NCBI RefSeq assembly: GCF_030013205.1
Contig: NZ_CP122648.1
Direction: 5' to 3' (one strand)
DNA: 64,000 bases
Source: Escherichia coli
Lineage (GTDB): Bacteria > Pseudomonadota > Gammaproteobacteria > Enterobacterales > Enterobacteriaceae
In this document: positions 1 through 64,000 of the stretch, piece by piece
How the letters are laid out: every line of letters begins with the position of its first letter
Position numbering within the stretch: position 1 is the stretch's first letter
Position numbers and translations under genes: made by a program
The notes under the pieces: model-generated
Databases searched by the model: none
What the model saw: the letters and a program-made list of their open reading frames with translations, nothing else
What the model was told of the DNA's origin: nothing

Positions 1-1762
1 GCGTCCAGTAGGCGGTCAGATGTCCGGTTTTCACGCTGTAGTCGGTGAATTTCATCATATCTTTTGCACTACGCCAGTCGCGCTGTTTAACGTAGTTGGC
101 ATCCAGACCAAACGCCCAGTTGCTGTCCAGCGGGCGATACAACACTTCTGCCCCCGCACCGCCAAACATGGTTTCGAGATAACCTCCGTAGACCTGGCCG
201 TAGAAGCCGTTGCCCAGATGCTGGAAGTAGTTGGCTTGCAGGTTATTCACATAGACATCGTTCTGCACATACTCGCGCACATGGGTACGAACGCGCGGTA
301 AGTGCGAGTCCTGCGGTGGATTAGTGTAGTTAAACTTGTCGTAGTTGTTGGCAAGGTTAGCGAACAGGCTGCCGGTGGTCAGCAGATGGTCCGTCAGCCA
401 CAAATCTGTCGTTCCCATCACGCCCAGCTGATACATGTAAAAGTTTTCCGGGCCACCGACCGACTGGTTCAGCACCGGATCGATATGGAAATCAAAGCGT
501 GATTTGTCGATATACCAGCCCTGCTCGGTGGACTGCGGAACCACTGGCTCGACGCGTTTTTGCGCCAGCGTCGTTTCGTGGCCCAACGGCTCTCCGGCGA
601 GATGATTTTTCAGGCTGGCGACATCGGTTTCCGTCGTCACCTGCGGCATGTTAAGGCGATTTTCCGTAATGCGGATCGTTTTGATCCCATCCGGCAGATC
701 GTTCATCACGATCCGATTAGCACGGATGATCCCTTCACGCGAATCACGATATTTCACCTGCTCGCCGGTGACATACAGCGTATCGCCTTTCGCCTGGATC
801 TGTGGATCGGCAAGTCCGGCATTGTATTTCAACAGCGTTAACTGATTCGCCACCACCGAATGCTGCAAAATGGCATCCTGTGGCTGCGGTTGATATTGCG
901 GGCGGGCGTTATCGTTGTAGGACGGGCGCAGATCGTTAAAGTTGGTGCGCAGCGTGACGCCAAACATAAAGGTGTTGCCACGTTCATAGCTAAGGTTAAC
1001 GTCGGCCCAATCGGTAACGCGATAAATCGCCCCGACGTTAAACTTACTTTTTTGCTCCAGCTTCCCGGCAAAATCCTGCTGATAATTATTACCTTCATAC
1101 TCCAGTTTCAGGCGCAGCGGTTGCCAGGGCGTCTGGTATTCCACGCCGCCAAACAGTGAGGTCGGGCCGTGGAACATCTGGCTACCGTCGATAGATCCCG
1201 CCTGTTTGTAGCTGTTATCGCGATAGCAAAATTTATCACTGGCTGAACAGAGCGGATTTTTCACATTACCGCTGGTGCCCAGATATCCCCAGCCCAGGCC
1301 GAGCGTAAAATCGAACGGCCCCCAGGCTTTGCTGGCAACAAGATATTCCGCATCAAACAGCCCCGTACCGCCGATATCCCGCGCACCAACCGCCACTTGC
1401 GGCAGCCAGTAACTCTCTTCCCACAAACGCAGTTTGAGATCGAAGGCTTTATCTTTATACGTTTGATCACCAGAGAACGCTTCGACGCTGCTGTACTGCC
1501 GGGTGCGCACATCGGTATAGCGCAGCGTTGTTTCCAGCCACGGGAAGAGTTGCACTGAAGCTGAGTAATAACGGTACTGATCGTTATCGCGATAGTTCAA
1601 ACTCAACTCCCCTTCCCGCGCCATGCGGGCGGTAGGCGTTTGTAATAATCCTACGCCACCGAAATCCGACTGCGACGGACCAATGGGCGCAGGATATGTT
1701 TCGCCGTAGCAAGCTGTGCTAATGCCCAGCGCCAGTAAGCTAAGCAGATGTCTTTTTTTCAT
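1..1762 (-). CDS. yjbH: YjbH, 5' part (about 587 codons in window; 3' end lies beyond position 1); outer-membrane protein of the yjbEFGH exopolysaccharide operon
   Basis: ATG at 1760-1762 on minus strand overlaps yjbG stop; hand translation ([20 protein letters not shown]...) stays open to the window edge; operon context. Confidence 0.75.
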
Positions 1763-2499
1763 TATTGAGGTATCCGCTGCGTCAGAGTCTGAAGAATGTC
1801 GGCGTTAAGGGCATCAGGCGTCTCACTCCAGACGGAGTCCGCGAGGCCAACATAAATAATGCTGCCGGGCATCGGCTCTACGTGACGCTTGTTCCAGTAA
1901 GCCACCGGCGCTTTTTGCGTGCGTCCGTCCGGGTAAACCACCCACGCGTAGCTGCGATCCGCACTGCTAAGCAGGTTCTGGCCGGAGAGATAGCTTGCGA
2001 CGTCGCGACCTGGAGTGAATGGCTGCTTGCCAGGACGGCTGATAAGCCCGAATAACGTGACCGTGGACGGCGGTGGTCCGACCCACAGCGTGTAGTTGCC
2101 CTGCAACGGCGGGTTACCGCGTTCAGCAACGCGGACGATATCGGGATCAAGATTGATTTTTTGCCTGCCCGTCACCTTCAACGCCTGAATTTGCTGGCGT
2201 AAGGCGTTAATGGCGGCGGCATCGTCAGCGCTGGAGTCTGCGGCCAGTTCTGCCAGCCGTGTCAGCAACGCCTGCTGCTGACGCAATGCTGCCGCCGTTG
2301 CCAGCTCTTCGCTAATCACCGCACCGGGCCACCAACTGTTTGCCAGCCGTGGTTGGCCTACCAGATCGATTAAATGCTCTGCACCCGTCAGCGTTTTGGC
2401 CTCACTGCTGCCATTGCTGAACACCTTGACGGTTCCTGCCGCGAAGACCGATGACGCCCCCACACTCAAAATCAATGCGACAATAGTTTGTTTAATCAT
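1762..2499 (-). CDS. yjbG: YjbG, exported protein of yjbEFGH operon
   Basis: 245-aa ORF with N-terminal signal peptide ([20 protein letters not shown]); position between yjbF and yjbH. Confidence 0.8.
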
Positions 2500-3134
2500 T
2501 GTTTTGCCGCCTTGATGAGAGTGGTTTTCACCGGGAAATAATCCGCGCCGAGATACTGTTCCGACTGGCGAATTTGCCCTTCGCTGTCGATCCAGTAGCG
2601 GTTATGCCAGCGCGCCTGGTCGGTGGAGACTTCTTCGTCCAGCACGCGAACCGGGGTTTCATCGCTGCCGACTTTGACGGTATCGGTGCCATCCCATTTG
2701 AAGACTGAGCGTGCGGTGGCGTAGCGTACCTGCTGGTACTCGGTCCAGCCCATCGTGCGCGTCCATGTTGCACCATCAACAATTTGTGCGGGTTTAATCA
2801 GCGGGTCGGCGGCAAGGTTATTCACGTCAATCAGGTTGTCGCCGCCAAGCAAAGTCTTCACCAGACGACCATGTTGTGTGACGAGAGTGGCCTGATCCTG
2901 AGTGACCCATTTTTGTTGTCCGTCTTCAGCAAAGGCCAGCACCACAAACAATTGCGGCCCGCCATTAAGCTGCATGTACTGGCTGGCGTAGGGCATATTT
3001 TGAATATCATCGTCCGTCAGCTGTACGCCTGGCGTGCCGAACAGACTGTCCCACAGCGAATTGCCCAGCTCTTTAGTCGTGGCTGAACAGGCCTGTAATA
3101 GCAGGCAGATAAGAATGAGTGCAGGTCGCTTCAC
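2496..3134 (-). CDS. yjbF: YjbF lipoprotein
   Basis: ORF 2496-3164; lipobox LLQAC; likely GTG start giving MKRPALILICLLLQACS (start coordinate uncertain by about 10 codons). Confidence 0.7.
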   Translation of the reverse strand: MKRPALILICLLLQACSATTKELGNSLWDSLFGTPGVQLTDDDIQNMPYASQYMQLNGGPQLFVVLAFAEDGQQKWVTQDQATLVTQHGRLVKTLLGGDNLIDVNNLAADPLIKPAQIVDGATWTRTMGWTEYQQVRYATARSVFKWDGTDTVKVGSDETPVRVLDEEVSTDQARWHNRYWIDSEGQIRQSEQYLGADYFPVKTTLIKAAKQ

Positions 3135-3247
3135 GACTCTTCTCCAGAGGGGCAGAATAACCACACCGGAGTGTGGTTATGGTAAATCCCTTCATACTTC
3201 AAGCCACAGATGCAATGACTCGAATTATTTTGGGGATACATACTTTA

Positions 3248-3490
3248 TTACTGGGTACTGGTGGTCGTGGTTGTTGTGGTCCCGGTATTAGAACCATCAC
3301 CGCCACCGGTTGCCGCGAGCGCGACACCCACCGCCGAGCTTACGGTGCTGACGCTGGTCGCGGAGGAACTCCCCGCCGAAACCGACGTTGCTGCCGACCC
3401 TGCCGCTTCGCCCACCTGTACAGGTGCAGCCCACGCAGAAATCGCCGCAAGCGCAGATATGGCAAAAATGCCATACAGAACTTTTTTCAT
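3248..3490 (-). CDS. yjbE: YjbE, small secreted Ser/Thr/Gly-rich protein
   Basis: 80-aa ORF with signal peptide and poly-Thr tail ([10 protein letters not shown]); AT-rich Rcs-type regulatory region upstream (3491-3790). Confidence 0.8.
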
Positions 3491-3798
3491 AACAATTTCC
3501 CTTCATTGAATGAATGGAGATTTACCCAAAAACATTTCGGGCGGGATCGAGTATACACAACTAAAGCATGCGAATTACGGTGTGGGGAATTAGCGATGGG
3601 GTTTTAGGATAATTGGAATGAATATCAAATATAAGTTTCAACTTATATATAAATAAGATTAAAAATCAAAAAGTTAAAATAGAATCAAAAATAATCAACC
3701 TACGTATTTTCCGAAATCAATCACGATTAAAAATTTATTTTAGGATTAACCTCACAGCATGATTTCCGTTAAATCACAGACAAGGGGATTTATCTGAT

Positions 3799-3830
3799 AA
3801 AAAATGCCGACATAACGTCGGCATTTTTAT
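3799..3830 (-). terminator. Rho-independent terminator downstream of pgi
   Basis: GC hairpin (aaaaatgccgacataacgtcggcattttt) flanked by A/T runs immediately 3' of the pgi stop. Confidence 0.6.
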
Positions 3831-3843
3831 TAAGGTTATTTAA

Positions 3844-5493
3844 TTAACCGCGCCACGCTTTATAGCGGTTAATCAGACCATTGGTCGAGCTATCGTGGCT
3901 GCTGATTTCTTTATCATCTTTCAGCTCTGGCAGAATACGGTTCGCCAGTTGTTTACCCAGCTCCACGCCCCACTGGTCGAAGGTGAAGATGTTCAGAATC
4001 ACGCCCTGAGTAAAGATTTTGTGCTCATACAGCGCAATCAACGCACCCAGGCTGAACGGAGTGATTTCGCGCAGCAGGATGGAGTTGGTCGGGCGGTTAC
4101 CTTCGAACACTTTGAACGGCACCACGTAGTCAAGCGTTGCCGGATCTTTACCCTGATCACGATATTCCTGCTCAACCACTTCGCGGGATTTACCAAACGC
4201 CAGCGCTTCGGTCTGAGCAAAGAAGTTAGACAGCAGTTTCTGGTGATGATCAGAGAGCGGGTTATGGGTGATAGCCGGGGCGATGAAATCGCACGGTACC
4301 ATTTTGGTTCCCTGGTGGATCAGCTGGTAGAACGCGTGCTGACCGTTAGTGCCTGGTTCACCCCAGATAATCGGGCCAGTCTGGTAATTCACGACGTTAC
4401 CGTTACGGTCAACGTACTTACCGTTGGACTCCATATTGCCCTGCTGGAAGTACGCCGCGAAACGGTGCATATACTGGTCATACGGCAGAATCGCTTCAGT
4501 TTCCGCGCCAAAGAAATTGTTGTACCAGATGCCAATCAGCGCCAGTAGTACAGGCAGGTTTTTCTCGGCAGGCGTGGTGGAGAAATGCTTGTCCATCGCG
4601 TGTGCGCCAGAAAGCAGTTCAACGAAGTTATCAAAGCCGATGGAGAGAACAATCGACAGGCCAATCGCTGACCACAAAGAGTAACGGCCGCCAACCCAGT
4701 CCCAGAACTCGAACATGTTGGCAGTATCAATACCAAACTCGCCAACGGCTTTGGCATTGGTTGAGAGCGCCGCAAAGTGTTTTGCAACGTGTTTTTCATC
4801 ACCTGCCGCTTTCAGGAACCAGTCACGCGCGCTATGGGCGTTGGTCATAGTTTCCTGAGTGGTGAAGGTTTTAGAGGCTACCAGGAACAGCGTGGTTTCC
4901 GGGTTTACTTTTTTCAGCACTTCCGCGATGTGAGTCCCATCGACGTTAGAAACAAAGTGCATGTTCAGGTGATTTTTGTACGGACGCAGTGCTTCGGTCA
5001 CCATGTACGGGCCGAGGTCAGAACCACCGATCCCGATGTTCACTACGTCAGTGATTGCTTTGCCGGTATAACCCTTCCACTCACCGGAAATAATCGCTTC
5101 CGAGAAGGTTTTCATCTTCTCCAGCACCGCGTTGACTTCTGGCATTACGTCTTTGCCATCAACCAGAATCGGGGTATTGCTACGGTTACGCAGCGCTACG
5201 TGCAGCACGGCGCGGTTTTCAGTGCGGTTGATCTTCTCGCCAGAGAACATCGACTTAATCGCGCCCGCCAGATCGCACTCTTTCGCCAGATCTTGTAATT
5301 TCGCCAGCGTCTCTTCAGTGATGCGGTTTTTGGAGTAATCCACCAGCATCTGATCGTCGAAGGTTGCGGAGAACTTAGAAAAACGATCGCCGTCTTTAGC
5401 AAAAAGATCGGCGATCGTAACGTCTTTCATTTCATCGAAGTGTTTCTGTAGTGCCTGCCAGGCAGCGGTCTGCGTTGGATTGATGTTTTTCAT
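3844..5493 (-). CDS. pgi: Glucose-6-phosphate isomerase
   Basis: ORF 3844-5499; translation [25 protein letters not shown]... is the phosphoglucose isomerase family; 549 aa from third Met. Confidence 0.95.
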
Positions 5494-5734
5494 TAGCAAT
5501 ACTCTTCTGATTTTGAGAATTGTGACTTTGGAAGATTGTAGCGCCAGTCACAGAAAAATGTGATGGTTTTAGTGCCGTTAGCGTAATGTTGAGTGTAAAC
5601 CCTTAGCGCAGTGAAGCATTTATTAGCTGAACTACTGACCGCCAGGAGTGGATGAAAAATCCGCATGACCCCATCGTTGACAACCGCCCCGCTCACCCTT
5701 TATTTATAAATGTACTACCTGCGCTAGCGCAGGC

Positions 5735-5925
5735 CAGAAGAGGCGCGTTGCCCAAGTAACGGTGTTGGAGGAGCCAGTCCTGTGATAACACCTGAGGGGG
5801 TGCATCGCCGAGGTGATTGAACGGCTGGCCACGTTCATCATCGGCTACAGGGGCTGAATCCCCTGGGTTGTCACCAGAAGCGTTCGCAGTCGGGCGTTTC
5901 GCAAGTGGTGGAGCACTTCTGGGTG
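5735..5925 (+). ncRNA. Lysine riboswitch (L-box) in lysC leader
   Basis: Long structured 5' UTR before lysC with conserved AGAGGCGC ... GGAGGAGC and paired segments; known regulation of lysC. Confidence 0.7.
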
Positions 5926-6017
5926 AAAATAGTAGCGAAGTATCGCTCTGCGCCCACCCGTCTTCCGCTCTTCCCTTGTGCCAAGGCTGAAAATGGATCC
6001 CCTGACACGAGGTAGTT

Positions 6018-7367
6018 ATGTCTGAAATTGTTGTCTCCAAATTTGGCGGTACCAGCGTAGCTGATTTTGACGCCATGAACCGCAGCGCTGATATTGTGCT
6101 TTCTGATGCCAACGTACGTTTAGTTGTTCTCTCGGCTTCTGCTGGTATCACTAATCTGCTGGTCGCTTTAGCTGAAGGACTGGAACCTGGCGAGCGATTC
6201 GAAAAACTCGACGCAATCCGCAATATCCAGTTTGCCATTCTGGAACGTCTGCGTTACCCGAACGTTATCCGTGAAGAGATTGAACGTCTGCTGGAGAACA
6301 TTACTGTTCTGGCAGAAGCGGCGGCGCTGGCAACGTCTCCGGCGCTGACAGATGAACTGGTCAGCCACGGCGAGCTGATGTCGACCCTGCTGTTTGTCGA
6401 AATCCTGCGCGAACGCGATGTTCAGGCACAGTGGTTTGATGTACGTAAAGTGATGCGTACCAACGACCGATTTGGTCGTGCAGAGCCAGATGTAGCCGCG
6501 CTGGCGGAACTGGCCTCGCTGCAGCTGCTCCCACGCCTCAATGAAGGCTTAGTGATCACCCAGGGATTTATCGGTAGCGAAAATAAAGGTCGGACAACGA
6601 CGCTTGGCCGTGGAGGCAGCGATTATACGGCAGCCTTGCTGGCGGAGGCTTTACACGCATCTCGTGTTGATATCTGGACCGACGTCCCGGGCATCTACAC
6701 CACCGATCCACGCGTGGTTTCCGCAGCAAAACGCATTGATGAAATCGCGTTTGCCGAAGCGGCAGAGATGGCAACTTTTGGTGCAAAAGTACTGCATCCG
6801 GCAACGTTGCTACCCGCAGTACGTAGCGATATCCCGGTCTTTGTTGGCTCCAGCAAAGACCCACGCGCAGGTGGTACGCTGGTGTGCAATAAAACTGAAA
6901 ATCCGCCGCTATTCCGCGCGCTGGCGCTTCGTCGCAATCAGACTCTGCTCACTTTGCACAGCCTGAATATGCTGCATTCTCGCGGTTTCCTCGCGGAAGT
7001 TTTCGGCATACTCGCGCGGCATAATATTTCGGTAGACTTAATCACCACGTCAGAAGTGAGCGTGGCATTAACCCTTGATACCACCGGTTCAACCTCCACT
7101 GGCGATACCTTGCTGACGCAATCTCTGCTGATGGAGCTGTCTGCACTATGCCGGGTAGAAGTGGAGGAAGGTCTGGCGCTGGTCGCGTTGATTGGCAATG
7201 ACCTGTCAAAAGCCTGCGGCGTTGGCAAAGAGGTATTCGGCGTACTGGAACCGTTCAACATTCGCATGATTTGTTACGGCGCATCCAGCCATAACCTGTG
7301 CTTCCTGGTGCCCGGCGAAGATGCCGAGCAGGTGGTGCAAAAACTGCATTTTAATTTGTTTGAGTAA
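6018..7367 (+). CDS. lysC: Lysine-sensitive aspartokinase III
   Basis: 449-aa ORF MSEIVVSKFGGTSVADFDAMNRSADIVL...; aspartate kinase family plus ACT domains. Confidence 0.95.
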   Translation: MSEIVVSKFGGTSVADFDAMNRSADIVLSDANVRLVVLSASAGITNLLVALAEGLEPGERFEKLDAIRNIQFAILERLRYPNVIREEIERLLENITVLAEAAALATSPALTDELVSHGELMSTLLFVEILRERDVQAQWFDVRKVMRTNDRFGRAEPDVAALAELASLQLLPRLNEGLVITQGFIGSENKGRTTTLGRGGSDYTAALLAEALHASRVDIWTDVPGIYTTDPRVVSAAKRIDEIAFAEAAEMATFGAKVLHPATLLPAVRSDIPVFVGSSKDPRAGGTLVCNKTENPPLFRALALRRNQTLLTLHSLNMLHSRGFLAEVFGILARHNISVDLITTSEVSVALTLDTTGSTSTGDTLLTQSLLMELSALCRVEVEEGLALVALIGNDLSKACGVGKEVFGVLEPFNIRMICYGASSHNLCFLVPGEDAEQVVQKLHFNLFE

Positions 7368-7376
7368 ACACAGTAT

Positions 7377-7413
7377 GGCCCGGAAGACATTATTTCGGGC
7401 CGTATTGTTTTTC
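7377..7413 (+). terminator. Rho-independent terminator after lysC
   Basis: ggcccggaagacattatttcgggcc hairpin followed by a T-run. Confidence 0.6.
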
Positions 7414-7619
7414 TTGTCATTATGCTTATCAATAAACGAGCCTGTACTCTGTTAACCAGCGTCTTTATCGGAGAATAATTGCCTTTAATTTTTTATCTGC
7501 ATCTCTAACTAATTAGAGAAAGAGATAAATAGTTAAGAGAAGGCAAAATGAATATTATCAGTTCTGCTCGCAAACGAATTCCCGTACACTGAACTCTCTG
7601 GCTCACTGAGGGCACCATC

Positions 7620-7892
7620 ATGGCACTCCCCCGTATTACCCAAAAAGAGATGACTGAACGCGAGCAGCGTGAACTAAAAACATTGCTGGATCGCGCGCGG
7701 ATTGCGCATGGTCGCGTGTTGACTAATTCGGAAACCAACAGCATTAAAAAAGAGTACATCGATAAGCTGATGGTTGAGCGTGAAGCAGCAGCAAAAAAAG
7801 CCCGCCAATTGAAGAAAAAGCAGGCTTATAAACCGGATCCTGAAGCGTCATTTAGCTGGTCAGCAAATACGTCGACGCGCGGCAGGCGCTGA
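7620..7892 (+). CDS. yjbD: YjbD, small conserved protein (DUF3811-like)
   Basis: 90-aa ORF, Lys/Glu-rich; position between lysC and rluF. Confidence 0.75.
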   Translation: MALPRITQKEMTEREQRELKTLLDRARIAHGRVLTNSETNSIKKEYIDKLMVEREAAAKKARQLKKKQAYKPDPEASFSWSANTSTRGRR

Positions 7893-8765
7893 TTAACGCC
7901 CCTTCTTTTTACGCCCCGGCGAGGTAAAACGCTTACCGTTGGACGCCGGGCGACCGCCTTTTTCCGCCGTTTTTTCCATCTTAACGACTGGACGTTTGAT
8001 GCCCGCCGTTTTCGGTTTGGCCTTCGTTTTAGGTTTTGCCTCGGAAGAGGAATTTTCGATGAGCTTAAAGAGGTCGATTAACTCATCGTCAGTTAAATCG
8101 CGCCACTCACCCAGCGGAATGCCGCTTAAGCTGACGTTCATAATGCGCGTACGTTCCAGCTTTTTCACTTCGTAACCAAAGTGCTCGCACATGCGCCGGA
8201 TCTGACGGTTCAGCCCCTGCACCAGGGTAATGCGGAAAACAAACGGCGCTTCTTTTTTGACTTTGCACTTTTTCGTCACCGTCCCGAGGATCGGCACCCC
8301 CGCCCCCATACCACGAATAAATTCATCGGTAATCGGTTTATCGACCGTCACCAGATACTCTTTCTCATGATCGTTACCCGCACGGAGGATCTTATTCACC
8401 AGATCGCCGTGATTGGTGAGGAAAATCAGCCCCTGGGAGTCTTTATCCAGGCGGCCAATCGGGAACACGCGTTTGCTGTGGTTAACGAAATCGACAATGT
8501 TATCGCGCTCGCCATCTTCGGTGGTGCTGACAATACCGACGGGCTTGTTCAGGGCGATAAGTACCAAATCTTCGGCTTCCCGAGGCTCAATCAACTGACC
8601 GTTTACTTTCACAACGTCGCCGGGTTTCACCTGATCGCCAATGGTGGCTCGCTTGCCATTAAGGAACACATTGCCTTGCTCGATATAGCGATCCGCTTCG
8701 CGGCGTGAGCAAATTCCGCTTTCGCTGATGTATTTATTTAAACGGACTGATGAGTCGGGCAGCAT
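7893..8765 (-). CDS. rluF: 23S rRNA pseudouridine synthase RluF
   Basis: 290-aa ORF with S4 domain N-terminus and RsuA/RluF-type catalytic motif ([13 protein letters not shown]). Confidence 0.9.
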
Positions 8766-9074
8766 AAATTCTCCTGTAAAACGCGGAATATACCGTACCT
8801 CTTAGCGGGGAAAAACAGGGTTATGCGGCAACGTCGAAATTAAATGTGATCTGCCACGCCTTTTATCACAAAAGTGTCTCCGGAAGTACGATGCAAATTT
8901 GCCTGGCAAAATAAGGATAATCAACATATTACGAATCGCTGCACACCTGTGCTGATGACTACTACGCAGAGAAACAAATGTGCAAGAGAAAGCGCTATTT
9001 CTCCCCATGCAAAGAGTGAAAAATCGCTTTGAAAGGCCCTCATGATGGGGTTATATCAGATCAAGCGGTGAGAA

Positions 9075-9100
9075 AGCGTATTTGCACAAATGTGCAGAAC
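9075..9100. promoter_or_regulatory. Inverted repeat TGCACA-AA-TGTGCA just upstream of sorC; candidate operator
   Basis: Palindrome at 9083-9096, 17 bp before the sorC ATG; related CAAATGTGCA motif at 8975-8984. Confidence 0.3.
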
Positions 9101-9112
9101 CAGGAGGCGGCA

Positions 9113-10060
9113 ATGGAAAACAGTGACGATATCCGTTTGATTGTGAAGATTGCCCAACTCTATTACGAACAGGATATGACGCAGGCGCAAATCGCGCGCG
9201 AACTGGGTATTTACCGCACCACCATCAGCCGCTTGCTTAAACGAGGCCGCGATCAGGGAATTGTCACCATCGCCATCAACTATGACTACAACGAAAATCT
9301 CTGGCTGGAGCAGCAACTGAAGCAAAAGTTTGGCCTGAAAGACGTTGTGGTGGTGTCGGGAAATGATGAGGATGAAGAGACTCAACTGGCGATGATGGGG
9401 TTACACGGCGCGCAACTGCTGGATCGCTTGCTGGAGCCTGGCGATATTGTCGGTTTTTCCTGGGGTCGCGCGGTGAGCGCACTGGTTGAAAACTTGCCGC
9501 AGGCGGGGCAATCGCGGCAGTTAATCTGCGTACCAATTATTGGCGGACCGTCCGGTAAACTCGAAAGCCGCTATCACGTAAACACATTAACCTACAGCGC
9601 GGCAGCGAAGCTGAAAGGGGAATCGCATCTCGCGGATTTTCCGGCTCTGCTGGATAACCCATTAATTCGTAATGGGATCATGCAGTCTCAGCACTTTAAA
9701 ACCATCTCTGCCTACTGGGATAATCTGGATGTCGCCCTGGTGGGAATTGGCTCACCGGCCATTCGCGACGGCGCTAACTGGCATGCGTTTTATGGTGGTG
9801 AAGAGAGTGACGACCTGAATGCCCGCCAGGTTGCTGGCGATATTTGCTCGCGCTTTTATGATATTCACGGCGCAATGGTTGAAACGAATATGAGCGAAAA
9901 AACACTCTCTATCGAAATGAATAAATTAAAGCAGGCGCGGTATTCCATTGGCATTGCCATGAGTGAAGAAAAATACAGCGGAATTGTTGGTGCACTGCGT
10001 GGAAAATATATTAATTGTCTGGTAACGAATAGCAGCACAGCTGAACTATTACTGAAATAA
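9113..10060 (+). CDS. sorC: SorC-family transcriptional regulator of the sorbose operon
   Basis: ORF 9029-10060; start set at MENSDDIRL preceded by AGGAGG; N-terminal HTH (MTQAQIARELGIYRTTISRLLKRGR) plus sugar-binding domain; 315 aa. Confidence 0.8.
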   Translation: MENSDDIRLIVKIAQLYYEQDMTQAQIARELGIYRTTISRLLKRGRDQGIVTIAINYDYNENLWLEQQLKQKFGLKDVVVVSGNDEDEETQLAMMGLHGAQLLDRLLEPGDIVGFSWGRAVSALVENLPQAGQSRQLICVPIIGGPSGKLESRYHVNTLTYSAAAKLKGESHLADFPALLDNPLIRNGIMQSQHFKTISAYWDNLDVALVGIGSPAIRDGANWHAFYGGEESDDLNARQVAGDICSRFYDIHGAMVETNMSEKTLSIEMNKLKQARYSIGIAMSEEKYSGIVGALRGKYINCLVTNSSTAELLLK

Positions 10061-10291
10061 AAATCTTCCCGATGTTTACCGTAATAAAAATTACGGCGGG
10101 TCCCTATTATCTAAAATCAGGAGTCTGTTATGCAAACGTGGTTAAATTTGCAGGATAAAATCATTATCGTCACCGGCGGCGCATCCGGTATTGGTCTGGC
10201 GATTGTAGAGGAATTATTAGCACAAGGCGCAAACGTACAGATGGTCGATATTCACGGTGGCGATGGTCAATATGAAGGTCATAAAGGCTAT

Positions 10292-10300
10292 CAGTTTTGG
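10292..10300. repeat. IS1 target-site duplication, left copy (cagttttgg)
   Basis: 9 bp identical to 11069-11077, immediately flanking the IS1 inverted repeats. Confidence 0.85.
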
Positions 10301-10355
10301 GGTGATGCTGCCAACTTACTGATTTAGTGTATGATGGTGTTTTTGAGGTGCTCCA

Positions 10356-10631
10356 GTGGCTTCTGTTTCTATCAGCTGTCCCTCCTGTTCAGCTACTGAC
10401 GGGGTGGTGCGTAACGGCAAAAGCACCGCCGGACATCAGCGCTATCTCTGCTCTCACTGCCGTAAAACATGGCAACTACAGTTCACTTACGCCGCCTCTC
10501 AGCCCGGTACGCACCAGAAAATCATTGATATGGCCATGAATGGCGTCGGATGTCGCGCCAGTGCACGCATTATTGGCGTTGGCCTCAACACGATTTTCCG
10601 CCACTTAAAAAACTCAGGCCGCAGTCGGTAA
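10356..10631 (+). CDS. insA: IS1 InsA (transposition inhibitor / N-terminal part of InsAB' transposase)
   Basis: 91-aa [46 protein letters not shown]... with zinc-finger cysteines. Confidence 0.95.
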
Positions 10632-11053
10632 CCTCGCGCATACAACCGGGCAGTGATGTGATTGTCTGCGCTGAAATGGACGAACAGTGGGGCTACGTCG
10701 GTGCTAAATCACGTCAGCGCTGGCTGTTTTACGCGTATGACAGGATGCGGAGGACGGTTGTGGCGCACGTCTTCGGTGAACGCACTCTGGCCACACTGGA
10801 GCGTCTTCTGAGCCTGCTGTCGGCCTTTGAGGTCGTGGTATGGATGACGGATGGCTGGCCGCTGTATGAATCACGCCTGAAGGGAAAGCTGCACGTTATC
10901 AGCAAGCGTTATACTCAGCGCATTGAGCGGCATAACCTGAATCTGAGACAACATCTGGCAAGGCTGGGACGGAAGTCACTGTCGTTCTCAAAATCGGTGG
11001 AGCTGCATGACAAGGTCACCGGGCATTATCTGAACATAAAACACTATCAGTAA
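10550..11053 (+). CDS. insB: IS1 InsB (catalytic part of the InsAB' transposase made by -1 frameshift at TTAAAAAACTC)
   Basis: 167-aa ORF in the -1 frame overlapping the insA 3' end; slippery A-run present near 10600. Confidence 0.9.
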
Positions 11054-11068
11054 GTTGGAGTCATTACC

Positions 11069-11077
11069 CAGTTTTGG
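11069..11077. repeat. IS1 target-site duplication, right copy (cagttttgg)
   Basis: Identical to 10292-10300. Confidence 0.85.
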
Positions 11078-28911: not shown

Positions 28912-30513
28912 TTACGCTAACAGGCGGTAGCCTGGCAGGGTCAGGAAATCAATTAACTCATCGGAAGTGGTGATCTGTTCCATCAAGCGTGCGGCATCGT
29001 CAAAACGCCCCTGGGAGAAACGTTCTTCGCCCAGTTCGCTGGCAATGACTTTCATCTCTTCGCCCAGCATCTGGCGGAACAAGGCTTTGGTCACCGGTTT
29101 GCCATTGCTCAACGTTTTTTGATGATGGATCCACTGCCAGATCGAGGTACGGGAAATTTCAGCCGTCGCCGCATCTTCCATCAGGCCATAAATCGGCACA
29201 CAGCCGTTGCCAGAGATCCATGCTTCGATGTACTGCACAGCCACGCGAATGTTGGCGCGCATACCTTCTTCGGTGCGTTCACCATCACAAGGTGCCAGCA
29301 GCTGATCGGCAGTAATCGGCGCGTCTTGTTCGCGCATCACTTCAAGCTGATTTTTACGGGAGCCGAGAATGTCGTTGAATACCGCCATTGCCGTATCCGC
29401 AAGGCCTGGGTGGGCAATCCATGTGCCATCGTGACCGTTATTAGCTTCCAGCGATTTATCCGCTTTTACTTTGTTGAGCACCTGGTTATTGCGCTCTTCA
29501 TCTTTGCTCGGAATAAATGCCGCCATACCGCCCATCGCAAAAGCACCGCGTTTATGGCAGGTTTTAATCAACAGGCGTGAGTAAGCATTCAGGAAGGGTT
29601 TATCCATCGTCACTGCCTGTCTATCTGGCAGGACGCGATCGGGATAGTTTTTCAATGTTTTGATATAGCTGAAGATGTAATCCCAACGACCGCAGTTCAG
29701 ACCAACAATATGGTCACGCAGCGCGTGAAGGATTTCATCCATCTGGAACACGGCGGGCAGCGTTTCAATCAGCAACGTCGCCTTGATGGTGCCGCGCGGC
29801 AGATTAAAGCGATCTTCTGCATAGCTGAAGACTTCGCTCCACCAGGCCGCTTCCTGCCAGGACTGGGTTTTCGGCAGATAGAAATAGGGACCACTGCCCT
29901 TTGCCAACAGTGCCTGATAGTTGTGGAAGAAATAGAGCGCAAAATCAAACAGGCTACCGGGGATTGCCTCACCACGCCAGGTGACATGTTTTTCCGGCAA
30001 GTGCAGACCGCGTACCCGACAAATCAACACCGCTGGATTGGGCTTGAGCTGATAAATTTTGCCTGCTTCATTGGTATAGCTGATGGTGCCGTTAACCGCA
30101 TCGCGCAGGTTAATTTGCCCGTCGATCACTTTGCTCCAGTCCGGGGCCAGTGAATCTTCGAAATCGGCCATAAAGACTTTCACATTGGCGTTGAGCGCGT
30201 TGATCACCATCTTGCGCTCAACCGGGCCGGTAATCTCTACCCGACGATCTTCTAAGTCCGCAGGAATCCCGCGAATTTTCCAGTCAACATCACGAATGGA
30301 AGCTGTTTCCGAAATAAAATCAGGCAACGTTCCGTTATCGATATCCTGCTGCTGCTGAATGCGCGCTGCCAGAAGTTTATTGCGTTGCGGCGTAAAATGC
30401 GTCACCAGCTCAGTCAGAAATTCTACCGCTTCGGCAGTAAGAATTTGCTTCTCCTGCTCGCCATACGGCCTTGTGAAAGCCAGTTCATCGGTTGTTGTTG
30501 CCTGTTCACTCAT
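28912..30513 (-). CDS. aceB: Malate synthase A
   Basis: ORF 28912-30531; start at [13 protein letters not shown]; about 533 aa; malate synthase family. Confidence 0.9.
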
Positions 30514-30600
30514 CGTGCAGCTCCTCGTCATGGATCCGAAAACTTCCCCACTGTGAACGAAGGATCGTTGTGCGCTTTTCGTTCAGCACAACTAAGACTA

Positions 30601-30640
30601 CTCATTTAAAATGCAAAATCAAAAACAATTTCCATTTTAA
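30601..30640 (-). promoter_or_regulatory. aceB promoter region with IclR operator
   Basis: Minus-strand AAATGGAAATTGTTTTTGATTTTGCAT resembles the IclR box (TGGAAAT-N-ATTTCCA) upstream of aceB. Confidence 0.45.
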
Positions 30641-30781
30641 TTAAAAATACTTGATAACTTATTGATAACAATATGAATAAAATTTATTCACCTGCTGAGG
30701 TGTGTTTCGGAAATAAAAAAGGCACCCGAAGGTGCCTGAGGTAAAGTGCTGAATCGCTTAACGATCGACTATCACAGAAGA

Positions 30782-31711
30782 TTAATCCAGCGTTGGGTTC
30801 ATGTGCCGTAGATCGTATGGCGTGATCTGGTAGACGTAATAGTTGAGCCAGTTGGTAAACAGCAAATTACCGTGACTACGCCAGCTCGCTCGCGGTGTAT
30901 TTTGCGGATCATTATGCGGAAAATAGTTATACGGTACATCCGGGTCCAGTCCGGCTTCCACATCGCGGAAAAATTCCTGCGCCAGCGTTTGCGCATCATA
31001 TTCGGGATGGCCCGTCACAAAGGCAATGCGCTTATCTTTGCTGGCAAACAGATATGCATCCCCTTCTTCCGTCTCTGCCAGAATTTCCAGATCGGTATAA
31101 TCACGAATCAACGCTGCCGGAAAGTCAGCATAGCGCGAATGTGGTGCCAGGAATGAATCATCAAAGCCACGCGTCAGAAGCGCATGAGGATGGAGAATAT
31201 GATGCTCGTAAACGCCAGAGAGTTTGTCGGTGCGGGTTTGCTTAGGAATGCCGTAGAGGATATTGAGCGCGGCCTGGACCGCCCAACAGACAAACAGCGT
31301 CGAGGTGACGTGATCTTTCGACCACTCCAGCACCTGTTTGATCTGCGGCCAGTAAGCGACATCATTAAACTCCACCAGGCCCAGCGGCGCGCCGGTAACT
31401 ATCAGACCGTCAAAGTTTTGTTCCTGAATATCTTCAAAGTCACAGTAGAAGTTATTCAGATGCTCTGCGGGCGTGTTGCGCGATTCACGGGAATCGATGC
31501 GCAACAGCTGAATATCGACCTGCAAAGGTGAGTTTGAAAGCAGGCGCAGAAACTGATTTTCAGTTTCGATCTTCTTCGGCATCAGGTTAAGGATAAGCAC
31601 CTTTAGCGGACGAATTTCCTGACCAGACGCGCGAGAAGTTGTCATCACAAAGACGTTTTCTTCACGCAAGAAATTGACGGCGGGTAGCTCGTCCGGCACA
31701 CGAATCGGCAT
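30782..31711 (-). CDS. metA: Homoserine O-succinyltransferase
   Basis: 309-aa [31 protein letters not shown]... Confidence 0.95.
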
Positions 31712-31867
31712 AACCTGATTACCTCACTACATACGCTTATACGTTTAGACATCCAGATAGCTGAAGATAACCAGAAAATTTGCCAATGTCGAGCCTGCAT
31801 GTTGAAGGTGAGAAAGTTTCAAGGAAAAGGCTACGTTAGAATATAAGAATGACGAAAAGGAGAGAAA
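31712..31867. promoter_or_regulatory. Divergent metA / yjaB promoter region (MetJ-box-like AGAC repeats)
   Basis: Intergenic position; ttagacatccagatag shows degenerate met-box repeats. Confidence 0.35.
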
Positions 31868-32311
31868 ATGGTTATTAGTATTCGCCGCTCACGGCATGAG
31901 GAAGGGGAGGAACTGGTTGCGATTTGGTGCCGTTCTGTCGATGCCACTCACGATTTTTTATCAGCAGAGTATCGGGCCGAGCTGGAAGAGCTGGTGCGTT
32001 CCTTTCTGCCGGAAGCACCGTTGTGGGTCGCGGTTAATGAGCGGGATCGGCCGGTTGGGTTTATGTTGTTAAGTGGGCAGCATATGGATGCGCTGTTTAT
32101 CGATCCTGATGTGCGCGGCTGCGGCGTGGGTCGGATGCTGGTGGAACATGCGCTCTCGATGGCACCGGAACTGACAACCAATGTTAATGAGCAAAATAAG
32201 CAGGCTGTTGGGTTCTATAAGAAGATGGGTTTTAAGGTTACGGGACGCTCTGAGGTGGACGATTTGGGGAAACCGTATCCGTTGCTGAATCTGGCGTATG
32301 TGGGGGAATAA
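31868..32311 (+). CDS. yjaB: GNAT-family N-acetyltransferase
   Basis: 147-aa ORF with acetyl-CoA binding motif (RGCGVGRMLVEHAL). Confidence 0.85.
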   Translation: MVISIRRSRHEEGEELVAIWCRSVDATHDFLSAEYRAELEELVRSFLPEAPLWVAVNERDRPVGFMLLSGQHMDALFIDPDVRGCGVGRMLVEHALSMAPELTTNVNEQNKQAVGFYKKMGFKVTGRSEVDDLGKPYPLLNLAYVGE

Positions 32312-32384
32312 GCTGCCCCTGCCGTGCCTGCCCAGGCTGGAGAAGACGCGCCAGCGTCGCACCCGGCATTTTTTTCACCAACGC

Positions 32385-32413
32385 AAAAAAGGCCATCCTG
32401 ACGGATGGCCTTT
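32385..32413 (-). terminator. rrn operon terminator (T1-like)
   Basis: Minus-strand hairpin aaaggccatccgtcaggatggcc followed by a U-run, 3' of the 5S gene. Confidence 0.7.
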
Positions 32414-32424
32414 CGCTTAATTTG

Positions 32425-32544
32425 ATGCCTGGCAGTTCCCTACTCTCGCATGGGGAGACCCCACACTACCATCGGCGCTACGGCGTTTCACTTCTGAGTT
32501 CGGCATGGGGTCAGGTGGGACCACCGCGCTAAGGCCGCCAGGCA
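32425..32544 (-). rRNA. rrfE: 5S ribosomal RNA
   Basis: 120 nt matching the enterobacterial 5S sequence (minus strand TGCCTGGCGGCC...GGGAACTGCCAGGCAT). Confidence 0.95.
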
Positions 32545-32637
32545 AATTCTGTTTCATCAGACCGCTTCTGCGTTCTGATTTAATCTGTATCAGGCTGAAA
32601 ATCTTTCTCTCATCCGCCAAAACATCTTCGGCGTTGT

Positions 32638-35541
<2,904 letters not shown>

Positions 35542-35734
35542 TCACAACCCGAAGATGTTTCTTTCGATTCATCATCGTGTTGCGAAAATTTGAGAGACTC
35601 ACGAACAACTTTCGTTGTTCAGTGTTTCAATTTTCAGCTTGATCCAGATTTTTAAAGAGCAAATATCTCAAACATCACCCGAAGATGAGTTTTGAGATAT
35701 CAAGGCAGGTGACTTTCACTCACAAACCAGCAAG

Positions 35735-35810
35735 TGGCGTCCCCTAGGGGATTCGAACCCCTGTTACCGCCGTGAAAGGGCGGTGTCCTGGGCCTCTAGA
35801 CGAAGGGGAC
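35735..35810 (-). tRNA. gltV: tRNA-Glu (UUC) in the 16S-23S spacer
   Basis: Minus strand GTCCCCTTCGTCTAGAGGCCCAGGACACCGCCCTTTCACGGCGGTAACAGGGGTTCGAATCCCCTAGGGGACGCCA. Confidence 0.95.
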
Positions 35811-35895
35811 GTGTCAGTCTGCTTCGCAAGACGCCTTGCTTTTCACTTTCTATCAGACAATCTGTGTGAGCACTTCAAAGAACGCTTCTTTAAGG

Positions 35896-37437
<1,542 letters not shown>

Positions 37438-37599
37438 AAAAGTTTGATGCTCAAAGAATTAAACTTCGTAATGAATTACGTGTTCACTCTTGAGACTTGG
37501 TATTCATTTTTCGTCTTGCGACGTTAAGAATCCGTATCTTCGAGTGCCCACACAGATTGTCTGATAAATTGTTAAAGAGCAGTTGCGACGCGGCTTTCA

Positions 37600-37770
37600 G
37601 CTCACTGTCGCGAGGTGGCGTATATTACGCTTTCCTCTTTCAGAGTCAACCCTGAATTTCAGGATTTTTCTCTTCAACCGAACCGGCTGTTTGTGTGAAG
37701 TGATTCACATCCGCCGTGTCGATGGAGGCGCATTATAGGGAGTTCTCCGCAGGCCGCAATAGAAAAATTG
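37600..37770 (-). promoter_or_regulatory. rrn tandem promoters P1 and P2
   Basis: P2 TTGACT-N17-TAATAT (minus strand, around 37612-37639); P1 TTGCGG-N16-TATAAT (around 37732-37759) with GC-rich discriminator. Confidence 0.7.
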
Positions 37771-37932
37771 CAGAAAAATGACTGACTGCTGCATTCCCCA
37801 GCAAAACCCCGCTTTATACCTTTTTACGCACAGAGTTATCCACAATCATCAATGTAATTTCTGTATTTTTCCCACGGTAACCACTGTCAAAATTGTGATC
37901 ACCATTGAAAGAGAAAAATTCGCGAGCGTTGC

Positions 37933-37946
37933 GCAAACGTTTTCGT
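37933..37946 (+). promoter_or_regulatory. PurR operator (PUR box) for purHD
   Basis: GCAAACGTTTTCGT matches the PurR consensus, about 110 bp upstream of purH. Confidence 0.6.
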
Positions 37947-38053
37947 TACAATGCGGGCGAAAAATAAGGATGCCCCGTTAGGGGCGTTAGCTGAGTTTTT
38001 CGCGAAAAATTCAGCTAACGCTCTCTGTAATAGTCAAATCCAGGGGATTTACC

Positions 38054-39643
38054 ATGCAACAACGTCGTCCAGTCCGCCGCGCTCTGCTCAGTGTTTCTGA
38101 CAAAGCCGGTATCGTCGAATTCGCCCAGGCACTTTCCGCACGCGGTGTGGAGCTGCTGTCTACAGGGGGCACTGCCCGTCTGTTAGCAGAAAAAGGTCTG
38201 CCGGTAACCGAAGTTTCCGATTACACCGGTTTCCCGGAGATGATGGATGGACGCGTGAAGACCCTGCATCCGAAAGTACATGGTGGCATTCTGGGTCGTC
38301 GCGGCCAGGACGATGCCATTATGGAAGAACATCAGATCCAGCCTATCGATATGGTGGTTGTTAACCTGTATCCGTTCGCCCAGACCGTTGCCCGTGAAGG
38401 TTGCTCGCTGGAAGATGCGGTTGAGAACATCGATATCGGCGGCCCAACGATGGTGCGCTCTGCCGCCAAGAACCATAAAGATGTCGCAATCGTGGTGAAG
38501 AGCAGCGACTACGACGCCATTATTAAAGAGATAGATGCCAATGAAGGCTCCCTGACTCTGGAAACTCGCTTTGACCTTGCCATTAAAGCCTTCGAACACA
38601 CCGCCGCCTACGACAGCATGATTGCCAACTACTTCGGCAGCATGGTTCCGGCTTACCACGGTGAAAGCAAAGAAGCCGCCGGTCGCTTCCCACGCACGCT
38701 GAACCTGAACTTCATTAAGAAGCAGGATATGCGTTACGGCGAGAACAGCCACCAGCAGGCTGCCTTCTATATAGAAGAGAATGTGAAAGAAGCCTCCGTT
38801 GCTACCGCAACCCAGGTTCAGGGTAAAGCCCTCTCTTATAACAACATCGCCGATACCGATGCGGCGCTGGAGTGCGTGAAAGAGTTCGCCGAGCCGGCAT
38901 GTGTGATTGTGAAGCACGCCAACCCTTGCGGCGTGGCTATCGGCAATTCCATTCTTGATGCTTACGATCGCGCGTACAAAACCGACCCGACCTCCGCATT
39001 CGGCGGCATTATCGCCTTTAACCGCGAGCTGGATGCGGAAACCGCGCAGGCCATCATTTCTCGTCAGTTTGTTGAAGTGATTATTGCGCCGTCCGCCAGC
39101 GAAGAAGCTCTGAAAATCACCGCCGCCAAACAGAACGTACGCGTCCTGACCTGCGGTCAGTGGGGCGAGCGTGTTCCGGGTCTTGATTTCAAACGTGTTA
39201 ACGGCGGTCTGCTGGTTCAGGATCGCGATCTGGGCATGGTCGGTGCAGAAGAACTGCGCGTCGTCACCAAACGTCAGCCGACCGAACAGGAACTGCGTGA
39301 TGCGCTGTTCTGCTGGAAAGTGGCGAAGTTCGTGAAATCCAACGCCATTGTCTATGCCAAAAACAATATGACCATCGGTATTGGCGCGGGCCAGATGAGC
39401 CGCGTGTACTCCGCAAAAATCGCCGGTATTAAAGCGGCCGATGAAGGCCTGGAAGTGAAAGGTTCCTCGATGGCTTCTGACGCGTTCTTCCCGTTCCGCG
39501 ACGGTATTGATGCCGCCGCCGCTGCGGGCGTGACCTGCGTAATCCAGCCTGGCGGTTCTATCCGTGATGACGAAGTGATTGCCGCCGCCGACGAGCACGG
39601 TATTGCGATGCTCTTCACCGACATGCGCCATTTCCGCCATTAA
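38054..39643 (+). CDS. purH: Bifunctional AICAR transformylase / IMP cyclohydrolase
   Basis: 529-aa [30 protein letters not shown]... Confidence 0.95.
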
Positions 39644-39654
39644 TGGAGCGACAG

Positions 39655-40944
39655 ATGAAAGTATTAGTGATTGGTAACGGCGGGCGCGAGCACGCGCTGG
39701 CCTGGAAAGCGGCCCAGTCGCCGCTGGTTGAAACTGTTTTTGTTGCTCCGGGTAATGCAGGCACTGCGCTGGAACCCACACTGCAAAACGTCGCTATCGG
39801 CGTAACCGATATCCCGGCGCTGCTGGATTTCGCGCAAAACGAAAAGATCGATCTGACCATCGTCGGCCCGGAAGCGCCGCTGGTGAAAGGCGTGGTGGAT
39901 ACCTTCCGCGCCGCCGGGCTGAAAATCTTCGGCCCAACCGCAGGTGCCGCGCAGCTGGAAGGCTCGAAAGCGTTTACCAAGGATTTCCTGGCCCGCCATA
40001 ACATTCCTACGGCGGAATACCAGAACTTCACCGAGGTAGAACCTGCGCTGGCGTATCTGCGTGAGAAGGGCGCGCCAATCGTCATTAAAGCTGACGGTCT
40101 GGCTGCCGGGAAAGGCGTTATCGTCGCGATGACGCTGGAAGAAGCCGAAGCGGCTGTTCACGATATGCTGGCGGGCAACGCTTTTGGCGACGCGGGGCAT
40201 CGCATTGTTATCGAAGAGTTCCTCGACGGCGAAGAAGCGAGCTTTATCGTGATGGTGGACGGCGAGCATGTGCTGCCGATGGCCACCAGTCAGGACCACA
40301 AACGCGTGGGTGATAAAGATACCGGACCGAACACCGGCGGGATGGGGGCTTACTCCCCTGCGCCAGTGGTGACCGATGAGGTTCATCAGCGCACCATGAA
40401 ACGTATCATCTGGCCAACCGTGAAAGGTATGGCAGCGGAAGGCAACACCTACACCGGTTTTCTCTACGCGGGCCTGATGATCGACAAACAGGGCAATCCG
40501 AAGGTTATCGAATTTAACTGCCGCTTTGGCGATCCGGAAACCCAGCCGATTATGCTGCGCATGAAGTCCGATCTGGTTGAGCTCTGCCTGGCAGCCTGTG
40601 AAGGTACGCTTGACGAGAAAACGTCCGAGTGGGATGAACGCGCTTCTCTCGGCGTGGTGATGGCTGCGGGTGGATATCCGGGGGATTACCGCACCGGTGA
40701 CGTGATCCACGGCATGCCACTGGAAGAAGTGGCAGGCGGCAAAGTGTTCCACGCGGGCACAAAACTGGCGGATGACGAGCAGGTAGTGACCAGCGGCGGG
40801 CGCGTACTGTGCGTCACCGCGCTGGGTCATACCGTGGCAGAAGCGCAGAAACGCGCTTATGCCTTAATGACCGATATCCATTGGGACGACTGCTTCTGCC
40901 GGAAAGATATCGGCTGGCGCGCTATCGAACGCGAGCAGAACTAA
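39655..40944 (+). CDS. purD: Phosphoribosylamine-glycine ligase (GAR synthetase)
   Basis: ORF 39643-40944; start at MKVLVIGNGGREHALAWK; 429 aa; ATP-grasp family. Confidence 0.95.
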   Translation: MKVLVIGNGGREHALAWKAAQSPLVETVFVAPGNAGTALEPTLQNVAIGVTDIPALLDFAQNEKIDLTIVGPEAPLVKGVVDTFRAAGLKIFGPTAGAAQLEGSKAFTKDFLARHNIPTAEYQNFTEVEPALAYLREKGAPIVIKADGLAAGKGVIVAMTLEEAEAAVHDMLAGNAFGDAGHRIVIEEFLDGEEASFIVMVDGEHVLPMATSQDHKRVGDKDTGPNTGGMGAYSPAPVVTDEVHQRTMKRIIWPTVKGMAAEGNTYTGFLYAGLMIDKQGNPKVIEFNCRFGDPETQPIMLRMKSDLVELCLAACEGTLDEKTSEWDERASLGVVMAAGGYPGDYRTGDVIHGMPLEEVAGGKVFHAGTKLADDEQVVTSGGRVLCVTALGHTVAEAQKRAYALMTDIHWDDCFCRKDIGWRAIEREQN

Positions 40945-42266
40945 CGCGACAGTTTTGCCAATAGCGTTTTACGCGTGATCCCTAACTGACGGGCGGCTTC
41001 GGTTTTGTTGCCGCCCGTTTTCTCCAGTGCCGCCAGAATCACCTCTTTTTCCACTTCCACCAGCGGCTGAATATCCTGACTTTGCCCCAGCGGGATCGGC
41101 GTACCGGCAATCGCCAGCGGCAGCTCGCGTTCGGAAATATATTCCCCGGTCAGCAGCACCACTGCCCGTTCCACCGCGTTTTCCAGTTCACGAATGTTTC
41201 CCGGCCAGTCGTAATGAATCAACAGATCCATCGCCTGGGGCGTAAAACCTTTTACCGCCTTGCGATTACGCTCGGCAAAGCGCTGAAGAAAATGGTTTGC
41301 CAGCAGAGGAATATCTTCCCGCCGTTGCCGCAGCGACGGTACTTCAATCGCCACCACGTTCAGGCGATAGTAGAGATCCTGGCGAAAACGCCCGGCATTC
41401 ACCTCTGCGGCAAGATCGCGATGGGTCGCCGCAATCAGCCGGACATCAACCGAGATGGTCTGGTTGCTGCCGACACGCTGAACTTCGCGCTCCTGAATCG
41501 CACGTAGCAGACGCACCTGCATCATCGGCGAGATATCGCCAATTTCATCGAGAAACAACGTGCCGCCATCCGCCTCAACAAAGCGCCCTTCCCGGCGTTT
41601 ATCAGCTCCAGTAAACGCCCCTTTTTCGTGACCGAACAATTCAGATTCCAGCAAGGATTCGTTGAGTGCCGCACAGTTGAGCGTTACCAGTGGTTTTTCA
41701 CTCCGTGCGCTACTGGCGTGAATCGCCCTGGCGACCAGCTCTTTACCGGTGCCGGAATCGCCGTGGATCAGTACCGTGGCTTCCGATGGCGCGACGAGAG
41801 TGATTTCACTGAGCAGGTGTTGCATCGCCGGACTTTTACCGACCATCCCGAACTGGCTGGCAGACACCGCAGGCGTTTCAGCGTCAACACTGTGCGTATG
41901 CGCGAGCGCCTTTTCCAGCGTTGCCTGCAGGTTATCGAAATCCAGCGGCTTGATGAGATAATCCAGCGCCCCGGTTTTCAGTGCTTCTACCGCCGTCTCG
42001 ACGCTGGAGTACGCGGTCATAATCAGTACCGGAATCGCCGGATTTAACGCTTTGATCTCTTTCAGCGTGGCGATGCCGTCCATCTCCGCCATTCGCACAT
42101 CGCAAAGCACGAGATCAAAAACCTGTTCCCGCACCTGCTCCAGCGCCTGTCGCCCGCTGTTCGCCAGCGCGACGTTATAGCCCCAGCCGCGCAGCAAAGC
42201 CTGCAAAATAGTGCAGTGGCTAATGTCATCATCCACCACCAGAATATCGATATTATCGTGCGTCAT
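40941..42266 (-). CDS. zraR: Sigma-54-dependent response regulator ZraR
   Basis: 441-aa ORF; receiver domain, AAA+ sigma-54 activator domain (GESGTGKE-type Walker A, GAFTGA), C-terminal HTH. Confidence 0.9.
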
Positions 42267-43639
42267 CCTTGTGGGTCCTTACGCGTAATATTGACCGGAA
42301 GCCAGAGGGTGAACGTTGCGCCTTTTCCCTCCTGGCTTGCGACCTGAATTGTACCACCGTGTTGTTCAACAATATTATGCACGACCGCCAGCCCCAGTCC
42401 GGTACCTTCGGCTTTGGTGGTGAAGTACGGGGTGAAGATGGCTTCAAGCTGATCTGCCGCAATTCCCTTACCGCTGTCGGTAACGCTGATTTTCACGCCC
42501 GCGCCGCTTTCGCTGGCCGTCACGCTAATCACACCATGTTGACCAATCGCCTGAATAGCATTGAGATAGAGATTCAACAGGACCTGAGTCAGCCTGTCCG
42601 GATCGGCCTGAATTTCCGGTAATGTGTCGTTGGCGGTAAAGCGTAACTGGATCTCCCGGCAGTTTGCATCCTGGCTTACCAGCTGTAATGAGTGGTTAAT
42701 CAGCGTGTTGAGATCCACCGCCTGCAAAGCCAGATGCGTTGGCTTAACCAGTTCCAGCAACTCGCTTACCACGCGGTTTAAACGGTCGGCTTCTTTCGCC
42801 ATCACCTGCGCCAGTTGATGCGCTTCTCCCCCTGCTGGCGCGCGTTCGGCAAAGTATTTCGCCAGCCCTTTAATCGAGGAAAGTGGGTTACGGATTTCGT
42901 GGGCAACACCTGCCGCAAGATGCCCCAGCGCCACCAGCTTCTCTTTGCGCTTCATTTCATCCTGCAATAGCTGGCGCGAGCGCAGATAGCGACGATACCA
43001 GAAGAATGACAACACGGTTGCCAGCAAGACCGTCGCCAGGGCGAAGAGGATAATCAGGGTGTTTCTCTGCTCACGATCTTCGGCACTCACAATGTTACTG
43101 GCGTCGAAAGCAATGAAAATTGCTTGTGGTGTCGCGGCATATTGCTGCATATGGCGCATCCGGTGCATTCCAGCAGCAAACATCGGTTGAAACTGGCGAT
43201 AAATTTCCAGAACAGGCTCGCCGTCTGCGCTATCGATCCGCCGCCACGCTTCTTCATCTCCCGGATGTAACTGCTGCATTTCCTGCGGGGAATAAAGCTG
43301 TTTTCCCACCATGCCGGAGTTGCTATGCATCACGATTGTTCCTTGTTCATCCGTGACCGCAAACCAACGTACACCAGGCTGCCCGGCCATTTCTTCCAGT
43401 AATGCCTGCTGCTGCGCATGATGCATGCGCATTCCCATGCCGACGCGCGAGCCGGATTCGAGAGCACGGATAAGTACACTGCCTTTTTCCAGCAGCGTTT
43501 GTCTGGCGGCGGCAGTCTCGCGCCCATAATCGCGAATCACCGTCACCGCAAACAACCCTACCAGCCCAACAATGACCACGGGGAGGATCGCGCTTAACCA
43601 TTTAGCTAAGGAGTCTTTAGAACGTTGCATAAAACGCAT
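42263..43639 (-). CDS. zraS: Sensor histidine kinase ZraS
   Basis: 458-aa ORF with membrane N-terminus, H-box (HEIRNPL) and ATPase domain; true start may lie a few codons upstream at a non-ATG codon. Confidence 0.85.
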   Translation of the reverse strand: MRFMQRSKDSLAKWLSAILPVVIVGLVGLFAVTVIRDYGRETAAARQTLLEKGSVLIRALESGSRVGMGMRMHHAQQQALLEEMAGQPGVRWFAVTDEQGTIVMHSNSGMVGKQLYSPQEMQQLHPGDEEAWRRIDSADGEPVLEIYRQFQPMFAAGMHRMRHMQQYAATPQAIFIAFDASNIVSAEDREQRNTLIILFALATVLLATVLSFFWYRRYLRSRQLLQDEMKRKEKLVALGHLAAGVAHEIRNPLSSIKGLAKYFAERAPAGGEAHQLAQVMAKEADRLNRVVSELLELVKPTHLALQAVDLNTLINHSLQLVSQDANCREIQLRFTANDTLPEIQADPDRLTQVLLNLYLNAIQAIGQHGVISVTASESGAGVKISVTDSGKGIAADQLEAIFTPYFTTKAEGTGLGLAVVHNIVEQHGGTIQVASQEGKGATFTLWLPVNITRKDPQG

Positions 43640-43670
43640 CTTCTTCTTTGCCTGCTCATCCCTTTCTGAC

Positions 43671-43686
43671 AGCAGAAATCATGCCA
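43671..43686 (-). promoter_or_regulatory. Sigma-54 promoter for zraSR
   Basis: Minus-strand TGGCATGATTTCTGCT (GG at -24, GC at -12). Confidence 0.6.
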
Positions 43687-43737
43687 TCTTTTATCAGCGC
43701 TTACCCTGCGCTGTAACACAAAGGCTTAAGTTTCAAT

Positions 43738-43784
43738 GAGTAAAAATGACTCGCTACCCGCAGCAGGCGAGTCATTTTTACTCG
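43738..43784. promoter_or_regulatory. ZraR upstream activating palindrome between zraP and zraS
   Basis: Near-perfect inverted repeat GAGTAAAAATGACTCGC ... GCGAGTCATTTTTACTC between two divergent sigma-54 promoters. Confidence 0.6.
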
Positions 43785-43825
43785 CCTATTGCGTCAGATT
43801 GCCCGTCATATCAGCGTTTCGTCGT

Positions 43826-43841
43826 TGGCACGGAAGATGCA
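43826..43841 (+). promoter_or_regulatory. Sigma-54 promoter for zraP
   Basis: TGGCACGGAAGATGCA (-24 GG / -12 GC) about 35 bp upstream of the zraP ATG. Confidence 0.7.
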
Positions 43842-43876
43842 ATACCCGAAGTAAGACAACCACTGGAGGATTAACC

Positions 43877-44302
43877 ATGAAACGGAACACGAAAATTGCC
43901 CTGGTGATGATGGCGCTTTCAGCAATGACGATGGGATCGACATCTGCATTTGCTCACGGCGGACACGGTATGTGGCAGCAAAATGCCGCGCCTTTGACCA
44001 GCGAACAACAAACAGCGTGGCAGAAAATCCATAATGACTTTTACGCTCAAAGCAGCGCACTGCAACAGCAACTGGTGACGAAGCGTTATGAATACAATGC
44101 CCTGTTAGCCGCGAACCCACCGGATAGCAGCAAAATTAACGCGGTCGCCAAAGAGATGGAGAATTTGCGTCAGTCGTTAGATGAGTTACGGGTGAAACGA
44201 GATATTGCGATGGCTGAAGCGGGTATTCCGCGCGGTACCGGAATGGGAATGGGTTACGGCGGCTGCGGTGGTGGCGGTCATATGGGGATGGGCCACTGGT
44301 AA
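43877..44302 (+). CDS. zraP: Zinc-resistance-associated periplasmic protein ZraP
   Basis: ORF 43736-44302; start at MKRNTKIALVMMALSA (signal peptide) after GGAGG; 141 aa; Gly/Met/His-rich C-terminus. Confidence 0.9.
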   Translation: MKRNTKIALVMMALSAMTMGSTSAFAHGGHGMWQQNAAPLTSEQQTAWQKIHNDFYAQSSALQQQLVTKRYEYNALLAANPPDSSKINAVAKEMENLRQSLDELRVKRDIAMAEAGIPRGTGMGMGYGGCGGGGHMGMGHW

Positions 44303-44303
44303 A

Positions 44304-59371: not shown

Positions 59372-62300
59372 TTACTCGTCTTCCAGTTCGATGTTGATAC
59401 CCAGCGAACGAATCTCTTTCAACAATACGTTGAAGGATTCTGGCATGCCCGGCTCCATCTGATGGTTGCCGTCCACGATGTTTTTATACATCTTAGTACG
59501 ACCGTTCACGTCATCAGACTTAACGGTGAGCATTTCCTGCAGGGTGTATGCTGCGCCGTATGCTTCCAGCGCCCACACTTCCATCTCCCCGAAACGCTGA
59601 CCACCGAACTGTGCCTTACCACCCAGCGGCTGCTGAGTAACCAGGCTGTAAGAACCGGTGGAACGCGCGTGCATCTTGTCGTCGACCAGGTGGTTCAGTT
59701 TCAGCATGTACATGTAACCAACGGTTACCGGACGTTCGAACTGTTCACCAGTGCGACCGTCGTACAGGCGGATCTGACCAGAAGTCGGCAGGTCGCCAAG
59801 TTTCAGCAGCTCTTTAATTTCTGCTTCTTTCGCACCGTCGAACACTGGCGTTGCGATTGGCATACCTTTGCGCAGGTTTTCAGCCAGACGCATAACTTCT
59901 TCATCGCTGAAGGTACTCAGGTCAACTTTCTGACGAACGTCAGCGCCCAGATCGTACGCACGCTGGATGAATTCGCGCAGTTTCGCGACTTCTTGCTGCT
60001 GTTTCAGCATGGCGTTGATCTTGTCGCCGATACCTTTCGCAGCCATACCCAGGTGGGTTTCGAGGATCTGACCGATGTTCATACGAGACGGTACGCCCAG
60101 CGGGTTCAGTACGATGTCTACCGGCGTACCGTTTTCATCGTAAGGCATATCTTCGATCGGGTTGATCTTAGAAATTACACCCTTGTTACCGTGACGACCT
60201 GCCATCTTGTCACCAGGCTGGATACGGCGTTTAACCGCCAGATATACTTTAACAATCTTCAGCACGCCCGGTGCCAGATCGTCGCCCTGGGTGATTTTGC
60301 GGCGTTTCGCTTCGAGTTTCTTCTCGAACTCGTGTTTCAGTTCGTCATACTGCTCAGCCAGCTGTTCCAGCTGATTTTGTTTCTCTTCGTCGGTCAGGCC
60401 CAGCTCCAGCCAGCGATCGCGCGGCAGTTTGTCGAGCTTCTCAGCTTCAACGCCACCGGCTACCAGCACAGCACGGATACGGCTGAACAGACCCGCTTCG
60501 AGGATCTGCAGTTCTTCAGACAGGTCTTTCTTCGCCTGTTTGAGCTGCATTTCTTCGATTTCCAGCGCGCGTTTGTCTTTTTCTACGCCATCGCGAGTAA
60601 AGACCTGAACGTCGATAACCGTACCGGATACACCGTTTGGTACGCGCAGAGAAGAGTCTTTAACGTCAGACGCTTTCTCACCGAAGATCGCACGCAGCAG
60701 TTTTTCTTCTGGGGTCAGCTGGGTTTCACCTTTCGGCGTTACCTTACCAACCAGAATGTCGCCACCGGTTACTTCCGCACCAATGTAAACGATACCGGAT
60801 TCATCCAGTTTGGAGAGCGCAGCTTCACCCACGTTCGGGATGTCAGCGGTGATCTCTTCTGGCCCCAGCTTGGTGTCACGGGACACACACGCCAGTTCCT
60901 GAATGTGGATGGTGGTGAAACGGTCTTCCTGAACAACACGCTCGGATACGAGGATGGAGTCTTCGAAGTTGTAACCATTCCACGGCATGAACGCTACGCG
61001 CATGTTCTGACCAAGCGCCAGTTCACCGAGGTCGGTGGACGGACCGTCTGCCAGCACGTCGCCACGTTCAACCGGTTCACCCAGAGACACACACGGCATC
61101 TGGTTGATACAGGTGTTCTGGTTAGAACGGGTGTATTTGGTCAGGTTGTAGATATCGATACCTGCTTCACCCGGATACATCTCGTCTTCGTTAACTTTGA
61201 TAACGATACGGGAAGCATCCACGTACTGAACGACACCACCACGTTTAGCAACCGCAGTTACACCGGAGTCAACGGCAACAGCACGTTCCATACCCGTACC
61301 AACCAGCGGCTTATCAGCACGCAGAGTCGGAACGGCCTGACGTTGCATGTTCGCACCCATCAATGCACGGTTGGCGTCATCGTGTTCCAGGAACGGGATC
61401 AGGGACGCACCGACGGATACCACCTGCTGGGTGGATACGTCCATGTAGTCAACCTGGTCACGGCTGAACAAGCTGGATTCGCCTTTGCTACGGCAGGTTA
61501 CCAGGTCTTCTACGAAGTGGCCTTCTTCATCCAGGTTGGAGTTCGCCTGGGCGATAACGTAGTTGCCTTCTTCGATAGCAGACAGGTAGTGAATTTCGTC
61601 AGTTACAACACCGTCGGTCACTTTACGATACGGAGTCTCAAGGAAGCCGTATTCGTTAGTCTGCGCGTATACAGACAGAGAGTTGATCAGACCGATGTTC
61701 GGACCTTCAGGGGTTTCGATTGGACATACGCGACCGTAGTGAGTCGGGTGTACGTCTCGAACTTCGAAGCCTGCACGTTCACGGGTCAGACCACCTGGGC
61801 CGAGTGCTGAGATACGACGTTTGTGCGTAATCTCAGACAGCGGGTTGTTCTGGTCCATAAACTGAGACAGCTGGCTGGAACCGAAGAACTCTTTCACTGC
61901 TGCAGAAATCGGCTTGGCGTTGATCATATCCTGAGGCATCAGGGTATCCAGATCACCCAGAGACAGACGCTCTTTCACCGCACGCTCTACACGTACCAGG
62001 CCAACGCGGAACTGGTTTTCCGCCATTTCGCCAACGGAACGGATACGACGGTTGCCGAGGTGGTCGATATCATCGACTTCGCCTTTACCGTTACGGATAT
62101 CGATGAGCTTTTTCATAACATCAATGATGTCGTCTTTGCTCAGGATACCGGAACCTTCGATTTCTTCGCGCAGCAGAGAACGGTTGAACTTCATACGACC
62201 AACCGCAGACAGGTCATAGCGGTCTTCGGAGAAGAACAGGTTCTCAAACAGGCTTTCCGCTGCTTCACGAGTCGGCGGCTCGCCAGGGCGCATCATGCGG

Positions 62301-63400
62301 TAGATTTCTACCAGTGCGCTCAGACGGTCGTTAGTTGGGTCGACACGTAAGGTTTCAGAGATATATGGGCCGTGATCCAGATCGTTGGTGAACAGCGTTT
62401 CGATACGCTTGTGACCAGACTGGCTCAGCTTAGCCAGCAGATCCAGGCTCAGCTCCATGTTCGCAGCACAGATCAGCTCGCCGGTAGACTCATCAATATA
62501 GTCTTTAGCAACCACTTTACCTGCGATGTACTCAACCGGGACTTCGATCAGTTTGACGTCGTCTTTTTCCAGCTGGCGAATGTGGCGCGCAGTGATACGG
62601 CGGCCTTTTTCTACGTACACTTTACCGTTAGCTTCGATGTCAAAAGATGCGGTTTCACCACGCAGGCGTTCCGGCACCAGTTCCATCTGCAGCTTGTTAT
62701 CACGGATTTCAAAGATAACTTTTTCAAAGAACAGGTCGAGGATCTGCTCTGTGGTGTAGTTCAGGGCGCGCAGAATGATGGTCGCAGGCAGTTTACGGCG
62801 ACGGTCGATACGTACGAACAGGTTGTCCTTCGGATCGAATTCGAAGTCCAGCCAGGAACCACGGTAAGGGATGATGCGCGCGTTATACAGCACTTTACCC
62901 GAAGAGTGGGTTTTACCTTTGTCGGAGTCAAAGAAGACGCCCGGACTACGGTGCAGCTGGGAAACGATAACACGCTCAGTACCGTTGATAACAAAGGTAC
63001 CGTTGTCTGTCATGAGCGGAATTTCGCCCATGTAGACTTCTTGTTCTTTAATGTCTTTTACGGTGCCTTCCGGCGCTTCGCGCTCATAGATCACCAGACG
63101 CAGTTTAACGCGCAGCGGTGCGGAATAGGTCACGCCACGGATTTGACATTCCTGGACGTCAAACACCGGTTCGCCAAGGCGGTAGCTGACGTATTGCAGC
63201 TCGGAATTACCGCTGTAGCTCTGAATCGGGAATACGGAACGGAAAGCAGCTTCCAGACCATACTGCCCTTCAGGATCTTGCTCGATAAATTTCTGAAACG
63301 AGTCAAGCTGGATAGAAAGGAGATAAGGTACATCCAGAACTTGTGGACGTTTACCAAAATCCTTACGAATACGTTTTTTCTCGGTATAGGAGTAAACCAT
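59372..63400 (-). CDS. rpoB: RNA polymerase beta subunit
   Basis: ORF 59372-63433; start at [20 protein letters not shown]; 1342 aa; rifampicin cluster I region reads wild-type. Confidence 0.97.
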
Positions 63401-63433
63401 AGGGTTCCTCAGCTCGCTGACAAGTCGACCCAT

Positions 63434-63719
63434 CTGTCCATTGAGCGGACAGTTTGTGCAACACTATTTTGTTGACCGGAAAATGGAACACTTTCCGCAA
63501 TGCCTGTTGCTATCACGCTTAAACCATTTCATTGCGATTTACACAGAACGGACGTCCTGTCGCAGTATATTAAGTCGTCGATAGAAACAAGCATTGAAAG
63601 GCACAGCAGTAGTCAAACAGTGTGAAACGCTACTGGCGCCTTACAGCGCAAAAAGGCTGGTGACTAAAAAGTCACCAGCCATCAGCCTGATTTCTCAGGC
63701 TGCAACCGGAAGGGTTGGC
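63434..63719 (-). promoter_or_regulatory. rplL-rpoB intergenic leader (attenuator / RNase III processing region)
   Basis: About 290 bp structured spacer between the rplL stop and rpoB start, as in the rplKAJL-rpoBC operon. Confidence 0.5.

Positions 63720-64000
<281 letters not shown>

What the first reader, a model, noticed from the sequence alone, without database searches (positions are those of the whole stretch)
8975..9100. Repeated CAAATGTGCA motif and TGCACA-AA-TGTGCA palindrome in the sorC leader
Two copies of CAAATGTGCA lie about 100 bp apart upstream of sorC; the proximal copy is part of an inverted repeat only 17 bp upstream of the sorC ATG. SorC-type regulators typically autoregulate through operators in this position, so this is a candidate SorC operator pair.
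Basis: inference. Interest (0 to 1): 0.25.

Follow-up and report, generated by a model that had tools for sequence, protein, structure and literature searches.

The report
Predicted SorC operators of sorbose operon
The repeated motif is real and is very probably the DNA site where the sorbose regulator SorC binds to control its own operon: ordinary gene regulation, but this regulator's site is not described in any paper I could search.

Summary
CAAATGTGCA occurs only at 8975-8984 and 9087-9096 in the 64 kb window. TGCACA-AA-TGTGCA (9083-9096) ends 17 bp before the sorC ATG at 9113.

The SorC-operator reading is supported by comparative evidence. No binding experiment was possible.
- In 40 distinct Enterobacterales sorC upstream regions, the palindrome is the most conserved 14-mer (1.95 of 2 bits). 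The distal copy ranks third.
- Spacers between sites are nearly randomised (35-49% identity) but almost free of indels. Spacing is 31 bp and 112 bp in 36 of 40 regions. Kluyvera lost about one helical turn (11 bp).
- Four Bacillales SorC homologues keep the recognition helix GIYRTTISR and regulate non-sorbose genes. All four carry TTGCAC-AATT-GTGC-type dyads; 19 homologues with other helices have none.
- The 16-bp box TTGCA-N6-TGCA(A/G) has the geometry of the Bacillus subtilis DeoR operator, TTGAA-N6-TTCAA.

The best conserved promoter candidate puts the palindrome at about +20 to +33 and the distal sites at about -86 and -117. I infer repression at the leader site, helped by upstream sites through a SorC tetramer. 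It is a new member of a known kind, of modest interest.

The parts
9081..9096 (.). O3: the primary SorC box, TTTGCACAAATGTGCA. Its core is GCAC-AAAT-GTGC, or as a 16-mer TTGCA-CAAATG-TGCAg (9082-9097). It lies in the predicted leader at about +20 to +33, 16 nt before the ATG. In most other genera its last base is the first G of the GGAG ribosome-binding site.
   Evidence: It is the most conserved 14-mer of the intergenic region, at 1.95 bits. The 15-mer TTGCACAWATGTGCA occurs exactly once, at the same place, in 39 loci: 38 of the 39 orthologous loci plus the E. coli record L001. It is the only match with at most 1 mismatch to TTGCACNNNNGTGCAA in 64 kb.
8970..8985 (.). O2: the distal copy. It is a conserved right half-site, CAAATGTGCAA (8975-8985); the left half is degenerate in E. 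coli. It is a direct repeat of the 3' half of O3, 112 bp upstream, with its centre at about -86.5.
   Evidence: The half-site scores 1.87 bits and is the third most conserved 14-mer. It is a full dyad, TTGCACAAACGTGCAA, in three Kluyvera species. The O2-O3 distance is 112 bp in 36 of 40 regions, 101 bp in Kluyvera and 113 bp in one Serratia.
8939..8954 (.). O1: a third SorC-box-like dyad, cTGCAC-ACCT-GTGCtg (core 8941-8952). It lies 31 bp upstream of O2, with its centre at about -117.5.
   Evidence: The arms GCAC/GTGC are conserved while the central 3-4 nt vary between genera. It is the fifth most conserved 14-mer. Core pairwise identity is 0.85, against 0.35 in the adjacent spacer. By sequence alone it has 3 mismatches to the 16-mer, which is not better than chance.
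9029..9057 (+). Predicted sigma-70 promoter of the sor operon: -35 TTGAAA (9029-9034), 17 bp spacer, -10 TATATC (9052-9057). The inferred start is about 9064. It lies within conserved blocks G (9018-9034) and H (9046-9066).
   Evidence: A hexamer-weight scan of 40 orthologous regions gives a mean score of 5.2 at this column; the next unrelated column scores 1.8. The stricter consensus scan found no promoter because the -10 ends in C. There is no experimental start site.
9113..10060 (+). sorC, the first gene of the operon. It encodes a SorC-family regulator with a DeoR-type HTH domain and a sugar-binding domain.
   Evidence: Pfam Sugar-bind PF04198, E=2.7e-80, plus an N-terminal HTH. 89% identity to K. 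pneumoniae SorC 2W48, and alignment to B. subtilis DeoR 8R7Y at E=1e-39. The recognition helix GIYRTTISRLLKR is invariant in 40 orthologues.
8919..8931 (+). A possible accessory element: AATCAACATATTA matches the IHF core consensus WATCAANNNNTTR. It lies between the far-upstream blocks and O1.
   Evidence: AATCAA and TTA are conserved in most of the 40 regions. As a pattern it is not rare: 4 matches in the window against 2.15 expected. Assignment to IHF rests on the consensus only.
8842..8879 (.). Far-upstream conserved blocks with no assigned owner. One is a CRP-like left half, AAATGTGATCT (8842-8852). The other is the dyad tCAC-AAAA-GTGt (8866-8877).
   Evidence: Conserved in all regions except Kluyvera, which lacks them. 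Whether they belong to the SorC system was not resolved.

Best explanation

Shown by comparison. The boxes are the strongest footprints of the control region. Their spacing is fixed. They track the SorC recognition helix across phyla. They have the 16-bp geometry of the B. subtilis DeoR operator, with one base pair changed per half-site (TTGAA to TTGCA).

Inferred mechanism.
- O3 is the high-affinity site. It lies about 20-33 bp downstream of the predicted transcription start and next to the ribosome-binding site.
- Without sorbose, a SorC dimer at O3 blocks transcription of sorC and the rest of the operon. This gives autoregulation.
- It is stabilised by the second dimer of the SorC tetramer bound upstream at O2/O1, which loops out the promoter over 112 or 143 bp.
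- With inducer, the dimer-dimer contact is loosened, as proposed for CggR and SorC. O3 is released, and SorC remaining at O2/O1 (about -86 and -117) could supply the reported activator function.
For: Conservation. O3 scores 1.95 bits, the O2 half-site 1.87 and O1 1.30, against 0.73 for the background. They rank 1, 3 and 5 among 14-mers. Pairwise identity is 0.98, 0.92 and 0.85, against 0.35-0.49 in the spacers.

Spacing. O1-O2 is 31 bp and O2-O3 is 112 bp in 36 of 40 species. Kluyvera differs by 11 bp.

Link between regulator and motif. The DNA-binding domain is invariant in all 40 orthologues. Four Bacillales homologues at 43-48% identity have the identical helix GIYRTTISR and lie next to oxidoreductase and ribose-5-phosphate-isomerase-type genes, not sor genes. 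All four carry TTGCACAATTGTGC-type dyads within 250 bp upstream. None of 19 homologues with other helices match.

Family geometry. The DeoR operator ATTGAACAAAATTTCAAT makes base contacts in TTGAACA through two arginines (PMC11229326). Both arginines align with SorC R35 and R40.

Position. The best conserved promoter candidate places O3 in the leader. In the same family, the CggR operator lies at +32 to +77 of an operon whose first gene is cggR.

Biology. SorC is reported to be a repressor without L-sorbose and an activator with it (PMC12817954). It is a tetramer with two pairs of DNA-binding domains (PMC2943609).
Against: There is no binding data of any kind. The transcription start is only predicted, the -10 (TATATC) is poor, and the standard scan found no promoter. 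The family paradigm is two half-operators about two helical turns apart, and no partner site lies about 20 bp from O3. So either the tetramer model needs looping or O3 works alone. 112 bp is about 10.7 turns at 10.5 bp per turn, not an integral number. O1 is not distinguishable from chance by sequence alone. Other equally conserved blocks (H, A, O0, C, and the IHF-like block D) show that other factors also act here.
Confidence: 0.78

Rival explanations
1. The boxes are real protein-binding sites but belong to another regulator, for example a global factor such as CRP (half-site TGTGA), or a CytR-like or unknown protein. SorC would bind elsewhere in the region, for example at the invariant block GGTTATATCAGATCA.
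For: AAATGTG also begins the CRP-like block at 8842-8852. Several other blocks are as conserved as the boxes and have no owner. No experiment links SorC to any of them.
Against: The dyad is CAC-N4-GTG, the opposite orientation and a different spacing from CRP's GTGA-N6-TCAC. The same dyad follows the SorC recognition helix into Bacillales, next to unrelated target genes; a host-specific global factor would not explain that. The box matches DeoR-type geometry.
Confidence: 0.08
2. The proximal palindrome acts in the mRNA. A 7-bp hairpin (UUUGCAC-AAAU-GUGCAGA) just upstream of the ribosome-binding site would modulate translation or stability of the sorC message. The distal copy would be irrelevant.
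For: The minimum-energy fold of 9060-9135 contains this hairpin. In most genera its 3' arm runs into the GGAG ribosome-binding site.
Against: The fold is not unusual: z = -1.0, and 30 of 200 shuffles fold as well. There is no Rfam match. Both arms are invariant, so there is no covariation. The loop is as conserved as the stem. The same sequence recurs as O2 and O1 upstream of the predicted promoter, and O1 has conserved arms with a variable centre, the signature of a protein dyad. It could still be a secondary effect alongside the DNA role.
Confidence: 0.06
3. SorC binds only O3, as a simple leader roadblock. O2 and O1 serve the activating function independently, or bind another protein. There is no loop.
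For: O3 is far better than O1 or O2 as a sequence match. 112 bp is not an integral number of turns.
Against: Spacing from O1 through O3 is indel-free although the spacers are saturated, and the one large change is 11 bp. In the family, single half-operators bind poorly and tetramer avidity is needed (PMC11229326). This rival is a sub-variant of the best explanation and shares its core claim, that the boxes are SorC sites.
Confidence: 0.3
4. It is a chance repeat with no function.
For: From one sequence alone, a 10-11-mer repeat in about 350 bp is only marginally improbable.
Against: Near-invariance in 40 species with saturated spacers.
Confidence: 0.01

Closest known systems
[quoted passage not shown]
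   Same: The regulator has the same domain type; SorC aligns to DeoR 8R7Y at E=1e-39 and both base-contacting arginines are conserved. The dyad has the same 16-bp geometry: TTGAA-CAAAAT-TTCAA against TTGCA-CAAATG-TGCAg, 11 of 16 positions identical, differing symmetrically at one base pair per half-site. Both combine a palindrome with a direct repeat of one half (PMC11229326).
   Different: The DeoR operator is one compact 39-bp unit at -60 to -21, with its two halves about two turns apart. The sor boxes are 31 and 112 bp apart and flank the predicted promoter. deoR is not part of the operon it controls. DeoR is described only as a repressor.
Bacillus subtilis CggR operator of the gapA operon (SorC family, winged-helix subclass)
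   Same: The regulator is the first gene of the operon it represses. The operator lies downstream of the start site, at +32 to +77. A tetramer binds cooperatively, and inducer weakens the dimer-dimer bridge (PMC2943609, PMC11229326).
   Different: The DNA-binding domain type and the motif differ. The two half-operators are adjacent within 45 bp, and there are no distant upstream sites.
Loop-forming sugar operons of E. coli (gal OE/OI, ara O2/I1, lac O1/O3). This comparison is from my own knowledge.
   Same: One operator is upstream and one downstream of the promoter, about 110 bp apart (gal: 113 bp). AraC is also both repressor and activator, with a switch between looped and unlooped states.
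   Different: The regulator families are unrelated. Looping at sor is only inferred from the fixed spacing and the tetrameric state of SorC.
Tandem dyads next to SorC homologues in Bacillales and Chloroflexi (found here)
   Same: The half-site is the same, TGCAC/GTGCA. In Bacillales the recognition helix is identical.
   Different: There are two dyads 19-20 bp apart, overlapping or directly following a canonical promoter. In Chloroflexi the halves are in the opposite order (GTGCA-AT-TGCAC). The neighbouring genes are not sorbose genes.

Membership tests
Operator of a SorC-family (DeoR-type HTH subclass) regulator | The cognate regulator gene, with an HTH DNA-binding domain plus a NagB-like sugar-binding domain, lies adjacent | tested here: met
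   sorC starts 17 bp downstream. Pfam Sugar-bind E=2.7e-80 plus an N-terminal HTH. 2W48 at E=6e-184 and DeoR 8R7Y at E=1e-39.
Operator of a SorC-family (DeoR-type HTH subclass) regulator | A dyad-symmetric site with DeoR-like geometry (5-bp half-sites, 6-bp centre) | tested here: met
   TTGCA-N6-TGCA(A/G) against DeoR TTGAA-N6-TTCAA (sequence from PMC11229326; window sequence).
Operator of a SorC-family (DeoR-type HTH subclass) regulator | The motif co-varies or co-occurs with the recognition helix across homologues | tested here: met
   4 of 4 Bacillales homologues with helix GIYRTTISR carry the dyad; 0 of 19 homologues with other helices match the pattern. The domain is invariant in 40 orthologues, as is O3.
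Operator of a SorC-family (DeoR-type HTH subclass) regulator | Two half-operators about two helical turns apart, bound by one tetramer | tested here: not met
   No conserved partner lies about 20 bp from O3. O1-O2 is 31 bp and O2-O3 is 112 bp. The feature is met in the Bacillales and Chloroflexi homologues, at 19-20 bp.
Operator of a SorC-family (DeoR-type HTH subclass) regulator | Specific binding by the purified regulator, relieved or altered by the sugar effector | not testable with these tools
   This needs EMSA or footprinting. No such data were found in the held literature.
Autoregulatory leader operator (CggR-like placement) | The site lies between the transcription start and the start codon of the regulator gene that heads the operon | tested here: inconclusive
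   This holds relative to the best conserved promoter candidate, TTGAAA-17-TATATC, with a start near 9064. The start site is not mapped, and the consensus scan found no promoter.
DNA-loop repression (gal/ara/lac type) | Operators on both sides of the promoter with helical-phase-dependent cooperation | tested here: inconclusive
   Flanking placement and an indel-free 112-bp spacing, with an 11-bp change in Kluyvera, are consistent with it. Phase dependence and looping were not tested.
Structured cis-regulatory RNA in the 5' leader | A stable structure beyond background, with covariation or a known family match | tested here: not met
   z = -1.0. No Rfam hit at E<=1. The arms are invariant, so there is no covariation.

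The most novel reading that the evidence does not exclude
The enterobacterial sor control region is a fixed-geometry nucleoprotein switch that departs from the compact tandem operator of the SorC family. One SorC tetramer bridges the leader dyad O3 and the upstream O2/O1 composite over 112-143 bp, enclosing the promoter. An IHF-like bend site and far-upstream blocks assist. Sorbose converts the repression loop into an upstream activating complex, an AraC-like 'light switch' evolved in an unrelated regulator family. This would explain the repressor/activator duality of SorC reported in 1990.
Probability: 0.3. Interest if true: 0.5.

Novelty: new member of a known kind. Interest (0 to 1): 0.3.

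Why it matters
SorC gives its name to a large family of sugar-phosphate-sensing regulators, and it has had a crystal structure since 2009. Its DNA target is not described in any paper I could search. A 2010 paper states that operators in the family were known only for DeoR and CggR. A 2025 functional study of the E. coli sor operon contains no promoter or operator analysis. The boxes defined here give exact sequences for gel-shift, footprinting and co-crystallisation experiments. They also give a concrete layout, one leader dyad plus upstream sites at fixed spacing, for testing how one protein both represses and activates. The sor operon has been linked to fitness in high-risk E. coli lineages, so its control region has some practical interest. 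It remains a conventional operator prediction, not a new principle.

Tried and rejected
- A sigma-54 promoter using the TTGCA of O3. No GG lies at the required distance and that stretch is not conserved (inspection).
- O3's TTGCAC as a -35 hexamer. No -10 follows, and the mRNA would be leaderless.
- CRP as the owner of the boxes. The orientation and spacing are wrong. I also tested block G (9015-9030) as a class II CRP site; its GTGA is not conserved across genera.
- A standard consensus promoter and terminator scan found nothing in 8760-9130. I replaced it with a weight-matrix scan across orthologues.
- A second SorC site about 20 bp from O3, O2 or O1. None is conserved.
- Extra SorC boxes elsewhere in the window. 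Matches with 2-3 mismatches are at or below chance, 17 found against 38 expected.
- Literature. The 1990 Woehrl paper, the 2009 SorC structure paper, the 1984 Sprenger paper and the LsrR structure paper are not held. A search for the literal motif found only unrelated primers. I could not check whether curated regulon databases such as RegPrecise already list a SorC motif.
- Rfam scan of the leader: no hit.

Full report
**What is in the sequence.** The window is an Escherichia coli chromosome segment. rluF lies on the minus strand (7893-8765) and is followed divergently by the sorbose operon. The 8700-9200 stretch matches 5425 of 5426 complete E. coli genomes over its rluF part. Only 2863 match over the sor part, which begins near 8800. 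RefSeq annotation of an identical locus lists a 'sugar-binding transcriptional regulator', an SDR oxidoreductase, four mannose/sorbose-type PTS subunits and sorE. The regulator (9113-10060) is SorC. It is 89% identical to the crystallised Klebsiella pneumoniae SorC (2W48, E=6e-184), with residues 1-46 identical, and it has Pfam Sugar-bind plus an N-terminal HTH.

CAAATGTGCA occurs at 8975-8984 and 9087-9096 and nowhere else in 64 kb; 0.28 copies are expected. The repeat is really 11 bp, ACAAATGTGCA. TGCACA-AA-TGTGCA occupies 9083-9096, and its last base is 17 bp before the ATG.

**Comparative test.** One scan of a species-representative genome collection with the SorC protein returned 62 loci. 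Thirty-nine are Enterobacterales orthologues at 70-100% identity: Escherichia, Pseudocitrobacter, Citrobacter, Klebsiella, Raoultella, Enterobacter, Kluyvera, Mangrovibacter, Cedecea, Pantoea, Erwinia and Serratia. With the window this gives 40 distinct upstream regions, which I aligned.

**Conservation.** The region is a mosaic of near-invariant blocks and near-random spacers.
- The most conserved 14-mer of the 313-bp intergenic region is exactly the palindrome 9083-9096, at 1.95 of 2 bits. That is higher than the first ten sorC codons (1.62 bits).
- The distal copy ranks third (8974-8987, 1.67 bits; the half-site 8975-8985 scores 1.87 bits).
- The third site ranks fifth (8941-8954).
- Background outside the blocks is 0.73 bits.
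- Among 16 lineage representatives, pairwise identity is 0.98 (O3), 0.92 (O2 half-site) and 0.85 (O1 core). The spacers between them score 0.35-0.49.
- TTGCACAWATGTGCA occurs once, at the same position, in 38 of the 39 orthologous loci and in the E. coli record L001. The exception, a Serratia, has one mismatch.

**What the sites look like.**
- O3 is a full dyad with core GCAC-N4-GTGC. It becomes a perfect 14-bp palindrome where the centre is TA.
- O1 keeps the arms GCAC and GTGC while its central 3-4 nt differ between genera. This is the pattern expected of a protein-recognised dyad, not of an RNA stem.
- O2 is only a right half-site (CAAATGTGCAA) in most genera. In three Kluyvera species it is a full dyad, TTGCACAAACGTGCAA. 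There the left arm of O1 and everything upstream of it is missing.

**Spacing.** Core-to-core distances are O1-O2 31 bp, O2-O3 112 bp and O1-O3 143 bp in 36 of 40 regions. Kluyvera has O2-O3 at 101 bp, an 11-bp deletion of about one helical turn. One Serratia has 113 bp. The stretch from 8843 to 9096 is 254-255 bp in all but those four. Fixed spacing across saturated spacers argues for a fixed three-dimensional arrangement of bound proteins.

**Who binds.** Three lines point to SorC.
- The SorC DNA-binding domain is almost invariant in all 40 orthologues, and the recognition helix GIYRTTISRLLKR is identical in each.
- The scan also returned four Bacillales homologues (Terrilactibacillus, Pseudalkalibacillus, Bacillus, Paenibacillus; 43-48% identity) with the identical helix GIYRTTISR(L/M)LK. 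All four carry TTGCACAATTGTGC-type dyads within 250 bp upstream, each with a second dyad or half-site 19-20 bp away. None of the 19 more distant homologues with different helices match the dyad pattern. These Bacillales loci have no sorbose genes. Their neighbours are GFO/IDH/MocA oxidoreductases and a ribose-5-phosphate-isomerase-like protein. So the motif follows the DNA-binding domain, not the pathway.
- Read as a 16-mer, O3 is TTGCA-CAAATG-TGCAg. The left half-operator of B. subtilis DeoR, the structurally characterised member with the same HTH type, is TTGAA-CAAAAT-TTCAA. The geometry is the same and the difference is symmetric, one base pair per half-site. DeoR makes base contacts within TTGAACA through two arginines (PMC11229326). 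Both align with arginines in SorC, R35 and R40.

Chloroflexi homologues with another helix (LSRVKVYRLLKQAR) carry GTGCA-AT-TGCAC dyads 20 bp apart, directly after canonical TTGACA/TATnCT promoters. The half-site is therefore old in this branch of the family.

**Where the sites sit.** The simple consensus scan finds no promoter in 8760-9130. A hexamer-weight scan applied to all 40 regions gives one candidate that stands out in conservation: TTGAAA (9029-9034), 17 bp, TATATC (9052-9057). Its mean score is 5.2, and the next unrelated column scores 1.8. With a start near 9064:
- O3 spans about +20 to +33.
- The O2 centre is at about -86.5.
- The O1 centre is at about -117.5.

In most genera the ribosome-binding site GGAG begins with the last base of the 16-mer, and the start codon is probably two codons upstream of the E. 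coli ATG. These positions are predictions.

**Mechanism (inferred).** SorC is reported to repress without L-sorbose and to activate with it (Woehrl et al. 1990, as cited in PMC12817954 and PMC2943609). It crystallises as a tetramer with two pairs of DNA-binding domains. In the family, tetramers bind two half-operators cooperatively, single half-operators bind poorly, and effectors loosen the dimer-dimer bridge.

My best model has three steps:
- O3 is the high-affinity leader operator that blocks transcription of sorC and the operon. This gives autoregulation, as with CggR at +32 to +77.
- The other dimer of the tetramer holds O2/O1, looping out the promoter.
- Inducer breaks the bridge, and SorC at O2/O1 activates.

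The reciprocal arrangement is consistent with one upstream 'unit' partnering O3: O1 is full and O2 a half-site in most genera, while O2 is full and O1 a half-site in Kluyvera. The 11-bp spacing change fits this too.

Against the model: the family's two-turn tandem layout is absent here, 112 bp is about 10.7 turns, and nothing has been measured.

**Rivals.**
- RNA hairpin. A 7-bp hairpin can form from O3. But the fold is unremarkable (z = -1.0), there is no Rfam match and no covariation, and the motif recurs upstream of the predicted promoter.
- Another regulator. This fits poorly with the cross-phylum link to the SorC helix. The dyad has the wrong orientation and spacing for CRP.
- Chance. This is excluded by the conservation.

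**Literature.** No held paper contains the 12- or 14-mer. Searches on SorC with operator, regulon or promoter terms found only the DeoR/CggR structural papers and a 2025 E. coli sor study with no promoter or operator analysis. A 2010 paper states that operators in the family had been identified only for DeoR and CggR. The original sor papers and regulon databases could not be consulted.

**Verdict.** This is a well-supported prediction of the operator of a known regulator. It is a new member of a known kind and of modest interest. The unusual spacing and the dual function make it a good experimental target.

Noticed in passing
window 10301-11068: A 768-bp IS1 is inserted in sorD. Its left end, GGTGATGCTGCCAACTTACTGAT, starts at 10301. 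Its right end...AAGTTGGAGTCATTACC, finishes at 11068. It is flanked by a 9-bp target duplication, CAGTTTTGG (10292-10300 and 11069-11077). ORFs of 91 and 167 aa match insA/insB sizes. The operon is interrupted just after sorC, so this strain is probably sorbose-negative or polar-impaired.
   Followed up: partly
window 9046-9066: Block GGGGTTATATCAGATCAAG is nearly as conserved as the SorC palindrome; GTTATATCAGATCA (9050-9063) scores 1.85 bits, the second most conserved 14-mer. It contains the predicted -10 (TATATC) and an invariant GATC. This is more conservation than a -10 hexamer needs, so another factor or a start-site constraint may act here.
   Followed up: partly
window 8919-8931: AATCAACATATTA matches the IHF core consensus WATCAANNNNTTR and is conserved across most genera. 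It lies between the far-upstream blocks and O1. The pattern alone is not rare: 4 in the window against 2.15 expected.
   Followed up: partly
window 8842-8879: Two conserved far-upstream blocks. AAATGTGATCT has a perfect CRP left half, a weak right half and another invariant GATC. The dyad tCAC-AAAA-GTGt (8866-8877) resembles the SorC box but lacks its G/C positions. Both are absent in Kluyvera.
   Followed up: partly
window 8892-8902: The palindrome TGCAAATTTGC (GCAA-N2-TTGC across genera) looks like SorC half-sites in the opposite order, as in the Chloroflexi GTGCAATTGCAC dyads. Its owner is unknown.
   Followed up: no
L039-L042 about 20-180 bp upstream of position 3001; L048, L049, L051, L055, L056, L062, L063 within about 90 bp upstream: Distant SorC homologues carry two dyads or half-sites 19-20 bp apart, overlapping or just after canonical promoters. 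These are predicted operators for uncharacterised regulators of oxidoreductase and sugar-phosphate genes.
   Followed up: partly
window about 8800; L033-L035: The sor locus sits next to rluF in E. coli and in the other genera examined. It is present in 2863 of 5426 complete E. coli genomes, with the boundary near 8800. Kluyvera has a much shorter rluF-sorC intergenic region.
   Followed up: no

What the first reader, a model, noticed from the sequence alone, without database searches (positions are those of the whole stretch)
10061..10129. Small perfect hairpin between sorC and sorD
ccgtaat-aaaa-attacgg forms a 7-bp perfect stem in the 69-bp sorC-sorD spacer, with no following U-run. It could be an mRNA processing or stability element or a second operator within the operon.
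Basis: seen in the sequence. Interest (0 to 1): 0.15.

Follow-up and report, generated by a model that had tools for sequence, protein, structure and literature searches.

The report
Conserved mRNA hairpin between sorC and sorD
The small hairpin between the regulator gene and the first enzyme gene of the E. coli sorbose operon is kept, at the same position and through compensating base changes, in at least a dozen genera of enteric bacteria, so it is a real RNA structure in the operon's messenger RNA, most likely one that sets how much regulator is made relative to enzyme.

Summary
CCGTAAT-AAAA-ATTACGG (10079-10096) is a perfect 7-bp hairpin in the 69-nt sorC-sorD spacer, extended by CCCG/CGGG (10068-10071/10097-10100), with no U-run.

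In E. coli alone it is unremarkable: fold z = -1.15, and 2.2% of spacer shuffles give such a hairpin. Comparison makes it real.
- In 34 distinct sorC-sorD spacers from Enterobacterales, a hairpin sits 16-21 nt after the sorC stop and 32-37 nt before the sorD AUG.
- There are 28 different core sequences; 99.4% of core cells are paired, and three pairs show double compensatory changes.
- Six G·U cells against one A·C, and lower + strand folding energies, place it in the sense mRNA.

Next to it is a sequence-conserved single-stranded motif, YUUAYCUrAA (10106-10115).

The spacer has no promoter or terminator consensus, no Rfam match and no second copy. It does not resemble the conserved palindromes upstream of sorC, so a second operator is not supported.

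Best reading (inferred, not shown): an intercistronic processing/stability hairpin at the regulator/enzyme boundary. The closest parallel is cggR-gapA in B. subtilis, also headed by a SorC-family regulator.

It is a new member of a known kind and of modest interest. In this strain sorD is itself broken by IS1.

The parts
9113..10060 (+). sorC (SorC-family regulator, first gene of the sor operon), stop codon included
   Evidence: ORF list; RefSeq annotation of the same gene in L001 as a 948-bp 'sugar-binding transcriptional regulator'; 100% match to E. coli K_EC180
10061..10067 (+). A/U-rich, unconserved single-stranded stretch right after the sorC stop; proposed endonuclease entry region (inferred)
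   Evidence: 5' flank has 0.44 mean pairwise identity, below third-codon positions at 0.52-0.55; 53-85% A+U; RNWUU-type motifs in 26 of 34 sequences, but none in this E. coli sequence
10068..10071 (+). Outer helix, 5' arm (CCCG)
   Evidence: MFE fold; an outer helix of at least 4 pairs encloses the core in 28 of 34 orthologous spacers, with lineage-specific sequences
10072..10078 (+). 7-nt bulge AUGUUUA between the outer and core helices
   Evidence: MFE fold
10079..10085 (+). Core stem, 5' arm CCGUAAU
   Evidence: Sequence; covariation of the 5 shared core pairs: 99.4% paired, 3 pairs with double changes
10086..10089 (+). Loop AAAA (not conserved in sequence or length, 3-6 nt across genera)
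   Evidence: Alignments A1 and A3; loop identity 0.31
10090..10096 (+). Core stem, 3' arm AUUACGG
   Evidence: Sequence
10097..10100 (+). Outer helix, 3' arm (CGGG)
10101..10116 (+). Pyrimidine-rich single-stranded segment UCCCUAUUAUCUAAAA holding the sequence-conserved motif YUUAYCUrAA (10106-10115)
   Evidence: Mean pairwise identity 0.80 for the motif, against 0.52-0.55 at third-codon positions and 0.85-0.88 at first and second positions; nearly invariant columns in A1 and A3
10119..10123 (+). Shine-Dalgarno sequence AGGAG of sorD
   Evidence: Sequence; conserved in the alignment
10130..10300 (+). First 57 codons of sorD (sorbitol-6-phosphate dehydrogenase, SDR family), cut by IS1
10301..11068 (.). 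IS1 inserted in sorD (context, not part of the element); 9-bp target duplication cagttttgg at 10292-10300 and 11069-11077
   Evidence: BLAST annotation 'IS1 family transposase'; junctions compared with the intact allele L001

Best explanation
The hairpin is a selected secondary structure in the polycistronic sorCDFBAME mRNA (sense strand). It is a two-tier stem-loop of about -9 to -16 kcal/mol, placed at a fixed distance between the sorC stop and the sorD ribosome-binding site. Most likely it is a selective-processing-and-stabilisation element at the boundary between the regulator gene and the structural genes. The proposed steps are these. The transcript from the sorC promoter reads through the spacer. 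An endonuclease, RNase E in enterobacteria, cuts in the unconserved A/U-rich single strand between the sorC stop and the stem. The hairpin then sits at or near the 5' end of the sorDFBAME fragment and protects it, and also keeps the pyrimidine-rich leader and Shine-Dalgarno sequence of sorD free. The sorC fragment has no 3' hairpin and is degraded. The result would be little regulator and much enzyme from one promoter. Shown here: the structure exists, is conserved by compensatory change, lies on the mRNA strand, holds a fixed position, is single-copy, and is neither a promoter nor a canonical terminator. Inferred: the cleavage, its position, the enzyme, and the direction of stabilisation.
For: (1) 34 distinct spacers from Escherichia, Pseudocitrobacter, Citrobacter, Klebsiella, Raoultella, Enterobacter, Mangrovibacter, Cedecea, Serratia, Pantoea, Erwinia and Entomohabitans all carry a hairpin at the same place with 28 different core sequences. 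(2) RNAalifold predicts only this stem. The 5-bp core is 99.4% paired, against 51% or less with slid partners and 87.7% in shuffles (0 of 500); pairs G-C/A-U, C-G/U-A and G-C/A-U show double changes. The 6-bp version is 94.4% paired. (3) Strand: 6 G·U cells against 1 A·C; mean + strand MFE is -12.5 against -10.8 kcal/mol for the - strand, with + more stable in 22 of 34 (Wilcoxon p = 0.006, not corrected for phylogeny). (4) Total stability looks buffered: weak A/U cores (Escherichia, Citrobacter) have strong G/C outer helices, and strong CGCAGC cores have weak or no outer helix. (5) Position: the core starts 16-21 nt after the stop and ends 32-37 nt before the AUG. (6) The loop and 5' flank are at or below neutral identity, while the 3' flank motif is near coding-level identity. 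(7) No sigma-70 promoter or terminator consensus in the spacer of E. coli, K. oxytoca or Citrobacter. Published transcript log2 fold changes are sorC 6.89/5.55 and sorD 7.42/5.60, so transcription reads through; protein log2 fold changes are much larger for SorD (11.23/8.51) than for SorC (7.29/5.79) (PMC12817954 Table S10). In the same paper's Northern blots the sorC and sorE probes light up at different growth phases. (8) Precedent: in B. subtilis the SorC-family regulator CggR is also the first gene of its operon. The mRNA is cut at the end of cggR, and a downstream hairpin stabilises the gapA product; an AU-rich stretch just 3' of that hairpin also matters (bioRxiv 10.1101/2023.03.12.532304). 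E. coli uses RNase E plus stem-loops to set operon stoichiometry (PMC10667835). (9) A second, stronger intercistronic hairpin without a U-run lies between sorM and sorE.
Against: No experimental 5' or 3' end, half-life or coverage data exist for this junction. The strict RNase E motif RNWUU occurs in the 5' flank of 26 of 34 sequences but not in the E. coli sequence of this window. The motif is too degenerate to weigh much in either direction. The direction of protection is open: E. coli has no 5'-3' exonuclease, and in the E. coli study hairpins mainly protect the upstream gene from 3' exonucleases. The compensatory changes trace to only a handful of independent events, and the sequences are related, so the shuffle statistics overstate significance. 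The unequal protein fold changes could come from imputation or translation efficiency alone. The conserved 3' motif is not explained by a pure stability model.
Confidence: 0.45

Rival explanations
1. Translation-initiation insulator or enhancer for sorD. The hairpin locks up the spacer nucleotides just outside the 5' edge of the 30S footprint. This keeps the conserved pyrimidine-rich leader (a possible ribosomal protein S1 landing site), the Shine-Dalgarno sequence and the AUG single-stranded whatever happens in sorC. No cleavage is needed. This reading can coexist with the best explanation.
For: The fixed distance of 32-37 nt from the core to the AUG. The sequence-conserved YUUAYCUrAA motif between hairpin and Shine-Dalgarno sequence, at 0.80 identity. 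In silico, shuffling the hairpin nucleotides raises the opening energy of positions -20 to +5 of sorD from 6.0 to 6.65 kcal/mol; wild type is easier to open in 24 of 34 (p = 0.0006). SorD shows one of the largest protein inductions.
Against: The predicted effect is small (0.65 kcal/mol) and has the opposite sign in E. coli itself (7.56 against 6.63). The test is purely thermodynamic and the sequences are not independent. Binding of S1 to this leader has not been tested.
Confidence: 0.25
2. 3' exonuclease barrier for sorC. Cleavage occurs downstream of the hairpin, in the pyrimidine-rich leader. The stem-loop then protects a monocistronic sorC mRNA from PNPase and RNase II, keeping the autoregulator expressed after the structural part has decayed.
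For: This is the arrangement validated in E. coli reporters: stem-loop, then an RNase E site, then the next gene (PMC10667835). The sorC probe signal appears earlier than the sorE signal in published Northern blots. The core lies 16-21 nt past the stop, out of reach of a terminating ribosome.
Against: A stability of -9 to -16 kcal/mol is near the weak (-9.3) rather than the strong (-25.4) stem-loop tested in that study. RNWUU motifs are rare in the 3' flank: 7 of 34 sequences, and five to six times lower density than in the 5' flank. Raising the regulator relative to the enzymes runs against the usual logic of regulator-first operons.
Confidence: 0.12
3. Weak intrinsic terminator or attenuator. 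The full two-tier hairpin followed by CC(C)UUUAUCU stops a fraction of transcripts after sorC.
For: In the Klebsiella-type sequences the outer helix ends in GGGAUC and is followed by CCUUUAUCU, which has 5 U in the 8 nt beginning 2 nt after the stem.
Against: No U-run directly abuts the stem: 2-3 C come first. In E. coli the tract is UCCCUAUUAUCU. The terminator scans find nothing in three genera. Induction ratios are the same or slightly higher downstream of the spacer. What is conserved is UUAUCU, not a U-tract.
Confidence: 0.07
4. DNA-level dyad: a second operator for SorC or another transcription factor inside the operon.
For: It is an inverted repeat inside an operon whose regulator is both activator and repressor. 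SorC-family proteins bind palindromes and repeats, and the CggR operator lies downstream of its transcription start (PMC11229326).
Against: The half-site sequence is not conserved (CGTAAT, CATAA, CGCAAT, CGCAGC, CGCAGG and others), while the pairing is. Six G·U cells would be mismatched half-sites. The - strand folds worse. The spacer does not resemble the strongly sequence-conserved palindromes upstream of sorC and shares no 8-mers with them beyond chance. The spacing between the arms varies.
Confidence: 0.04
5. Specific recognition site for a trans-acting RNA-binding protein or small RNA (see the novel case), or no function at all (a neutral leftover).
For: The conserved single-stranded motif next to a structure is the usual anatomy of such sites. 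There is no Rfam family.
Against: The loop is free to vary, so there is no loop-specific recognition. No partner was identified. 'No function' is contradicted by compensatory changes and fixed placement across genera in which neighbouring synonymous sites are about 50% diverged.
Confidence: 0.07

Closest known systems
cggR-gapA processing site and downstream stabiliser hairpin of the Bacillus subtilis gapA operon (Ludwig 2001 and Meinken 2003, as cited and re-tested in bioRxiv 10.1101/2023.03.12.532304)
   Same: A SorC-family regulator gene comes first in a sugar-metabolism operon. A stem-loop sits at the boundary to the first enzyme gene, and an A/U-rich single strand follows the hairpin. The purpose is low regulator and high enzyme from one promoter. 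In the mutational scan G·U-preserving mutations are tolerated, and here G·U variants occur naturally.
   Different: In B. subtilis the cut lies inside the 3' end of cggR, is made by RNase Y with the Y-complex, and the hairpin blocks the 5'-3' exonuclease RNase J1. Enterobacteria have neither enzyme, so RNase E and 5'-end-dependent decay would have to play those parts. There is no sequence similarity. No cleavage has been demonstrated for sor.
Selective RNA processing and stabilisation (SRPS) elements of E. coli operons, i.e. an intercistronic stem-loop plus an RNase E site (PMC10667835); classical examples from my own knowledge are malE-malF REP and papB-papA
   Same: An intercistronic position in a polycistronic mRNA; a hairpin without a U-tract; flanking A/U-rich single strands; a presumed effect on the stoichiometry of operon products.
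   Different: The validated E. coli cases protect the upstream gene from 3' exonucleases with more stable stems. REP elements are multi-copy with a consensus sequence, whereas this hairpin is single-copy and specific to the sor operon. The direction of protection here is unknown.
5'-terminal stabiliser stem-loops such as the ompA 5' UTR (Emory, Bouvet and Belasco 1992; own knowledge, not checked here)
   Same: A modest stem-loop a short distance upstream of a ribosome-binding site, where any stable pairing suffices and the sequence is free to vary.
   Different: Those lie at a primary 5' end. Here a processing event would be needed to place the hairpin at a 5' end.
Rho-independent terminators
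   Same: A stem-loop after a stop codon, on the coding strand.
   Different: No U-tract abuts the stem. Downstream genes are co-induced to the same extent. The scans are negative.

Membership tests
Intercistronic processing/stabiliser hairpin (SRPS; cggR-gapA type) | Lies in a transcribed intercistronic spacer of a polycistronic mRNA, on the sense strand | tested here: met
   The 69-nt spacer lies between sorC and sorD. sorC and sorD are co-induced. G·U cells and folding energies favour the + strand.
Intercistronic processing/stabiliser hairpin (SRPS; cggR-gapA type) | Stem-loop maintained by selection (pairing conserved, sequence free) | tested here: met
   99.4% of core cells are paired, 3 pairs show double changes, and there are 28 core sequences. 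An outer helix is present in 28 of 34.
Intercistronic processing/stabiliser hairpin (SRPS; cggR-gapA type) | Endonucleolytic cleavage next to the hairpin | not testable with these tools
   Only a weak proxy is available: RNWUU motifs occur in the 5' flank of 26 of 34 sequences but not in this E. coli sequence.
Intercistronic processing/stabiliser hairpin (SRPS; cggR-gapA type) | Different stability or abundance of the mRNA segments on the two sides | not testable with these tools
   Only indirect hints exist: the sorC and sorE probes peak at different growth phases, and protein fold changes are unequal.
Rho-independent terminator | G+C-rich stem directly followed by a U-tract | tested here: not met
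   The stem is followed by CGGGUCCCUAUUAUCU. Scans are negative in three genera.
Rho-independent terminator | Drop in expression of downstream genes | tested here: not met
   Published transcript log2 fold changes are sorC 6.89/5.55 and sorD 7.42/5.60. These are fold changes only, not absolute levels.
SorC (or other transcription factor) operator | Half-site sequence conserved and related to the operator motifs at the sor promoter | tested here: not met
   The arms vary while the pairing is kept. The spacer shares no motif with the conserved upstream palindromes such as CACAAAAGTG and TGCACAAATGTGCA.
SorC (or other transcription factor) operator | Protein binding to the DNA | not testable with these tools
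   This needs a gel-shift assay or ChIP.
REP/BIME or other repeated palindromic element | Many copies per genome with a family consensus | tested here: not met
   Covariance model R1 finds exactly one hit per sor locus and none elsewhere in the 64-kb window or in 49 loci.
Any described RNA family (Rfam 15) | Match to a curated covariance model | tested here: not met
   Only three chance-level hits (E = 1.7-4.6), none on the hairpin.
RAT/BglG-type antiterminator target (considered because this is a PTS operon) | Hairpin overlapping a terminator, and a PRD-containing antiterminator gene in the system | tested here: not met
   There is no terminator downstream. The operon encodes only SorC, SorD, the four EII-Sor subunits and SorE. 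The slight sequence resemblance to RAT was recalled from memory only and was not tested.

The most novel reading that the evidence does not exclude
The two-tier stem-loop and the adjacent sequence-conserved single strand YUUAYCUrAA together form a recognition module for a specific trans-acting factor. This could be an RNA-binding protein or a small RNA conserved across Enterobacterales. It would give the sorbose operon a separate post-transcriptional switch on sorDFBAME, for example tying it to PTS or carbon status, independent of SorC.
Probability: 0.08. Interest if true: 0.6.

Novelty: new member of a known kind. Interest (0 to 1): 0.3.

Why it matters
It turns an unremarkable-looking hairpin into a structure backed by covariation in a clinically relevant accessory operon. 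sor is present in 2,866 of 5,426 complete E. coli genomes and is enriched in high-risk lineages (PMC12817954). The finding suggests that operons headed by a SorC-family regulator in Gram-negative and Gram-positive bacteria solved the same problem the same way: little regulator and much enzyme from one promoter, using a hairpin at the regulator/enzyme junction. It also gives a compact natural part, with many natural stem variants of graded stability, for testing how RNase E and hairpins set operon stoichiometry. It would not change any general view of gene regulation.

Tried and rejected
- Chance: rejected on comparative grounds, although the single E. coli sequence is not significant by itself.
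- Terminator: no U-tract and negative scans.
- Internal sigma-70 promoter: TTTACC and TATTAT are 24 bp apart, and scans are negative in three genera.
- Operator: the spacer shares no motif with the sorC upstream palindromes.
- Minus-strand RNA: worse energies, and A·C in place of G·U.
- Known RNA family: none in Rfam.
- Repeated element: single copy.
- Long-range pairing of UUUAUCU with GGAUAAA in sorD codons 8-10: seen by eye in E. coli, but RNAalifold on the extended alignment does not keep it.
- Small ORF in the spacer (ATG at 10072): not conserved, and no Shine-Dalgarno sequence precedes it (read).
- Conservation in more distant SorC homologues: the Firmicute, Chloroflexi and Kluyvera loci have other neighbours and no such hairpin.
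- Variation within E. coli: uninformative, since 2,824 of 2,866 copies are at least 99% identical.
- Literature: four searches found no description of the hairpin. The 1990-1994 Lengeler-lab papers on the Klebsiella sor operon are not in the searchable library, so I could not check whether the hairpin was mentioned there.
- By-eye checks from remembered consensus sequences, which are not tests and gave no convincing match: Spot 42 and SgrS pairing, CsrA GGA sites, IHF, Cra, Mlc and sigma-54 sites, and the RAT motif.
- RNase E motif count and TIR-accessibility modelling: both lean the expected way across the family, but not in the E. coli sequence itself, so I count them as weak.

Full report
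**What is there.** The window is an E. coli chromosome segment, 100% identical over the 2.4 kb query (window 9000-11400) to strain K_EC180. It carries the L-sorbose operon sorCDFBAME between rluF and pepE.
- CCGTAAT (10079-10085), AAAA and ATTACGG (10090-10096) form a perfect 7-bp hairpin.
- The minimum-energy fold adds CCCG (10068-10071) paired with CGGG (10097-10100) across a 7-nt bulge.
- The stem is followed by CGGGTCCCTATTATCT, not a U-run, and the consensus scan sees no terminator or promoter in the spacer.

**Is it more than chance?** Not from this sequence alone.
- The spacer's folding z-score is -1.15.
- 2.2% of shuffled spacers contain a perfect hairpin of at least 7 bp.
- The window holds 63 such hairpins, against about 22 expected.

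**Comparative evidence.** A scan of one genome per species with SorC returned orthologous sor loci from about a dozen genera of Enterobacterales. These yielded 34 distinct sorC-sorD spacers of 65-76 nt.
- Every spacer has a hairpin at the same place. The core starts 16-21 nt after the sorC stop and ends 32-37 nt before the sorD AUG, and there are 28 different core sequences.
- Examples of the stem are CGUAAU/AUUACG (Escherichia, Pseudocitrobacter), CAUAA/UUAUG (Citrobacter), CGCAAU/AUUGCG (a metagenome-assembled Enterobacteriaceae genome), CGCAGC/GCUGCG (Klebsiella, Raoultella and others), CGCAGA/UCUGCG (Pantoea) and CGCAGG/CCUGCG (Entomohabitans).
- RNAalifold predicts this stem and nothing else, even when 60 nt of sorD are added.
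- On alignment A3, 169 of 170 cells of the five shared core pairs are standard pairs (99.4%). With the 3' partner slid the figure is 51% or less, and in column shuffles it is 87.7% (0 of 500 reach the observed value).
- Three of the five pairs show changes on both sides, in 33 cells. A sixth pair brings the figure to 94.4%.

The caveat is that these changes go back to a handful of events in related lineages, so the shuffle statistics are generous.

**Which strand, and RNA or DNA?** The non-Watson-Crick cells are six G·U and one A·C. They lie in at least five separate lineages: Escherichia sp. MOD1, P. vendiensis, Citrobacter, Serratia and Erwinia. On the opposite strand, or in a DNA dyad, these would be mismatches.
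- Folding both strands of all 34 hairpin regions gives -12.5 kcal/mol for the + strand and -10.8 for the - strand. The + strand is more stable in 22 of 34 (Wilcoxon p = 0.006, not corrected for phylogeny).
- In 28 of 34 sequences an outer helix of at least 4 pairs encloses the core, against 56% when the 5' flank is shuffled.
- The outer helix is lineage-specific: CCCG/CGGG, GAUCCUG/CAGGAUC, GAUUUC/GGGAUC (which has U·G pairs) and UUUAUUU/GAAUAAA.
- The outer helix is strong where the core is A/U-rich and weak or absent where the core is CGCAGC. The hairpin with its 14-nt flanks therefore stays at about -9 to -16.5 kcal/mol, apart from one sequence whose core was clipped by the alignment (-6.3). 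This looks like selection on overall stability.

**What else is conserved?** All figures are.

| Region | Mean pairwise identity |
|---|---|
| Third codon positions of flanking sorC / sorD | 0.52 / 0.55 |
| First and second codon positions | 0.85-0.88 |
| 5' flank of the hairpin | 0.44 |
| Loop | 0.31 |
| Stem arms | 0.72 |
| Single-stranded YUUAYCUrAA just 3' of the hairpin (10106-10115) | 0.80 |

There are thus two constrained parts. One is a structure. The other is a short pyrimidine-rich sequence between the structure and the Shine-Dalgarno sequence.

**What it is not.**
- It is not in Rfam.
- It is not a repeated element. A covariance model of the element finds one copy per sor locus and none elsewhere in the window or in 49 loci.
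- The spacers of E. coli, K. oxytoca and Citrobacter contain no sigma-70 promoter or terminator consensus.
- It does not look like an operator. The sorC upstream region carries palindromes conserved in sequence across all genera: CACAAAAGTG, GCACA-N2-TGTGC, AAATGTGCA, and TGCACAAATGTGCA next to the sorC Shine-Dalgarno sequence. These are the likely SorC operators, and the spacer shares nothing with them beyond chance.
- More distant SorC homologues (Kluyvera paralogue, Firmicutes, Chloroflexi) sit in other contexts without the hairpin.
- Within E. coli the junction is nearly invariant: 2,824 of 2,866 copies are at least 99% identical.

**External data.** I found no paper describing the hairpin. 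A 2025 study of the E. coli sor operon (PMC12817954) gives three relevant results.
- Transcript log2 fold changes on sorbose are 6.89/5.55 for sorC and 7.42/5.60 for sorD, so transcription reads through and both sides are co-regulated.
- Protein log2 fold changes are 7.29/5.79 for SorC and 11.23/8.51 for SorD.
- Northern probes for sorC and sorE gave signals at different growth phases.

These are hints of post-transcriptional uncoupling, not proof.

**How it most likely works.** The best-fitting known mechanism is selective RNA processing and stabilisation.
- The closest precedent is the B. subtilis gapA operon. CggR, itself a SorC-family regulator, is also the first gene there.
- In that operon the mRNA is cut at the end of cggR, the regulator part decays, and a hairpin at the new 5' end stabilises the gapA mRNA. 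An AU-rich stretch directly 3' of that hairpin also contributes to cleavage.
- In E. coli, RNase E cleavage combined with stem-loops sets operon stoichiometry.

For sor I therefore propose cleavage by RNase E in the unconserved A/U-rich strand between the sorC stop and the stem. The hairpin would then cap and protect the sorDFBAME fragment and keep its leader open. This is inference.
- Weak support: RNWUU-type motifs are five to six times denser in the 5' flank than in the 3' flank (26 of 34 sequences against 7 of 34), but this E. coli sequence has none.
- The stability of -9 to -16 kcal/mol is closer to the weak than to the strong 3' barrier tested in E. coli. This mildly favours a 5' role over a 3' role.

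**Rivals.**
- *Translation insulator for sorD.* The fixed 32-37 nt spacing fits. Modelled opening energy of the ribosome-binding site is 0.65 kcal/mol lower with the native hairpin (24 of 34, p = 0.0006), but the effect is reversed in E. coli itself.
- *3' barrier stabilising sorC.*
- *Weak attenuator.*
- *DNA operator.*
- *Site for an unknown trans-acting factor.*

The first rival can coexist with the main model.

**Verdict.** The hairpin is real, selected and on the mRNA. The "second operator" reading is not supported. It is a new member of a known kind of element and of modest interest. In this particular strain an IS1 (10301-11068, 9-bp target duplication) splits sorD 171 nt downstream. 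The operon is therefore probably non-functional here, whatever the hairpin does.

Noticed in passing
window 10301-11068 (target duplication 10292-10300 and 11069-11077): A 768-bp IS1 is inserted after codon 57 of sorD, with a 9-bp direct duplication cagttttgg. Only 24 of 5,426 complete E. coli genomes match at least 80% of the 2.4-kb query that includes this insertion. The sor operon of this strain is therefore probably inactive or polar.
   Followed up: yes
window 8867-8876, 8941-8952, 8975-8984, 9083-9096: The sorC upstream region carries palindromes of the type CACA-N-TGTG: CACAAAAGTG, GCACACCTGTGC, CAAATGTGCA, and TGCACAAATGTGCA directly 5' of the sorC Shine-Dalgarno sequence. They are conserved in sequence from Escherichia to Serratia and Pantoea. 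They are likely SorC operators and/or CRP-like sites, and the last one overlaps the sorC translation start region.
   Followed up: partly
window 14329-14350 (sorM-sorE spacer 14323-14373): A second intercistronic hairpin, GCCCCGGCA-CGAC-TGCCGGGGC, has a 9-bp G/C stem. The spacer folds at -24 kcal/mol (z = -3.5), and no U-run follows. Cross-genus conservation could not be checked because the fetched loci stop short of it.
   Followed up: partly
window 12625-12689 (sorB-sorA spacer): This 65-nt spacer has a moderate predicted structure (-11.8 kcal/mol). Unlike the sorC-sorD spacer, its length varies among genera: the gap between the two ORFs is 26-186 nt.
   Followed up: partly
window 15617-15661: Right after the sorE stop, a short frame reads LCMSLAGRRGNFAT*. 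This matches the N-terminus of the shikimate-dehydrogenase-like gene that follows the SorC paralogue in Kluyvera (MTMINRDTQLCMSLAGRPGNFGT). It appears to be a gene remnant. PMC12817954 reports an intact sdhL next to sor only in ST648.
   Followed up: partly
E. coli YZ22PE165, NZ_CP139130.1 4362336-4362428 (hit H60): This genome matches the junction only from the base corresponding to window 10068 onward, with a second place elsewhere in the record. This suggests a rearrangement or insertion exactly at the 5' foot of the hairpin.
   Followed up: no
L033-L035 (Kluyvera), 3921-3940: A 70%-identical SorC paralogue is followed after only 14 nt, with no hairpin, by the sdhL-like gene. The hairpin therefore belongs to the sorC-sorD junction, not to SorC-family genes in general.
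   Followed up: yes

Follow-up and report, generated by a model that had tools for sequence, protein, structure and literature searches.

An IS1 insertion splits sorD in the L-sorbose operon of porcine Escherichia coli

The sor operon encodes the L-sorbose PTS together with functions for catabolism of the sugar, and sorD specifies sorbitol-6-phosphate dehydrogenase, the final enzyme of the L-sorbose pathway. In the window analysed here (64,000 nucleotides of contig NZ_CP122648.1, assembly GCF_030013205.1, from Escherichia coli), the operon sits between rluF and pepE and follows the order sorC-sorD-sorF-sorB-sorA-sorM-sorE, as in the sor operon of Klebsiella pneumoniae and E. coli. In contrast to that operon, sorD is split here by an IS1 element and is a disrupted allele, though it holds the place of sorD in the sorCDFBAME cluster. 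The NCBIfam models for PTS IIA, IIB, IIC and IID all score above cut-off within the operon. The features of the locus are as follows.

9113-10060, plus strand: sorC, the operon regulator (315 aa), intact, upstream of the insertion, 100% amino acid identity to strain WCHEC4533
10130-10300, plus strand: sorD 5' fragment, codons 1-57
10292-10300: left copy of the target-site duplication, CAGTTTTGG
10301-11068, plus strand: whole IS1 element, 768 bp, in the orientation of the sor operon
10301-10323, plus strand: IS1 left inverted repeat, GGTGATGCTGCCAACTTACTGAT
10308-10335: sigma-70-like site CTGCCA-16-TATGAT, overlapping the IS1 left repeat at the location of the known insA promoter
10356-10631, plus strand: insA, 91 aa, GTG start
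10550-11053, plus strand: insB' frame, 167 aa, no internal stop
10607-10613, plus strand: A6C motif AAAAAAC for -1 programmed frameshifting, joining insA to insB'
11046-11068, plus strand: IS1 right inverted repeat, reverse complement GGTAATGACTCCAACTTACTGAT
11069-11077: right copy of the target-site duplication, CAGTTTTGG
11078-11713, plus strand: sorD 3' fragment, codons 58-268 and stop, with neither start codon nor promoter of its own
11723-12130, plus strand: sorF, intact, 100% amino acid identity to WCHEC4533
12130-12624, plus strand: sorB, intact, 100% amino acid identity to WCHEC4533
12690-13487, plus strand: sorA, intact, 100% amino acid identity to WCHEC4533
13498-14322, plus strand: sorM, intact, 100% amino acid identity to WCHEC4533
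14374-15603, plus strand: sorE, intact, two substitutions relative to WCHEC4533

A preliminary description of this DNA had placed a 768-bp IS1 with inverted repeats, insA, insB and the A6C site inside sorD, and a script reproduced all of its coordinates. Both termini are the same as those of the K-12 IS1A element, with no difference in sequence, and they agree with each other at 18 of 23 positions, in keeping with the length of about 768 bp and the imperfect repeats of about 23 bp that define the family. A conceptual -1 shift at the A6C motif yields a predicted, stop-free InsAB' fusion of 232 aa (10356-11053), and RefSeq marks a 'programmed frameshift' for the IS1 transposase. This predicted product scores 242.8 bits against the NCBIfam model for IS1 family transposases (NF033558.1, cut-off 100), with the profile covered in full (1-199 of 199). 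The family's coding plan, an insA followed by an overlapping insB' linked through A6C frameshifting, can thus be read from the sequence, and the copy in sorD is functional-looking.

The element shares with K-12 IS1A its 768 bp, the terminal repeats, insA and insB' with A6C, and a 9-bp duplication. Counted over the element, there are 52 mismatches to K-12 IS1A and 32 to K-12 IS1F; nucleotides 1-177 are identical to IS1A, while nucleotides 187-768 are 97.6% identical to IS1F. The pattern identifies the copy as a recombinant (mosaic) isoform, composed of an IS1A-like and an IS1F-like part. The insB' frame of K-12 IS1F contains a stop, whereas that of the sorD copy is open.

The flanks of the element carry a duplication of exactly 9 bp, CAGTTTTGG, as the two sides no longer agree at the tenth base. 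Agreement over nine fixed positions is expected by chance at a rate of 4^-9, or about 4e-6. The perfect 9-bp duplication of the preliminary description was accordingly recovered; it falls within the 8-10 bp (usually 9) made by IS1, and empty sites hold a single copy. The claim that removing IS1 and one copy restores a 268-codon short-chain reading frame also held up. When 10130-10300 is fused to 11078-11713, the resulting 807 nt comprise 268 codons and a stop, and the product is 100% identical to the intact SorD of strain WCHEC4533 (WP_001195415.1). The restored 268-aa protein scores 499.7 bits against the sorbitol-6-phosphate dehydrogenase model NF004817.0 (cut-off 304).

The insertion point lies after sorD codon 57. 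Translation of the 5' fragment would continue into IS1 and end at the TAG at 10325-10327, giving a 65-aa product that retains the NAD-binding TGGASGIG motif (residue 15) without the catalytic YAATK (residue 161). An SDR enzyme carries TGxxxGxG and YxxxK in one polypeptide, as the restored SorD does at residues 15 and 161, but here the two motifs lie on opposite sides of IS1. RefSeq calls the interrupted sorD a pseudogene with a missing C-terminus. With the N-terminal part reduced to a 65-aa stub and the C-terminal part left without a promoter, the gene is to be read as a pseudogene, and the sequence shows that its enzyme is lost.

The distribution of the insertion was examined with a 1,771-nt query spanning both junctions, searched against 5,426 complete E. 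coli genomes. A full-length match occurs in 17 of them, 16 at 100% and W13-16 at 99.9%, and with 12.7 kb of context no genome other than these 17 carriers reaches 100% identity. All 17 are pig or wild boar isolates, and the countries of isolation include France, Japan and South Korea. For W13-16 and P15-25, both edema-disease strains of O139:H1 ST1, the genomes were completed from PacBio data (PMC8798679). The sorC-sorD flanking sequence is present in 2,867 of the 5,426 genomes. Comparing the junctions with other E. coli genomes, as the preliminary description had proposed, uncovered the uninterrupted allele: in empty-site genomes both flanks are 100% identical and span exactly 994 nt (1771 - 777). 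The 30-nt left junction had no match in a metagenome scan of JGI contigs, a setting in which IS junctions seldom assemble from short reads.

These comparisons bear on whether the assembly had wrongly placed in sorD a collapsed IS1 copy that belongs to another locus. The carriers have many copies of IS1, with 12-23 IS1-like places per chromosome, which is the usual setting for misassembly. The same junctions nevertheless recur in 17 closed genomes from various laboratories and countries, two of them from PacBio data, and a misjoin would not yield a duplication whose removal gives the exact wild-type allele. An artefact is therefore excluded, and the insertion is real. It is also already recorded, since RefSeq annotates an IS1-split sorD in the 17 carrier genomes; the case is one of textbook pseudogenisation and involves no new mechanism.

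The shared junctions indicate that the insertion marks a globally spread clone and is not private to one strain. Signs of youth are the perfect duplication, the unchanged flanks and an IS1 with 100% identity to copies elsewhere in the genomes that carry it, and no secondary damage to sorFBAME was found among the carriers. An evolutionarily young event fits this picture. The earlier characterization of the insertion as recent and clean stands as far as no decay is visible; it needs qualifying in that an insertion common to the clone in France, Japan and South Korea predates the clone's spread.

One of the carriers, K_EC180, whose sorC product carries the RefSeq annotation WP_001522149.1, differs from the window over 50 kb by one SNP and nine homopolymer indels. 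A second lesion shared with the 'frameshifted' sorM of K_EC180 was considered and rejected, as the homopolymer concerned is A8 in K_EC180 and A7 in the window. The homopolymer differences are probably sequencing errors in the K_EC180 assembly and not biology. They fall at window positions 14242, 14346, 25221, 25795, 32385 and 34118-35131, nearly all as single-base homopolymer indels, and in the annotation of that genome they produce an apparent sorM frameshift and a split espL4/arpA-like gene. In the window, the latter is an intact 728-aa gene of the ShET2/EspL family (espL4; arpA position) at 23638-25824 on the plus strand. It is located between iclR and aceK, and about 30 nt of it are shared with the 3' end of aceK.

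The mosaic IS1 itself has a restricted occurrence. Copies at least 99% identical to it are found in 150 of about 9,600 IS1-bearing records, and the best 40 of these 150 are all from swine strains, several being plasmid-borne. Among the matches listed from the E. coli collection, this isoform thus appears nearly confined to swine strains and plasmids. One such copy, at 99% identity or more, is on plasmid pW1316-2, which is listed with F18 and alpha-hly (PMC8798679). Within the carrier genomes, ETEC1748 gives an example of the copies with 100% identity to the sorD element, its best-listed copy being inside an RHS gene. The nearest non-carrier, CFSAN018748, has only 2 IS1-like places against the 12-23 of the carrier chromosomes. 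The difference suggests a lineage-specific expansion of IS1 in the clone, possibly seeded from a plasmid.

CFSAN018748 (swine, Denmark), also the nearest empty-site genome, has 7 SNPs relative to the window in the 10.3 kb upstream of the insertion site and 12 mismatches in the 21.5 kb downstream. Its sorD is intact. A TGG>TGA nonsense mutation is present in its sorM, at the equivalent of window position 13845 (position 18562 of locus L009), and its sorB has an in-frame 3-nt GAT insertion at window position 12496 (17210-17212 of L009). The sor operon of this neighbouring lineage is, as its sequence reads, independently inactivated. Unrelated strains of water, chicken and human origin showed four further independent IS1 insertions in sor genes.

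sorD: independent IS1 insertion in AGR5151 (L002)
sorF: independent IS1 insertion in Z1323CEC0004 (L011) and Z1323CEC0002
sorC: independent IS1 insertions in strains 315 (L012) and 98232 (L003)

The elements in these four cases are IS1A, IS1B and another mosaic. The common orientation of all five sor IS1 insertions, which is that of the operon, was set aside as evidence, for the search joined same-strand pieces only and would miss an element lying the other way round. Together with the sorM nonsense mutation of CFSAN018748, the four other insertions indicate that sor inactivation recurs.

Recurrence invites an adaptive reading, in which sorbose catabolism was lost repeatedly under selection in the pig edema-disease lineage and sorD was not a neutral hit; the benefit could, for example, be less sugar-phosphate stress or a lower pathway cost in the weaned-pig gut. 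We consider such selection unlikely. The nonsense mutation and 3-nt insertion in the nearest empty-site relative and the IS1 insertions in sorC, sorD or sorF elsewhere speak for it, but a test of selection would need more than the two knock-outs of neighbouring lineages, and sorD is uninterrupted in most operon-bearing strains. Moreover, sorbose metabolism is reported to raise the fitness and virulence of ExPEC (PMC13410766). The high IS1 copy number of the clone, set against that of CFSAN018748, makes a neutral hit likely. Should adaptive loss prove true, it would be the opposite of the reports on human ExPEC and would suggest that the sor pathway is subject to an antagonistic pleiotropy that depends on the niche.

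Deletion of sorD in CFT073 and BE079 abolishes growth on sorbose and leads to accumulation of sorbitol, and in CFT073 complementation with sorD served as a check of the deletion phenotype (PMC13410766; PMC12186808). Since published deletions have this effect, the strain is expected to be sorbose-negative through the loss of SorD alone, and polarity is not needed for the prediction. The sorbose-negative phenotype anticipated in the preliminary description is in this way backed by published mutants (PMC13410766; PMC12186808). No sorbose phenotype data for O139:H1 were found in the literature; in one study, 263 O139 isolates were typed on a panel that included sorbose, with results not given per sugar (PMC2438366).

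Expression of the downstream genes is a separate matter. They are intact, as had been stated for this DNA: SorF, SorB, SorA and SorM match their counterparts from the unbroken operon of WCHEC4533 at every residue, and SorE at all but two. From the insA stop to the sorF start there are 1,091 nt. A crude scan for Rho loading sites, based on the C/G ratio in 78-nt windows, placed C-rich, G-poor windows only within insA, the sequence past the insA stop being G-rich, and so lent polarity no further support. In classical gal and lac genetics IS1 is strongly polar in either orientation, and rho mutations relieve the polarity. As in sorD, the element in those cases interrupts a gene near the promoter of a polycistronic catabolic operon and leaves the later genes intact. 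They are laboratory mutants, whereas sorD::IS1 occurs naturally and has become fixed in the clone of a pathogen, and its polarity is deduced by analogy. As 1,091 nt have to be crossed after the insA stop, Rho-dependent polarity would probably reduce expression of sorFBAME, and polarity on these genes is plausible.

The opposite outcome is that SorD is lost while sorFBAME remain expressed, through read-through or a hybrid promoter at the IS1 end, so that the cell would import sorbose and convert it to sorbitol-6-phosphate, which builds up. This possibility would gain from the strong AAGGAGG ribosome-binding site before sorF and the intactness of every downstream gene, and a non-polar sorD deletion does accumulate sorbitol (PMC13410766). 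Against it, a consensus scan found no sigma-70-like promoter from the IS1 right junction through the 3' sorD fragment to sorF, although a weak or hybrid promoter may escape such a scan. In favour of a hybrid promoter, the ends of IS1 are reportedly able to provide the -35 element, a finding attributed to Prentki et al. in 1986. The gal and lac precedents are also opposed to continued expression of sorFBAME, which seems improbable. If polarity were absent or weak, the strain may be not merely sorbose-negative but sorbose-sensitive.

It is very probable, in our judgement, that the allele goes back to a single IS1 transposition into sorD in the ancestor of the O139:H1 ST1 edema clone, followed by vertical inheritance, with SorD lost and downstream expression probably reduced. 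IS1 would have transposed once between codons 57 and 58 of sorD in the ancestor of this porcine clone, and a 9-bp target duplication would have resulted from the staggered cut usual for the element. Vertical inheritance and fixation in the clone would then have followed. Loss of SorD should alone prevent growth on L-sorbose, to judge from the published deletions. Transcripts from the sorC promoter would cross IS1 past the insA stop and then the 3' sorD fragment, and insB' would be read only after a rare frameshift, so that Rho-dependent polarity, as known from classical IS1 genetics, probably lowers sorFBAME. The sor operon here is an early-stage pseudogenised pathway.

In practice the allele is of modest value, mainly for marking the clone. 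One example of its junction sequence, GGCTATCAGTTTTGG followed directly by GGTGATGCTGCCAAC, is a candidate for simple recognition of the O139:H1 ST1 edema clone by PCR or k-mers. The predicted sorbose-negative biotype is relevant to biochemical fingerprinting panels that include sorbose. As a natural sorD knock-out, the clone can also be compared with recent work that claims a role for sorbose metabolism in promoting E. coli virulence.

The comparison with CFSAN018748 also touched an rRNA operon (16S, tRNA-Glu, 23S, 5S) at 32426-37432 on the minus strand, where the differences between the two genomes are concentrated in the spacer and in the 16S and 23S genes. Positions 33327-33337, for example, hold a block of changes, and a patch of indels lies at 35562-35578. 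From their arrangement, these differences look like the outcome of gene conversion among rrn copies rather than of point divergence.

Follow-up and report, generated by a model that had tools for sequence, protein, structure and literature searches.

A common yjaA-less allele of the spacer between yjaB and rrnE in an Escherichia coli of the probable swine O139:H1/ST1 lineage

The 64-kb stretch of DNA analyzed here (the window) lacks yjaA between yjaB and the 5S rRNA gene of rrnE. Very probably, this is the yjaA-less form of the rrnE-yjaB spacer that is common in E. coli, and the strain belongs to the O139:H1/ST1 lineage of phylogroup D, known from edema disease in swine. Comparison with K-12 showed that the absence of yjaA is an allele replacement, in which 111 bp stand opposite 518 bp, rather than a clean deletion.

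In the window, yjaB on the + strand and rrnE on the - strand are convergent, with yjaB running toward the 5S gene. The locus contains the following features:

30782..31711, - strand: metA, flanking yjaB on the side away from rrnE, with conserved synteny
31868..32311, + strand: yjaB, GNAT peptidyl-lysine N-acetyltransferase of 147 aa (ORF list, NCBIfam PRK10514, ETEC1748 RefSeq annotation)
32307..32417, 111 bp: allele-specific segment of the yjaA-less haplotype (K-12-to-window blastn breakpoints, side-by-side sequences)
32332..32367 (about), - strand: degenerate REP-like palindromic element, GCCGGGTGCGACGCTGGCGCGTCTTCTCCAGCCTGG on the - strand
32385..32413, - strand: predicted rrn intrinsic terminator, stem GGCCATCC/GGATGGCC with a 4-nt loop, then U6 on the rrnE transcript
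32425..32544, - strand: rrfE, 5S rRNA gene of rrnE (Rfam RF00001, 93.2 bits, which places it at 32427-32542; K-12 rrfE alignment)
32638-35541, - strand: 23S rRNA gene of rrnE (Rfam; ETEC1748 RefSeq annotation)
35738-35810, - strand: tRNA-Glu gene of rrnE (Rfam; ETEC1748 RefSeq annotation)
35896-37437, - strand: 16S rRNA gene of rrnE (Rfam; ETEC1748 RefSeq annotation)

YjaB matches the NCBIfam PRK10514 acetyltransferase model with 277.8 bits, and GNAT Pfam domains were also matched. Its gene shares 95.4% nucleotide identity with the K-12 copy, and the two differ at the C-terminus, which reads LAYVGE in the window and LAYVGA in K-12 (last codon and stop GAA TAA versus GCG TAG). The 3' end of the 5S gene at 32425 was set by alignment to the 120-nt rrfE annotation of K-12. 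Together with the yjaB ORF, which ends at 32311, this alignment yields a spacer of 113 bp (32312-32424), the length given in the first-pass annotation. That annotation also had the gap taken up by the rrn terminator hairpin; the hairpin is present but fills only 26 nt (32388-32413), and the spacer outside it consists mostly of the degenerate REP-like element and of T/A tracts. Small ORFs of 25-52 aa within the spacer were dismissed as chance, and its weak Rfam matches to Phe_leader, isrD and BTnc231 as chance or as a generic terminator hairpin.

The gene order of K-12 MG1655 is rrsE-gltV-rrlE-rrfE-yjaA-yjaB-metA-aceB-aceA-aceK-arpA-iclR-metH, with the rrnE-yjaA-yjaB locus at b4010-b4012; the order rrfE-yjaA-yjaB given in the first-pass annotation thus agrees with MG1655. 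The flanking synteny (purH-rrnE ... yjaB-metA-aceBAK-arpA-iclR-metH) is common to K-12 and the window, at 97-99% identity. The common sequence ends at sharp breakpoints, 7 nt beyond the 5S gene (CAAATTA) and at the last codon of yjaB. Between them, 518 bp of K-12 (positions 6168-6685 of the K-12 stretch compared, L001), which comprise a terminator of their own, yjaA and a 3' spacer, face the 111 bp of the window. The latter consist of the degenerate REP and the canonical rrn terminator and have no residual similarity to the K-12 yjaA cassette. Because the two segments share nothing, terminator hairpin included, the window allele is a replacement and not K-12 minus a gene.

Searches of the whole 64-kb window likewise found no homologue of yjaA. 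K-12 YjaA, which matches NCBIfam NF041448 (YjaA family stress response protein) with 177.4 bits, gave no tblastn match in the window better than E = 1.2, and blastn with the K-12 yjaA cassette returned only chance matches of 11-16 nt. The Clermont yjaA primers, in both the 2000 and the 2013 versions, have no site in the 64 kb at up to 3 mismatches, with a positive K-12 control, and the 211-bp yjaA.1b/yjaA.2b product is not predicted from the window.

The terminator scan described the hairpin at 32388-32413 as an 11-bp stem with 6 G-C pairs and a 4-nt loop. This simple scan flagged it on the + strand only; folding of the - strand RNA gives the hairpin followed by U6, which corresponds to A6 at 32385-32390 on the + strand. 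With its GC-rich stem-loop and the U tract on the transcript, the hairpin is predicted to be a rho-independent terminator. It differs from the K-12 hairpin at this locus (CCCCGGTCCATAAGGCCGGGG in K-12 versus GGCCATCCGTCAGGATGGCC in the window). E. coli has an identical hairpin downstream of rrfG, as does Kosakonia after its 5S gene; in Salmonella and Citrobacter, the hairpins 3' of 5S are related to it. As a canonical rrn intrinsic terminator with a U6 tract, it would end the rrnE transcript, and the same hairpin probably stops the converging yjaB transcript as well, since it is palindromic and may therefore terminate from the opposite side. In the A run at 32385-32390, from which the U tract of the rrnE transcript derives, the window has 6 bases, whereas all 17 near-identical genomes and the rrnG copy have 5; the extra base may be genuine or may reflect a sequencing error in a homopolymer.

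The element at about 32332-32367 appears to be a decayed REP, a soft assignment for which we use the term REP-like only. Escherichia sp. E1V33 has an intact REP in the corresponding place, to which the window element is 91% identical over 35 nt. The window element also matches the REP-derived naRNA4 family of Rfam, weakly and far below the gathering score (24.6 bits, E 0.01). The strict form GCCKGATGCGRCGY-N6-RCGYCTTATCMGGCCTAC, which we take to be the REP consensus, has no match in the window at up to 3 mismatches; the length of its spacer does not suit REPs of this type, and the window copy has decayed. The 113-bp spacer as a whole would act as functional punctuation, formed by the terminator and the adjoining decayed REP. 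The REP in the E1V33 spacer matches a further REP copy at window 16712-16741. REP copies are also contained in the extra sequence between aceA and aceK of K-12, where the intergenic region measures about 177-182 bp versus about 44-48 bp in the window (27530-27577); one of these copies matches window 16712-16751.

Both forms of the spacer are widespread in the species. Among 5,426 complete E. coli genomes, yjaA is present in 2,594 (median one copy, with as many as 3 matches in a few genomes and a single plasmid-borne match), and the yjaA-less junction is present in 2,813. The junction query runs from the yjaB 3' end into the spacer and was counted at 80% coverage or more, with K-12-type genomes matching the yjaB part only. 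Together, the two counts account for 5,407 of the 5,426 genomes, split about 48:52, and the yjaB-5S locus in E. coli is essentially biallelic. The yjaA-less alleles are 88-100% identical to one another, and the versions in O157:H7, IAI39 and BL21 are 89-93% identical to that of the window. As these copies diverge from one another, the yjaA-less allele is read as old and non-coding. For the evolutionary history of the locus, we infer two old alleles, one of 111 bp with REP and terminator and one of 518 bp with terminator and yjaA, which would pass from lineage to lineage when the conserved flanks recombine homologously; each of the two occurs in about half of E. coli.

By contrast, a recent lineage-specific deletion of yjaA from a K-12-like locus, which would fit the fact that the gene is missing exactly at its K-12 position, is extremely improbable. 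All 111 bp, the terminator included, are unlike the K-12 cassette, and the junction occurs in many backgrounds, among them O157:H7, IAI39 and BL21, and also in Escherichia sp. E1V33. Moreover, none of the 17 close ST1 relatives described below carries yjaA.

Side observations at this locus concern three further sequences. The dog urinary isolate CUVET17-1418 (NZ_CP098919.1, L004 776-2480) has the yjaA-less allele with an IS3-family element inserted in yjaB. A draft labelled E. coli SCPM-O-B-8794 (NZ_JAATUR010000012.1, L008 3380-3570) has a third sequence type after yjaB, which ends in AYIRD before the stop and is followed by an unrelated spacer, with no yjaA in the 135 bp left before the contig end. 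Its metA is only 89.7% identical to that of K-12, and the genome probably represents a cryptic Escherichia clade, not E. coli proper. In E. albertii (L009 3380-3462), the contig ends 21 bp past yjaB.

The window is ~100% identical over 24.4 kb to 17 swine chromosomes, with the next lineage at 98.2%. The 17 relatives include ETEC1748 (NZ_CP122719.1), W13-16 and P15-25, the last two of which are named O139:H1. ETEC1748 has the same gene content as the window, including an IS1 in the sorbose operon, and differs from it at 10 positions in 38.9 kb (about 99.97% identity): an extra A at 32385, SNPs at 3441 and 35404, and a 7-nt variant cluster in the 23S gene. Isolates of O139:H1 ST1 from edema disease have been typed as phylogroup D (PMC11052496). 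Because the window is arpA-positive and yjaA-negative and nearly identical to O139:H1/ST1 genomes, we place it in this lineage, and these near-identical relatives point to phylogroup D. The near-identity to swine genomes, together with 97% identity to K-12 in this region, bears out the first-pass view that the genotype argues against a K-12-like strain.

The 23S variant cluster lies at 33809-33819 (around nt 1723-1733 of the gene) and comprises 7 substitutions in 11 nt relative to ETEC1748 and K-12 rrlE (GCGACTTGCTCGT against GTCCCTCGCGGAT); the cluster resembles the alternative hairpin alleles that are swapped between rrn operons. The sorbose utilisation/PTS island (regulator, SDR dehydrogenase, PTS IIA-IID and sorE) occupies window 9113-15603, between rluF and pepE. 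Its SDR gene is split by the IS1 at about 10356-11053, and two pseudogene halves are annotated in ETEC1748. The K-12 stretch compared, which covers purH through the first 2.2 kb of metH, stops short of this island.

The close relatives also bear on whether yjaA was moved in the source genome to a place outside the 64-kb window. Only 64 kb are readable, and some E. coli genomes have up to 3 matches, one of them plasmid-borne. A chimeric query, which joined the yjaB region to K-12 yjaA in opposite orientation, was searched at megablast sensitivity. In the 17 closest complete chromosomes it found yjaA in 0/17, each chromosome matching at one place with the yjaB part only; there is therefore no yjaA anywhere on those chromosomes. 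Across the collection, the same query matched 8,057 places, which is consistent with 5,425 yjaB and roughly 2,600 yjaA matches. Moreover, yjaA-positive genomes have a median of one copy, and the typing of O139:H1/ST1 as phylogroup D needs a yjaA-negative result (PMC11052496). Given these data, a displaced yjaA is very unlikely.

The second typing marker in the window, arpA, is intact:

23638..25824, + strand: arpA (espL4 in RefSeq), intact, 728 aa (ETEC1748 annotation, Pfam; collinear with K-12 arpA)
25804..26203, 400 bp: in-silico Clermont arpA amplicon (AceK.f and ArpA1.r both perfect)

ArpA contains an N-terminal ShET2 domain (Pfam PF07906, 322.8 bits) and ankyrin repeats (Ank families). 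The sites of the two primers lie at 26184-26203 (-) and 25804-25823 (+), and the intact gene with its 400-bp product, together with the yjaA searches by tblastn, blastn and primers, supports the initial reading of the window as yjaA-negative and arpA-positive. In the phylogroup-E assay, which yields a 301-bp product, ArpAgpE.f has a 3'-terminal C>T mismatch in the window, and ArpAgpE.r has a 3'-terminal G>A mismatch and one internal mismatch. K-12, a non-E strain, has identical mismatches at both 3' ends. As both primers are 3'-mismatched, as in K-12, an E-type arpA allele is not expected. The chuA and TspE4.C2 primer pairs have no site in the 64-kb window; these loci sit elsewhere on the chromosome, and the window likewise contains none of the MLST or serotype loci. 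The primer sequences were verified against a published table (PMC4322292).

The Clermont typing schemes exploit exactly this yjaA/arpA polymorphism (triplex PCR, 2000; quadruplex PCR, 2013; ClermonTyping, 2018; PMC4322292, PMC6113867), and the yjaA-less, arpA-positive state is thus already known as a typing polymorphism and is not new biology. The genotype of the window fits the quadruplex profiles of phylogroups A, B1, D or E and rules out B2, F, C and K-12-like A strains; the profile of phylogroup D is arpA+ chuA+ yjaA- (PMC4322292). Whereas these assays score yjaA as present or absent, the comparison made here shows that absence corresponds to a distinct 111-bp allele with a REP-like element and the canonical terminator. 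For users of Clermont typing, "yjaA-negative" therefore means a distinct allele, held by about 52% of finished genomes.

To place the two alleles in a wider context, species-representative genomes were scanned with YjaB, and the yjaB-5S interval was then compared. Kosakonia sp. S29 and Phytobacter diazotrophicus have yjaA between yjaB and 5S, in the same slot and orientation, with 65% and 66% amino acid identity, respectively. The interval lacks yjaA in Phytobacter massiliensis, Salmonella enterica subsp. arizonae and diarizonae, two Citrobacter species and Escherichia sp. E1V33. In Escherichia whittamii (L007, NZ_JACSQI010000001.1, 3001-3958), we found a K-12-type cassette with 99.2% nucleotide identity (yjaA 99.7%, yjaB 98.6%), while metA, which adjoins the imported segment, is only 93.2% identical to K-12. 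As yjaB-yjaA is nearly identical to K-12 while the neighbouring metA has diverged, these sequences clearly point to a recent acquisition of the K-12-type yjaA allele by E. whittamii through cross-species recombination. Horizontal allele transfer of this kind is one way in which PCR phylotyping can mislead.

A second copy of the yjaA-less arrangement is preserved as a relic beside rrnG. The rrnG 3' flank contains the remains of a yjaA-less rrnE flank, namely the 5S gene, the same terminator, half of the REP and the last ~16 codons of yjaB. The relic is found in K-12 (NC_000913 2725925-2725987; L005 1626-1688), in L003 (2455-2573) and in Citrobacter (L029 3001-3428). In K-12 it is annotated as a 20-aa ORF between kgtP and rrfG, yfiS, with the sequence MEVGKLGKPYPLLNLAYVGV; YjaB of the window ends in ...DDLGKPYPLLNLAYVGE. 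The rrnG flank (kgtP-yfiS-rrfG) is 86% identical to the window over 281 aligned columns, including a 35-nt gap, and its yjaB part matches at 46/49 nt. It has the same order relative to 5S as the window, but only a fragment of yjaB, and lacks the outer REP half (22 bp) together with some 13 bp of the spacer next to it.

The yjaA-less junction of the window could in principle also be an assembly artefact, in which a mis-joined rrn repeat attached the 3' flank of another operon to yjaB. The rrnG 3' flank does resemble the spacer, with 94.7% identity in the terminator and part of the REP, and the A6 homopolymer at 32385-32390 is unlike the A5 of every relative. However, the junction is not within the repeat; the sequence that leads from yjaB into the spacer is unique. 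The junction also recurs in thousands of independently finished genomes, and the rrnG flank carries a yjaB fragment, not the whole gene. A mis-join is thus hardly conceivable.

At the kgtP-5S site of Citrobacter sp. NCU1, the relic is longer and starts with the same yjaB codon as in E. coli. It is 96% identical over 320 bp to the rrnE flank of NCU1 itself, which suggests gene conversion between rrn 3' flanks. On the evidence of the yfiS relic, exchange between rrn operons can reach into flanking unique DNA and yield a small ORF. A narrow literature search found no account of this origin of yfiS and, for yjaA with rrnE or for yfiS, nothing on the structure of this locus.

The evidence on the direction of change conflicts: the synteny of Kosakonia and Phytobacter suggests that yjaA is ancestral, and the rrnG relic shared with Citrobacter suggests that the yjaA-less arrangement is also very old. 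In one reconstruction, the yjaA-less allele would be ancestral in Escherichia and the cassette regained later by recombination from another enterobacterium, so that the window lost nothing. This history would account for the lack of yjaA in Salmonella, Citrobacter and several Escherichia lineages, for the yjaA-less flank relics of E. coli and Citrobacter, which occupy the orthologous kgtP-rrfG site and share their starting yjaB codon, and for the non-canonical terminator that the K-12 cassette brings; the cassette is also demonstrably transferable, as in E. whittamii. It is harder to reconcile with Kosakonia and Phytobacter, in which yjaA occupies the same slot and orientation and has diverged (65-69% nt) roughly in line with yjaB (72%), a match that favours vertical descent and repeated loss. 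Phytobacter shows both states, and no donor has been identified. We regard ancestral absence as quite possible, if somewhat short of an even chance, and lean modestly toward ancestral presence with loss.

The fuller history that we consider has about an even chance of being correct. It posits a long-lived two-allele locus, in which yjaA would have been in the slot before the split of Escherichia, Kosakonia and Phytobacter, would have been lost repeatedly and would now be shuffled by recombination. Gene conversion between rrn operons would repeatedly have spilled past the 5S gene and copied the yjaA-less rrnE flank, with the 3' end of yjaB, beside rrnG; the relic would be what K-12 translates today as YfiS, a protein of 20 aa.

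Finally, three Rfam families matched elsewhere in the window above their gathering scores: P26 at 63654-63715, just upstream of rplL; STnc430 at 3687-3835, between yjbE and pgi; and StyR-44 at 35549-35657, in the rrnE spacer just upstream of the 23S gene.

Follow-up and report, generated by a model that had tools for sequence, protein, structure and literature searches.

The 38-bp palindrome that directly precedes purH in Escherichia coli is real, non-random and evolutionarily maintained, and on balance we read it as probably the DNA image of a selected RNA stem-loop, here termed P2, in the leader of the purHD mRNA, where it would likely act in cis and post-transcriptionally. Within the window, that is, the whole 64,000-nucleotide stretch of DNA that was analysed, the sequence GCGTTAGCTGAGTTTTTCGCGAAAAATTCAGCTAACGC lies exactly where a preliminary description had placed a near-perfect palindrome. 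An inverted-repeat search returned it as two 19-nt arms with 95% complementarity and a 0-nt spacer. It is the best inverted repeat of the whole 64-kb window, the runners-up being only 76–88% complementary, and the expected number of such palindromes by chance in 64 kb is about 1.4e-5. The first account of it, 11-bp exact arms around a nearly palindromic 16-bp centre, is correct and is better put as a 17-bp stem closed by a CGCG loop. The sole non-complementary position, G37995/T38010, becomes a G·U pair in plus-strand RNA. Folded as plus-strand RNA, the palindrome yields a stable P2 stem-loop of 17 continuous pairs and the CGCG loop (−22.5 kcal/mol, z = −6.6), and the minus-strand fold carries an A·C mismatch at the odd position (−18.6 kcal/mol). 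The coordinates of P2 and its neighbouring features are collected in Table 1.

The region matches the sequence upstream of purH in 5418 of 5426 complete E. coli genomes with an identity of 99% or more in 5101 records. Given these matches, the 16S rRNA found by Rfam scan on the minus strand up to 37437, and the start of purH at 38054, the region is the divergent rrnE/purHD intergenic region. In strain MG1655, purH occupies 4205943–4207532 and rrsE begins at 4208147, with no annotation in between; the palindrome corresponds to 4207565–4207602. As first described, it lies between the PurR box and the purH start, the box spanning 37931–37946 where 37933–46 had been given. The sequence ACGAAAACGTTTGCGC has been listed as the purH–purD PurR site (Cho et al, 2011; PMC3159470). 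In enterobacterial purH loci, which were gathered through the PurH protein alone and without reference to the −10 hexamer or the hairpin, the block of PurR box and TACAAT is invariant, together with an upstream A-tract and TTCGCGAGC.

Table 1. Features of the purH leader and promoter in the window.
Feature	Position	Strand	Basis
PurR operator of the purHD promoter, GCGCAAACGTTTTCGT	37931–37946	+	sequence; conserved in all Enterobacterales loci
−10 hexamer TACAAT of purHp	37947–37952	+	follows the PurR box without a gap in all enterobacterial purH loci collected
P1, GC-rich hairpin GCCCC-GUUA-GGGGC	37972–37985	+	sequence; P1 and P2 in tandem are the MFE structure of 37972–38027
P2 RNA stem-loop, 38 nt	37984–38021	+	inverted-repeat search, folding, covariation, RNAalifold
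P2 5' arm	37984–38000		
P2 loop CGCG	38001–38004		
P2 3' arm	38005–38021		
P2 wobble pair G37995·U38010	37995, 38010		
Pyrimidine tract UCUCUG, directly 3' of P2	38022–38027	+	column counts; predicted P2 extension
Shine-Dalgarno AGGGGA (38042–38047) in hairpin AAAUCC-AGG-GGAUUU	38036–38050	+	folding, RNAalifold
purH CDS, 529 aa	38054–39643	+	ORF list; RefSeq annotation of matching E. coli records

The position and invariance of the PurR-box/−10 block would, by promoter geometry, place the purHD transcription start at about 37959–37960. Primer-extension papers on purHD from 1989–90 reportedly provide a second basis for this placement. The start-site supplements of Kim 2012 contain no purH entry and no coordinates matching the leader, and a paper on Y. 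pestis PurR gives no mapping of the purH leader. The palindrome lies 32–69 nt downstream of TACAAT and 32 nt upstream of the purH ATG. Because it is downstream of both the PurR operator and the −10 hexamer, it should fall inside the purHD 5' UTR, at about +26 to +63 of a leader of ~95 nt if the start site is placed as above.

Several other features of the intergenic region were observed. The A-tract with TTCGCGAGC (GAGAAAAATTCGCGAGC; 37911–37927) immediately precedes the PurR box, is a conserved feature among Enterobacterales and may be a UP-element-like part of a promoter with a poor −35; the 9-mer GAAAAATTC from this block reappears in the 3' half of the palindrome at 38004–38012. At 37836–37844, with the rrnE upstream region on one side and the purH promoter on the other, is a perfect consensus DnaA box, TTATCCACA. 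Almost every Enterobacterales purH locus that was inspected retains it (one of them as TTACCCACA), and it sits in a longer conserved block containing GCATTCCACAGCAAAACCC, TTTATACC and ACACAGAGTTATCCACA. Between P2 and the Shine-Dalgarno sequence, TGTAATAGT at 38026–38034 resembles by eye an extended −10 (TGn followed by AATAGT). This lookalike is restricted to Escherichia/Citrobacter-type leaders and was not flagged by a promoter scan; if active as a promoter, it would give a short purH leader without the hairpin.

To follow the element beyond E. coli we assembled two sets of leaders, neither of which used the hairpin for selection: 80 species-level purH loci found through the protein, and 120 metagenomic stretches found through the promoter pattern GCAAACGTTTTCGYTACAAT. 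Combined, these gave 100 distinct purH leaders. A common architecture was present in 86 of the 100 distinct Enterobacterales leaders and reads, in order, as P1, an abutting 5' arm GCGUUA(G/C)NUGA(R).., a variable apex, a 3' arm ..UNANSUAACGC, and UCU. The conserved base of P2 thus consists of GCGUUA.. and ..UAACGC, and its apex differs completely between lineages, in its sequence as in its length, which gives total hairpin lengths of 35–88 nt. Among the 100 leaders, the element was absent from Rosenbergiella-type, Photorhabdus and a few other leaders, and three Mangrovibacter leaders (L008, L086 and L197) appear by eye to carry diverged versions of it. The sequence motif itself occurred in 10 of the 80 species-level loci, all ten from Enterobacterales: Escherichia, Pseudocitrobacter, Citrobacter, Enterobacter, Superficieibacter, a Klebsiella sp., Ca. 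Pantoea persica and Yersinia. The element is therefore not a peculiarity of one strain; its conservation spans Enterobacteriaceae and reaches Erwiniaceae and Yersiniaceae. Among 5419 E. coli genomes, 5330 have a leader of at least 99% identity. In one divergent E. coli strain (98.0% identity) the P2 loop and the single-stranded 5' part hold one SNP each, and in E. albertii a C-to-U change produces a U·G pair; in these two cases, variation at this level spares the P2 stem.

One metagenomic contig (L166) keeps P1 and P2 and carries an insertion of ~125 nt after P2 and ahead of the Shine-Dalgarno sequence, which gives a leader of ~250 nt. The insert holds a second palindrome (..CTTATCCCGCCTTATGTTTCTATATAAGACGGGATAACGCG..) and is possibly a small inserted element.

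For 57 distinct arm pairs, selection on base pairing was assessed in an alignment of each arm's outer 18 positions; the conserved ends served as anchor, and the register was counted from the base. Standard pairs filled 85.7% of cells, vs 24–39% when the 3' partner was slid by 1–3 columns. Ten stem pairs were changed on both sides. Double-changed cells numbered 112, vs 48 ± 7 in shuffles, and 0 of 500 shuffles reached 112; since the sequences are related, these shuffle statistics overstate significance and are not probabilities. The covariation score was 0.29, compared with 0.14 in shuffles and at most 0.10 in slid alignments. Base-pair swaps were found at stem positions 7 (G-C 25, C-G 29), 12 (A-U 27, G·U 19, G-C 11), 13 (U-A 35, G-C 18) and 14 (U-A 23, C-G 13, U·G 11). 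For example, GUUAG/CUAAC is replaced by GUUAC/GUAAC, and E. coli GCUGAG/UUCAGC by Klebsiella-type GGUGAG/CUCACC, with the Citrobacter type as a half-changed intermediate. At positions 8 and 10, about half of the leaders have a mismatch. RNAalifold applied to 24 natural, unanchored leaders recovered P2, a two-pair extension and the small Shine-Dalgarno hairpin.

The same alignment contains 52 G·U cells vs 17 A·C cells. Since an excess of G·U over A·C would be expected from folding of the purH-sense RNA and of no other strand, this assigns the structure to the purH transcript. Base pairing is thus kept by compensatory substitution with a strand-specific wobble pattern. An RNA hairpin in the purH 5' UTR had been among the readings proposed at the outset, and it is the one that the position after the PurR box and −10, the covariation, the sense-strand wobbles and the variable apex support. 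Arm positions 1–6, 9 and 11 are nearly invariant, a sequence conservation beyond the needs of pairing that hints at an additional reader, whether a protein, a nuclease or an alternative pairing.

The two readings at the level of DNA that had been offered alongside the hairpin fare less well. The first is a protein-binding site, with the arms as half-sites of a dimeric protein acting at the purH promoter or as a roadblock, the candidates being an unknown factor, RbsR or PhoP. We regard it as improbable, even though the E. coli dyad is perfect and the arm sequence is conserved beyond pairing need. The distance between the arms varies widely among genera (element of 35–88 nt), which is incompatible with a fixed dimer, and the arm changes are compensatory rather than symmetric; the 52 vs 17 wobble asymmetry moreover makes the dyad imperfect in a strand-specific way. 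A shared dyad symmetry within the pur promoter region invites comparison with PurR/LacI-family operators, and the palindrome differs from these in length (38 bp vs 16 bp), in its genus-variable arm spacing and in the polarity of its centre. An operator of this type (a dyad of ~16 bp with a central CG and half-site AAAC-G) was accordingly rejected: the centre TTTTTCG-CGAAAAA has the reversed polarity and the spacing is not fixed. The true PurR box lies 38 bp upstream of the palindrome. The RbsR operator resembles the PurR box rather than the palindrome. The naming of RbsR and PhoP as purHD regulators besides PurR in a published table (PMC10100675) had been a point in favour of an operator; neither of them explains the palindrome, and a literature search on PhoP together with purH found nothing useful.

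The second DNA-level reading invokes the structure of the DNA itself, as a cruciform or supercoil sink, a bidirectional terminator or an insulator shielding the purH and rrnE promoters from each other. A perfect palindrome with an AT-rich centre beside a highly transcribed divergent rRNA operon would suit such a role, and P1 on the minus strand followed by ATCCTTATTTTT scans as terminator-like. The core promoter of rrnE P1, located by eye at ~37719–37750 of the minus strand, is however ~260 bp away, and because the element is downstream of purHp, outside the space between the promoters and probably within the transcribed purH leader, the earlier suggestion of an insulator between divergent rrn and pur promoters is unsupported. 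Cruciform extrusion sits poorly with the large non-palindromic apices of other genera, no plus-strand U-run follows P2, Klebsiella-, Pantoea- and Serratia-type leaders lack the U-rich tail on the minus strand, and the wobble asymmetry favours sense-strand RNA. Taken together, we consider a DNA-structural role very unlikely.

On termination, the view that the palindrome is not a canonical terminator holds: the scan found none at P2, which is followed by UCUCUGUAAUAG on the plus strand and by P1 on the minus strand. The accompanying statement that neither strand has a U-run is right for P2 itself and wrong for the adjoining P1, which on the minus strand runs into ATCCTTATTTTT in a terminator-like arrangement. 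Specifically, P1 at 37972–37985 (GCCCCUAACGGGGC on the minus strand) and the adjacent 37960–37971 (AUCCUUAUUUUU) scan as a terminator facing the rrnE promoters, and the U-rich tail is present in Escherichia/Citrobacter-type leaders. A minus-strand intrinsic terminator at P1 was rejected because this tail is not conserved. An interspersed REP/BIME-like repeat was also rejected: the palindrome has one locus per E. coli genome, and its second BLAST place is its own reverse-strand self-match.

P2 does not stand alone in the leader. The smaller palindrome GCCCCGTTAGGGGC, which had been seen just before the large one, is confirmed at P1 and overlaps P2 by 2 nt. P1 occurs in nearly all of the 86 leaders as a stem of 4–6 bp with freely varying loops, and in a few leaders its stem is compensated (e.g. 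GCCUC/GAGGU and UCCCG/CGGGA). On the other side of P2, UCU is kept in 86 of 86 leaders, a count to be read with the anchor that selected these leaders, which included TCT. The Shine-Dalgarno hairpin is invariant in Escherichia/Citrobacter/Klebsiella-type leaders and absent from Pantoea/Serratia-type ones. Averaged over the 86 leaders, predicted pairing probabilities were 0.94 for the P2 core, 0.52 for the P2 extension and 0.36 for P1. P1 and the P2 extension are predicted to be nearly iso-energetic, and they are predicted to compete: GGGG at 37981–37984 pairs either with CCCC in P1 or with UCUC at 38022–38025 in the P2 extension. When the E. coli leader is folded in isolation, the freed CCCC pairs with the GGGG of the Shine-Dalgarno sequence, a pairing that is lost once coding sequence is added. 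For a switch built on these four tracts (CCCC, GGGG, UCUC and Shine-Dalgarno GGGG), base-pair probabilities across the leaders gave no consistent Shine-Dalgarno pairing and no covariation, the latter because the tracts are invariant, and the switch is broken in some lineages (L005, Klebsiella-type). Being without covariation, broken in some lineages and gone with added coding sequence, the modelled switch is treated here as speculation.

Three further observations concern the sequences around P1 and P2. Two GGA motifs were seen by eye, AAGGAUG at 37967–37973, 5' of P1, and the Shine-Dalgarno CAGGGGA at 38041–38047 (AAGGGAU in other genera). Both resemble, again by eye, CsrA-type sites flanking hairpins, and Serratia-type leaders lack the first of them. 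A stretch with which an sRNA might pair, CUCUCUGUAAU, was also spotted by eye. An upstream mini-ORF (AUG at 37970, CCC CGU UAG) was rejected as a candidate, since the AUG is missing from many Pantoea-type leaders and neither frame nor stop is conserved.

At the level of RNA, a more specific proposal is that P2 is an RNase III processing site, at which cutting would remove the triphosphorylated 5' end together with P1 and so control purHD decay or translation. The helix is long, almost uninterrupted and at least 17 bp in every lineage, and RNase III is described as preferring intramolecular stems with well-paired central positions (Altuvia 2018). Equally long and unrelated hairpins are found in purH leaders of Vibrionaceae and other gammaproteobacteria, which suggests selection for duplex length as such. 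These other hairpins are an observation in their own right: very long and unrelated to P2, they were noted in five loci (L028, L020, L016, L013 and L017) from Photobacterium, Aliivibrio, Vibrio and Oceanisphaera-like gammaproteobacteria, ~60–150 nt upstream of purH, and include a ~22-bp helix in L028 and GGUUUGGUAAA...UUUACCAAACC common to L013 and L017. Rfam has no family for them. With respect to its length, P2 is at the lower end for an RNase III substrate: relative to about two helical turns, its duplex has 17 uninterrupted bp, or 21 bp if the G·U-rich GGGG:UCUC extension is counted, and in other genera the stem is longer but interrupted. In the tables of Gordon et al (2017) that were accessible, no RNase III site falls at the palindrome; the sole cleavage site between purH and rrsE (4207874) is on the rrnE side and not within 4207565–4207602. 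The accessible supplements of Adams et al (2021) list no 3' end in the purH leader and do not mention purH. RNase III processing at P2 is a possible but rather unlikely specification of the leader hairpin.

An alternative is that the P1–P2 module senses something, i.e. that a bound metabolite or specific protein makes it switch purH expression, as an enterobacterial counterpart of the ZTP riboswitch. The ZTP riboswitch is an RNA regulator of purH in many other bacteria. A covarying leader structure before a gene that in other phyla is preceded by a riboswitch fits this idea, as do the absence of any known RNA family accounting for P1–P2, the nearly iso-energetic alternatives formed by P1 and the P2 extension, and the semi-conserved internal stem positions 8–10. 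However, the module consists of just two simple hairpins without a multi-helix junction, its loops and apex are free to vary, its conserved nucleotides lie in helices rather than in loops or junctions, and the switch lacks covariation. The ZTP riboswitch (pfl motif, RF01750) shares with P1–P2 the niche of the purH leader and nothing of its build, as P1–P2 has neither the pseudoknotted two-domain architecture nor conserved loops. An Rfam scan of 36000–39000 at E ≤ 1 returned only 16S rRNA and a sub-threshold Ysr197, and nothing overlapping 37950–38060; in 20 other gammaproteobacterial purH loci, Rfam found nothing above the gathering score and no ZTP riboswitch. P1–P2 is absent from Rfam. The Ysr197 match (RF02849; 37559–37792, minus strand) scores 118 bits against a gathering threshold of 167, with E = 5e-29, and, judging from its span across the promoter and leader of rrnE, what this 'Yersinia sRNA' model depicts seems to be an rrn leader. 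All in all, ligand or protein sensing by the module seems to us improbable. Hardly more credence is given to its fuller form, in which P1, P2 and UCU are an uncatalogued, Enterobacterales-specific RNA that switches purHD translation or stability on a signal such as a ZMP-like purine/folate intermediate or an RNA-binding protein.

The neighbouring rRNA operon raises one more reading, namely that CGCUCU.., directly behind the hairpin, serves as a boxA and the hairpin itself is boxB-like, an arrangement also present in the rrn leader. The rrn/lambda boxB–boxA leaders and the purH leader share a hairpin followed by a GCUCU-containing tract, here beside an rRNA operon, and the Pantoea-type CGCUCUUA equals the lambda boxA core. 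The boxA consensus is GYUCUUUAANA, and the suhB boxA is inactivated by a C4T/T6C double mutation (Baniulyte et al, 2017; PMC5725501). The Serratia-type GCUCUUUAUAU has two mismatches to this consensus. Yet 0 of the 86 leaders match it, and critical positions differ in E. coli, where GCUCUCUGUAA has three mismatches, including a C at position 6. Half of the motif (its first bases) is also buried in the P2 stem, and the true boxA sequences of rrnE, at 37580 and 35660, are picked up by the same test. A boxA/Nus site was therefore rejected, and we give this reading almost no credence.

What remains is that the element is probably an ordinary cis-acting mRNA leader structure. E. coli 5'-UTR stem-loops that control mRNA decay include the ompA-type 5' stabiliser and the RNase III-cleaved leaders of rnc and pnp. 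Like these, P2 is a stable UTR hairpin without a terminator tail whose structure, and not its apex sequence, is conserved, and its action in cis is putative. P2 differs in that it starts ~26 nt from the likely 5' end with a second hairpin before it, and in that, at the base of its stem, both the sequence and the pairing are conserved. Dyad symmetries in the purHD leader are said to have been described by Aiba and Mizobuchi in 1989 and by Flannigan and colleagues in 1990, without comparative or functional analysis; the latter reportedly noted two regions of dyad symmetry in the mRNA leader, with one hairpin interfering with the other. These are almost certainly P1 and P2. Because this reported description matches them, the hairpin structure itself is old knowledge. 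Our literature search found no paper joining purHD with 'dyad symmetry' and no later functional or comparative treatment of the leader. New here are the evolutionary conservation, the strand assignment, the taxonomic range and the exclusion of the DNA-level readings.

The following sequence of events would be consistent with these results. The purHD leader would be transcribed from the PurR-repressed promoter just upstream, and P1, P2 and the UCU tract would form a two-hairpin module held by selection on base pairing across Enterobacterales. In cis and post-transcriptionally, the module may affect the lifetime of the purHD mRNA, its translation, or both. Long leader duplexes are used in E. coli for cleavage by the double-strand-specific RNase III and for protection from 5'-end-dependent RNase E. 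The long rigid duplex of P2 could accordingly be an RNase III substrate or a barrier to 5'-end-dependent RNase E attack. Competition between the base of P2 and P1 for GGGG may change which C/U-rich tract can pair with the Shine-Dalgarno GGGG. What selection acts on would be a long and stable duplex whose place in the leader is fixed and whose base is strongly conserved.

If P2 is only a stability hairpin, the finding is an ordinary one; if the signal-switch reading were true, P1–P2–UCU would fill the role that the ZTP riboswitch has in other bacteria. As a single-copy, 38-nt and easily mutable element with natural compensatory variants, P2 offers a test case for long leader duplexes. The purHD operon is a textbook PurR-repressed operon, and a leader structure kept by compensatory substitution in several enterobacterial families implies a second layer, either post-transcriptional control or protection of the mRNA.
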